Below are positions 1 through 64,000 of a stretch of DNA of 64,000 bases, one piece after another (the stretch's first letter is position 1; the number at the start of each line of letters is the position of its first letter). The notes under the pieces are model-generated. The model worked only from the letters and a program-made list of their open reading frames with translations. It was not told where the DNA came from and ran no database searches. The translations under genes were made by a program, and so were the position numbers. The DNA is taken from assembly GCA_903813345.2 (NCBI GenBank), contig CAIIXF020000001.1, positions 16,926,001 through 16,990,000 of the forward strand. The letters run 5' to 3'. Source of the DNA: Owenia fusiformis (taxonomy: Eukaryota).

Positions 1-2149
1 ATTCTCAATAAACTTGATGACTTTAACTGAGTAATGGCCCGATATTATCAAACTAGTATATTAGATAGATATTGATTTTTAAGATGTGAATTAGACATAT
101 AGTCTAATAACTCTAAATTCATACAAAATAAAATGCATAAGTTTCAAAATCTAACATGGCTCTTGAAGTGAGTAACTTAAGTAAACTTGAATACGGATGT
201 TTAGATCATAAAAGAACATTGTTGCAATTTGATGCTAAATGTATATAAAATGTTGGCATTTGTACTTTCTTATTTCTAGTAGAAAACTACAAAATGAAAA
301 GTGATATTTTTGTGTCATTTGAAATAAGCCCTTAATCTAATTTAACAAAAGGCTGTCTTAGCATTAGTCATAAACAAGTCAAGGTTTAGTCCAAAGTCTA
401 CATCATGTGCTATACTTTAACAAACAGAAATCAGAATTTATTTTTAGTTACTAACATTTTATATAATGTTAGTTTTCTTCCTGGTTTTATGTGTAAAGGT
501 AAAAAACGGAAATGTATTTTTTATTTCAGATCTATACTATTAGTAAATCATATTGCCTTTGTACACGTACATATCTCTATATATATACATACATATACCT
601 TTGCAGGCTTATGCTAGTATATTGAAGCTGTCTGCCGGTCTAATCAATATCCTTGCTTCAGAAATGTTAGCAAACTAGCTAGTACAGAGCTCTGCGTTAA
701 AATAGAAAGGAGAAAGTAGAGAAATCACTTCATCAAATGGATGCCTTCCATATAGCGGGTGTCATGTTTGCGAGTCATGGGGCACTCATTTTTAATCAGT
801 TTAAGTTTGTAGAAAATTTAATTTATTACTTTTTCCAGGAACTATTAAATTGTAGAAAATATACATGAATATACGGATCTTATTTAACATATGTTGTAAC
901 CATTAAAAAGGATAAAATTCAATTACACGTAAATGTTTTTCTTATTACTGTGCCTGTATACCTTTGAGGGTTTCAAGTGAATTGTATTAGGTGTGCTTAA
1001 GGACAATCTGTACTTTCTACCATTTTGATGACTGTGTGCTTTTTTAAGATGAACACAACAATCATAGGCTAAATCTTTCATTTTTATTATTATAAAAAGG
1101 TACTTTAGTGTACCCAGATTATTAATTGAGTGTTATTTTTTTTCTTGAGAATGCGGTCTTCTTTTCAAAATTACAAAAACTTCTCATCATGCAAATGCAG
1201 ATGTATATTGTAACCTTTTGGTATAAATAAGTCTATATCTTTATTTTATTTTGTTTATCAAACAAACAATTAATTACTTGTACTTCAAATGTTATTTGTG
1301 TCTTTGGAAGATTGCCTATTTTTCATATACTGTACTTCAGTTTTAGTTATTGTTTTAGTGTTATTTGAGAACACCCCTCTTTAGTTGACATTTTCCTCAT
1401 GGTTCTCTACCAACAATGTAGTATAGTGTGATAGTTTCCTACATGTATATTGCATGTGAAATCTACAAACTGGTGTTAGAGGATAGTTTTGGTTTTGTTT
1501 CCTTTCTACATCTCAAACTCTGTAGGTGGACTTTGTAACATTGAACTCTACACTTTTTGTTCAGGGTATGTAAAATATGCAAATCCATTCTCTAAAGGAT
1601 ATATTTTTCATGTAAACGCATGTTATTTTAAAAGTATGTCATCAGAGAAATCATTTACATTTTATGGCCTGTTCTTGGCATGTTGTCTGGTTTATCATGA
1701 ATAGCTGCTTAATGTATGTGAGCTGGATGTATCCTTATAGGATTTATGAGTGATAAGGTGTCTATGTTTCCAGCAAATTCATGCATTGGCTTTTGAAAGA
1801 TTGATCTAGTGTTTTCGTGGCAAAAAAATTAAACATTATACCATACATTTAGCTCTGCCTATAACTATAAATCCTAAGATTGCAAGGCTAACATCTATAG
1901 CTTTTATTTGTGCATTTTACTAAGACTAAAAAGTGGAAGCAAACAAGAGTAAGACATTCAGCATGCCAGCATGTTCCTTATCATAAAAAAATACTATCTA
2001 AAAAAAGTGACACCTGATCCTCATGACATCAAAAATAGGTGCAATCAAAAAAGATTGATATGCAGAAATGTTCAGATTCATAATTTCATAATTGTTGAAA
2101 TAGGGGATGTCCTAGTGTAGTTGACTACTTAGAAGCATATTACACTTCC

Positions 2150-2523
2150 TTAAATGACAATTTTGCTAATCAGTGGCCATTTTGAAAAATGGTGGACATT
2201 TTGACATATGTTATTTTACATTTTTGCTATAACTGGAAAAGTAAAAGAGCGATTTTGTTGATTTTTTTTATTTGAACATATTACATTTTCCAATGACATT
2301 TTTACTACTAAGCAGCCATTTTGAAACATACTGGCCATTTTTATATGTGTTATTTTACATTTTTTTGCCAGCTAAAAAAGTAGTGGAACTATTTTGTTGT
2401 GTCATTAGTTATAAGCATATTACACTGTCTAATGACAAATTGGCTAATGCCATTTCCAAAAATGGCAGCCATGGCTGTTTGATGGTAATTGCTACGCTTT
2501 GGTGTTGCTAGTGTTATCCAGTT
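2150..2523 (+). mobile_element. 3' fragment of a Helentron-like (HINE) element
   Basis: GCCATTTTGAAA core motifs; end gctacgctttggtgttgc...ccagtt matches the reverse complement of the 54632 element terminus. Confidence 0.5.
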
Positions 2524-2614
2524 GAACTTTTAAATCAATGTTATATCAATTACCCTGCATGCAGAGTCTAGTTAAACTACACTCTGCCTAGTAGAGACCA
2601 TATTACAGTTTAGT

Positions 2615-2930
2615 AGCCCCGCCCCCACGACGGGTACCGGTGACAGTTTGGGTAATAAATCACTTCTGACCTACGCACTGACCTTTCTTCCACTAATCAG
2701 CGAGCTTGAAGAAACATACGCCAAATGTGTTCTAATTGAATACGCGCGTGTCATTGGTCAATTCCGGGCTCAACGATGACGTCAGAAGGAATGACCATAT
2801 ATAGAACGTCGGTCAAATTTGGCCGACGAATACTGATTGGCGCGGTGAGTTCAGAGGTTTATTTAAGTTTGAAAGAGTGAAGACGAAGCTCTCTTTTAAG
2901 AAGTGAAGTCAAACGAATGCAAAGGGTATA
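2615..2930 (+). promoter_or_regulatory. Probable l(3)mbt promoter and non-coding first exon
   Basis: Locally CpG-rich patch in AT-rich DNA; TGACGTCA (CRE) 2777-2784; ATTGG (inverted CCAAT) near 2753 and 2836; TTGGCGCGG (E2F-like); candidate donors G|gtgagt at 2845 and G|gtatat near 2926; the first coding exon has an acceptor upstream of its ATG. Confidence 0.5.
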
Positions 2931-4429
2931 TATCAATTATGATGAAATGCTTATCATGATTGTCATAGGCATTAAATGCTTTAATAAGACCTTTTTTTAT
3001 GTAAATGCCCATGTTTAGTACATCATGTAAATATTGACTTCAGTAAAATATACTGTTTATTTAATTCCAACATTTTGTGTCCTTGAGTTAGCGATAACAT
3101 TTTGACGTCAGTTGATCCAAATGTAAATTCCTGGCCATATATCAATATCATGTTTCAAGTCATGTTCTTGGTCATGGTTTGAGCAACTCCTTTGGTTTTA
3201 TAACCATTTTATTGCTAAAATGTGACTGAATTGAACCATTTTATTGCTAAAATGTGACTGAATTGTGAGAGGGGCTTCTGTCTGAAAAATCACCAATAAC
3301 TGGGTAAGATTTCATAAATCCAACAGACCAATCATCATTTTTTGGGCCAAAACTTGTAAACGAAGATCCTCTGAATTTTTTTAATGTACCAAGGTTGAAG
3401 ATTGAAGGAATAACTTAACTACAAATATAACATTATTCAACATGAATAGTTTATTAACGTCAGTGAAGGAGAAAATGCACAATGTGAACTGAATTATTAT
3501 AAAAACAGTCTAGATTTTCCACTTGTCATTAGAAACTGGCAAGGGAAAGATATTAGATGTATAAGTGATGTATTAACTAGAACTGAAATCTGTTGAAATA
3601 AAAAAGCATATAATAATTTTAAGTCTCAAAAACATTTTTTGGTTTCGATCTGATAGCACACATTGGAAACTAAATTGGAAACGCTGATCTGAAAACTAAC
3701 AAGGGGGATCAAATTTCAAATCTTTCTCAGACCAGGGGCGTTGCCAACTTTCATTCAGGGGGTTGCGATCGCCAAAAAAGATTCGGTGCGACTGTGGGTG
3801 CGATTGTGGCATAAACAAGCCAAAAAATTAAGATTTTTCTTGAATTTTACAAAAATTGGTGCAAAATTGAGCTAGAAGCTTCAAATGAAAAGCATTTTAA
3901 AGCTCTTTTCTTCTATCTCACATATTTTCATTGGTTATAGGGGGAGGGCTATGCCTATGCAGACTGATAATGAAACATTACAGTATTATTAGAAAGATTT
4001 TCTAAGGTTTGAGTGTATAGTGCATTAGTTTGAAAATTATTTTTAGTATTACAGATGGTAAAATTTTTTAGTATTACAGATGGCATTCTCTGTCATACTC
4101 ACCCACAAGGCCATTCCTATTTGAAAATTAATCAGGTTGTTCTGTACATGTTTTTGTAAATGTAGAGGTTAAACTAATTGAACTAGTGATGTGATGAAAA
4201 TGATATACAGCTATACAGTATTTTACTTATTTATTCTTCAAAATAAATAATGTAAAAAACATTTAAAAATGACGACAGATTTCCTGTGTTTTATTGTATT
4301 GTGAATACTGGTGTTAAAATTCGGAACCTTTGTCACAGTATTAGTCTTTGTATGCGCATTGAATTGCTGAGTTAGGGATAAAGGAATTTTTCAGATAAGC
4401 CTTAATTAAGCTGTTTCCTCCTGTTCATC

Positions 4430-6790
4430 CTGCAATTGTTTTGATGAGTTCAAATGATGAAACATATATTCCTGCATACGTTTTCACTTGTTGAGAACTT
4501 GTCAACATTACCATTTACTTATTATTGAGGTGTTTAACAGGGGTCCACAAAAATTAAAAAATATTAGATTTTGATATTTTTGAAGTTTACAACGGATTAT
4601 CTACTTATGAATCAGATTTTGGGAAGGTTATTAGCATGACATGCTTTTATCTAGCATGATTTTATCTGTTTAATTGAAAATAAGATCGTCTGTCTGATTA
4701 TATTTTGCATTCAAAATGATTAAAAATAATTGTTCCATTAAGTTCACTTTCTTTTAACATCATCTTGTTTTTTGTTGATCCGCCAATTGTTTTGATATCT
4801 TTAAATGATAAAACATATATTCCTACATACGTTTTCACTTGTTGAACACTTGTCAACATTACCATTTACTTATTATTGAGGGGTTTGACAGGGGTCCACA
4901 AAAATTAAAAAATATTAGATTTTGATATTCTTGAAGTTTACAACGGATTTTCTACTTATGAATCGGTTTTGGGAAGCTTATTAGCATGACCTATTGATTT
5001 TTTCTGTTTAATTGAAAATAAGATTGTTTGTCTGATTATATTTTACATTCAAAATGATTAAAAATAATGGTTCCATTTAGTTCACTTTCTTTTAACATCA
5101 TCTTGTTTTTGTTGATCCGCCAATTGTTTTGATATGTTTAATTGATAAAACATATATTACTACATACATTTTCACCTGTTGAGGACCTGTCAACATTACC
5201 GTTTACTTATTATTGAGGGGTTTAACAGGGGTCAAGAAAAATATTAGATTTTGATATTTTTGAAGTTTACAACAGATTATCTACTCATTAATCGGCTTTT
5301 GGAAAGTTTATTATCCCATCGAACGAAGTTCAGTAGGGATAGAGTGAAGCCCTCCCTCCGTCCGTCAGTCCGTCAGTCAGTCAGTCCATCCGTTCATCTG
5401 TCTGGAAGATAACCTGAATACTAGTAGACAGATTTTCTTCATATTTGGTGGAAAGATGTATATTGGTGAATAGTAATACGCAAAAAAAATTCAAGATGGC
5501 CGCCAGTTTAAAAATGGCAGAAATTTTACGCAAAAATCTTATGTTTTTCATTTTAAACCAAAATAAGAAACATTATTATTTGAAATATTGGTAGTATATT
5601 AACGATAGCTATCTATTTCACATATATCCTGGATATTTCACCCTGACCCCCAGGGGCCGTAAATGGGGGGGGGGGGTTGGGAAAACACAAATTTGCATTA
5701 ATTTTGAGATGTTTTTGAAGTGTAGTTTTATTATACTCAAATGAAAGGCAATTTAGAGTAGATTGCAAATATTGTAGCGTTTTTCTGATTCGGGCCTCAA
5801 AAAATTCAAAATGGCTGTCTAATGCGGGATTTTGCAATTATTATATTTCTTAAAAGTATGGCTATATTATACTCAAATTGAAGGAATTTCAGAGTAGATC
5901 ACAATTATGGCAGTGTTTTTCGGATTTATGCCTCTGAAAATTCAAAATATCCGACTAGAGCAGAAATTCGCCATTACTTAGAGTCATCTTTAAAGTATGG
6001 TTACAATGATCTAAAATATCTATTGAAGGAAAGAGTAGATGGTAAATATTACATTGTGACTGTACAGATTGATGATTTATATGGTGTTCGTTGGGATTTG
6101 CTACTCCGTGAAGTTGCCATTTTCTAATTAGTATGACGTATTGATCTTATCTGTTTAATTGAAAATAAAATCGTCTGTCTGATAATATTGTGCATTCAAA
6201 ATGATTAAAAACAATGATTCCATTTACAGTTCATTTTCTTTTAACATCATCTTGTTTTTTGTTGATCCGCCAATTGTTTTGATGTTTAAATGATAAAACA
6301 TATATTCCTATATACATTTTCACCTGTTGAGGACCTGTCAACATTACCATCTCCTTATTATTGAGGGGTTTAACAGGGGTCAACAAAAATATTAGATTTT
6401 GATATTTTTGAGGTTCACAACAGATTATCTACTCATTTATCGGCTTTTGGAAAGTTTATTAGTATGACATATTGATTTTAGCTGTTTAATTGAAACTAAG
6501 ATCGTCTGTCTGACTATATTTTGCATTCAAAATGATAAAAAATAATGGTTCCATTTAGTTTCACTTTATTTTAACATCATCTTGTTTTTCGTTGATCCGC
6601 CAATTGTTAAATGATATGTTTATTTGATAAAACATATATTCCTACATACGTTTTCTTCCGTTGAGGACCTGTCAACATTATCGTTTACTTATCATTGAGG
6701 GGTTTAACAGAGGTCCATAATAATGAAAAACATTAGATATTGACACTTTTGAAGTCTACAACGAATTATCTACTTATGAATCGGCTTTTG
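4430..6790 (+). repeat. Tandem array of a 330-350 bp unit, about 4.5 copies, interrupted by a HINE
   Basis: Unit start caattgttttgat...acatatattcctacatac...gtcaacattacc recurs near 4433, 4783, 5121, 6270 and 6600. Confidence 0.9.
5311..6128 (+). mobile_element. Helentron-associated non-autonomous element (HINE) inserted in a satellite unit
   Basis: 5' hairpin cccatcgaacgaagttcagtaggga, TCCG/TCAG microsatellite, AAAATGGC cores, 3' subTIR gttcgttggga and terminal hairpin; splits ggaaagttta/ttagtatgac at TT; same family as 54632-55752. Confidence 0.8.
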
Positions 6791-8853
6791 CATTTAAATT
6801 ATAATCTAAGATGAATTAAGAATTTATTCCCGCTATTTATAAAATTAGATTTTAACATCAATAAAGCATATGATATGATGTGGGGTGAAAGGATATATGA
6901 TTTTTGCAATACAGGCTATCTCTGCAAGCACATAACTTTAGTAATAGATTATTTTATTTAGTAGAAAATAGAATATCCCATGAGGCAATGCTAGAACCCA
7001 AACGCTCTATATTGAAATTAATAAATGCCGCCTCGCCCAATATTTTTTTCTCGAATAGGTATTCTGCCATATCAAGCTCCTGATCATCCAGTATTTGTTT
7101 AATATTGCCCGCAGAAATTAGGTTATTAGTATTACCACAGTTAATGCCCAGAGCTGAAATAGCAAAAATTATATGCATTGAAAGATATGTCATTTCCCGG
7201 GGAAAATTGCCGGGCGTTAATGCATAATTGGCCCGCAACTATGGCCCGCCACTATGACGTCACATATTGCTCAGATCAATAAAGTAACATAAATGCCTTC
7301 TAAACTAGCACTAATACCCCTATAACACTCCCGGCAAGGTGGTAATAATAGTAATTGATCTGGGTACTATCCACAAAAATGTTCATCTTTTTGAATTAGA
7401 CTTGAATTAAATCTTCAATAAATGAAAATCTGAACCATTTTAAGATATTCGAAAAATTCAGAAACTGCAAATAATTCAATTATAACTATTTAAAACAATT
7501 TAGATTGCTAGGATATGATAATAACCTTAAAAGTAAACATTTGATTAGTTATACCAATCATTGTGATTTTAGAGCCCAAATATTATCTCGTTTTACAGTT
7601 TCAGTTGTATAAATCTTCTTGCTGTCAACGTATTTATAATACTCTACACTTATTTAGTGCCTGTTTATAATGATACCGACATTATTGTAATATTGAAATC
7701 ATATGAGTAATAAAGATCCCCAAGTGGAGGTCAATGTCCCCCCCCCCATTTGTGACATGGCCTCGTACGAATTAGGTTGTAGACATCAGGATGAAACCTG
7801 TTTTCATGATTTATACACCTTAATGATGTAATTTAATCGTAACAATGTACTAGCTTTCCATCTAAGAACTATCCGGAAAAATATTTAATTTTCGTAAAAT
7901 AGACCCCTGCTGAAATCGTTCATAAATGAAGTTCTGTAACCTTGTATGGTGCACAAAAATTCACGAATGGTCAATGATATAATCCTAACTAGCAAAAGCA
8001 AATTAAAAACATAAGGCTGTAACAATAAGTTTAAAAAAAATTATACAGTGTTTGATGAGGTATACCCCCCACTGTGAACTTGGATTCCATTTTGATCTAA
8101 CTTTTCAATTGAAATTTTACATTATGCTCTTGATATATAATAATTCATACTTTTTGCACTAATTTATTATCTATTTACAAGAAATCTTTTAAAATGATTA
8201 TTTCTTTAAAAAATGGACCCCTGCTTAAATCTCAAATAAATGATAAATGGTAATGTTGTGTGGTTCTCAACAAGCAATACCATATTCAATGATATTAAAT
8301 CTATCAATGTAATCTATAAAAATGATTGCAACTTGAACAGGAGGTAATTTTAAAATTATTGTCAATTCCTTTAACACTAAGTAGCAGACTCAATCAATAA
8401 TTGGTTATGTTGACATAAAAGATATAACATTTGCATTATTTATGACACATGCTGCAATGACATTATCTAATTTATCTAAATAAATGTAATCCTTAAATAA
8501 AATTGTATTGGCTCATATAATGAGCCTAATGATATTTGACATATCATCGCTATTTCCAGTCACTTAGCTTTTTGGGAACTTAATATGTGATTTTGACATA
8601 CAAAATCAGTTTTCTTTTATTCACAACTTATTTTATTTCCAGTGGTGTTGAGCAATTAAATTAAATCGACTTCACTTAACATTTCTCACTTTTTAGACAA
8701 GATGATCCTTTTAGCTTGTCAAGCTTTTCTGAGTAGAATTTGCTGTATTACGTATGAAGAATAAATATATGGAAAAAAAAAATAAAAAAACAAAAATAAA
8801 AAACTTATTTTATTTGAAATCTCAGAATGTTTCAAATCCTATTTTGATCCTTT

Positions 8854-10346
8854 CACGCCTAACCATCGCGTAAGCAGGCGTCACCGTACAGCGTCAAAAA
8901 ATCCAGTAGTACAGTTTTCTGTACGGTGACGGTAATTAACTGAGTTGAAGCAAAAACTATAATGAGGGTTTTAAAAAAATTAATTAGATGAAAATAAATA
9001 CGATTTCGGGTGTAATGAAAACAGCATTCTCTTAGGAATGGTTTTAACTTTCTAATTATGATAAAAGTTTTTCGAGCACTGCTCGGATTTTTTCTGACTG
9101 GATCGGCCCACATAATCGACTCGAGAGAAAAATGGTGTTTTTTTCACTTTTCGTTTGGTTATTATTTTCCCTGTCGTCTGAGAATATGGATTATTTTTAT
9201 GAGAATATGTATTTGTTATCTACACATTTTAGAACAGATGAATATTCGGCAAATAATCATTCAGTGTATTTATTTAAAAAAGATCAGAACTGTACGGTGA
9301 CGCATCAGCTGTACGGTGACGCTTCCTTAGATTTTATGAAGTGCTCTAGGCTTACTGTTCGAACAAGAGATAAAGAAGCGTCAGATCTACATGTATATTA
9401 TCACTGGTGAGTATCAAGCGAATGTTACAGCCGTCACCTTCGCATTTAAGATGGCGGACAGGAAGTATTAATTTCGATATTTTTAGTTTTCATGGAATTA
9501 ACTATTTGAAAGTTGACGTAATGCTTTGGTATCATTTGAACTAAACCAGGCTTTTCTCATATGACTAACAAAGATAGCCTACACAGCCGTCTTCACCCCA
9601 TGCAAGATATTGCATCTTTCATCCTAAAAAGTCACACGTGCAAGATGAGATTTACTTGTGACATCCCTTGTTTTAAAACATCAATAACATATAGCAACAA
9701 GAGAGTTTTTGGTTTCATGATCTTTAGGCTTACCGTATCATACATTTCCAGTAACCTTCCATTAAGCTGTGGAAGATATCGTTGACCTGTAGCGCCCATG
9801 CACTATATATGAACAAATGATCATACTCCAGAGTTTCCATTTCATACAATCTTAGTCTCATTTAGTTCATCAAAGCATAGCGTCACCGTACAGCTGGTGC
9901 GTCACCGTACAAATTTGATCTTTTTTGAATATACATAATAAATGGTTGTTTGCTGAATCTTCGCCCGTTCTAAAATGTGTAAGTAACAAATACATATTCT
10001 CATAAAAATAATCCATACTCTCAGACGGTAGGGAAAATAATAACCAAACAAAATGTAAAAAAAATCCTTTTTTCACTCTGGTCGATTATGTGGGCCGATT
10101 CACTCAGAAAAAATCCGAACAGTGCTCGTAAAACGTTTATCATAATCAGAAAGTTAAAACCATTTCTAAGAGAATGCTGTTTTTATTTCACATGAAATCG
10201 TATTAGTTTTCATCAAATTAATTTTTTTAAACCCTTGTCATAGTTTTTGCTTCAAAGCAGTTAATTTGCGTTACCGTACAGAAAACTGTACTCCGCTATT
10301 TTTTGACGCTGTACGGTGACGCCTGCTTACGCGATGGTAAGGCGTG
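8854..10346. mobile_element. Non-autonomous foldback DNA transposon with about 470-bp TIRs, CAC...GTG ends and 5-bp TSD CCTTT (Transib-like)
   Basis: CCTTT|CACGCCTAACCATCGCGTAAGCAGGCGTCACCGTACAGCG ... CGCTGTACGGTGACGCCTGCTTACGCGATGGTAAGGCGTG|CCTTT; arms about 8854-9325 and 9878-10346. Confidence 0.88.
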
Positions 10347-11873
10347 CCTTTATCAACTGTAATAAAATTGAATTGAAGCACCACAAAACAATTAGATAAA
10401 ACCGATAATACGTCATATTGATTCCCCAAAAATTCATCCCAAATTCAATTCAGTTTTATTACAGTTGATAAAGGATCCAGATAGGATTCGAAATGTTCTG
10501 TGATTTCAAATAATAAAGGTTGTGAACAGGCCATTTTGTGAATACAACCAGTGAAAATCGCCTGTTGCCTGCTGCTAATGAAAACCCTGCTAATGGTGAA
10601 AGCCTTCATAATTCCCCGTTCTGTGGCATGTAACAAGTAAGTTTGCAAAATAATGCAGACTATATCTTGGGGTTATAGGTATTTTCTAATGATCAGGTGT
10701 ATTTTTAAGGCTAATTCATTATCTCCAGGAAAAGTACATGTACAAAGATGTTAAAGTCAATTGGGGTTTCTAGATAATGAAGGATCTATCAACACATCAT
10801 CACCCAACTTAGTTCAAGTTTCAACATAGTAGCAAACTGTTTTTTTTTATTTTTAATGTTTAATGGAGTTTCCATTAAACATTAAAAATAAAAAAATCTC
10901 GAGTTAAATGAGTTTTGAAATATGATTCATGGAAAAATTTAATCAATTCGAATGAATTGAAAACTAACATTCTCCATGCTGTTTTCTTAATAGGATTAGT
11001 CAGGCTGTAATTGTTTTCACCAAAAACCTTTTTTAAATCTTTTAAATCCCTATCAGAGACATATTCTTTTTTTAAAAATCAAGTGTTATTGTGTATTAAC
11101 CTAATGGTTTCACTTATTATATTATTATTAAGTAGTGGAGATGATATAAATTTAGAACAATCTTTGCAATTCAGTTTTTGTAATTCAAGCTAAATGCTAA
11201 ATATATTAAGGCATAAAGCATTATGCTTAAATAGAGCAAGAGATGACCTGATATTTAATGCCACTTTGCACATAATTTCACCAATTGTGTGTAAATAGTC
11301 CAAATATAAATGTGATTTTTGAAGCGAGACCACAAAACATATTTTTAAACTGTTGATTCTATACATCTTTTTGATGAACTTGAACATAAACCCATACAAC
11401 CAAACTGCAACTATAATTTTTTATGATAATAAAGTTATGTTCTCACAAAATTTTGATGGCCAAACTTATTGACTCCTCCATAGATGTCTTATGGAATATT
11501 TCCAATTTTGAATGAAACAGAACATATATTTCAGGTAGCTATGGCAACTCTATCGGAAAGTCCAATACTTGATTAGAAAATGGGACTCGTGATATGATTT
11601 TAATCCACTCATGGATATTGATATCTGTACTCTCTTGCTACGCTCGCTCGTGCAGATATCATATCAACTCGTGGATAAAAATCATATCACTCATAAATCA
11701 TAGGATATCCTCTATTTGTACCAAAAAATACCAATCAGAGATTAACAACCCTCTATTATCATATTTTCTTTCAGAGTTGATCGGCGTTGTGCATGATGAA
11801 ATATTGAACAAGTCATAAACCCCCCCACAATATACTCACACTGGGATACTACACGAATATCTTACTGTAAATC

Positions 11874-12210
11874 ATGGACTCTGTAACTGATATTAAAGAT
11901 ACAATGACTGAAAACAGTGACCCAGCAGGTGTAAATAAGGCTGTTGATGGTGAGGAAAAGAAGCCACCACTTGAAGAAAAGACAAATGGGAACGAGACTG
12001 AAGAGGAACCTAAGGGTGTATCAGACTCTGGAGGCACATCTACAGAATTAGAAAAGCCTGACAAAAACGAGTCATCTAATGATCCTTCAACATCTGATGC
12101 ATCAGGTGGCATTAACAAACAGAGCAAAGACAGCTGCAGCTCAAGCCCAGACAACATTGAAAAATCTGAAGAGAATAAGGAAAAAATAACAGATGAAGTG
12201 AAACCTGATG
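11874..12210 (+). CDS. L3MBTL3: l(3)mbt first coding exon (acidic, low-complexity N-terminus); exon starts at about 11775
   Basis: Acceptor ttttctttcag ends at 11774, ATG at 11874 (atcATGg), donor G|gtaagt after 12210. Confidence 0.8.
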
Positions 12211-15200
12211 GTAAGTACCCTTTGTTGTCTCCATTTACATGTAAAGGAAAGTTCATGATATTGTCAATCTATAAATTAACCAAGAAATGCATCAATAGGT
12301 TTTATTCGCTAAATGTTTTACTTTTGATTTTAAGTTTACATGGATATCATGATGCAAGATTATTTCTATTTCAACTATCACACTTTTTAAAGTGCTATAT
12401 TTTCATCTTCTTGTCTTGATGGATGTGTATTCATGCATCTGTCTGGATGTGCCACAATGGCATCAATTGTGTCCTCAAAATTTGGGAAAACTGCTTATTA
12501 TTATTCAAAGGTCTAAAAACCTGCCACTAGGTAGTTACCAGTAGGCAGTTACCAGTTTCAGTCCTTTCTACGCCTGTTTTTCAATGTTTGATGCATCAAT
12601 ATGACTTCATTGTTGTGTTTGGACACATAGTTATCCTCTCGGAGAAATGCAAATGCTTTGGAATTAAAGTGGAAAACAATATTTCCCATGTTATTTTCCA
12701 AGAGGGAAAACTCATGAGATCCATTGTTGTCAGCTAAATTTCGGTCACCCATAATTGATATCTTTAAAACCCCTGATCGAAGGAATGCATTTTTCCTGTA
12801 AAGAGGATAACTGTGCCTCAAAACGCAACACATTGAAAATATGAGGACTATGTGTACTTTTCCTGTTAATGCATTAGCCTAACATAAGCACCTGTTTTAA
12901 TCCTCAGAAAACAGTCACATTATGACTGTTTAAAATATGTTCAAGTTGTGGTACTTCCGGTGCTCCTTTATGTGCGGAGTACTATAATAATATGAACTAT
13001 TATATTGGAGTCTTACAGGTTCATCTATTATAGGTGAGAAAGAAACAGCAAAGGCAAAAACAGATGAAGCTACAAATGTTGAGGGAAGTAACACAGAAAA
13101 GGAAACTGAATCAACAGGGGAAAGCATTGCACTGGATCTGAAAGGTATGTATACATGTGCAGGCCAGTAGCCAGGATTTGCCAGTTTTCAAAAATTACCA
13201 GGGGGAGGTTCACATCTGACAATTTTGGCCCAAATATGGCTAAAATCACTTGAGAAATGCTCAAAATGGTGAAAAACTGCATGATTTTGAAAAAAATTTT
13301 GTCCAGGGAGGGGGGGGGGCTACAGGCATGATGTGCATGTAATACTGATCAGATGAAAACTAAGCTACTACATTTACTTAGTAAATGGATAAACACAAGG
13401 AGCACACGCGTTTCGAACTCGCAACCTCGTGGTTACAGCATCTATAAGCCTAGCGTTAACCTGCTGGTGCTCAAGCCCTCTCTGCCAACTCAACAACCCA
13501 AAAAAGTTTGTTGCGTTAGTCGTGGAATAAAAAACACAGTTACAATTACACACAGTAATATAGTTGAGCAAAGCTCATTTGTTTAATGGTATATGACACA
13601 TCATTGATTAACCATGGTATCTCTTTCCTTCTTATATTAAGTCAGATAATGTGATCAGCATCAGAATGCTATATCATACTATTGTAGGTAGGTTACCCTG
13701 AGGGTTAGAGCTATTACATTGACTACTAGGCTCTAAATATAGGAGAAATAAATATTTAGTTTCGATACTGATAAACCTCAATGACCTCAAAAGTAGCTGC
13801 TGATTTGAAACTAGCAGTGATTCAAAAATGAGTTATGAAACATGAAGAGACAAACTCTTTGATTCATTTTCTCAAGATCCAATTGAATTGTAATATCATG
13901 ATAAGGGATCAATGCAATGTTTGATATTGGATAATTAACTTTATTCGGATAGTTAGGGGTGTCTTTTTGAGCGACAAATGTATATACTGTACCTGTAGTT
14001 AATTTTGGCGGAGATAGATTTTTAAATCCCTGACAATTTTGGTCACCTTTTTCGTCCAGTACTTTTTAAAATAAAAAAAATATTCTGAAAGTATTTGGGT
14101 AAATATTAAGGATATTTTAAATCTCATCTGATTTTCAATTTTTCTCTTTACATTATTAATCTGTATATGATATGTGTGTTTCAAAAATCTAGGTCATTGT
14201 CATGTTTCCAAGGTCAAATAAAAAAAAAAAAAATTATCTGTTTCAGTTGATAAATAAAAAATGATGATATTCCAGGTGTGGAAGTTACTAATGATGGAGC
14301 TCCAACTATCCCAACTGAGGCCCAAACTGCTGCTACCATTAGGGCCCCAACTGATGCTGTCAGTGAAGGCCCACCAACTCTCGAACCAATGGGTCAAGAT
14401 GATGTAAAGACGGGGGATATGAAACAACAAATTGAAGATAATCATAATATCCTAATGGCAGAAATAAAGGGTATTCAGTCATATTCATTACATGATGAAA
14501 AGAACAATTGCACAATAACTAATCTTCAATGCTGGTTTTAAAAGTCACTCTAAAGTGGCTGTGGTGATGTCGCGGTCACAAGGAAAAAACTCATATCTGA
14601 TTGGTTAAAATTCTGTTACCTGTATTTCATTTATATAGTGAAAAGAAATAACTTGAAAGTGATATGGTATAATAATTACTTGCCATGACGATATGAGGAA
14701 GGAAATATGAACCTACATAATTTATAACTCAATTTTAAGTCATTTGTAATGATTTTTCAGATGAAAGTAATACATCAGATACTACCATAAGATCAGATGA
14801 CACTGTGAAAGCTGAACCCATTGAGGAGCATACATCAGAGGAAAAGGGTATTGACCTGTCAAAAGAAGATTTTGATGCCACCCAGGCCCTAGAATGGAAC
14901 AATGGGATAGGAACCTTGCCTGGAAGTGACCTCAAGGTATAAAATTAATATATATACAGTATTGATAAAGAACAACCGGAAAGAGCATTTAAAAGGTGGA
15001 TGTCTTCAAAAGATAAGTTGACAAATACAGTAGAAAATGAACTTGGTAAAGGTTATATGTAATTGGATGTATGTCATTTTGTACATACTGAAACTTATGT
15101 TACCACCACAAATGGTGACCTACTGTTATAATATCCATTTTTTTATGGATGGTGTTCGGCATCCAGCATTTGTAACAAATGGCAGGTTGTGACATTTTGC

Positions 15201-18200
15201 ATGTTAATGATATTACTATGTTATTTTGATATTATAGTGTAGTGTAGCATCGAAAGTCAAGATATACCATGAACCTTTGTCTACATTTTTCTTTAGATAT
15301 CCAGATATGGTGATTACAGTAACATTGTCAGTTTCTTTCATATAAAATACAACCATTATGTATTGCTTTAACTAAGTAATTCTATAGTATACATACATGT
15401 CAATCTCTCATTGACTCTTAACTGATGTTATATTGTAAATAAATTATACATTTATTATGCCTTTGTAAATTTACCTTGTCATAAATCCGGTGTATATGTG
15501 GATTATGGACATTATTGTTCATATATAATAAATCAGCAAATTAGAAATACATGTAAAACCTGATGGAAGATGGAACGCCTCTGTAAGTGGAACACTTTAT
15601 AATCCTAAGACCAACTGACTTAATGTTAAATGAACCTCTATAAGTGGAACGCATTCCAAGTGGAACACTTTTTAGAGGAACCAAAGGTGTTCCACTTAGA
15701 CAGGTTTTACTGTATCTCGTTTATTTTATTGCAGTTTCGCATGAATGAATTTGGAGTGATGGAAATGATCACGGATGACCTATTTGGAGATTTAGATGAC
15801 CTTTCAAAGGATGACACTTCAGATAAAGTAGAAGGTATATTCTCTGTAGTACAACATGAAATATTGATTGACTCATAAATTAGCAAGGGGAACTAAGCTA
15901 AGAGTACCATGCCAAGTGGTTCAAGTGTTAAATGTGATATTTGAATATGTGTAAAATTGAAGTTTCAAAAAAGTGAAAAAATGTAAGTCAATTTCATACA
16001 CTACATTGAGAGGTTCTAGTTAATTAACCTTGTTGCACTTTGGTTTTAGAAAAGAGCCAAGGCAGTGCACAACTACCAGTTTCAAATGACAATGGTACGG
16101 TGACTGTCAAACAAGAATCAGGTCAGTTTTCTTTGAGACCATCTCTTGTATAAGATATCTCAGAACCAAGGTGGTCAAAAAACTGCGAACAAACTAGTTA
16201 AAATTGAATTATAGTCATTGTATAAGTTGTCATATTATTTTCCTACACAATGCTGAAAAAATGGGCCTGGCCCAGATCAAACCTAAGTGACTCATGTCCT
16301 CTAGGCCAGTGCCCTAAAAACTAAATGGAGCGTTGCACTTAAATTGAATATTTCATGATGTAAATCAAGATTATTTCTACTTGCATCTAGACTATTTGTT
16401 AGATTGATTGTCAGGTATCAGATATGCCAATCAACATAACTTTGGGTGATCCTTCCAATGATATATCACACTTGGTACCATGCATTTTGGTTTTAGCTGG
16501 AGAGGGAGGGGGCACTTATTTAAAACCCTCTGATCAACTTGTACTGAGTTTAGTATCAAACATGAATGTAAATTTATTTAGTTACCTGTGATAAGATATC
16601 GAACATATGAAGCTACACCTAATGAACTGTAACAGGCCTGATGGAGCGCTAAAGCACACATTAGTTTTTGATAAACACACACAAACGTTATAATACTTTT
16701 GATTCTTTTAATTGTCTCTATAATTTTACTGCTTATTCATTGATTACTTAATTGGCAAAATTCTTCTCTAGGGTCCAAGGTGGCTACATTGAAAGAGTTA
16801 GAACACATACAGAGTGATGATATCTGTCGATGCGAAAACTGTGGCATGTATGGAGTCGCAAGTGAGTTTTGCAGATCAGGCAGATTCTGTAGCCAATCAT
16901 GTGTTGGAGTTCATGCTAACAAGTAAGTAAAAGGTTTTATACCTTGTGCCTTAAATGTAGTTCTAGGGCTCAGTTGTTTTGGACTTTATAGAAGGGAAAT
17001 GTTTAAAAAATCTCCAGAAATCTTTATTTATGACAAATACAGGTACGAGTAAATGGTGCTAAAATGATATTAAAAATGTTGCACGTGTCTTCATAGGTAT
17101 TAATAGTTGATATATTTGTATCAAAAAAGATCTCCATTCACTTACGTTTGACTGTCTTTAGTGATGTCATAAATGAATGCAATATTGATGATTCCTTGCT
17201 TCAATAAGACAATGAAGCTAATGTAAGATATTGTAATATTTTTTTTATGTCACAATCAAGAAGTTGATCATGCATTCAGCATCTGTAACAAAGGGTTACT
17301 TTTTATGGTGTCACCATCAACAAGTGGTAATATATCTCCAATGGTGGTAGTTGGTGTTCGGCATTTGGTGTCTATAAGAACTGGGATCTGTAACAAATGA
17401 CAGGTGGTGACATTTTGTATGTCAATGCCTTGCTGCAACCAGATGCTAACATTTTGTCATTTTGAGTTAATGTCATGTTTAGAAATCCAATTTTGACCCT
17501 CCTCCTTTAACTTGATTATACCTTTATCTAACATTTAGTAATATAACTAATGGTTTTGTTAATGTCAGGATGAGTGTGCAAGCGAAGGTTGAGGCCAAAG
17601 TGAAGCACACTACGGCTGTTAAACCAGAGAGAGTTCCTGGACAAGTTGGGAGACCACCTAAAAAGAAACGCAAGCCCACAAGTGAAGGAGAAGTCAGAGA
17701 TAGCAAGATGGCCAGATTTAGTGATGATGCGGTGTATGAAAAGAAACCAGGTGAGAGACACCACTGCAGTTGATTAGGAAAATCAAATAACATACAAAAA
17801 TCTATATTAGTAAAACCTGTGTGTATTTTTGTCAGTGTTTGTTTAGTGTAGGTAGGTGTTCAGAAGTCAGTATACATGTTGTATGCGCATGTGGAGGAAG
17901 GGTGTCTACTAGGGACAGGTGTTCAATAGCAGGAGATGTTCACTAAGACAGTAACGGTAATTTGTAAAATGAATAGAGGAAAATCTTTAGAGTTGAAAAG
18001 ATGTCACTTTATTATAAATAGAAATGAAATATTTCAGGTAAAAAAGACAAGAAGTGGACTTGGGAGAAGTATTTAGAGCAGAGCAATGCTGTTGCAGCTC
18101 CTCATAAGTTATATGCACAGGTACTAGAATAGTATGTCTTGCTGCAGTTGACTTTTCTTATGTTAATTTCTGCTTGTTTCAAGATGAGGGTAGTTGGAAA

Positions 18201-21200
18201 GATTTTTCTGCGTTGGTTGGAATTTGGGGGATTTTGCCTTTGCTTAGATTTATGTATTGAAGCAAAAATGTATGCTACACCAATATATGTGTAACAACTA
18301 TTTGATATAAATTCCAGGGCATTCCTACAAATAAAAATGGTTTCAAAGTTGGAATGAAACTAGAAGCAATAGATCCGAAACACCCATCACTTTATTGTGT
18401 TGTCACAGTGGCAGAAATTATGGGATATAGAGTGCGTCTCCATTTTGATGGCTACAGCGAGTGCTATGACTTCTGGGTATGTGCCTCTTCTGAGGAAATA
18501 TTTCCCGTTGGTTGGGCAGAAGAAAACGGCAAAACTTTACAACCTCCAAAAGGTAAGTTATTTTGAAATGATTTTGATTGGTGTGTTTTATGTGTGAGTT
18601 ATTTGTAGGTAAATTCTGAATCTAGCATTGTGAAATGTATATAACATTTAATTACGTTAAAGGCAGAATCAGTTTCACATGACAAAATTGCCCCACCCCC
18701 CTTACCAAAAGCTGGCTACGGCATCTTTGGGGATTTTTTCAGAAAACAGACATGACAAGGAATAATATAAGCAAAAAGTATTCTAAAATTGAAACAATTC
18801 TGTTAAGCTCGCTCGCTAGATCTGATTCTCTCTTTAATTTATATTTATATTAATTAATTAAATGAATTATGACAACTGTTTCCCATGTCTACCTCATGAA
18901 TGTACTGTTCTTTACTTTATGACACCAAAAGGCTGTGGTAAGTTTGCAATATTTGGCGTAATATGCTTAATTTGGTGAAATGGAATGCAAAGATAATGCA
19001 TGACAATAATGTGCACAATTATGTTTAATTTTTAATATTAATGTGTTTCTGATGGAGCTCCTTGGGATTACTTTCCCCTCTCTATTGTTGGTTAATACTA
19101 TAGTTTGGTCTAAACAGTGGCCATTATGCCCAATAAGGGCCATGTAGAATGGTGGATAGATCCCTGGGGGACATCCAATGATGGTGTACATTCTCTCCCT
19201 TCCTTGATTACTGTATTGCAGGATATCATGAAAATGTTGATGTCCTATTTATATAAATAACTAAGGCTCATACTGTAAGGGAAAATAGGTTAATTGTAAG
19301 TTTAACTGCCCAATTTTTGGTGAACTTGTTTTTACTCTAAAATAAGTATAAGATAAATTGAATTGATGTCAAAACCTTAAATCCTAAATTAGGCAAAAAA
19401 GGTTTGTCCATGTTCAGATGAAGACATAGAAAACAATAATCTTGAAGTCCTTGGCTAAACTTACAATTAATCCTTAAGGGTCCAAAGCTTTATAACTTGC
19501 ATTTAGTATGGCAGTGGCTTCTGTTGGTGAATAGATATGACATATGTGCATGTAAGGTACATGTACATACATATAGATATACATATATTCTGTAGGCATG
19601 TTTTTTAATTACTGTACAAATTTTGCTTACACATAGTAGTATTAAAATGCTTCATGTTTTGGAGGATAAACTGATGCGATTTCAACGCAATATTTTTCAA
19701 GCGAGGTCCAAATGAGGTCTGACCTTATTACATGAGATAACTTTACAATGAATTTATTTTCAGTAAAAGTACTGAAGTCTGAAATACTTATACTTTGTTA
19801 TCATTTCTTAGTTGTTAAAAATATTGTAGGAAGACCATAACTGACATAAATGGTGGTCCAGTTTTCAGTTTTATAAATACAAGGCTTGCATTTAAAAAGG
19901 TGTTACATATTTTACATCCCTTGAAGATGTTTGGAAAATATGACTAAGAATTCAACTTTGCTTCTTGGCTTCATTTTGAATATACAAAGAACAAAAGGAC
20001 ATAATAAGTCAAGGTCATGCGACATAGTACATAGTACATAGTACACTGCATAATAGCTATTAAGAATTGAGTTTAGGCTTGCACTTGATTTATAAAATAA
20101 TGAGATTTATTTTTTCCGTTCGAGTGTATTTAATTATTATCTCCAAGTATAATGAATATATTCAACTGTTATTCAATGTCGGGATTTGTCTTGTGATTTA
20201 TAATAGAATTATATGTTTCAGGGTATACTGTAGAGACATTTGAATGGTCAAATTATATCAAACTGTCTAGGGGTGTTACAGCACCAAATAACCTCTTCAG
20301 CGTAACATACTCTACACCAGTGAGTACATTTTCATAATGTTGAAATATACATTCAACTTTGAAATGAGTGAGCCTCTTTATATTGTGTGTAAAACATGTT
20401 GCTCATTGGTAATATTGCTGAAAATTGTGCTTCTTCCAAAAAGTGGTGATATATCAGTATACATGGACGTAACCACAAATTTTAATTGAATTCATTTTGT
20501 GGTGTCATTTATGTGGTGGGATCAAAGGTCCATTTAAACTGCTTATCTGTTCAACTTGAAATTTCGACTGATGCAAGAGAAGACTATTTCCAAAATCTGA
20601 TTAGGTTTTGGGCATGCTGTATAAATTACATGGCAGCCATTTTCCTCCTTAAAGTGCAATATTTATTACAATGTGTCTTATTTTGACCAGGATGCAGCAT
20701 CACCATTCATCACATGTAACAAATGATTACATTTCCAAAATACTCTTACAGCCTGCTACACCACATGGGTTCAGAGCTGGGATGAAACTGGAGGCTGTTG
20801 ACAAGAAGAATACAATCTTAACATGTGTTGCTACTGTGGCTGATGTGAGAGGGGAACATATTCTCATTCATTTTGATGGCTGGGAGGACAATTATGACTA
20901 CTGGTGTGACCCAACCTCCCCATATATACATCCAGTAGGGTGGTGTCAGGAAAATGGAAAAGCATTGTCACCTCCAAATGGTAAGTTATAACCAGTAGGG
21001 GTGGTGTCAGGAAAATGGAAAAGCATTGTCACCTCCAAATGGTAAGTTATAACCAGTAGGGGCGGTTTTAGGAAAATGGGAAAGCCTTGTCACCTCCAAA
21101 TGGTAAGTTATAAATCTAGTGGGGTGGTGTTAGGAAAATGGAAAAGCATTGTCACCTCCAAATGGTAAGTTATAACCAGTAGGGGTGGTTTTAGGAAAAT

Positions 21201-24200
21201 GGGAAAGCCTTGTCACCTCCAAATGGTAAGTTATAAATCTAGTGGGGTGGTGTTAGGAAAATGGAAAAGCATTGTCACCTCCAAATGGTAAGTTATAACC
21301 AGTAGGGGTGGTTTTAGGAAAATGGGAAAGCCTTGTCACCTCCAAATGGTAAGTTATACATTCAGGGGGATGGTGTCATTTTAATGTAAACCTAAAAACA
21401 CCAACTTTATTCTTAATTCATTATTATTAGTTCTCTTGGTAGATACCCATTTTTCAAAAAGGGTTCCATTTGCACAATCTTCTTATTGGTTGATTAGGTG
21501 AGTATTTCATTCATATACAGGCCCATTGTTAGCTTTAATTTCATCAAGGAGGTCCTCTAATTCTTCAAGAGTCTAATGTTTCAGTTAAGAGTGAGATTTT
21601 GCCAATTTACCCTCAAAGTTCACAAGAAGTATGTTTTTCCAAATTTTACTTCACTTAAACATAACTACTGTACACTGTATTTTACGTTGTAGACTGGCCA
21701 GATATTGAAGGTTTCACTTGGGAGGAATACATGGAGCAGACCAGGTCTGCACCCGTCTCTCTACGGGCATTTAAACCTGTGAGTTGATACCAGTCTCTGT
21801 ATTAAAAAAAACTTGGACAGTATACTTTACTTGTGCTATCTATTTTCAGTCCCATTTACAAGTCAATATTGCATTGATAGTTGATACAATCAACATCTCA
21901 CTTAAACTTACTTTGTCATTTATCTACAAAAGCCTTCATGTGAAAGTATAGATTTTTTAGATACAGTACAATACAGACTTTTGTAAAAATGAAAATCATT
22001 GATGCTGAATTGAAACAACAATTATTTTTCAATGACTACCCAAAACTATTTCAACTGTGTATATCATGTACACATATTTGCTGTGAACCTTTATGTTCAA
22101 GTAAATGAATAAATTGAACTCGCTTTTGCTTCAGAGGCCACCCGTAGAATGGGAGGTTGATATGAGATTAGAGGCAGTAGACAAACGCAATCCTATCCTT
22201 ATACGTGCTGGTAGAGTTGCAGAGAAAGATGGCCACCAAATCAAGATCCATTTTGACGGCTGGCTACCAGATTACGATTTCTGGGTCGATGACGATTCTG
22301 TTGATGTTTTCCCATGTGGGTGGTGTAGTAAGACTGGCCATCAACTCCAACCACCATTCTGTGAGTACAATAGAGTCCACTTACGAATTATCTTGCTTTA
22401 TCCAGTTAAGAATACAGTGAAACCTGTCTAAGTGGAACACCTTTGGTACTTCTAATAAGTGTTCCACTTGGGAGGTGTTAAACCTAAAGAAGTTCATTTA
22501 ACATTAAGTCAGTTGGTCTTGGGATTCTAAAGTGTTCCACTAACAGAGGTGCTCCACTTCTTGATGTGTTCCACTCATAAAAGATTTCACTGTATTGTTT
22601 AATTGCAGTAGAAATTCATTAAGTATTCATTTGAAACAGGTTTTAATCAGGGAATTCATTAAGTTTAGACTTCTTAATCAATTGTCATGACCATTAATAT
22701 CATGTCTTGTGTGTATTTCTTTCACTAGATGCTAGTGAGGTGCCACGTGCAGCCGTAGCAGGCCAATGTCCAACACTCGGCTGTAACGGAGTGGGACATG
22801 TCAAGGGTGCAAAATACACAGGTCACCATAGGTATGCTGCTTACTTAAGACATTTCAGTTTAAAAACACAAAATGAGGAGAAACATATATTGTTCAAAAT
22901 TGGAAGGATTTCAAATGTTATTCCTGTGTAATAAGAATGAATATCCGTTATTAATGTGCCTCTCACCTTTTCCTTATACAATGCCCTACATGAAGTTACA
23001 ATTGTTATGTCATCACCACAGTGGTGACATCTTGTTATAGTTTCTGACTTTTTTTGTGGTGGCAGTTGGTGTTTGGCATGTGGGGTATGTAACAAATGGT
23101 AGGTGGTGACATTTTGCATGTTGATGTCTTAATGTCTCATACTCAGTAAGGTCAGTGTTCATCATGAGATATTTAGAGTTTAGACCTTAGTCAAAGTATA
23201 GACCACATGCTATGTAACATGTTACGATAATCTGTTACCCAGATCAGAACTAACTGGACCGATGCTCATGTCACACCCTGTTAAGACCCATCTAGAAGTG
23301 AGAGAGAGTTAGAGATACCCAGTGCAAAATTTCTCACAGTCTCAAACAGATTCTTTAATAACAGTATGTTTTTTTTTCTACCTAGTACCTTTGGTTGTCC
23401 ATACTCCGCGTTGAACATGAACAAAGAAAATATTCTGGCAGACCGTTTGGGACCTACGAGAACTGATTCATATGAAGGAAGGCCAATAAAAAGTGAAGCA
23501 AACTCCCCAACTGACCAGAAATATGCGTAAGTATAACAATTGTGTACGTACTATGTTCTTTGAAATGAAATGAAGATCTTTTAACTGGATAAAGACTTGA
23601 TGGCCACATCAGTTTTCTGGATTTTCAATGTTACATAAAATACTCTTAGCAAGATCTTGATTTTGTCTAGCCTTTGATTTAAAACTAAATTAGCCTCTAT
23701 ATCCATTTTGAATTATGTTGTCAGAAAATGAAATTTGATAACATTCATTACACATTCAATTAAACATAAGAGGCCATGAAAGATCCATAAAGATCTTAGC
23801 AGTATCAAAACTGTAAAATTATCTGTAATAGTCAGAGGGTAGTGTATTAAGACAAATGTTAAAATTTGCATCAAGCACTTCACATTCAAATTTGCATCAA
23901 GCACTTCACATTTGCATCAAGCACACCACATTCAAATTTGCATCAAGCACTTCACATTCAAATTTGCATCAAGCACACCACATTCAAATTTGAATCAAGC
24001 ACTTCACATTCAAATTTGCATCAAGCACTTCACATTCAAATTTGCATCAAGCACTTCACATTCAAATTTGCATCAAGCACTTCACATTCAAATTTGCATC
24101 AAGCACTTCACATTCAAATTTGCATCAAGCACTTCACATTCTTTGTATTGAAGAGGGAATAAATGCTTCATTTGTGACTATTAAGATCTATGTCACCTGA

Positions 24201-27200
24201 CCTGTTAGCACTATGTACTTTGTATAATTGTGTCATTAAGGAATAAAGTGAATTGAATAACATCTTAAGGTTGTTTTTGTAAAAGCCTGATTTTTGAACA
24301 TGAATCATTAATTGGTTAATTTGGCCAATTGTGGTATTATTATGAGTAACACATTATTGTAAATCCTTCTAACAACATCCTAATTAGGCATAAACTACTC
24401 TTTTGGTCTTAGTCGATTTTTGGAAGTTGACCTAATAAACACCTAATAATAATCCAATAAACTTATAATAAGGCAATATGTGTTATATCGATCACTCTTG
24501 ATTAGCTATATTGGATAGATATGGTTAATTAGGAATGCGTATGTAAGAGAATAGTGTGCTTGTATTTTTACTCTTTAGTATTTTAACTTCCTTCAATGAG
24601 ACAACACCTGGATTTCTACTAAAGAGTGTTTTAGTATTTTTAGTCTTTAGAATTTTTACTTCTTTCTCCAAGGCAAGATAACACCTAAAGTATTTTAGAT
24701 CACAAAAGTAACATTTGCAAGTACCAGATCAGAAGGATGGGTTCTCCCGAACTCAAACGAAGGTTTCTTACATTTGGAGAAAAAATTGAGGTCATCAGAC
24801 TTTCTAAAACCAAGATATCACAGCGTAAGTTAGCATTCACGTATGGTGTATCACTTGGAACTATCAATAGAACTCTGAAGCAGAAGCGAGACATTTTGAA
24901 TGCAAGTGAATCAGAAAATTGGAATCCTGAGCGCCGGAGATTGAAATCGGGAAATGATGACCTTAATGTCGCTGTTCTAAAATGGTTCGTTGCAGCCAGG
25001 AGTAAAAACATTCCGATATCTGGTCCTCTAATCAAAGAAAAAGCACGACTTATTGCCAAAGATATGGGACTGAATGACTTCAAGGGTTCAAATGGATGGC
25101 TGAGTAGTTTCCAGACCAGAAATAACATTCTGTTCAAGGCCATAAGAAAGGGTAGTGCCAAAGTGAATACGTATGATGTGAACAAGTGGAATGCTACTCT
25201 ACCCAAACTGTGTGAGAATAATGCCGCAGAGGATATTCTCACCAAGGAGGAGACTGGAGTTTTACACAGTCATTCTCCAGTACAGAGTAATAACCCATGC
25301 AATGGGATTGAAAGCAGCAAGGGTTACTTGCCCGTTCTGGCTGGATCTGACATGACCAATTTTGCGGGTTATACATGTATCCAGTAAGACAACAGAGTTT
25401 GAGTCTCTTTATTTCTTGTGTGTCCAAATAAGTAAAGGAAAACAGCCACCTCTGAACTATGAATATAATGTGGTTAAAACCCATTACAGATTATGTACAT
25501 CTCATTTTCCTTACTCAAACTGGCCCGTTTTGCGATTATATCTGACAACATATACGAGTACATTGTATATTTTATTTTGTTAAGATAAATCAGCTACATG
25601 CATATAGACATACCCTTCTAAAACTGCCAACTTATAGTTAGTCCTTGAATGAAACTAGCTAAAAAAGCAATTGTACTTAATTAGTAATGTATTTTCACCC
25701 TTCGACAACTAAGAAACAAAACCTAGTGAGTGAAATTGCATATGTAATACTTAAAATAATTATGATTGTGTTTGCAGAAAATGTCCAACATCAGGGTGCA
25801 ATGGTGAGGGTCATGTGACGGGTCGATTTACAGCACACCATAAACTATCAGGGTGCCCGATAGCACCACAGAACAAGGAAAAGTTGTTGATGTATCAGTA
25901 TATGAATGGAGATGCCAGATCTAGTCCTGAGGATCTTAAACCAATTGAACCAGTAAAAATACCGAAAAAACGAGGGAGGAAAAAGTAAGTAGATTATCTG
26001 GGATAAACATGCAAGTTTGTTCTGTAAATGAAATCCATCAGTCCTTATAGCGCACAATTCAATCTGCGTTTTCACTAATCAAGTATCCTCTTTATTCAAC
26101 CATGTTTTTATAGGCCTAAAGGAAATACATGAGCCTGGACTAATACCAATTGTATATGGAAGGCACCATATGTTCATTGTATAGTCTACTGAAATATAGT
26201 CTCATTGTATAGTCTACTGAAATTTTGTCTCATTGTATAGTCCACTAAAATATAGTCTCATTGTAGTCTACTGAAATATAGTCTCATTGTATAGTCTACT
26301 GAAATTCAAAACACGAGTGTAACTACAAAGTTAAACTTAATATAAAGAATTTCATTTGGTGGAGTGCGAGGGATAAAACTGATATGTTTATTTTAACTTA
26401 GTGACATAAGACAAAGCTACTGTGTGTAGGGGATGTAGACTGAGAGGTGAAAAAGATTGATATTTCAGTTTGGGGTCTGATGTTTTGATGTGATTAGGTA
26501 GTTATCTTGTTGCACTATGTACCAGTCTAAGGCAGTATTTTGTGTACATTTAGCAAAAATTGAAAGGATAATACGCTATTTTACTTGGAAATAAAACAAT
26601 CACATGCTCCCCTGATTTTAGGAAGAAACGTGATCGCGATGAGAATGAGGCATTGTCAACCCTACACCAAGGTATTCACCAGTCAGTCTTTATGTCCACC
26701 TATGTGCCACCAAACCCTGCTAAAGATCTACCACTCAACTGGGATCAACATTCCAAACTTCTTCCGGGCCTCTCTTCTGTAACGGGAGGTTCAGCCATTC
26801 GCTGGAGCGTTGATGATGTCACAAGGTTTGTGATGTCACTTCCTGGCTGTGCAGATGTTAGCCAGCATTTCAAGGAAGAGGTAAGTATACATTGATCCAA
26901 TTAAATACAGGGTGTACAAGAAAACAATATTTATATCATATCAAACAAACTTTATATAAAATTTTAGATGCATATGCTCTATAGGGTTAGAATTTCTACT
27001 CGCATCTGAATCATTTATCTCATAAATCAGTTCAAATATGCATTACCAAAAAGCTAAATCACTGTGTTTTTCTTGATAACCAGTCAGATATTTAAAGGCT
27101 GAATCAGACATAAAGGGCAGTGACAAAATTACAATCAACATGGATTGGTACAGTTGACCTACTGTACTAAAATATTATTTACAATCTCATGTATTATCTC

Positions 27201-27591
27201 CTTAAAGGTCTTTGATATTTTTTGTCTAATGGTTGAGTTGTTTAAGATTCCAAGTGCACAGTGGCATGGTGTTCCAGAACTCAAGTATAAACTGAAGGAA
27301 TTTTTCGAAAATAGATACGCCAAGAAATAATAATATGCTAAAAAGATTCTTTGGCGGTTGGTGTAAAGACTGCTTTCGGTTGTCAGCATCTGTAACAAAT
27401 GGCTGTAAATGTAAATGCCACATTGTTTATGTGTTATAATTGTATCATATATCATTTTGCAGCAAATTGATGGTGAAGCGTTCCTCTTGTTAAATCAAAC
27501 AGATATGGTGAAGATATTAAATATGAAGCTAGGACCTGCTATAAAAATCTACAACAGTATTCTCATGTTAAAAAGAACTTTGGAAACCTGA
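11874..27591 (+). CDS. L3MBTL3: Lethal(3)malignant brain tumor-like protein (L3MBTL1/3/4 family), 19 coding exons, about 1044 aa
   Basis: Manual GT-AG, phase-consistent splicing: 11874-12210, 13019(or 13034)-13144, 14276-14470, 14761-14936, 15735-15834, 16050-16121, 16772-16922, 17569-17750, 18038-18120, 18318-18552, 20222-20319, 20752-20980, 21693-21778, 22135-22360, 22729-22831, 23386-23526, 25778-25984, 26622-26880, 27463-27591 (3135 nt). Encodes [24 protein letters not shown], an FCS finger, three MBT repeats, two C2HC fingers and a SAM domain. The symbol names the closest vertebrate family member; the gene is likely co-orthologous to L3MBTL1/3/4. Confidence 0.93.
13019..13144 (+). CDS. 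L3MBTL3: l(3)mbt coding exon 2 (in-frame tandem acceptors at 13019 and 13034)
   Basis: tcttacag|GT TCA TCT ATT ATA G|GT GAG AAA ... CTG AAA G|gtatgt; E/K/T-rich open frame. Confidence 0.7.
13159..13330. mobile_element. Small MITE (CAGGCCAGTAGCC...GGCTACAGGCATG)
   Basis: Imperfect short TIRs; ATGTG on both flanks. Confidence 0.5.
14276..14470 (+). CDS. L3MBTL3: l(3)mbt coding exon 3
   Basis: ttccag|GTGTG ... ATA AAG G|gtattc, phase 1-1. Confidence 0.75.
14761..14936 (+). CDS. L3MBTL3: l(3)mbt coding exon 4 (conserved [16 protein letters not shown] motif)
   Basis: tttttcag|AT GAA ... CTC AAG|gtat. Confidence 0.88.
15550..15712 (-). mobile_element. pogo/Tigger-like MITE (inverted copy of 22415-22592)
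   Basis: Ends gtgttccacttagacaggttttactg|ta; internal cctaagaccaactgacttaatgttaaatgaac is the reverse complement of about 22493-22525. Confidence 0.75.
15735..15834 (+). CDS. L3MBTL3: l(3)mbt coding exon 5 ([12 protein letters not shown])
   Basis: ttattgcag|TTT CGC ... GAA G|gtatat. Confidence 0.88.
16050..16121 (+). CDS. L3MBTL3: l(3)mbt coding exon 6
   Basis: ggttttag|AA AAG ... TCA G|gtcagt, 72 nt, phase 1-1. Confidence 0.7.
16772..16922 (+). CDS. L3MBTL3: l(3)mbt coding exon 7, FCS-type zinc finger
   Basis: [24 protein letters not shown]; acceptor ttctctag, donor AA|gtaagt. Confidence 0.9.
17569..17750 (+). CDS. L3MBTL3: l(3)mbt coding exon 8 ([11 protein letters not shown]-hook/NLS-like motif)
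   Basis: aatgtcag|G ATG AGT ... CCA G|gtgaga. Confidence 0.85.
18038..18120 (+). CDS. L3MBTL3: l(3)mbt coding exon 9 (MBT1 N-arm WTWEKYLE)
   Basis: atttcag|GT AAA ... GCA CAG|gtacta. Confidence 0.9.
18318..18552 (+). CDS. L3MBTL3: l(3)mbt coding exon 10 (MBT1 core)
   Basis: [17 protein letters not shown]...[13 protein letters not shown]...IFPVGW. Confidence 0.95.
20222..20319 (+). CDS. L3MBTL3: l(3)mbt coding exon 11 (MBT2 N-arm FEWSNYI)
   Basis: tgtttcag|GG TAT ... ACA CCA|gtgagt. Confidence 0.9.
20752..20980 (+). CDS. L3MBTL3: l(3)mbt coding exon 12 (MBT2 core; D/F/W/Y cage residues present)
   Basis: [11 protein letters not shown]...[26 protein letters not shown]. Confidence 0.95.
20932..21358 (+). 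repeat. 7 copies of a ~61-bp unit made of the MBT2 exon 3' end plus its splice donor
   Basis: Unit ccagtagg(g)gtggtgtcaggaaaatggaaaagcattgtcacctccaaatggtaagttataa; the first copy is coding. Confidence 0.95.
21693..21778 (+). CDS. L3MBTL3: l(3)mbt coding exon 13 (MBT3 N-arm FTWEEYM)
   Basis: cgttgtag|AC TGG ... AAA CCT|gtgagt. Confidence 0.9.
22135..22360 (+). CDS. L3MBTL3: l(3)mbt coding exon 14 (MBT3 core)
   Basis: [11 protein letters not shown]...[13 protein letters not shown]...[13 protein letters not shown]; phase-1 donor T|gtgagt. Confidence 0.95.
22415..22592 (+). mobile_element. pogo/Tigger-like MITE with TA TSD
   Basis: TA|CAGTGAAACCTGTCTAAGTGGAACAC ... GTGTTCCACTCATAAAAGATTTCACTG|TA. 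Confidence 0.8.
22729..22831 (+). CDS. L3MBTL3: l(3)mbt coding exon 15 (C2HC finger 1)
   Basis: [21 protein letters not shown]; phase 1-2. Confidence 0.92.
23005..23135 (+). mobile_element. Mini-HINE family copy; others near 15105-15205, 17300-17430, 27340-27410 (+) and 33925-34080, 34300-34540, 37405-37625, 50560-50645, 59530-59555 (-)
   Basis: 5' hairpin atgtcatcaccacagtggtgacat, 3' tgtaacaaatggtaggtggtgacattttgcatg; same subTIR layout as the 28882 element. Confidence 0.7.
23386..23526 (+). CDS. L3MBTL3: l(3)mbt coding exon 16
   Basis: [15 protein letters not shown]...; phase-2 donor GC|gtaagt. Confidence 0.9.
23862..24140 (+). repeat. 26-bp minisatellite, about 10 copies
   Basis: aaatttgcatcaagcacttcacattc head-to-tail. 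Confidence 0.95.
24699..25387 (+). CDS. Tigger/pogo transposase-derived ORF (Psq-HTH + CENP-B/Tc5 HTH, truncated inactive DDE); candidate alternative exon of l(3)mbt
   Basis: ORF 24737-25387, open from 24689: [14 protein letters not shown]...[44 protein letters not shown]...[27 protein letters not shown]. Acceptor tattttag ends at 24698; donor CA|gtaaga after 25383. Confidence 0.8.
25778..25984 (+). CDS. L3MBTL3: l(3)mbt coding exon 17 (C2HC finger 2 and PKKRGRK)
   Basis: [27 protein letters not shown]; phase 2-2. Confidence 0.92.
26174..26305 (+). repeat. 28-bp minisatellite, about 5 copies
   Basis: tcattgtatagtctactgaaatatagtc. Confidence 0.9.
26622..26880 (+). CDS. L3MBTL3: l(3)mbt coding exon 18 (linker and SAM N-half)
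   Basis: [12 protein letters not shown]...[14 protein letters not shown]...[17 protein letters not shown]...FKEE|gtaagt. Confidence 0.93.
27463..27591 (+). CDS. L3MBTL3: l(3)mbt last coding exon (SAM C-half)
   Basis: [42 protein letters not shown]. Confidence 0.93.
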   Translation, partial: QIDGEAFLLLNQTDMVKILNMKLGPAIKIYNSILMLKRTLET

Positions 27592-28015
27592 CAATTCTAT
27601 ACATTGACAGTAAACAGTGAACCATTATGCAATAGTGTTGTCATGGAAGGAAGCCTTATTCATCATTTCAATGTTATATAGTCTTACGCAGAACTCTACG
27701 AAAACACGGCCTATTAAGAACAGCACGATGAGAAGCAGCTGCTAATTTGTCATACGTTAGTATTTAATTGATTAGACTGAAATTATGTCCATTATCTATT
27801 TATCAGATATGTAGTACAAGAATTATTGAATTGTATTTATCATATAGTACATCTTGTAATTAGCTCATGGAAGATGAATGAGCTATGTCTGCTGCCTCAT
27901 ATACATGTCTTTGTATGTCTGCTATGCAATGCAAGGAGTTATAATAATCGTAGTGATGGAATTTTAGTGCCAAGTATAAGTTAATGTTAAAAATGAAATT
28001 CTTATATATCTAAAT

Positions 28016-28385
28016 CCCAACATACACCAATGGGGCAATATCCCACTTGCCCCATCGAGTCCTATTGAGTCACCCCATGAGACCTTGTTAACTTGATCCA
28101 CTGTCACAGATATGATGTAAAAAAATTTAGCCTAGTTTGGAAGGTTTTACTGAGGCCATGTTGATCCAAAGCCACCTGACATATCAGTCACCTTGTTAAA
28201 TTCTCGATGGAGCCTTGTGAGACTTGCCCCATGGAGCTCAATTGGACATGAGGGAGCTCGATGGGGCTCCATGGGGCAAAGTCCCATGGAATCCATTGGA
28301 GTCCAATGGGGCAAAACCCCATGAGGTCCGACAAGGTCCAAGTCTATGGAGGTCCCACTATATGCCCCATTGGTGTATGGCTGGC
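28016..28385. mobile_element. MITE downstream of the l(3)mbt stop
   Basis: TIRs catacaccaatggggca ... tgccccattggtgtatg; internal CCCCAT/ATGGGG subrepeats; no clear TSD. Confidence 0.7.
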
Positions 28386-28881
28386 TTAAATGGATCTGGA
28401 GTTAATTGTATATTCACAGATGATTATTAAAATTTATGACGTACATCACTCAATTATAATTATGTCCTAACTACATCACTATATTATAATTTCGTTTTGT
28501 GTGAAAAAATAATGTTCTTGTTATTGCAATCATTTATCCAAGCAGTATGTTAGCAAAAGCAGAGAGCCAGTTGAATTGTGGAGTATCATACTAGAATGCC
28601 AATAATCTAAAGAGAATAGAATGCACGTTTTGCTCTACTGGCACGTGTTTTGGGCTGAATTGATCTAAGCAAAGGTGCTTCTCTATAATGTAAATGGAAT
28701 TGTAGTACTAATTTCCCTTTAAATATTTTGGTATTTTATTATATGGTGTCCAGATTTCAATGATGAATAAATTATAAACACTTCTTTTCTATTTCTTTTA
28801 GTTCTGGCCTTTGATTTCATTCTATTGTCTTCTTGTTTTCATCTGAACAGCACGTCACTATTGTATCATACTCCTTTGTTT

Positions 28882-30544
28882 TTATGTCCCCACCACATAG
28901 TGTACGGCCATATTGTCGGCCTAGGCGCGTCCGTCTCTCTGTCCGTCCGTACATCCGGCAATTTTCTCCAAAACCGCTACAGATATCACCTTCAAATTTT
29001 CAGGGATAACTTATGAGTGCATACAGATGTGGATGAAAAAAATTAACTCGATACCTACTTCCTGTCGGCCATTTTGAAGTCAAATGCTAAAATCCTTGTC
29101 TGCAAACTTTAAGAAAAACGGCTTCACAGTTGCTTTTAAAACTTTAACATCTTGTTCAGCTCACTTCATTCTTGATCTGATTAGGTTTTGGACCTGTTAG
29201 CTCAGTCATGTCAGCCATTTTGAATGTTTTAAGAAAAGTTAGCGCGCGATAATACTTTGTATCATATTGAATGGTGTTTTTCAGTTTTCATACTTTAACT
29301 TTTTAGTAGCTTTATAAATAATTTCAGGTGTACTTTGTTGTAAAAGCTTATGTTATTTTTAACAGTTGTTATATGTGATAATTTTGTAAAAACTCATAAT
29401 CACTTTTTTATTGTCGGCCATTTTGGATTTTTCCGTCCTAAAATCTTGTCTTGTAAAGTCTTGTCTACGCATTTTCAGGTGAACCGTTTGGTAGATCAAT
29501 TTCAAATTTTCAGGGATGATTCTTAGTATGAGAATCTAGATCTGATTAGTTTTTGGGCATTCTGGGTAAATGTCAAGGCAGCCACTTTGGATTTTCCATC
29601 CTAAAATCTTGTCTGTAAAGTCTTGTCTACGCATTTTCAGGTGAACTTTTTGGTAGATCAATTTCAAGTTTTCAGGGATGATTCTCAGTATGAAAATCTA
29701 GATCTGGTTATTTTTACGGCATTCTGAATAAATGTCAAGGCAGCCATTTTGGATTTTCCGTTTTAAGATCTTGCCCGTAAAGTCTTGTCCACGCGTTTTT
29801 AGGTGAACTGTTTGGTAGATCAATTTCAAATTTTCAGGGATGATTCTAGTATGAAAATCTAGAACTGATTAGTTTTTGGGCATTCTGGGTAAATGTCAAG
29901 GCAGCCATTTTGGATTATCTGTCCTAAAATCTCGTCTGTAAAGTCTTGTCTACACATTTCCAGGTGAACTGTTTGGTAGATCAATTTCAAATTTTCAGGG
30001 ATGATTCTTAGTGTGAAAATCCAGAATAGATTCAAGGAGGATTGGCTCCCAGAATGCAACACCGATATTCTGCAAAACAATCACCTAGCGATAGCTTTGT
30101 TGGAGAGTATCGGGTCATTCTCCATGCAGTCGTACAAATTATACAGACACGAATAGCAAATGACGCATGCGTGGAGATTAAAGAATATCGAGTTGGAACC
30201 CTGGCTTCCAATCCTCCTTGGAATAGATTAGTTTTTGGCATTCTGGATAAATGTCAAGGCAGCCATTTTGGATTTTCTGTCCTCAAATCTTGTCTGTAAA
30301 GTCTTGTTTACATGTTTTCTGGTTAACTGTGTGACGGATCAATTTCAAATTTTCAGGGGTGGTTCTTAGTATGAAAATCTAGAACTGACTGATTTTTGGG
30401 CATTCTTGGTAAATTTTAAGGTGGCCATTTTGGATTCTCCGTCCTCAAATTGTGTCGGCAAAGTCTTGTCTACTCATTTTTAGGATAACCACTTGACAGG
30501 ATCACCCATAGGTGGGGACATATTGTACACATTTGTGTTCTTGT
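28882..30544 (+). mobile_element. HINE with ~177-bp internal tandem repeats
   Basis: subTIRs atgtccccacc ... ggtggggacat, GTCC microsatellite, about 5 core repeats at 29415-30480. Confidence 0.85.
30033..30220. mobile_element. 188-bp MITE with 9-bp TSD (MULE-like) nested in the HINE
   Basis: GAATAGATT|CAAGGAGGATTGG ... CCAATCCTCCTTG|GAATAGATT. Confidence 0.9.
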
Positions 30545-30589
30545 CTAAAATTGAGTACATGTGTATGAAAATGTCATTGGAATGAGAAA

Positions 30590-30972
30590 AAGGTACTGTC
30601 CTTACATGCCCTCTTATCTGCCTCCATATATAAAGGTGCTGTCCTTACATGCCCTCTTATCTGCCTCCATATATAAAGGTGCTGTCCTTACATGCCCTCT
30701 TATCTGCCTCCATATATAAAGGTGCTGTCCTTACATGCCCTCTTATCTGCTTCCATATATAAAGGTGCTGTCCTTACGTGCCCTCTTATCTGCCTCCATA
30801 TATGAAGGTGCTGTCCTTACATGCCCTCTTATCTGCCTCCATATATGAAGGTGCTGTCCTTATATGCCCTCTTATCTGCCTCCATATATGAAGGTGCTGT
30901 CCTTACATGCCCTCTTATCTGCCTCCATATATGAAGGTGCTGTCCTTATATGCCCTCTTATCTGCCTCCATA
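30590..30972 (+). repeat. 43-bp minisatellite, about 9 copies
   Basis: aaggtgctgtccttacatgccctcttatctgcctccatatat(a/g). Confidence 0.95.
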
Positions 30973-32041
30973 TTTATTTCAATGTTAATTTTGATATTTG
31001 CTTCACAAAGTTAAATATACACGTACAATATGTTCATTTGTCTGAATTAACAGGTACCACGTGGCATAAATATATGAATACACCATAAGCTGTATCTATT
31101 TAATCTAGAATTCTTTTGCTATGTTTCTGTTGCATATTGTATTTTAGTAGTGCAGGATGTGGCATGTAATATATGATATGTTAAATAGCACTAAGTACTT
31201 CTATATCATTGTTAATTAATTGGTGGAGGAAGGTTCACTCAAGTCTAATACATATTACGCACATTGCCATTCAGTGGCATTCAGAGTGTTAAGTGGAAAT
31301 ATTGTTTTTCAAAAATTGATTTGGGAAGGAATACAAATGTAAGAATATAAAATTCTCATAGGAAAGCCTCATTGTTGCTTATGTGCCATGCATTTTTTAC
31401 TGTACAGTGTATATATATCATGTAAATACTATCATCAAATGAAGCCGTTACACATGTATATTTGGTATCTTCTATGTGTTAGGAAGTATATGAAACACTT
31501 ATTCCAGCTTTTGGCATAAATCCTTAGATATGTTTAATTTAATTGAATTCTGCATTCATGTTTGTCTCAAAATAAAGCTGTAGTTACTTTGCTATGTTGA
31601 ATTATGGCATACTGGACTGTGTGGGTACAGTCTTAAGGCTTAAGTCATAAATGTAGGTGGAGTAGAATACATTAACAGGATGATTTAGTTGTATATTTTT
31701 ACATGTTTGCTTACAAGCTGATATCACATGTAATTAAAAATAGAGCACATGAGTATTAAGCATGTGAGCACATGTCTGTGAGCCTATGTACGTGGCACAT
31801 GTAGGTGACACATGTATGACTGTCTAATAGAAGGGCTGGTCCTGCTGAGAAGGAATTTGTAAATCTAGGGAATACATGTTATTATGTGTACATATATTTT
31901 TATGAAGTGCAATCATATATTTTTAGAAATGTAAGAATATTCAGTTAAAAGTAGATGAACTAAATTGTCTACCTACGATTGGGTTTAGCTTTTCAGTTGA
32001 TAGGTATTGGTGTATGTACATAAAATGATTTTACTAACGGA

Positions 32042-32140
32042 AATAAATAAATGTACAAAACTATAATATTCTTATATATTATTTTAATTTATTTATTCTA
32101 TGATATGTCCATGTTATAAACATGGTGAACATTTTTTATT
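32042..32140. terminator. Candidate back-to-back polyadenylation signals of l(3)mbt (+) and TRAPPC12 (-)
   Basis: AATAAATAAA at 32042-32051 (+); TTTATTTATT at 32088-32097 and TTTATT at 32135-32140 (AATAAA on -). Confidence 0.45.
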
Positions 32141-32339
32141 GCACATAACTGTAGTACGGAACCAGTCAATATTTGATGTCTCAAAACATACATTTCAGAC
32201 TGAACATTTTCTCAATTGGCTTACATGGTGTAAATTTTTCATATGTCCCCAGAACATAATAGCAATATATCTGTGATTGGAATATGATGTCCCATCAAGA
32301 CTATTAATAGTTATATCTTCCTAACTCGTTTCAGCATTA

Positions 32340-32554
32340 TGCCTCGGTCAAATTTGCTCCGATTCATCAGCCGGCGCCTGGCTGATTGCAGTATTTTGTT
32401 CAAAACTGATTTCACCTTGCTTCAAATTGAACTAACTTTTTTTTAAAATCAGTTCATATCTGACCTCAGATTTGAGATTTGACCTTCAACTTTGAACAAA
32501 ATACGCATTCGGTCGGGCGCTGGCTGATGAATCAGAGCAAATGTGACCTAGGCA
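32340..32554. mobile_element. PIF/Harbinger-like MITE with TTA TSD
   Basis: TTA|TGCCTCGGTCAAATTTGCTCCGATTCATCAGCC ... GGCTGATGAATCAGAGCAAATGTGACCTAGGCA|TTA. Confidence 0.85.
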
Positions 32555-33256
32555 TTATATCTTAATGCAATCTATGACTGGAACCATATGAACCTAAATG
32601 AAAAATCTCAACGATGTAAGATCTCTTAACATTCAGATATTCTAATCTAATGAGTTGCTTCATTTGAAATCGATGTTTCTCCACAAAGCATAATCAGTTT
32701 CTTCACTCTTTTTATTGACCAGTTTGACACCAATATTTTCATAGTTTTAACTGAATTTGAAAGGGAACATACATTAAGGATAAAAGACTAAATGACTTCA
32801 CTGTTTCAAAGTAGACAATGTCATACAATTGTCACTGGATACATGGTTAAGTTCACTCAACTATGGAATGTGAAAATGTTACAACACATTAGAAGCAACA
32901 ATGAAAAGAATAAAAAGCCCTATAAACTGTATAAACCATACTAAATCAATAAAGAATGTCAACCTTAGTGTGAACCATACTAGAAATGATTTATGATAAA
33001 ACATTCATTTTAGGAATAAAAAATGCTAGAAACTGTAACATTTGTTTTAGTCAATAGAGTAAACCTAGAGAGTTCTAATAAAGTAAACTAAGAACAGTAG
33101 AATTTTTATAAAGGTTAAGATCAGCTTGTTATTTCTAAGCTCCGGTCTTTATAATCTTGGAATCATAAATCATTATCAAGTCCATTTGTTGTAAAACTTT
33201 GAAAAGTTAATATTTCCCAAACTGAGTATCTAATGCAACAAATCTGTTGACATTTT

Positions 33257-33499
33257 CTATGACATTTTTAGACAGGCTGCGTTAAAGCCGTTTCCTTTGT
33301 GCTGGCTCACTAACTCGAGAAGTCCTTGTTTTTTCTGGATCGCTTTCGATGATTCAAGTTCATGTAATGTACAGAGGTTAAATAGGATACCATCTTGGAG
33401 GTATTTGGCTGGGTTGTTACGAACGAGGTGTTCAAGGATCTCCAATGCTGATGTTAATTTTCCAGTATATAGAGCACAAACTGCCATATTGTTGACTGC
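33257..33499 (-). CDS. TRAPPC12: TRAPPC12 last coding exon
   Basis: AVNNMAVCALYTGKL...FNLCTLHELESS...ACLKMS*. Confidence 0.93.
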   Translation of the reverse strand, partial: AVNNMAVCALYTGKLTSALEILEHLVRNNPAKYLQDGILFNLCTLHELESSKAIQKKQGLLELVSQHKGNGFNAACLKMS

Positions 33500-36400
33500 C
33501 TGGAACAAGAGATTGCATTTGTTTAAACACAGGTGCTTAAAATGTGAGGAGATTCGTCAAAGGAGAATGCCTTTATATTCAGGTATAAAATTAGACTTAT
33601 AGAGATCTTAATAGAGGTCTTAATTTGAATAAGCGGTTAAAGTTAACTCACCACAGCATTGTTAGGATCTAGTTCACTTGCAGATTTGAATAATTCAAAG
33701 GCCTCTTTATATGAGCCTTTACCAAGGTGCAGGAATCCCCTGAAATCAAACAAACAAAACTCAAAATTAAAAATTGTGAATTTAATTCTTAACCCATTGA
33801 AAACCCAGGGTGCACTAGCTATAATTGAGTTAATGAACATTTTGTGAAGACAATATTGGAACTACAGAAAAAGTTGTTTTCTAACTTTAGTCTACTTGGA
33901 ACTCTGGCAGTTAAAACATGGCTTTTAACATACAAAATTCCACCACCTGCCATTTGTTACAGACACTGAATGCCAAACATCAACCACCAAATGCTGAACA
34001 CATACCGCTTAATGCCAAACACTCTCCACAAAAAGTTGGAGACCATAACAATATGTCACAACTTATGGTGGTGACATAAAAATTTGACTGAAAAATTGTC
34101 TATATTGAGATAAAATACTCAGTTTGCCATGATTATTCCAAATGTTACTTTTACAAAGTCACTCACTCATTCAGCAGATCTGTTGAATCCTTCTTTCCAC
34201 CACTGGCAAGATGTCCATCCTTAATTCCTTGAAATTGTTGTTCTGCAAGATTTAGCTGCCCCATCTGAAATAAACACAAAGCAATAAACAAACAAGGCAT
34301 TAAAACATGTCAAAATGTCACCACCTGCAAATGGTGGATTCTTACAGATACTGACATCTACCACTAATGCAGAAACTGAATACCAGTCACAAAAACAGTG
34401 TCTAAAACGAATGAATAACAAGGGATTAAAACGCAAAATGTTGCCACCTCCCATTTGTTACAGACACTGAAATGCAAAACACTAGTCCACAAAAAAGTTG
34501 GAAACTATAACAATATGTCACCACTTGTGGTGGTCACATCATAAGATAGGACAATTAAACCAAAATTATAATTCAGTACTCATACAGTTGTATAGTTCCG
34601 AATTCAGATTGGTCAAAAAGTGTCCCAATACAGTGTAAATGCTTATCTCATCATTCAAGATCTGGCTTTGCTTCTATCACAACTATGGAAAGAATTGAAA
34701 TACCCCTGGACCAAGGATGTGCTTATCTGTGTCAGTGGCGTAGTGTGGGTATTATGTGAGTGTACGCCACGAGTTAGTGAAGCAAACAAGCTTTTAGGGG
34801 GTTTGGGGGGGGGGTTCTCCCCCGAGAAAATGAGATTGGATTTGAAGCCTTCTATGTGGCATTTTAAAATATGAAATTCTGACTAATATGGACCAATAAA
34901 ATGTAAATTATTGGCGCTCTTTTCAGAATATCCAGTATTTTTAAAGTGTGGTGCAATTCAATATAAAAATCAACTTTTCTCTAAATTTTGAGAGTATGCC
35001 ATGGCGTTTTGTGTGTATATGATGCTACGCCATTGTATGTGTATACAAAGGATTGCTATCGATATGGTAAACTGAATTCAACAATGTTTTTCTCTTAAAC
35101 CAATTATTGACAACAGTGATTTAATTATTTGTATATATTTTATATAACTGTTTTTAGTGCAGTTGTTTTTTGTTCCTTTCTACCAATTCTTGAGAATGAA
35201 AAAATATCTTTCCGAACCTCTCAATATTATAGTTATACAAACGAAATTTTGGTTGATTTATCAAAAAGTATTCAAAGAATTAAAACAAAAACTACTATTT
35301 TTAAATCAACAAGCGTGTTCAAAAAGTTCACCATATCGAAACCAATCCTTTGGAACATTACTTGACACAGATATTGAGAAAAACGGGACAATAAAAAGTC
35401 AGGAGCTGTTCATTCACAAGAGAAGTTCCTAGGTGTAAGAATCCCTGAGGTCCTTTTTTGAAAATCATTTCCCTTTTGAATATAATTTTACAGAGTAAAT
35501 GATCAGAATCAAAATTTGAATATTGAGCGGACAAGTGGATAACTTAAAAAGGTAAGAGAAAGTCAAAATTTAAAGGATCAATTAATCATCAAGATATAAA
35601 ATTGAAAAGCTCTTAGTCATGTTAAGTTGGGTCTCTGCCAACCTGGTTGAGTGTAATATCTACAGTTACCTCGTTTAATTAACACACAACTAAATGAGCG
35701 TTTGATTTGCTAAACGATATGCGTCACCCTTTAATAACAAGCGGATGTATACCTGGAGAAATATCCGGCCAATGGAGCTGCTAATTGCCGCCTGGTTTTT
35801 CTCGTCTTTTGTAAGAAGGGTCTGCAGTATCTCAATACAGGAGGTATAGTCCTGAAACAGCAAGTACACGAGATTCGTATTAGTCACTGCTACTCCTGTT
35901 ATATACCTTCCCAACCTTACTGAACTCAGCTGCTCCCAGCTAAGGGGAATGTCCATAGACTGATCTTACTTAAAGCTAAGTCAAATATGAGGTCACAAGA
36001 TTGAATTTTTGCATTTTAGGAAATTTGAACATATGCTATCTGAGACGAGATTTGAAAGATATGCCATAAGCCCCAATCAAGGTGAATATATAGAAAGATT
36101 GGTCACACAAAGGCTCATATTAAGGGGTCAATAATTTATGTGTATGACCAAAAATGGGAAGAGATAGATCCTATAACCACCAAGCAAGGAACATTCTCAT
36201 TTTACTTTATTATAGGGGCTATTTTGCTTTCTTGTTTTTATGTACTTTTGTTTTTTTATTCAAAGTAACTTTTCGTGAGGATAAAATTAGTTTGAACTAT
36301 ACTAGTTCTATATTTTGTTTCATTAAGTTTTCAACCGAATTAAGTACACAGTGTACTTCCAAGTAGATTGCTGCTACTAGGCAATAACGCAAATGCGAGT

Positions 36401-39400
36401 AGGTAGTAACCAGTTTCACCACCAGGTGGCTCGCTCGGGTCAGATAGCATGGCGGGTATAGTAGAAAGTTCCCTTTAACTTAAATTACATCTTTTTTAGT
36501 GGTTCAATTTTCATGTAACCCTTATGTATCGAATAGTTATGCAAATTAAAGTATGTCCAGTAAAAGAAAATGTTATACCAATACAAGAAAAGATATTTCA
36601 CTTTTTGTGAATTTGTAATATGGAGTCTATGGGGAATCAACCCGATTTTCAAAAAGGATTAAATTTTCAAAGTTGATAAATCATTTTCTAAACCATATTT
36701 TTTGATGTATTTTTACATGTAGATTTCAAATATGACATCACTTTGACTGAATTTTGAATATTTATGATGTAAATCAAGATCATTTCTACTCGCATCTAGT
36801 CTATTACAAACAGCAAAATCCTATGGCTTGAAGATGTATGAGGGTAAAAGGGAAATAGGGTTACACTCTACTATGGGCTTTCATACCCCCCATGTCTCTA
36901 CATACATACCTTAATAGACAGCAGGACATTCGAAATAGTGTAAAGCAATTTGATTTCACGCTTTCTCCACAAATCCACTGATGCTGAAAAACAGAAAGTA
37001 AAGGTTAATTAAAACATAATGTCACCTTGTTATATCAAATACTATAATATAGTGGTTCCACAATGCAATTCCTGACTGATCAAAGCATGTAGAACACACA
37101 GGTTGGACCCAATTATTAGTGCGTAATTTAAAGTGTGAGGTTCCAGCATGAAATTTTAAACAAGGGCGGCAATCCAAGTTTAACAGCTAGCACACAATAT
37201 TCAGATGGATGGGGAGTGAGGTGAGCTGTTTACGGATTTGGCTTCAGATAATGTTAAAAACTCCGCAGAAAGCTATATCAATATCTAGATTTATTTGTGG
37301 CTGCACTCAGTAATAATTTATCATTACACTGTGATTATAGCACCATGTATAATACATATTTTACTAATGATATCCCTTAATTAACTTATTTTGATCTAGG
37401 TATTAACATGGAAAATGTCACTACATTCCATTTGTTACAGACACTGACCACCAAATTCACTAATGTTGTCCCTCCATTAACTTTTTTTGATCTGGCATTA
37501 ACATGCAAAATGTCACCACCTGCCATTTGTTACAGATGCATACCACCAAATGTCAAATGCTGAATGCCAAACACAATCCCCCAAAAATTTGGAGACTATA
37601 TAATAACAATATGTGGTAGTGACATAAAAATTGAAGAAGGGACCAATTACGAATCTAGGCTCCCCTATGTATGAACCAGGCACAATTTTTTTAATTCTTA
37701 GTTGATTTCCAGGATGAGATTTTTCTTTTTTTTCATTTCTCATTTATTCCATATATAATATATAAAAAATACAATACAATATTATTGCCTACATTTTTCA
37801 ACATTGTCGGCAATATACAAAGCATGTCAAACTGGAAATAATGGAAATACAATAGATTAGGTCCATAATATAGATGGTGAAAAATGTTAGAGGTGCAGTA
37901 AAACCCGTATATAGTGAATACCGATGAATCTACAAAAAGTGTTCACTCAGGTAGGTGTTCACCACAGAGGGGATTTTATACAAGAGTCCATGTAAACTGT
38001 GTCTTGAAGTGGTGTTCACTAGACACAGGTGTTCACTAGAGAGAGGTGTTTACTAAGGTTTACTGTTTTATACTAGATTTGTGCTTGATTTCTAGCCCTT
38101 TATTAACACTTCTATAAATAGTTTCAAAATTGGGTTACCCTTATTATAGGTTCATAAATGAGTGTCAATATTAATTATGTTTTTGATGTGAACTGTATCA
38201 GATTCAAATGACAATCTTCAAAAATATCAGGTATTAGGACAGATTAAATGCTATCCTAACATAGACTGAGGGGGGAAACACAATCGAGAAACGTTAATTA
38301 ATGACTGAAAAATACAAGATCAGCGTAGGAACCATACTTCCTGAGTTAGAAATCATGATTAGAGCCAGAGGGCATTAAACCATTATGGTATAACTAGATA
38401 ATGGCAAAGCCAAGGTGTAACAAACTCCATTGAACATTTCTTAGAGCATAAGGCAAGACTGCCAAACATTATTTCTCAATAGGCCACAATACTGGATGAT
38501 TTGCCAAATTATAATCTGTCAAGCTCGGATGTATTTACTTATTAATAACAACAAAAGACATCTGTCATTTTTGGCTTTTTGAGCATATCATAAAAATCTC
38601 AAAAATCCCTTGATTACTTTTCAGAGAAAAGTCATAGAGTCATAGAACAAGACACACAGTGATAAATATCGCACTTTGAAGAGCAAACTGGCCACCATGC
38701 AATTTACCCAGCATGGCCAAAACCTAATCAGACCTTGGCACTAGTCTGCTCTTGCATCTGTAAACATTTCAAGTTGACAAGGTTAGCGGTTTTCCTGCAA
38801 TTTTGATGACAAGAATTTATTTGTAGTCTTGAACTTTGGGAAAATTTAGATAACATTATTTGTGACCTAATTTGATGACCTTCGACCTTGAAAATTTTGT
38901 AATTAGCTGACCTAAATTTAAATCCAAAATATCAATTTAGAAAATCAAATTTTTGACCTTTTCAAGGCCACTGAAGGTCAACGAAAGGTCAAATCTGAAA
39001 TCTAAGGTCAGATTTGAACTTCTGAGAACTTGTAGATGTTTTTAAAAAAGAAATTGGTCAATTTGGAGCAAGTTGAAAAATTCAAAATGGCCGCCAAATT
39101 GAAAAATTCAAAATGGCCACCATGTAATTCAGCCAGCATACCCCAAACCTAATCAGATCTTGGCAATAGTCTGTTCTTGCATCTGTAAAAATTTCAAGTT
39201 TAACGGATAAGTGGTTTTCCAGGAATTTTGATGACAAGATTTGTTGAAAAATTCAAAATGGCCACCACATAGTTTACCCAGCATGCCCTTAACCTAATCA
39301 GATCTTGGCACTAGTCTGCTATTGCATGTGTAAAAATTTCAAGTTGAACAGGTTAGCGGTTTTCTTGGAATTTTGATGACAAGAATTGATTTGTAGTCTC

Positions 39401-42341
39401 AAACTTTGAGAAACTTGGATAACATCATTTGTGACCTAGTTTAATGACCTTGACTTTCGACCTTGAAAATTTCACTTTTTCAGACCTCAGTAGGTGTTTT
39501 GTAATTAAGCTGACCTAAATTTAAATCCAAAATATCAATTTAGAAAATCAACTTTTTTGACCTTTTCAAGGTCACTGAAGGTGAATGAAAGGTGAAATCT
39601 GAAATCTAAGGTCAGATTTGAACTTCTGAGAACTTGTAGATGTTTTTAAAAAAAAAATTTGGTCAATTTGGAGCAAGTTGAAAAATTCAAAATGGCCGCC
39701 AAATTGAAAAATTCAAAATGGCCACCATGTAATTCAGCCAGCATACCCAAAACCTAATCAGATCTTGGCAATAGTCTGCTCTTGCATCTGTAAAAATTTC
39801 AAGTTGAACGGATAAGTGGTTTTCCTGGAATTTTGATGACAAGATTTGTTGAAAAATTCAAAATGGCCGCCACATAGTTTACCCAGCATGCCCTTAACCT
39901 AATCAGATCTTGGTACTAGTCTGCTCTTGCATCTGTAAAAATTTCAAGTTGAACAGGTAAGCAGTTATCCTGGAAATTTGATGACAAGATTTGGTTTATG
40001 TCCCGCCCGCCCGCCCAAACGCCCGCCCAACAGCACAAGACGACGACAATATAGCACTTTTTCAAAGTGCGATAAAAAGTGACACAGATAGAAATGGCAA
40101 CCTTGTGGGGAAATTATCAAAAAGACTATATGCAATACTTCCAAGTATTTACATCTAATATATTAACAAAAGTGCTACCATCACAGGCTGGTATCGAAAG
40201 ATTTGTCCGCTGTGACGGAGCATGCTATTTTTCATAAAAACACTAAGAATGCTTCACGATTTATTTCTTAACTCATATGTTTCGTTTTATCAAAGATGAT
40301 TACTTACTCCATGCAATGGATATATCATTTGCGTGTAACCTTCACTTCTGTTTGAAGTCCAATAACGCTAGGAGTAAAATCTATTGAAAACGGCGCCAGA
40401 GTATCAAACTCTAAAATGTACCATTTCTTTTTTAATCTTTTAATAGTATGATATAGTGACACGATAATATTAACATATGTTTTCACCATAACTCTGAATG
40501 TATTAATGAAATATTAATGCATTGTGTCTTTTTATTTTTTTTATAAAAAAATAATATTAATATTTTTTGTCCGCTGTGACGGAGCATTTTCACAGTTCAC
40601 ATTTGCAACTGCTCCGTCACAGCGGACAAAAAAATTAAACATTATTTTTTATAAAAGAATTAAAAAGACCAAATACATCAACATCTCATTTATACCTTCA
40701 TAGTTATGCTGAAACCATGTGTAAATATTATCGTGTCACTATATCGTGCCATTAGAAAGTTAAACAAGAAATGGTACATTTTGAAGTATGATACTCCGGC
40801 GCCATTTTCAATAGCTTTTCTTCCCAGCGTAATTGGACTTCAAACAGAAGTGAAAGTTACCCGCAAATGATATATCCATTGCATGGAGTTAGTAATTTTG
40901 TATGGTATAACGAAACTTGTGAGTTAAAAAATAAATCATGAAGTATTCTTAGTGTTTTTATGAAAAATAGCATGCTCCGTCACAGCGGACAAATATTTCG
41001 ATACCAGCCTGTGACCATATATTTTAATAACAAAAAAAAGAATTTGAAATTTTGGACCATATCAAAACCTTGCTCATAATGATCTGCATGAAAACCATTA
41101 CAATTTCATACGAAATTCTTAGAAAAATGCTGTAAAATCAAGACATTTTGAAAATTAGTTTTCAAGCAGAAATTGTATTTCCATGAGACATAAATTTATA
41201 AAATATGAAAAATATTGGTGCAACAGTATTTGAGGTATCACCTGGCTCAAGCCCATGCCTGGATCAACTGAGAGACAGACAGATGAACGATGCATGGGTG
41301 GACATCAATACAGACAGACAAAGAAATTCTCATTATCCCCTGAAGTTCATAATAAAAACACTCATTCGAAAGTAGAGTCCTTTTTACTTTGATTAATTAA
41401 TCATTAGAACCTGTTGCTTCAAGGTGGAATGAATACGAACAACAACATTGAAGGTGTAGTTAATAGTCTAGCTACACGGTCTTGTTGGTAAAATAGATAA
41501 GGGGGAAGGTCCACTGTCTTGAAGCAAGATGATGTTGTTAATAGTTTTGATCAAAACAGCAAAGGCTATCAAGCAAGTCACCTTTTTTCTGTCATTCTAA
41601 TAGAGAAACTATATTAGAATTTCTCTAAGTAAAAATCACTATATAACATGGCAGCAACTTAGACCAAAAACATGTACAACGATAAGTGATACCAGTAGTA
41701 AACTTAAAGGGACTGTCGAAGCTATAGCAACCTAAAAACTGTTTAGGAAAACCACTCCTTTAAGAGTGGTAAAAATATACCTTGACGTGTGTCATCGCTC
41801 AGTTCTATTGCGGCACCTTCTTCAGACAGACCAGAGCCAAGGTTGGTGAGGATCTATAACAAATAAATTAATCAGTCAACCATTCATTTTCTAATATGAA
41901 TAAAATAGCCATCACATAAAGATGCACATACAAGATGAAAAAAGCGTCGTATCAGTTGTCAATTTCCAGACATTTTCTACTGAGTTAATGTAGTGTGAAT
42001 TATTGTAGCCTCAAAACCATGAATATTATACTCTTTATTTTGAAACAAGTTGATTAATAAATTCTTCTTTTGCAAGTACATGAAATACAAAACTTCATCG
42101 AAAACATTCTTATCTCTCATGCCAATCGTTACACGGAACAACCAATCTGGCGTTCAATTAAAAATATATTCAAAAGAAAACAGATGAATTCCAGCTTCCT
42201 GGAATTTTAAAAAATACTAATGAGTTACCTTTGTGACTATTGCCATTATATAGAACAACCTGTCAAGGGCCTCTTGTGACTTGCCAAGATAATGCGGAAG
42301 CTCTGCGTGGAGAAGACGCATCCCAAATGGGACCAAAGAAC
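33257..42341 (-). CDS. TRAPPC12: Trafficking protein particle complex subunit 12 (TTC15), last 7 coding exons
   Basis: Exons in transcript order: 42341-42229 GSLVPFGMRLLHAELPHYLG; 41853-41781 ILTNLGSGLSEEG; 36983-36910 SVDLWRKRE; 35851-35753 DYTSC...SIGRIFLQ; 34264-34167 MGQLNLAEQQF; 33739-33652 GFLHLGKG...ELDPNNAV; 33499-33257 AVNNMAVCALYTGKL...ILFNLCTLHELESS...ACLKMS*. All GT-AG and phase-consistent. No upstream exons recognised in the window. Confidence 0.92.
33652..33739 (-). CDS. TRAPPC12: TRAPPC12 exon (TPR)
   Basis: GFLHLGKGSYKEAFELFKSASELDPNNAV. Confidence 0.9.
34167..34264 (-). CDS. TRAPPC12: TRAPPC12 exon (TPR)
   Basis: MGQLNLAEQQFQGIKDGHLASGGKKDSTDLLN. Confidence 0.85.
34733..35035 (+). 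mobile_element. CAGTGGCGTAG-terminated MITE (hAT-like), same family as 43356-43640
   Basis: cagtggcgtag ... ctacgccattg; shares gagtgtacgccacgagt and cttttctctaaa with the 43356 copy. Confidence 0.75.
35753..35851 (-). CDS. TRAPPC12: TRAPPC12 exon (TPR)
   Basis: DYTSCIEILQTLLTKDEKNQAAISSSIGRIFLQ. Confidence 0.9.
36383..36800 (+). mobile_element. Non-autonomous element with atgcgagtag/ctactcgcat subterminal repeats (fragments also near 16340-16395 and 26990)
   Basis: Inverted 10-mer near both ends; 3' segment gatgtaaatcaagat..tttctactcgcatctag shared with 16357-16390. Confidence 0.55.
36910..36983 (-). CDS. TRAPPC12: TRAPPC12 exon
   Basis: SVDLWRKREIKLLYTISNVLLSIK. Confidence 0.88.
37896..38065. 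mobile_element. Degenerate pogo-like MITE
   Basis: cagtaaaacc ... ggtttactg with repeated gtgttcacta. Confidence 0.55.
38646..40078 (-). mobile_element. HINE with large internal direct duplications
   Basis: subTIRs tatcgcactttgaa ... ttcaaagtgcgata, CGCC microsatellite near 40003-40028, repeated cctaatcagatcttggca and aattcaaaatggcc blocks. Confidence 0.85.
40182..41013. mobile_element. 832-bp near-complete palindrome (foldback MITE) with CACAG...CTGTG ends and 5-bp TSD ACCAT (Transib-like)
   Basis: ACCAT|CACAGGCTGGTATCGAAAGATTTGTCCGCTGTGACGGAGCATGC ... GCATGCTCCGTCACAGCGGACAAATATTTCGATACCAGCCTGTG|ACCAT; arms of about 405 bp. Confidence 0.92.
41781..41853 (-). CDS. TRAPPC12: TRAPPC12 exon
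   Basis: ILTNLGSGLSEEGAAIELSDDTRQ. Confidence 0.88.
42229..42341 (-). CDS. TRAPPC12: TRAPPC12 exon
   Basis: GSLVPFGMRLLHAELPHYLGKSQEALDRLFYIMAIVTK. Confidence 0.92.
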
Positions 42342-43355
42342 CTGAAAATAAAAGCAGATATTTTATTTTTATAACACTTAACAATCAGCTTATATCTTCT
42401 AAGAATAAAAAATGTAATTCAATATCAGAACTATGATATCTTCTGTCAAGACAAATGTGATGTAATATATTAGTACAGGTATTGTATTATACATGCATTG
42501 AATTATATTGTATTTGTTTTATTGTATTGTATTTTATTGTATTGTATTATATTGTATTGTATTAGTATAGTACATATATTTCATAGTGTAATACAGGGTG
42601 TCCCAAAATTGTAGACAGGGATAACTGTTTTTTCTCCTCATCAAAAAACTACCTTTCTCTTTCTCAAGTTTGACTCAAAAACATCAGCTATGTGTTAATT
42701 TACATTCAGTCTTTTGCTTGGAATTTAAAACACATGAGTTCCTTGAACTATGGATAGAGAGCACCAGGAGTTAAAAGATGTATCAAGCATATCGAAGTGT
42801 CAATCGTAATCCATTCTGTATCAAACTAAGTTCCACTTGTCAAACCAACTCAAATTAAATCACATGCTGACATATTTACTTTGGAGGGAAATGCTCGGGG
42901 ATTAAACTTGCTGATTGGAGATTTACGTGTTTGTAAGGAATTATCTGACCTAATGAGAAGCTAACATGTGGCAGACACTTGAAAAACAAACAGATTACCA
43001 TTCAATGTAAGCGTGGGAAATAAAAGGATACAGACCAATCAATCGACTATCGGTGATTAAAAGGTTATCGGTGATTAACCAATTATACCTGACACCACTA
43101 GTACTACTCGTATATGTTATGTAGTGCAGTACATGTATTGTATAGTGTAGTACATATATGGTATAGTGTATTAAATGTACTTTTAGAATGTAGCACATGG
43201 ATTCCAATGTGTATCATTACTGACTTGTATTGTTTTGTGTGAGATAGTTGTAGTAACTCAAATGAAATGAAAAAAATCATATAATGTGGTACATGTATTA
43301 TATATTGTAAAACATGTAGTGTAGATATGGTACATAAAATGTAGCACATGTATTG

Positions 43356-43640
43356 CAGTGGCGTAGCGTGGGTATTTTATGAGTGTACGCCACGAGTGAG
43401 CGAAGCGAACGAGCTTTGAGGGGGGTTCTTTCCCCAAAGAAAATTTGAAAAAATTAGATTGCATTTGAAGCGTTCTGGGGCGTTTTAAAATACGAAATTT
43501 CGACGACGAAAAAATAATATGGATTAATAAAATGTTAGGCCATTACTTCAAAATATTAAACGTGGGTCATTTCAATATCAAAAATTCACTTTTCTCTAAA
43601 CTTTGAGAGTACGCTATGGCGTTTTATGGGTACGCCACTG
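43356..43640 (+). mobile_element. CAGTGGCGTA-terminated MITE (hAT-like)
   Basis: TATTG|CAGTGGCGTA ... TACGCCACTG|TATTG. Confidence 0.8.
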
Positions 43641-43748
43641 TATTGGATAGTGTAGTGCATATATCACAATAGTTTAGCACTTGTATTATATAATACAGTA
43701 CATCTATTGTTCCATGTAGTACATGTAATACATAGTGTATGTATTGTA

Positions 43749-44817
43749 CGAGGGGTGATCAATAAGTAATGGACGCTTTTTTACACAGATACTTTTTATA
43801 GACCAATCCCTTTGATTTTCCTACCAGTGATACATCATTCAATTATCTATCAATTCTGAAGATTTGAAGACAAAATATATAATACATATTGATATATCCT
43901 TATTTCCGTGAAGGAGGTACAGGTACCCCGGGACCGACATTTACGTCACATATTCAGTTTTTAGCCAGTTTGGTAAATTTCAGTTAGATTTAAACGTTTT
44001 ATATGCAACAATTGTTGTGTTGTTTTGCTGACTGGTAACACACAAACAGTAAGTATTATAATGTCAGAGTGTTGTATGGAAGGGGTTTGCAGGTCAATTT
44101 GAGAAAGCATTGTGGAAGAAAGGGGTGGTGCGAGAAGGAAACACCCTACTCCATATGGACAATGCACCTGCCCACAGATCTCATATGTTCAGAAAACAAT
44201 ATCCCTGGACCTCAAAGCCCTTGGCCAATGCACCATATTGTCCAGATCTGCTCACATGTGACTTGTTTATTTCTATACTACTTATTTCTATAGAGAAAGG
44301 ATGCAGGTTCATTGACATTGATGAAATAAAACAACCCGTGCAACTGCATCTTGCTACCGTCAGAGAATGGATTCAGCCTTGTCTCACAATCTTGAGTTAA
44401 GAGGATGAGGAATTGTGTACATGTAGCACTTGATGGAACCTATTTAGAGGGCCCTGTGGAATGAATGTGGCATGAATACCACATAGTGATGATAAAATAT
44501 TCAAAATCAACTATAGCATAACAAAATGGGGTAATTCATGACCATAATGGTTTGTTTTGCTCAGCCTGCATCCAATTGCATTGCATGTTAAACAATCTAA
44601 AATAGCTTCAGAATATGTGACGTAAATGTCGGTCCCGGGGTACCTGTACCTCCTTCACGGAAATAAGAATATATCAACATGTAATATATACATTGTCTTC
44701 AAATCTTCAGAGTTGATAGATAATTGAATGATGTATCACTGGTAAGAAAATCAAAGGGATTGGTCTATAAAAAGCATCTGTGTAAAAAAGCGTCCATTAC
44801 TTATTGATCACCCCTCG
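43749..44817 (+). mobile_element. Internally deleted mariner element with about 205-bp TIRs and TA TSD
   Basis: TA|CGAGGGGTGATCAATAAGTAATGGACGC ... GCGTCCATTACTTATTGATCACCCCTCG|TA; remnant 44110-44400 LLHMDNAPAHRS...APYCPDLLTCDLF...GCRF (mariner HDNA and YSPDL motifs). Confidence 0.9.
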
Positions 44818-44851
44818 TAAAATGCAATACATATAGCCTACATGCATTGTA

Positions 44852-47370
44852 CACTCGCCTCCATAAGTTTGGCAACCTTAGCTCCCCCTTGAACTACGTG
44901 TTAAAGCCTCTTTACCTTTGAATTTGTATTTATCTACGATGAAAATTCTTATACTATTTATGGAATCGTAATTTGACTTTATTTCCAATACCTCCAAATT
45001 TTCTCAATTTTTTTCCTCAATGGCAATAAGACAATAAATTTGACGAATTTTTGAAAATCGACATTCCCATGTTAACCAATGGGAAATGGTAGGTTTGCCG
45101 CAAGTCATATGACAGAATATCCATCTATCCGAGTCCTTGCAAAAAATAAGAGTTAGGCAGGCAAATGGATTTGCTAACTTTCTTTATTTAACGAAAAATT
45201 GATATGTTTCTTCAGGTTCAACAAATCTATTAGGGCTTTAAAGTCAAAATTGTTTTTCAAAAAACCTCTCCCATTGAAATAACACAGGAGGCGATAAATT
45301 ATTTTCAAAAATGAATTTGAAGCGCTGTAACTTTAGTATTCATTAAATGAACTAAACACTTAGTGTACAAAAAAGTTAGACAATTCAATTTTCTATATAA
45401 AAACATTTTTTTGATGAATCTTTTACTGAAAAGATATCCTGATTTCTGATTTACCCCGATGTAAACTAAGACAAGATAGCAATATACAGGGTGTTGAAAT
45501 ACCTGGTTGTGACATGGGGCTTATTAAGTTGTTGCAATATGCAGATGACTCAACCCTTTTTTTGAAAAATGAAGCTTCATTTGCCAATGCCATGTTATTG
45601 ATCGACAAATTTTCAATAATATCAGGTCTGAAAATTAATAAAAACAAAACTGAAGCCATGTGGCTCGGAACATGGAAATACAGACAAGATACCTTAGGTA
45701 ATATTAATTGGAAGCTAAGTCCAAATAATAAAATTTAAATTTTGGGTATTACATTTTGCACAACTACCAGTGTAACAGATCTTGTACAGGACAATTTTGA
45801 GCCAAAAATACAAAAATGTGTTAATATAATGAAATCTTGGTCTCAGAGACGTCTCACATTATTAGGCAAGATAACATTAGCAAAGTCTTTTCTTTCCTCA
45901 CAATTTTTATATTTACTGCAAAGTTTTATATTGCCTGAACATCTTCTTAGAAGGATTAACAGAATGTTATTTAAGTTTATATGGGCGAAGGGAAAATTCA
46001 AGGAAGATGATTTAAAATATGTTCCCGAAAGAGTTAAACGGGAAATAATTGTACAAGATTTTAAAAATGGAGGATTAAAAATGATTAATATATTTGATAT
46101 GCAAAATGCTCTAGCATTTAAATGGGTCAAACAGCTACAAGAAAATGGAAATGGCAGCTGGAGGAAAATACCTCTGTATTTGTATGGTACCCTATGTAAA
46201 GATTTAACCATATTTCAATGTAATAATGATTTTAAAAATATTGTGAATACTGATAAATTGTTAGGATTTTATAGCAAACTATTATATCTATGGAAATCAA
46301 ACAATAAGTTCAAAGACAGCTCTATTTTATGGCATAATGAAAATATCAAAGCTACAGGTAAAGAATTGTATTTTCAAAGCTGGATTAAGTGTGGAATAAA
46401 TTTTATATGTGATGTTTGCAAAAATGGCCAGATTATTTCTTATGATGAAATTGTTTCCTCAGTAGGCAGAAATGCTGAAACATGGATGCAATATCAAACT
46501 TTGAAACAAGCACTCAAAAGGGAGATGATATTAGAATATCAAATTGTAGCTCCAGAAGATACTTTATACTTCAATGATACAGATGTGCAGTACTTAAATG
46601 TTCAAGATTTTAGGAAAATTTTAATAGAAAAATGGGTTTGTGAAATTGTATTCAAAAATGAAGTTTTAACAAGAAAAACCTGGCTTAATGCAAAAAATTG
46701 TACAACAGCAACAGACCTTATTATACTACACTGGAAGATTTAACATTCAATATATCCATGTAATCTTTTACTGCATAGATATGGTATTTTAAATTCAAGC
46801 AAATGTACAAGCTGTGATGAAATAGATAATTTAGAGCATCATTTTGTTAAATGCAAAGCAGTTGCTGAATTTTGGACTAAACATTTCCCAAATATAACTG
46901 CCAATCAAATATATGGAATAGGTAAAGTAAAGAATTACAAAAATATACTGATAGCAAAGTTATCTATTCACAAATGGTATATTGAAAAATGTGTGAGTAA
47001 CTTAAATACTCTTTATGAATTTGAAACCTCATCTTTGTACCATACCTGTAAATAATTATGTTAAACTGAAATAAATTTTATCAAAAAAAAAAAAAAAAAA
47101 GATTTACCCCGAACCCCCATTTCCCATTGGATTACATGGGAATGACGATTTTCAAAAATTCATCAAATTTATCATCAATTTTCGACCTATTGTAAGTGAG
47201 GAAAAAAATTGAGAAAATTTGGAAATATTGGAAATAAAGTCAAGTTATGTTTCCATCAATAATATAAGTTATTTCATCGTCGGTTAAGTAAATAAAAATT
47301 CAAATGTAAAGAGGCTTTAACACGTAGTTCAATGGAGGAGCTATGGTTGCCAAACTTATGGAGGGGAGTG
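44852..47370. mobile_element. Tc1-like non-autonomous element with TA TSD and about 230-bp TIRs, carrying a nested LINE
   Basis: TA|CACTCGCCTCCATAAGTTTGGCAACC ... GGTTGCCAAACTTATGGAGGGGAGTG|TA. Confidence 0.88.
45460..47100 (+). mobile_element. 5'-truncated L1/Tx1-like LINE (RT C-terminus plus CCHC) with two nonsense codons
   Basis: One frame 45460-47055: LLQYADDSTLFL, SGLKINKNKT, LTLLGKITLAKS, GGLKM, CTSCDEIDNLEHHFVKC; TAA at 45736 and 46741; AATAAA at 47070, A18 tail 47083-47100; 12-bp TSD GATTTACCCCGA at 45448-45459 and 47101-47112. Confidence 0.95.
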
Positions 47371-50300
47371 TATAGTGAAATACATGTACTAAATAAAATA
47401 TATAATAAATTAATCATAAATACTCTATTTCAAAACAATAATAGTTTGCAAAACAAAAATATTTTGCTCTGTACGAGTATCTAATCCATTTGATGATCTA
47501 ATTTAACCAATGACTATCCTAACAGACTAACCTGCATATAATCTGAGGATTTAATGAGATTACTGTAATCAATCTACTGCTGATTACAAAATGAATGAAT
47601 GAATCATTTAATATTTAACATGACACTGGCCTTGCGACTAATCGTTTATTGATCATTTATAGTGCTATAAAAGGGATTAACATTAGTATTCAGCTTATCA
47701 CAGTTTTAGAATTCCTTAGCTGAAATCCTCTCTTACAAAAATATAAGTCATCTAATTTAGCTCATAGTTTCGGCTGGATATTTATTTTTACTTTCAAATG
47801 AAACTATTTTATGCAATTTAGTAGAAAGCTAAATTGGATCTGATTTCTTAATGATAGCTTGGATTTCTTAAGGGGGGGGGGTACAGAGAGGCATTTATTC
47901 TATCATATGAGGTAATTTTTTTGTCAATGAGGCAAAAAACTAGGAGGGGGTGAAGTGAGGCAAATCTATTAATCAAAGAAAGGCATTTTTTGTCAATGAG
48001 GCAAAAAGTTGTCAGTGAGGCAAATATCATCTGTGAGGCAAACATCTTGACCCTTTAATATACTGCATAAGTCAAACATGAAAAGCTAGTCATATGGTAC
48101 AGTGCATTAAGTAATATCTATTTCATCGACGAGATATTGTATATCTCTGATATTATGGCAATGCACAGCAAATATTTGAGCTGTTCGAGGAAAACTGAAA
48201 TGAAGTCTTAAAGAAAAAGTGTAAAAAAAAACTTGAGGCAAAATGTTCACATTTTTTGAGGCAAATTAAAAAAGGATGTGTCAATTTTTCTGAAAAACGA
48301 TAAGGCAGAACTCAAGGGGGGAGGAGGGATGCGTTGAAAGTCGTAGTGACCCCCCGGCTGCAGCCATCTTCTAAATATTTATTTTCACTTTTTAATGGAG
48401 ATATTTTAAGAAAATTAGTGGTAGGCTAAATTGGATCTAATTTCTTAATAAATAGCTTCTAAATATCTATGTTCACTTTCAAATAAATCTATTCTATGCA
48501 CTTTAGTGGTAAGCTAAACTGAATCTGATTTCTGGCGATTATACCAACGCAGCTATTAATTATGGGATCTACTTGTCCCCTGGTCCAGGATCCATGGTAT
48601 CTACTGATAACTATTCTTCCAAGCTTCTTTGCTCAATATATCACCGCAAGCTCAGAATAGTTTCTATTTTGCATGACGTGAATCAATAACCAATTAAGAT
48701 AAAGCTAAGGAGTCCCATTAGAAGTGTATCATACATGAGATAAACTTGAACGTTGTCCATAAATCTTTTAAATGAGATACTGTGAACTCTAATTGTACTT
48801 TGTATGTACAAACTAGATGTCTGCAGACAGACTACACATTTTTTGTTGACGCAGCCTACAATTTTTCATATGTTTGAGGGAAAGAGAATAGAGGTAGGGG
48901 AGGGTGAAGTCTTCAATAAAATATTCAAACGTACCATTTGGTGGGGGTAAGTGGGGGTAAGTGAGAGCTGAGGATTTTCAAGGAATTATTAAACAATATC
49001 ACTATTCATATAGAATTCACTGAGAATGCAGTGGCTTAACAAATTTCAGTTGTACGATTTTTTTGTTTGTCCGAGAGATTGAGACTGGAGGTAGAGAGGG
49101 GTGGTGGGCCAGGGGACATCAACACTTTATCTGGGCAAATGGTCGATTACAATATTAATTTGCTACTTTCAAGTATTGTAAGCACTGACACTCAGAGAAA
49201 GTGTAAGTTGTCACTCGTTAGTTTTTGTGACTGAAATTCCCTAAAATTTTCCCGACTCATCACCCTGATTTTCTGATTTTGATAGAAATTGTTTTGAGAA
49301 ACAATAAAAGGTCAGTGAGGCTAATTAGGATGTGGTGTCAAATTACTACAGAGGTTGATTTTGAACAATGAAGCGCAGACATGACTTCAGAATCACCAAA
49401 AATCAAGTGACATTCTACATTTCCTCCAAGCTTAATAGATCATAATATTGCACGGTAAGATAAAATATGCACAGACATGATGAGTTGCAGTTGAGCATGT
49501 AAATAACTATTAGTGTGACTTTAATCATCAATGCAATATCAAGTGAACAAGTGCACGTAATGTGATTCTTTTATGATTTGATCTTTTTATGTTAAACACA
49601 TCCTGGATGAATGCTTAATGAGTGCAAATATGTGAAGCACACGTGGTTATGTGAAAGTGCTGTATAACTATACAAAATTTGGGAGGCCTTGATATCTCAT
49701 ACAATTAAATGTGACTTTTCGAAGAGCAGTACTACAATAAACTCAAAATTTTGTCAAACATGAAGTTTAAGAGTGGGTAGGCGTTGCAACTGACCTTGTT
49801 GAAATATTTCAGAATTCAGAAAAATTCCAACCCTCTTTAACAATTAGCCATGGTCATTCCCTTTCTATTTCTTGACCTTTGTTATAGTGAGAATGGGGTG
49901 GGGGTTGGGGAGGGGCAATCAGGCTAATAACCAACCTTTTCTACCAGGGTACTGTTCCGTGTAGAATTCATAGTACATGTCTGGTTGGTCCAGGTTGCCA
50001 AATGCAGCACACTCACTTTCCGCAAGACTATACTGACGCAACTTCACGAGTAGTGCAAACCGACAAAACCAGAACTGCAAATAAACAGAATAATCATGTA
50101 TATGGTAGTTAGTGCTACAGGTTACTATTAAAAATGTCTGAATTTAAAAGGTATCATGAAAAAGCCTTTATATTGCATGATAAGGCAAATAGTCCTAAAA
50201 ATATTGAAGTCGGAAATATTCTTCGAGAATATCTTCAGTATTCATTTGAGAAGGTGTTTTGTTGAAAACTTTGGGGGAACTGATGTTTGACAGATTTGTG

Positions 50301-52939
50301 GAGAAACGAGTGAGACATTGGTGACACCCGGATGATGAGTGGACAAGTACTTTTATAGATACTGCAAATATAAAATTGCCCTCTTGCATACTTTTTGTAT
50401 TTATCTAATAATTAATTCTAAATGATATGAGGGTAGCCCACACAGGATATGGTTAAGAGGTATATATTAAATTCATCCCTCCAAAGAATTTGTATTCCTC
50501 TCATCAGATAGTTGGGCTTAATTTGATCCAAATATCAATAGATATCAAGGCACTCATATTCAAAATGTCACCACCTGCCATTTGTTAGTATGAAACAGAT
50601 ACCAATCGCCAAACATTTACTGCTGAACACTTGTAGTAGTGACAAAACTATCAAAACCAAATCAGAAATCAAGTTATTTCCTCTCCCATTCTACATCTAT
50701 CTTCACACTGCACTGCGATCACATTCTACTATCTATTATAAATGTGGAGATATCAATGATAGAACTGTCAAGTTGAAACTCAGTGATATAAGTAAGCATG
50801 TTGTGATAACTTATCAGTCGGCTTAATGTCAAACAGACCATTTTTCTTAAGATTTTCTATCTCCAAAGTCAATAGAGAAGCTTGAATCATTATTACTATT
50901 GAATATATTACTGGGTATTAAAGTCAAGACATATTTAAGCTGATGTACGTCAGCAAATATTTCAAATGTGATGGCTGTAGCCTGGTTTGTCCACTGGGGT
51001 TTGTCTAAGTCCATCTTTATTTAAGGCATGGAAGACATTTATTAGATATGTGCTACCCCTAAACAGTCGGTGCGGATAACCTCAATCCACACCGATTGTT
51101 TATAGGTAGCACATATCTGATAAATGTTTCCTATTTTTTATAAAACCACACAGAATGTTGCTGACTTCTCAAAATGCAAAAATAATTTATAGTGAAAGGT
51201 CATCTTTATCACCAATACTGAATGAAGGCTGTAAATGGTGTATAAAGGCACACACATAAATCCACACCGACTATTTTCATATAGCACAGTCTGCCTCTCA
51301 GTTACTGGTTTTACATACTATACTAAAGCACCCTAATGGCCGTTATTGAATGGATGCTCTCTTGGGAATCTCATTAAATAATTTCACCTGCATGAGAAAT
51401 CTTCTGTGTCAACTAATTCATCGTTATAGCATTAAAATTGGAATATAAAGAGCATCACAAATGGAATTGCAATGTACCTTTTATGTCTATTGATTCTATA
51501 TCATTTCAAAGCTTAGAGATCAAGTAGCATCATTCATCAACTTGTAGATCGTGAAACAATAATCATGACCAATCGTTGCGAAAGTATATAGTACTAACAG
51601 CTGCTCTGATTAGTACAATAACGTCATTTCGAAGGGCAATATAGTGAAATATTGGACCGGTGGCCGAAGGTCAATTCAGATCAATTCTATTACATCTGTT
51701 CTTCATGATCTTCTTGTGATTTATCAAGTGGGTGGAAATAGATTTTCAGGTGGGTACAGCATCAGGTGGGTCTAGCTTCGTACCAATCCTCACCTTGAGA
51801 ATTCCGCAATTTATTGTTTATTATCTAAATAAACAACCCTCCCACTGATTTACTGTCATGAATATAATTATCTATAGGAAGGGGCCTGACTTGACTTATC
51901 ACATTATGATTTTGACCAATCAGGGATGAGATTCACCATATTCAAACATTCAATCTGATGGATACTGATTCTGGGGCCTAATTTGAATAAAGATCCTCAA
52001 TTCTGATTTGCACACGATCAAGCCTGCATGACCCGCGAAGCATTTTTGCTAATGATACATATTACTTGGGTCTCAAGTTTATCATATGAGCCCATGGGGT
52101 AGAATGAAGTGACTGAGCGTGGGAATCGATGATGTGGGTGCAGTCCTTTCCTAAATATCTCAAGAGGGTACAGCTTCAGCTTGCTTTAATGCTGGGGATA
52201 TCAAGTATTATAGGATAGAATATAGTCTTGCTTCCGGTGATCCAGGGGAAGCACTTGTGCCTTGGTACTGACTATAATGCCATGTTGTTGAAGTAGATAG
52301 GGGGGGGGGGGGGGGGGGGGGGCAGAGTCTTGAAACAAGACTAGATAGAATATTAATACTTCACAATTTTAATTTCTCACCAATTAGACGTAATAATTGG
52401 TATCTGCTATAATTACAATTGTATTGCATATTGCCTCATTAATTTGAGAAAATGAAGTCATAATATGTATCAAAAGGCCACAAAGGACGTCACTGAAAGT
52501 AATCCCAAGGCTTAAATGATGTCATAACGGGTAAAATTGAGTGAATCTTAACATAGATCTCAATACTGAGAAATATAGGTCCAGAGGTCTAGATAAGCTG
52601 TCGCCATTCACCAATTGCGAATATTTTTAGCACCTGGCGAAGATCTTGATCTAAATATTCGCAAAGGTGGCGAAGATCTTTGTACAGAACCTATACTTGA
52701 GAAACAGATAAATTATCGGGGATTCTTCATTTTCAACTTTCGTAATTTTTGTAATTTCACCCATGAGACGCCACAATTATTTTTGTTTCAATGGAAATTT
52801 AACACGGGCACCTTCACAAGACCTGTTGCGTTCGGTATTTTGATGAATCAATTGAGACGCTAAAACTTATTTTCAAAATTATGCCGGGACCATTGAGGTC
52901 TTTCCGGCCAGGCTGGAAGGCAGGGCGGCCTTGGCTTAA

Positions 52940-53293
52940 GGATGTTCCCTGGTCAGATAGGAAAATATTCAATAGTATTTAACTTTTTCTCAAAAATGGT
53001 TTTCTGGGATTCTCACGGGCAACAAAGAATATTAAAACTTTAAAAACCATATGTTAGTGTGCTTTTTTCTGAGCAAGAGGCCTCTAAAGTGTCAATATTT
53101 GACAAAAGTGGGCGTGGCACTTTCTCATTGAAACCCATGTTAAAAATCAGGTTTTCACCCCAAAACACACTTTTGAATATTTAACTTTTTCTTAAACTCA
53201 CAGAAACACTTAGTTATGCTATGTACTTCACATTTTGAAAAGAAAAATTAGGGGTTGGTGTTCATCGTTTTCAACTTCGTCCAGGGAACATCC
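52940..53293. mobile_element. Kolobok-like MITE with TTAA TSD
   Basis: TTAA|GGATGTTCCCTGG ... CCAGGGAACATCC|TTAA. Confidence 0.85.
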
Positions 53294-54048
53294 TTAAATA
53301 CAACGACTGAAAGATGACGTGTGGAATTTGTTTGAAATATGGAAGTCAAAGTGATACTCGGAATATTTGATGTCAAGGGGTGAAATCCATAAAAAAGACT
53401 ATCAAGAATACAATCTACATAATCTGTAAAATATGTTTTTTGTGAAAATATAAGAAATATTGTGGCTAATAACTTTTTCAACCTATCTAGACCCTTGTAT
53501 AGGTCCATGATCTTCATAAGAGTACAGTATATACCACTGAGAAATTCCTATCAATACAGCTTCTTGTATTCAAAGGTAGTAGATTTTTTAAAAATTCAAT
53601 AAAGTTATGACCATTTTCACTATCTACAATAAGTACAAGCAAAAACCTCTGTTCACACCAATATCTTTGCTTTATTCACAAAAAATACTTTTCCAAGGAG
53701 TTTGAAATGACTGGCTTTAACTAATTTCAACAACAACCATATATCATATTGCCATTTAAACAAGGAGTATTTCTGTTATTACAAAAATTACAAATCACAA
53801 TTTCTTATCTAATTTCAGCTAGAAAACGGCAACACCATGAAGTAGCAAATCCCACCGAACAAATTAATCATGAATCTGGCAAATGTCATAATATAATATT
53901 TCAGTATAATATAGCCATCTCCTGTTCGCTATCTATTTTAAATTTTCTGAAGCACAAATAAGATAAATGACAAACTTGAAAACAGCAACTCCACGGAGTA
54001 GTGAATCCCACAAAACAAATAATCATGAATCTGACAAATGTCAGAATA

Positions 54049-56174
54049 CAGGGTGTTCCAAAAGTAACAGGACTGGTGCTGGCATTTTGTCAATTCTGCA
54101 CCAAGCATCTTCCAATTTTTACAAAATGTACTTTGAAGTATTGCAACTAAAACTAGAAAGTTTCAAGAAAAATAATAAAATGCGAGGAGAGTTATGGTTA
54201 CTATAGTAACATGACATTACAATACCCGGGGCAACTTTTCCATGAAAATTACTGGTATCTAACATTTTTGAATTGCTAAAGACAGTATCCAATTCACTTA
54301 TTACAATACAACATTTCTTGGTTGTTTTATTAGTTGCTTTGTTGTAATGGTGTTGCTCTACAACTCAGATTCAAGTGTGATTTCATAATTATAATATTTA
54401 TTCAATTTCATCATATATCACTTTGTATAACAGTCTGCACAATTCACGGTTGAGTGTTTGAAAAGACCCAATTTGAAGCCAATCATCCACTTTGATAACC
54501 TGCCTACCCAAGAGTCAGCATTGAGGACCAATGTAGCTATAGAGGAGCTGGGTTTTGAGGTCTAAGACCATGCACCATGTTCCTCCTATCATGCAATATC
54601 TAATTTTTACTTGTATGGAGAATAGAATACTAACCAGAACAACGGCAACGCCAAAGCGTAGCGAATCCCATCGAACAGATATGGATGGCATTTTTACAAA
54701 CAAAGGATATAGCAAAAATGGCAGCAATTTTCAAAATGGCCGCCTTCTACCAAAAGTGTCATTAGACCATCTGAAAATAAAAAATAAATCTGAAACAAAA
54801 TCGCTCCACTACTTTTCAAGTTATAGAAAAATATGTTAAAATGGCGGCCATTTTTCAAAATGGCCACCTTCTACCAATTAGACAGTGTGCCATGCTTATA
54901 GTATTCACATACCAAATATAAACAAAATTGCTCCACTACTTTTCGAGATATAGTAAAATACGTTAAAATGGCATCCATTTTGAAAAATGACCGCCTTCTA
55001 CCAAAAGTGTCATTAGACAGTGTGCCATGCTTACAGTATTCACATACCAAATATGAACAAAATCGCTTCACTACTTTTCGAGTTATAGTAAAATACGTTA
55101 AAATGGCGGCCATTTTTCAATTTTTTTTTCAAAATGGCCGCCTTCTACCAAAAGTGTCATAGGACAGTGTGCCATGCTTATAGTATTCACATACCAAATA
55201 TGAACAAAATCGCTCCACTACTTTTCGAGTTATAGTAAAATACGTTAAAATGGCGGCCATTTTTCAAAATGGTCGCCTTCTACTAAAAGTGTCTTTAGAC
55301 AGTGTGCAATGTTTATAGTATTCACATACCAAATATGAACAAAATCGCTCCACTACTTTTCGAGTTGCAGCAAAAATCGTAAAATAACGAGTAAAGACAG
55401 CCATTTTTCAAGATGGCTGCCATGTGCTTCTTTAATATCTACATTTCTAGCTTTATCAATGTCCTATATAATTTTTTTATATCTAAAACATATTGCTATT
55501 ACAGTTTTACATATTGCACCTAAATTACTGTAAATTCGGCACTAAAATGGCCGCCATTTTGAAATGAGCGGCCATTTTGAAAATCGGCTTTCGAGCAGAA
55601 CTTCTACTCCCATAGGGTATATGTGTACAAAATATGAACAAAATCGGACCAACGGTATTCGAGTTATTGCACGGACGGACGGACGGACGGACGTACGTAC
55701 GGACGGACGGAGGCGTTCCCTATATCCCTCCGAACTTCGTTCGATGGGATAATCAGCGCAGTAGAACCCTCATAGATGAGAATGACCATCTCCAAGTTGT
55801 CCTATCAACCCTGCTGCAGGGTCCGTGATGTGTCCTAAAATGGGTTCGCTTATGACTCTCATGTGTTTGAGCCATGATTCCAGCATGCTAAACTTATACT
55901 GACCAAAGAGAAGCCTACTTTTCAAAGTAGAGGATACATTAGGGATATAAAATGATGTAAAGCAAATGTAATTCCCATCAGTTCCTAACAAATAAGATGT
56001 ACAAAATGCTTTAAGTCTCTGTAACTTTATGCATGACCTGAGTTTCATAATTATTGTTGAAACTTTGCAGTTTTAATAACAATACTTGAAAGTACATGAT
56101 GTAAAATTTGGAAGACAATTGGTGCATATTTAACAAAATACCAGCACCAGTCCTGTTACTTTTGGAACACCCTG
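54049..56174. mobile_element. Tc1/mariner-like MITE with TA TSD, containing a nested HINE
   Basis: TA|CAGGGTGTTCCAAAAGTAACAGGACTGGTGCTGG ... CCAGCACCAGTCCTGTTACTTTTGGAACACCCTG|TA. Confidence 0.9.
54632..55752 (-). mobile_element. HINE with ~127-bp core repeats and a GGAC microsatellite
   Basis: subTIRs atcccatcgaac ... gttcgatgggat; GGAC repeats near 55671-55710; repeated aaaatggcggccatttt. Confidence 0.88.
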
Positions 56175-56254
56175 TATGATATTTCAGTATAATATAGCCA
56201 TCTCTTATTAGCTATCTATTTTAAATTTTCTGAAGCACAAATAAGATAAATGAT

Positions 56255-59200
56255 AAATTAGAAATCAGCAACTCCACGGAGTAGCAAATCCCACCGAACA
56301 AAACATGGTTTGATTGTGATAGTGATAGTGGCTATTTTGAAAATCTCTTCTTGAACAGAGCTGCCTTGTCCCTGGGTATATGCATATTAAAGGAGTGGTA
56401 TCGATATGGAGAACTTTTTCAACACATGTATTTCTCTTAAACCAGTCATAAAAAAAATCTAAAAATTTATCACATCGTCAATTTAATGGTCATCTTTTGA
56501 ATGGTAACAATATAATTTGAAAAATATATATATTCTTTCATCTGTATTGTTTTAGAAAACACATCAAACACTTGTTTTGTTCTTGATTTCATGTTTCCAG
56601 AGTGAAATGAAACATCTTTCTGAACCTCATTGGAACAAACCGACATAAACACAACATGTTTACGTCTCTCAATATTGTAATTGTACAAAGGAAATTTTGG
56701 TTGATTTAAAAAAGTATCTTGTTAATGGTACGTTTACACCAACGGCGCTTTGATGGCGCTTTAAAGCGGCTTGTAAAGCGGCACCAAAGCGTAACAAAGC
56801 TTAATTAAAGCGTCGGGGTCGTAATAGGTCGTAGAAAAGCTCGGGAGTAAAGCGGGATATTCGGCAAGAGCGCTAAAAAATTTAAACTGTTTAAGCGTTC
56901 GCACCAACGGCGCTTTGATGGCGCTTTAAAGCGGATTGTAAAGCGGCACCAAAGCGTAACAAAGCTTGATTAAAGCGTCGGGATCGTAATAGGTCGTAGA
57001 AAAGTTCCAAGTAAAGCGGGATATTCGGCAAGAGCGCCAAAAAATGTTAAACTGTTTAAAAATTTTGGGCGCTCTGTTACGAATTGATTGAAGCGCCGAG
57101 AGCGTATCAAAGCTTAACAAACCGTAACAAAGCTCAACAAAGCTTGACTCAAAGCGTAGGAAAGCTTAACACAGCTTGGTTCAAAGCAGGGACCCCAGTC
57201 TATTCACGGTCTGTTACCACTTGACACACTTCGTTAAGATGTCTCAAGATTTGCTACGATCTGGCATGAAGATCTGACACGAGGTCAGACGCTTTCATCA
57301 ATATCTGACACTCTTTGTTACACTTTCCTGAGGGACTCTCAAGCTTTCCAACGAATTGAGACGCTTTAATCAAGGATTGAAACGCTTTGCTAGGCTTTGT
57401 TACGCTTGAAAGTTTTCACACGCTATATCACGCCGTGCGACAAATGTCATGTCTTCTTCAGATAGGTCATGCTCTGGTCCATCTGGAATTTCTGGATCTC
57501 GTTGTTCTGCCATCGTGTTCTTGAGTCAAAGATGCAATGGTTTTATGGATCTACTGCATCTTTATATAGTCATTGGATCAAAAGCGGCATGGAATCGGCG
57601 ATCTCGACATTTTCCAATGCGTGACAGAGCTTAACAGAGCGTAACAATGCACAACAGAGTTTTGCAATCGTATCAGAGCCTGATTTAAAGTGTCATAATC
57701 GCATCAAAGCGTAATAATGCTTATCAAAGCTTTTCAAAGCGTGATTTCAAGCGTAACAAAGCCTGATCAAAGCGGGATCAAAGCGTGAGGAACCTTTTAG
57801 AGCTATGTTAAGCTTTCCTACGCTTTGGATCAAGTTTTTCTGAGCTTTGTTACGGTTTGTTAAGCTTTGATACGCTCTCGGCGCTTAATCGATTCGTAAC
57901 AGAGCTCAAAATTTTTTAAGAGTTTAAAATTTTTTGGCGCTCTTGCCGAATATCCCGTTTTACTCTGAGCTTTTCTACGACCTATTACGACCCCGACGCT
58001 TTAATCAAACTTTGTTACGCTTTGGTGCCGCTTTACAAGCCGCTTTAAAGCGCCATCAAAGCGCCGTTGGTATGAAGAAAAATGACAAAAATGACGGCGC
58101 TTTGCTCGCCGATTTAAAGCGTGGCATTCGACGTTGGTGTAAACGTACCTTAATGAAATAAAAGATTACTCTTGATTTTTATCTATTTTGGGGGATTTTG
58201 TTTTAATTTTTTAATACTTTTTTAAAATCAACCAAAAATTCCTTTGTATAACTATAATATTGAGAGGTCTAAAATATGTTGTATATGTTATTTTGTTCCA
58301 ACAAGGTTCGGAAAGACATTTTATTTCATTCTCAAGAATTGGTAGAAAGGAGCAAAATCAATTGCACTAAAAAAACAAAAAATGTTAACAAAAACAGTTA
58401 TATAAAATATTTCTAAATTATTTCGCATTAAATTGTTGTCAAATTGCTGTCAATCATCAGTGTATAAAATTTGAGCCAAATCAGTCTACGATACATGATC
58501 ATCAAAGATATTGGTTTTCTTAAATGGAAGCCATTTTGAAATTCAGCCACCATCTTGAAAATTCCTTATCAAGCAGAACTGTGTCCCTAAGCATCAGCAT
58601 ATAAAATTTGAAAAAGGCTCTCTACTTGTAATTGAGTTATCAAAGCTTAGTTTTTTTACAAAAAATGGTGGCCATTTTGAAATTCAGCAGCCATCTTTAT
58701 AATGTCTTCTTGAGCAAAGCTCCTTTGTACCTTAGCATATAAAATTTTAACAAAATCAGTGTACTGGTATTTTAGTTATCAAAGATTACGTTTTTTTATG
58801 AAAAATGGCAGCATTTTTGAAATTTAGCCATCTTGGAAATGTCTTATTGAATTATTGGATTGAACTAAAATTCGTCTACTGGTATTTGAATTATCAAAGA
58901 TTACGTTCTTTAACGAAAAATGGTGGCCAATTTTGAAATTCAGCTGCCATCCTATCGAACACAGCTCTTATTTCCCTAGGCATCAGCATATAAAATTTGA
59001 ACAAAATATGTCAAATGGAATTTGAGTTTTCAAAATTTAAGTTTTTTCACGAATAATGGCGACCATTTTGAAATTTAGCAGCCATCTTGAAAATGTCTTC
59101 TTGAGCAAAGGTTGTTTGTCCCTAGGTATCAGCATATAAAATCTGGACAAAAACTGTCTAATAGTATTTGTGTTATCAAAGATTACGTTTTTTTATGGAA

Positions 59201-59495
59201 AATGGTGGCCACTTTGAAATGTAGTAACCATCGTGAAAATTTATTCTTGAACAAAGTTTTTGTCCCTAGGCATCAGCATCTAAAATTTGAACGGAATCTA
59301 TCAGTTCATATTTGAGTTATCAAAGATTACATTTTTTACAAAAATGGTGGCCATTTTGAAATGAGTAGCCATATTGAAAATTCCTTCTCGAGCAGAGGTT
59401 CTACCCCCATAAAGGCATAAGCTTTTAAAATTTTAATCAAATCCGTCATCCAGTATTTGAGTTGTCGCCCAGACAAACGGACGGACGGACGAATG
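56255..59495 (-). mobile_element. HINE interrupted by a Kolobok-like element (about 56388-58490) that is itself interrupted by a Harbinger-like element
   Basis: Terminus gcaactccacggagtagcaaatcccaccgaac near 56270; core repeats 58500-59400; GGAC repeats near 59480; 56388-56720 and inverted 58210-58490 resemble 35045-35280. Confidence 0.6.
56726..58150. mobile_element. PIF/Harbinger-like foldback element with TAA TSD and long GC-rich arms
   Basis: TAA|TGGTACGTTTACACCAACG ... CGTTGGTGTAAACGTACCT|TAA; arms about 56726-57185 and 57800-58150; left arm has a ~165-bp direct duplication. Confidence 0.85.
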
Positions 59496-60004
59496 GAATG
59501 TGAGATTAAGTAAAAATATACAAAGCAATAACATGCAAAATGTAACCACCTGTCATTACCTTCAAAACCTGCTTTCCAATGGTTTACCTCTAAATAATCT
59601 ACAAATGCTACTAGAAACATTTTGATTTCCATGCTTCATAAAAAGAACATCACTGTCAAAAAGTTACTTCCACTGTATTGAAATAAAGATGAGCTGGAAA
59701 TGATTGAAAATCACTTTCAATCCTCAGTCTTATCATGACTTTTAAGGTTCAATAGCCGACTTTGAATGAACCTTCATGTATATTTCGAAATTGGAACCAT
59801 CTGAGAAGGTTTGAAATCATGCAATCAACTCTAAAGTCAGAATTTTTTTTAACCATTGTCTCTAAAGCACAATGTGCCTTTCTAAAATATATCAAAAACT
59901 GGCTAAATGAGGTGATAATTTTACCATAACATGCACACATAATAATTTTACACACATGCATCAGAATCAATAATAAAAAAATAGGTGACAGTTTCTACAT
60001 TACG

Positions 60005-60215
60005 TGTGACAGAGAATGCACGTACATTACAATCACTGAATCAGAGAGAAGTGATATAATTTCACCATGACATGTGGCCGAGAATGCACATGCATTAGAA
60101 TTACTGAATCAGAAAGAAGTGATATAGTAATTCACCATGACATGTGGCAGAGAATGCACATGCATTAGAATTACTGAATCAGAAAGAAGTGATATAGTAA
60201 TTCACCATGACATAT
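60005..60215 (+). repeat. ~70-bp tandem repeat, 3 copies
   Basis: gagaatgcacatgcattagaattactgaatcagaaagaagtgatatagtaattcaccatgacatgtggc. Confidence 0.85.
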
Positions 60216-60239
60216 ACATGCGAATTGGTATAGTTTGTA

Positions 60240-61195
60240 GAATGCGAATAATGAATTTAGAATATGAGCAAAATAGAATGTAAGTTAGGAATTTAAAACA
60301 TGAGCAAAATAGGATGTGAGTTATGAATTTAGAATATGAGCAAAATAGGATGTGAGTTATAATTTAAGAATGAGAGCAAAATAGAATGTGAGTTATGAAT
60401 TTGGAGTATGAGCAAAATAGAATGTGAGTTAGGAATTTAGGACATGAGCAAATTAGAATGTGAGTAAAATAGAATGTGAGTTATGAATTTAGAACATGAG
60501 CAAAATAGAATGTGAGTTATGAATTTAGAATGTGAGGAAAATAAAATGTGAGTTATAAATTTAGAACATGACCAAAATAGGATGTGATTTATGAATTTAG
60601 AATATGAGCAAAATAGGATGTGAGTTATAATTTAAGAATGAGAGCAAAATAGAATGGGAGTTATGAATTTGGAGTATAAGCAAAATAGGATGTGAGTTAT
60701 GAATTTAGAATATGAGCAAAATAGAATGTGAGTTATGAATTTAGAATATGAGCAAAATAGAATGTGAGTTATGAATTTAGAACATGAGCAAAATAGAATG
60801 TGAGTTATGAATTTAGAATGTGAGGAAAATAAAATGTGAGTTATGAATTTAGAACATGACCAAAATAGGATGTGAGTTATGAATTTAGAATATGAGCAAA
60901 ATATGATGTGAGTTATAATTTAAGAATGAGAGCAAAAGAGAATGTGATTATGAATTTGGAGTATGGGCAAAATAGAAAGTGAGTTAGGAATTTAGGACAT
61001 GAGCAAATTAGAATGTGAGGAAAATGAAATGTGAGTTATGAATTTAGAATATAAGCAAATAAAAATGTGAGTAATGAATTTAGGACATGAGCAAATTAGG
61101 ATGTGAGGAAAATAAAATGTGAGTTATGAATTTAGAATATGAGCAAATAAGAATGTGAGTAATGAATTTAGAAAGTGAGCAATCTAGAATGTGTA
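60240..61195 (+). repeat. 36-bp purine-rich minisatellite, about 25 copies with variant units
   Basis: gaatttagaatatgagcaaaatagaatgtgagttat. Confidence 0.95.
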
Positions 61196-63239
61196 CAGAA
61201 TGTGAACCAGATAATTATCTTATGTTGGATGTAACTAATGAAGAACCTAAGCGAGCAAGGTCCAGCCTACCACTCTCGTCATCATGATAAATTAATAGAC
61301 AATTATACGACTGATTAATCTTTAAATACAATTTGAAGCTTGAATGGTTTCAACAATGTTTTGAGCATTGAGAAAAATGTTTTTTTCAGTGCAGCATTGT
61401 TTATACTATTGATGGGGACTACATGCAAACGAAACAAATATAAATCGATATACTACACAGAAAATATACAGCTGATAGATGATCAATATATATATGTATT
61501 TCATACCTACTGAGGTTCTAGGTACATGACGAGCGGGAATATATACTGTATTTAGCCAAGGCCCGGGGCGGGATACAGTATATTATTTCCAGGGGAGGAT
61601 ACCATATCACACCCCAGTTATACTCAGTAACAGTGTGGGTCATATCCACAGTAGCCCTAGGCAGATGTTAATATCTAGAGTTGAGTGTAAAATTGAAGTG
61701 CCTCGCCACAGTTTACATGAAATTCGCCATTTTTGAATATTAGAACAAAGTCAATTTTAAGTACTGTCATAAACATATTACTTTACCGAGATTTTTATTT
61801 GCAAGAAAACTGTGAGTATACATATAATTCATTATCAGTAGCAAGTGTAATTTTTCATTGGCGAGGGTGAAAACACAAGTCAATTGCCACTTGTCGAGTG
61901 ACAGAAAAATCCTAAGACCCACACTGAGTATTAAACTATATTATCCAACCCAAAAGAGCACTAAAGTCGTGTATGGACTGAGTAGGCACAGGTGCATAAA
62001 TAAATTATCAAACTACTAAAGAGGGTCACTTAATGAACAATGCAATACGCAATTCCATGTTGGCTTAATTAATTGCAATATGTTCATCAGTGTCATCATT
62101 GAATCACACTGGGATTTATAAGTATAGACAGTGAATCAATACTTTCCAATAAAGTCATTATGATAAAATATACTGTAACATAAAGAAAAACTATAAAAGT
62201 TAGCATGTAGTGTAAGGCATCAGCGCATCATGAGGAGATTTAAACAACGTAATCTAGAGTTCTTAGAATGTATATTACAGCAAAGGAAATGAAATGTAAT
62301 AAATGAATAAATATTTATTCCAAGAAAATAACATGTCTGAATTAATACAGCATCAATAGGCCTCATGGAGGTTATCAATCGTTCAAGTTATCGTGAGTGA
62401 TCGTACATTTCTGAAGCTTTCAAGATTGGATATAAATTAAGGAACTATAACAAAAAAGGATACCTTGGATTGATTTAAAATCATTACTCCCATTTACAGT
62501 CTAACTTGGTTCTATAATGATACTTGGACAGCTGCATATAAAGCCTATAAAGCATCTTATCTTATACTGGCACATTAGCCAGTTTAGCTGTGACCACACG
62601 GACATCATCTATCAAATATAATAACAGGATATAAAACAAACCGCAAAAACATGAACTGAATTATCGCTCGCTAGCAAAACTGATTACAATGACAACAAAG
62701 TGAGAAGAAGAAGCACGATTTGTGAGCTTGAATTATTTGTCGTTGATGATTGATCATACTAGCAATTTATTTGTAGATCAAAACGACCATCAGTTATGGC
62801 AAACAGATGATTTTGATGATTAAATAAGCCTTTAATATATGGAATATTCAAACATGATGCTGAATACAAAATGATGGTTATTATGACACAGTAAGTGTAA
62901 GTGTAAGTGTTACGCAGGAATCAAAGTGATGTACTTTATACTGTAATTTGCAGGATATCAAATTATCGTATACCATCAATTTAAAAAATAGATATTTAAT
63001 AACAAACAGAATGTTCTGTGCAATCTCATGCAAAGATACCTCACGTGTTACTGTTATGTAGCATATTTTTTGTAATAACGTGATCACTATGATTGGACCA
63101 CACACCTTGCATGAGAACGCTTATAAGCAATAATGCTCATCATTTACTTTTTATCTGACTGTAGAAGATGCTCTTCATCAGCACATGAACATTTGTAATA
63201 GAAACATTTCGTACAGATTTTAGAGAATTAAGTTCAGCT

Positions 63240-64000
63240 ATGGAGGTATTACAAAATGATACTGAAAATGTGGACAACTCAACAAATGACATTCAATCGA
63301 CATATGAGTTGCTTCAATCGAATAAAGGATTTATTATATACATGGCGATTATTTTTGTTTGTGGGGTAATTGGAAACGCTATAATAATACGGGTATATTG
63401 GAAAAGGCAGAAACACCACGCTTCAGCTACCAAGTCATTTATCAAAACATTAGCCGTAACTGATTTACTTCTTTGTGTGCTTATCATACCTTACAGTATT
63501 ATCTTCGAGCTGCACTTGATACACAATTTGGTGCTCTGCAAAGTATTTGAATTTATTCGTCATTTTATGATTGCTCAAGCCTTGTTAACGATGGTGGGGG
63601 TGGCTATTGAACGATATTTTGCCATATGTCATCCCCTGAAACATTTCTCTCGATTACTGGGTCGAGTCATAATCACTGGCTGCACACTGGTATCATTCCT
63701 AACCGCTTTGCCAATCCTTTTTACATACGAACTGCATTACATAAATGGACAAGCGCATTGTGATATGCCGCTTGAACACACAAGGCATGGCTATGGCGTT
63801 TTTCTCACGATAGGATTTCTAGGTATGATCGTGACAACTGTTGTATTGTATGGCTTGGTGTACAAAGTTGTGTTACAGAGAGCATTGCGCTGGCGGAAAA
63901 AAGTACAGCCAATCAACACGTCACAAAAGAGAAAAGATGGAGATGACAATATGAAATCAAGTTGTATTTCATTACCTAACAGAATCGAGAATTGTACATC
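63240..64000 (+). CDS. Rhodopsin-like (class A) GPCR, orphan/neuropeptide-receptor-like, TM1-TM5, continues past the window end
   Basis: Uninterrupted ORF from ATG 63240: N-glycosylation sequons NDT and NST, GVIGN (TM1), LAVTD (TM2), LCK, VAIERYFAICHPL (ERY motif), ALP (TM4), extracellular-loop Cys, VVLYGLV (TM5). Absent from the ORF track because it has no stop in the window. Confidence 0.92.
   Translation, partial: MEVLQNDTENVDNSTNDIQSTYELLQSNKGFIIYMAIIFVCGVIGNAIIIRVYWKRQKHHASATKSFIKTLAVTDLLLCVLIIPYSIIFELHLIHNLVLCKVFEFIRHFMIAQALLTMVGVAIERYFAICHPLKHFSRLLGRVIITGCTLVSFLTALPILFTYELHYINGQAHCDMPLEHTRHGYGVFLTIGFLGMIVTTVVLYGLVYKVVLQRALRWRKKVQPINTSQKRKDGDDNMKSSCISLPNRIENCT

Follow-up and report, generated by a model that had tools for sequence, protein, structure and literature searches.

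CENP-B, JRK and the TIGD proteins are domesticated pogo/Tigger transposases; they are encoded by stand-alone genes and keep most of the DDE_1 fold. In textbook host-transposase fusions, the host gene gives the promoter and an N-terminal effector (KRAB, SET), and the transposase makes up the 3' part. The P-element KP protein is a truncated transposase that acts as a repressor. Host-transposase fusions formed by alternative splicing include KRABINER, SETMAR and POGK, as described in the available portion of bioRxiv 10.1101/2020.05.07.082677, where a word search gave 0 matches for 'MBT', 'L3MBTL' and 'SAM domain'.

The locus described here lies in a window of 64,000 nucleotides of Owenia fusiformis DNA (contig CAIIXF020000001.1, positions 16,926,001 to 16,990,000 of the forward strand), and all positions below are those of the window. 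Its pogo/Tigger-type open reading frame (ORF) carries the same N-terminal pair of domains, CENP-B_N and HTH_Tnp_Tc5, as CENP-B, Jerky/JRK and TIGD, and its residues 7-129 matched PDB 1HLV, the CENP-B DNA-binding domain (E 9.7e-16). As in these genes, TIRs are lacking and the copy number is low. In contrast to them, the worm ORF retains only ~40 residues of the DDE part, and its C-terminus is probably borrowed from a host gene. The arrangement would also be the reverse of the textbook fusions: promoter, ATG and N-terminus would come from the transposon, whereas C2HC and SAM would be of host origin. What the locus may share with host-transposase fusions, as far as the available text covers them (bioRxiv 10.1101/2020.05.07.082677), is a transposase DNA-binding domain joined in frame to host domains through splice sites already present in an intronic transposon; it differs from them in the organism, an annelid, and in the partner, l(3)mbt.

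The open frame and its host gene

The host of the ORF is an l(3)mbt-like gene of O. fusiformis, annotated with 1039 aa; the ORF is located inside its 23526>25778 intron, and the annotation has only this joint across the ORF-bearing intron. The flanking exons were 100% identical to the annotated 1039-aa protein, which is named lethal(3)malignant brain tumor-like. Pfam searches revealed three MBT matches in the host gene (E 3e-27 to 5e-33) together with two zf-C2HC domains and SAM_1; zf-FCS_1 reached 20.8 bits, below its cut-off of 26.6. As read from the sequence, the host gene fits l(3)mbt / L3MBTL, with an FCS finger, three MBT repeats, two C2HC fingers and a C-terminal SAM.

The open frame extends from stop to stop over 24689-25387 of the + strand and comprises 232 codons, in agreement with the intact same-strand ORF of ~230 codons reported in an earlier note on this DNA. 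The first ATG of the HTH frame (24737) has an A in position -3 and a G in position +4. In a Pfam scan, which the same note had proposed, HTH_Tnp_Tc5 (58.9 bits, cut-off 22.2) and CENP-B_N (31.8 bits, cut-off 21.2) scored above their cut-offs, and no match to DDE_1 was obtained in the ORF. The two HTH domains named earlier were thereby recovered, but the Psq label of the first was not: HTH_psq gave an E value of 0.087 only, under the Pfam cut-off, so that this domain is better named CENP-B_N type. In the AlphaFold model, pLDDT was 80-93 across both HTH domains and 28-62 at residues 135-216. By Pfam, the 1HLV match and this model, both domains are intact.

The ORF aligned with residues 5-209 of ~510-aa transposases and, by homology, corresponds to the initial ~40% of a pogo/Tigger transposase. 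The first catalytic Asp, present in 9/9 aligned transposases, is replaced by Glu 45 codons ahead of the stop, which corresponds to the change from DETG to EETG, ~45 codons before the end of the frame, that had been pointed out earlier. In tblastn searches with 11 transposases, their residues 210-511 matched nothing in the window. Judged from its sequence, the ORF is catalytically dead and truncated, in line with the earlier view of a transposase DNA-binding module with a decayed catalytic part. It also stands outside the autonomous-element class, with both DNA-binding domains present and a complete DDE_1 with its acidic triad absent, as are convincing TIRs with a TA target-site duplication. 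Behind the HTH domains, a tail of ~80 codons (83) is decayed yet still open up to a candidate splice donor.

The context of this donor is tatcca/GTAAGACA (the slash follows position 25383), in phase 2, with the TAA stop lying inside it. The acceptor at 25778 is likewise in phase 2; both the overlap of donor and stop and the agreement in phase had been claimed before, and the phases were confirmed. In the window, 1.0% of stop triplets lie inside GTAAG, which after multiplication by 1/3 for the phase match gives ~0.35% by chance. When 24737-25383 is joined to 25778 onward, the reading frame continues through 413 codons and ends at the natural stop. The candidate donor has no G at -1; of the host gene's 16 donors that are confirmed or annotated, 5 likewise lack it.

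Features of the ORF and its host gene in the window (joints written as donor>acceptor)
Feature	Position	Strand	Evidence and remarks
Upstream canonical exons: FCS finger, 3 MBT repeats, first C2HC	11874..23526	+	Outside proposed short isoform; 13 listed joints upstream of 23526, in both X5 and X13
Putative 5' untranslated part of transcript	24618..24736	+	X13 contig 5' end at 24618; in-frame TAA at 24686-88; no ATG before 24737
AG of the acceptor proposed in the earlier note (exon start 24699)	24697..24698	+	No sign of use; X13 contig colinear across it, 81 letters upstream
Predicted coding part of pogo/Tigger-derived exon	24737..25383	+	ATG to last base before candidate donor; 215 codons + 2 bases, phase 2
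First helix-turn-helix, CENP-B_N type	24755..24901	+	E 1.1e-7; pLDDT ~90; 4/5 conserved columns kept
Second helix-turn-helix, HTH_Tnp_Tc5	24953..25135	+	E 5e-16; pLDDT 80-93; 16/16 conserved columns kept
Remnant of DDE start	25232..25357	+	Asp to Glu, 4-residue deletion, 9/18 conserved columns changed; predicted disordered
Candidate splice donor GTAAGA	25384..25389	+	ORF stop TAA (25385-25387) inside; donor use predicted
Host exon, second C2HC finger, phase-2 acceptor	25778..25984	+	zf-C2HC E 2e-14; joint 25984>26622; proposed second exon of short isoform
Host exon, linker and first half of SAM	26622..26880	+	Splice joints, annotation match
Last coding exon, second half of SAM	27463..27591	+	SAM_1 E 7e-5; stop codon starts at 27589

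Transcripts over the open frame and exon 25778

Contigs of 4 of 16 sequencing runs (X1, X2, X5 and X13) were compared with the window. X5 and X13 were taken as RNA-like from their spliced joints, 14 of the 15 joints listed (of 67) being found in both. X1 and X2 were DNA-like: they had 0 of these 15 joints, and their contigs ran across exon-intron borders. Rare variants are dropped from such contigs, and the contigs carry no strand, so that antisense transcription over the ORF is possible. Uncovered parts of the RNA-like runs did not count as evidence, with the exception of the zero depths at 25570 and 25678. Four runs of one study contained 0.23-0.25 of the sampled words, above what the canonical exons by themselves (~0.16 of the window) would supply; this is a hint only, X13 alone of these having been compared.

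In X13, a 581-nt contig was colinear with 24618-25197 at a depth of 117 (117.3). Contig depths, which cannot rank the parts of a gene, were 11-26 over the upstream host exons and 191 over the downstream exons of the same run, amounting to a 7-fold step between neighboring host exons, onto exon 25778. The bin at 23974-24540 had a depth of 0.64, and depth was 0 at 25570 and at 25678. In X5, the depth of the ORF was ~9, and upstream (370-835) and downstream (356-898) exons were alike. These data support that the ORF is transcribed; the transcript seems to start inside the intron, with a product that seems to be without MBT repeats.

The earlier note had proposed an isoform in cis, spliced 22360>24699-25383>25778 or carrying the ORF as a cassette entered from 23526 at 24709 or 24733, in which an FCS finger, three MBT repeats, two HTH domains, C2HC and SAM would be combined. 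Its arithmetic was correct: the phase of the acceptor at 24699 is 1 and agrees with that of the donor at 22360, those at 24709 and 24733 are in phase 2, and a short run of T precedes the AG at 24697-98. A minor isoform of this kind might also be among the rare variants that contigs drop. We nevertheless regard it as very improbable, because the X13 contig passes colinearly through 24699, 24709 and 24733 and extends at least 81 letters upstream; it starts at 24618 with no AG before it, and an in-frame stop follows at 24686. Moreover, the ORF and the MBT exons differed in depth, with 117 versus 26 in X13 (4-10 times the upstream MBT-exon depth overall) and ~9 versus 722 in X5, and the annotation has no joint other than 23526>25778 here. 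The X5 contig over the ORF starts at 24680, only 19 letters upstream of 24699 and thus below the 31-letter rule.

We see about an even chance for our preferred explanation, in which the ORF is an alternative first exon whose predicted junction, 25383>25778, yields a 413-aa HTH-HTH-C2HC-SAM protein without MBT. The transcription start would be intronic, at 24618 or slightly upstream, where the RNA-like contig has its 5' end, translation would begin at 24737, and the GTAAGA donor after 25383 would be joined to the phase-2 acceptor at 25778. The 413 residues would comprise two sequence-specific HTH domains and, behind a disordered linker, a single C2HC finger and the l(3)mbt SAM, and no MBT repeats. 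Compared with l(3)mbt / L3MBTL, such a short isoform would share the last 198 residues only (one C2HC and SAM) and would be devoid of the methyl-lysine reader. By eye, nothing convincing as a TATA-like element was found upstream of 24618.

The X13 downstream contig begins exactly at 25778, the first base of the exon, and this start, together with the 7-fold step, points to a fusion transcript. By length arithmetic, the 917-letter upstream contig of the same run ends 30 letters into exon 25778; such an end marks a branch in the assembly graph and hence more than one upstream partner for 25778. The 25383>25778 joint was not among the 15 joints listed of 67, and neither was the canonical 23526>25778. 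Three alternative donors for the end of the X13 coverage (25279, 25286 and 25322) were rejected as weak, 25286 also being in the wrong phase.

Possible, if doubtful, is that the ORF constitutes a stand-alone nested gene, with the same 5' end (~24618) and ATG (24737) but unspliced and ending before 25570, which encodes a 216-residue two-HTH protein with its stop, TAA, at 25385. This protein would represent either a domesticated DNA binder of the CENP-B/Jerky kind or a repressor that derives from a transposase and acts on related elements. Such a gene agrees with the colinearity of the ORF contig with the genome, with the lack of a 25383 joint among those listed and with the drop of X13 to zero depth at 25570. 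In the bin 25108-25674, the depth sum left after subtracting the 24618-25197 contig (~16,300) fits a coverage end anywhere in ~25306-25445, varying with the depth assumed, and a variant signal, AATAAG, is present at 25428. Against the gene, neither AATAAA nor ATTAAA was found on sequence reading in 25388-25777. The X13 depth sum of ~40,370 in the bin 25675-26241 equals 207 x 191.4 + 30 x 25.7 and is fully explained by these terms, so that no room is left for a 30-letter tail of the abundant ORF contig; the splice reading therefore needs its junction in an unplaced 60-letter contig. What a stand-alone gene leaves unexplained is the 7-fold step in X13 only, with a contig start exactly at 25778, and a tail that is open exactly to a phase-matched GTAAG donor.

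Flanks, copy number and conservation

In our preferred explanation, the alternative first exon would have arisen when a pogo/Tigger-type transposon inserted into the l(3)mbt-like gene, in the intron bounded by exons 23386-23526 and 25778-25984. The inserted element would later have lost its TIRs and ~60% of the transposase, with the first catalytic Asp changed to Glu, leaving a 5' region, the ATG, two CENP-B-type HTH domains and ~80 decayed open codons as a remnant.

Among 14 inverted pairs of at least 12 nt in 23500-26000, no convincing TIRs flanked the ORF, as the earlier note had also stated. The sole flanking pair (12 nt, 23714/25541) has TA after its right arm and AT, not TA, before its left arm, and was discarded as a likely chance match, ~0.2 such pairs being expected by a rough estimate. 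The TIR motif of the MITEs occurred in the window at 15687 and 22415 only, with no TIR match near the ORF; the high-copy MITEs of the host gene carry TA/CAGTGAAACC... In the DNA-like runs X1 and X2, depth over the ORF was 36-44, compared with thousands over the MITEs. The ORF is therefore not a high-copy repeat, and many copies are ruled out.

In the same DNA-like runs, 24543-25197 had ~2x the flanking depth, and contigs of both X1 and X13 end at 25197. The 2-fold depth could reflect collapsed haplotypes, a second copy or an accessibility-type library. If the genome has a second, nearly identical copy, this could account for the break at 25197 as well as for the depth, and that copy could be the expressed one. 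This would suit another reading, which we consider unlikely: that the ORF is a dead transposon relic, open by luck or youth and transcribed as promoter noise, or that the RNA stems from a near-identical copy elsewhere, in either case with no host function. Loss of the catalytic domain is what a relic would show, as is the lack of an annotation for ORF or fusion and of a close relative in protein collections. In a substitution-only simulation at ~50% residue change, the decayed tail stayed stop-free in ~8% of runs, which is not negligible, and the low polymorphism (6 differences in 1140 letters versus 133 in 6942 elsewhere) could mean a young insertion. The ~8% figure also counts in favor of the exon reading, in which the tail is kept open as far as the donor.

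A young relic, however, should be evenly conserved. With conserved columns defined as those conserved in at least 8 of 9 aligned transposases, the HTH domains keep 20/21, in contrast to 12/24 for the remainder of the ORF (Fisher p 0.0009). Furthermore, the closest relative of the ORF protein was <50% identical (none above 49% among 1.84 billion representative proteins), so that no recently active family is in view. Also at odds with a relic are the loss of the TIRs, the DNA-like depth, which rules out many copies, and the X13 depth of 117, above that of the host's own upstream exons. The column contrast suggests selection on DNA binding only, and such differential conservation fits domestication of the HTH module; it would fit a stand-alone gene equally well.

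Among the longer proteins of a 5.8-billion-protein collection, neither a fused nor a stand-alone protein was found; the proteins of near length in this collection included 3 distant matches, with 32-43% identity. A metagenome scan gave 130 pattern matches, 0 of them confirmed. In the annotated protein set of O. fusiformis, neither the ORF nor the fusion protein was present.

Possible function and significance

SAM-mediated association occurs among MBT and Polycomb proteins. By analogy with these and with other transposase-derived DNA binders, and as speculation, the HTH-HTH-C2HC-SAM protein could bind pogo-type sites and associate or compete with full-length L(3)mbt. Like KP, it would be a transposase N-terminus that binds DNA but lacks catalysis, and could in this way occupy the ends of related elements. 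In contrast to KP, no active partner element was seen at this locus, and the surroundings of the ORF contain no TIR match; the MITEs are candidate targets at most. Quite unlikely, in our estimate, is the more specific version of this role, a pogo-derived, stage- or tissue-specific targeting subunit that is made from the intron-born promoter and sits as HTH-HTH-C2HC-SAM at pogo-type ends (e.g., those of the high-copy TA/CAGTG MITEs dispersed in the genome), where its SAM recruits or displaces full-length L(3)mbt. If true, this would be a transposon-derived, in-trans aiming of a methyl-lysine reader at a specific DNA sequence.

In the portions of the literature available, no l(3)mbt/SAM-pogo fusion was found to be described, and the supplementary tables of capture screens might list such pairs. 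The fusion, if real, would add a new case to the known kind of host-transposase fusion. There are many well-documented vertebrate cases in which host genes captured transposase DNA-binding domains, but few from spiralians. If the fusion is true, promoter, start codon and DNA-binding head are contributed by a transposon, and a zinc finger and an oligomerization domain by the gene of a chromatin regulator. It would then represent an unannotated isoform of a conserved tumor-suppressor-type gene in a developmental model annelid.

An open frame of transposase origin in an l(3)mbt-like intron

The l(3)mbt-like host gene encodes three MBT repeats (Pfam, E 3e-27 to 5e-33), two C2HC fingers and a SAM_1 half-domain, and its FCS finger was sub-threshold in Pfam. 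A 1039-residue Owenia fusiformis protein from a public collection, named at source lethal(3)malignant brain tumor-like, showed 100% identity across most host exons and joins the exon ending at 23526 directly to that starting at 25778. The 2.25-kb intron between them contains a same-strand open frame (the ORF), whose length of ~230 codons claimed in the earlier note was borne out. Its earliest ATG, at 24737, has a good initiation context.

Features of the host gene and its introns, in window coordinates
Feature	Position	Strand	Basis or description
l(3)mbt-like gene	11874-27591	+	Pfam domains and match to 1039-residue protein
ORF, stop to stop, 232 codons	24689-25387	+	sequence
MITE-like element	15578-15712		TA-flanked inverted ends
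MITE-like element	22415-22592		TA-flanked inverted ends
Tandem repeat, second MBT exon	20932-21376		~7 copies, 61-nt unit, 90-94% matches
Tandem repeat, ORF's intron	23862-24141		~11 copies, 26-nt unit
Tandem repeat, intron after second C2HC exon	26174-26305		~4.8 copies, 28-nt unit

In the ORF, HTH_Tnp_Tc5 (E 5e-16) and CENP-B_N (E 1.1e-7) scored over their Pfam cut-offs, whereas HTH_psq stayed under its own; the first HTH is thus better described as CENP-B_N type than as Psq type. The CENP-B DNA-binding domain structure 1HLV matched ORF residues 7-129 (E 9.7e-16). An AlphaFold model based on a 10-row alignment reached a pLDDT of about 90 for the first HTH and 80-93 for the second, and was poor (28-62) for residues 135-216. 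Among 1.84 billion representative proteins, 6027 matched at E 0.001 or better, none above 49% identity; the typical match was a transposase of ~510 residues, aligned via its residues 5-209. When 11 transposases were compared with the window by tblastn, 24752-25357 was the sole matching locus, and their residues 210-511 had no match in any frame. The first catalytic Asp, present in 9/9 aligned transposases, is Glu in the ORF (DETG to EETG, as first noticed), and an inverted-repeat search around the ORF likewise found no terminal inverted repeats. Judged from its sequence, the ORF is a truncated, catalytically dead pogo/Tigger transposase.

Uneven conservation and copy number

Conserved columns were defined as those in which at least 8 of 9 aligned transposases agree. 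The ORF kept 20/21 of these in its two HTH domains (4/5 and 16/16) versus 12/24 in the post-HTH stretch and DDE remnant (3/6 and 9/18; Fisher p 0.0009). Similarity between ORF and transposases compared with that among transposases was 0.37 versus 0.34 and 0.55 versus 0.48 for the HTH domains, and 0.32 versus 0.57 for the remnant. An element dead only recently would be preserved evenly, unlike the ORF, and the pattern suggests ongoing selection on DNA binding after loss of catalysis. The 83 decayed codons are still open, as were ~8% of runs simulated with substitutions only at ~50% residue change; as a sign of constraint, the open tail is suggestive, not decisive.

Contigs of four of 16 sequencing runs (X1, X2, X5 and X13) were aligned over 11500-28500, with 15 of 67 joints listed. 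X1 and X2 had none of the 15, and their contigs span exon-intron borders; both runs are therefore DNA-like. X5 and X13 have 14 of the 15 in common, all at GT..AG introns in the host gene, which makes them RNA-like. In the X1/X2 pieces, the ORF differed at 6 of 1140 letters versus 133 of 6942 in the other listed pieces (Fisher p 0.0003). Depth in the DNA-like runs was 36-44 over 24543-25197 versus 10-21 in most flanking pieces (~2x). This may reflect haplotypes collapsed owing to low ORF polymorphism or, alternatively, an additional, nearly identical copy or a library of the accessibility type. That the ORF is a relic without function, or that its expression comes from a different copy, appears improbable. 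X1 and X13 contigs both terminate at 25197; a polymorphic TTA insertion follows 24655.

By its depth, the ORF is no high-copy repeat, in contrast to the MITE stretches within the host gene. With depths in the thousands in each of the four runs, both of these are high-copy MITEs in the Tc1/mariner/pogo style; their inverted ends start CAGTGAAACCTGTCTAAGTGGAACAC, a motif occurring twice in the window versus 0 times expected by chance.

Transcripts over the ORF and a candidate splice to exon 25778

In X13, a 581-letter contig (depth 117.3) was colinear on 24618-25197 with 2 differences; depth was 0.64 in the preceding bin, 23974-24540, and printed as 0 at 25570 and 25678. The 26-nt tandem repeat lies ~500 bp upstream of this transcript 5' end. 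The earlier note had proposed that upstream host exons splice in cis into the ORF through acceptors at 24699, 24709 or 24733. The X13 contig, preceded at its start by CT instead of AG, runs colinear through all three, with an in-frame TAA at 24686-88, and ORF depth was out of step with MBT-exon depth in both RNA-like runs; an MBT-HTH protein therefore had no support as a major form. An X5 contig from 24680 was also colinear, its 19 letters before 24699 falling under the 31-letter rule. A rare isoform would still be compatible with the contigs; overall, we consider the in-cis fusion very improbable.

Elsewhere in the host gene, the 61-nt repeat unit takes in the second MBT exon's final ~49 bases and its GTAAGT donor, yielding about seven copies of one donor site, the first of which is used in RNA-like contigs (20979/20980>21692/21693). 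The X5 joint from the first MBT exon to the next (18553-20221) has 4 extra letters from neither side, possibly explained by a micro-exon, another haplotype or a quirk of the alignment.

The splice arithmetic at the other end of the ORF proved correct. The candidate donor following 25383 (tatcca/GTAAGACA) is phase 2 and includes the ORF's TAA stop, and the acceptor at 25778 is also phase 2; the split codon would be CA+A, Gln. From ATG 24737 via 25383>25778, 25984>26622 and 26880>27463, the predicted frame runs 413 open codons to the gene's natural stop. Stop triplets inside GTAAG make up 1.0% of all in the window, and together with the phase match (1 in 3) the coincidence is ~0.35%. The G missing at -1 is missing in 5/16 host gene donors too.

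X13 contigs upstream in the host gene had depths of 11.2, 11, 21.8 and 25.7, and the downstream contig (25778-25984, 26622-26878, 27461 onward) 191.4; in X5, the ORF-region contig had 8.9, upstream contigs 370-835 and downstream contigs 356-898. The run with a strong ORF signal thus also shows a 7-fold rise at exon 25778, although the alignment tool warns against ranking parts of one gene by contig depth, and the contigs carry no strand. The downstream X13 contig has 207 letters ahead of the 25984 joint, which puts its start exactly at 25778. From its length, the upstream contig of 917 letters ends 30 letters beyond 23526, as happens in a k=31 assembly graph where two different sequences enter one exon. 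These indirect signs point to an abundant second partner spliced to 25778; within 11500-28500, the ORF exon is the one expressed candidate for it.

Neither 25383>25778 nor the canonical 23526>25778 was among the 15 of 67 joints listed. The summed X13 depth of bin 25675-26241 (71.2 x 567, ~40,370) equals 207 x 191.4 + 30 x 25.7, and no 30-letter tail of the deep ORF contig was placed there; the splice reading consequently requires a junction in a short contig that could not be placed. In bin 25108-25674, the remainder of ~16,300 after the known contig puts the coverage end at ~25306-25445, by assumed depth. A stand-alone, unspliced HTH gene of 216 residues is possible, if rather unlikely. The ORF may well be a transposon-derived alternative first exon for a predicted 413-residue HTH-HTH-C2HC-SAM protein, in which the transposon piece would supply promoter and N-terminus, and l(3)mbt the C2HC and SAM domains.

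Overall, the earlier observation was confirmed and its interpretation in part supported. The case falls within a known kind, the host-transposase fusions and the domesticated DNA binders of pogo origin; the listings, abstracts and word-search passages covered held no published description of such a fusion. If true, novelty would lie in the fusion partner, namely the C2HC and SAM part of l(3)mbt, in the orientation, with the transposon supplying promoter and N-terminus, and in the phylum.
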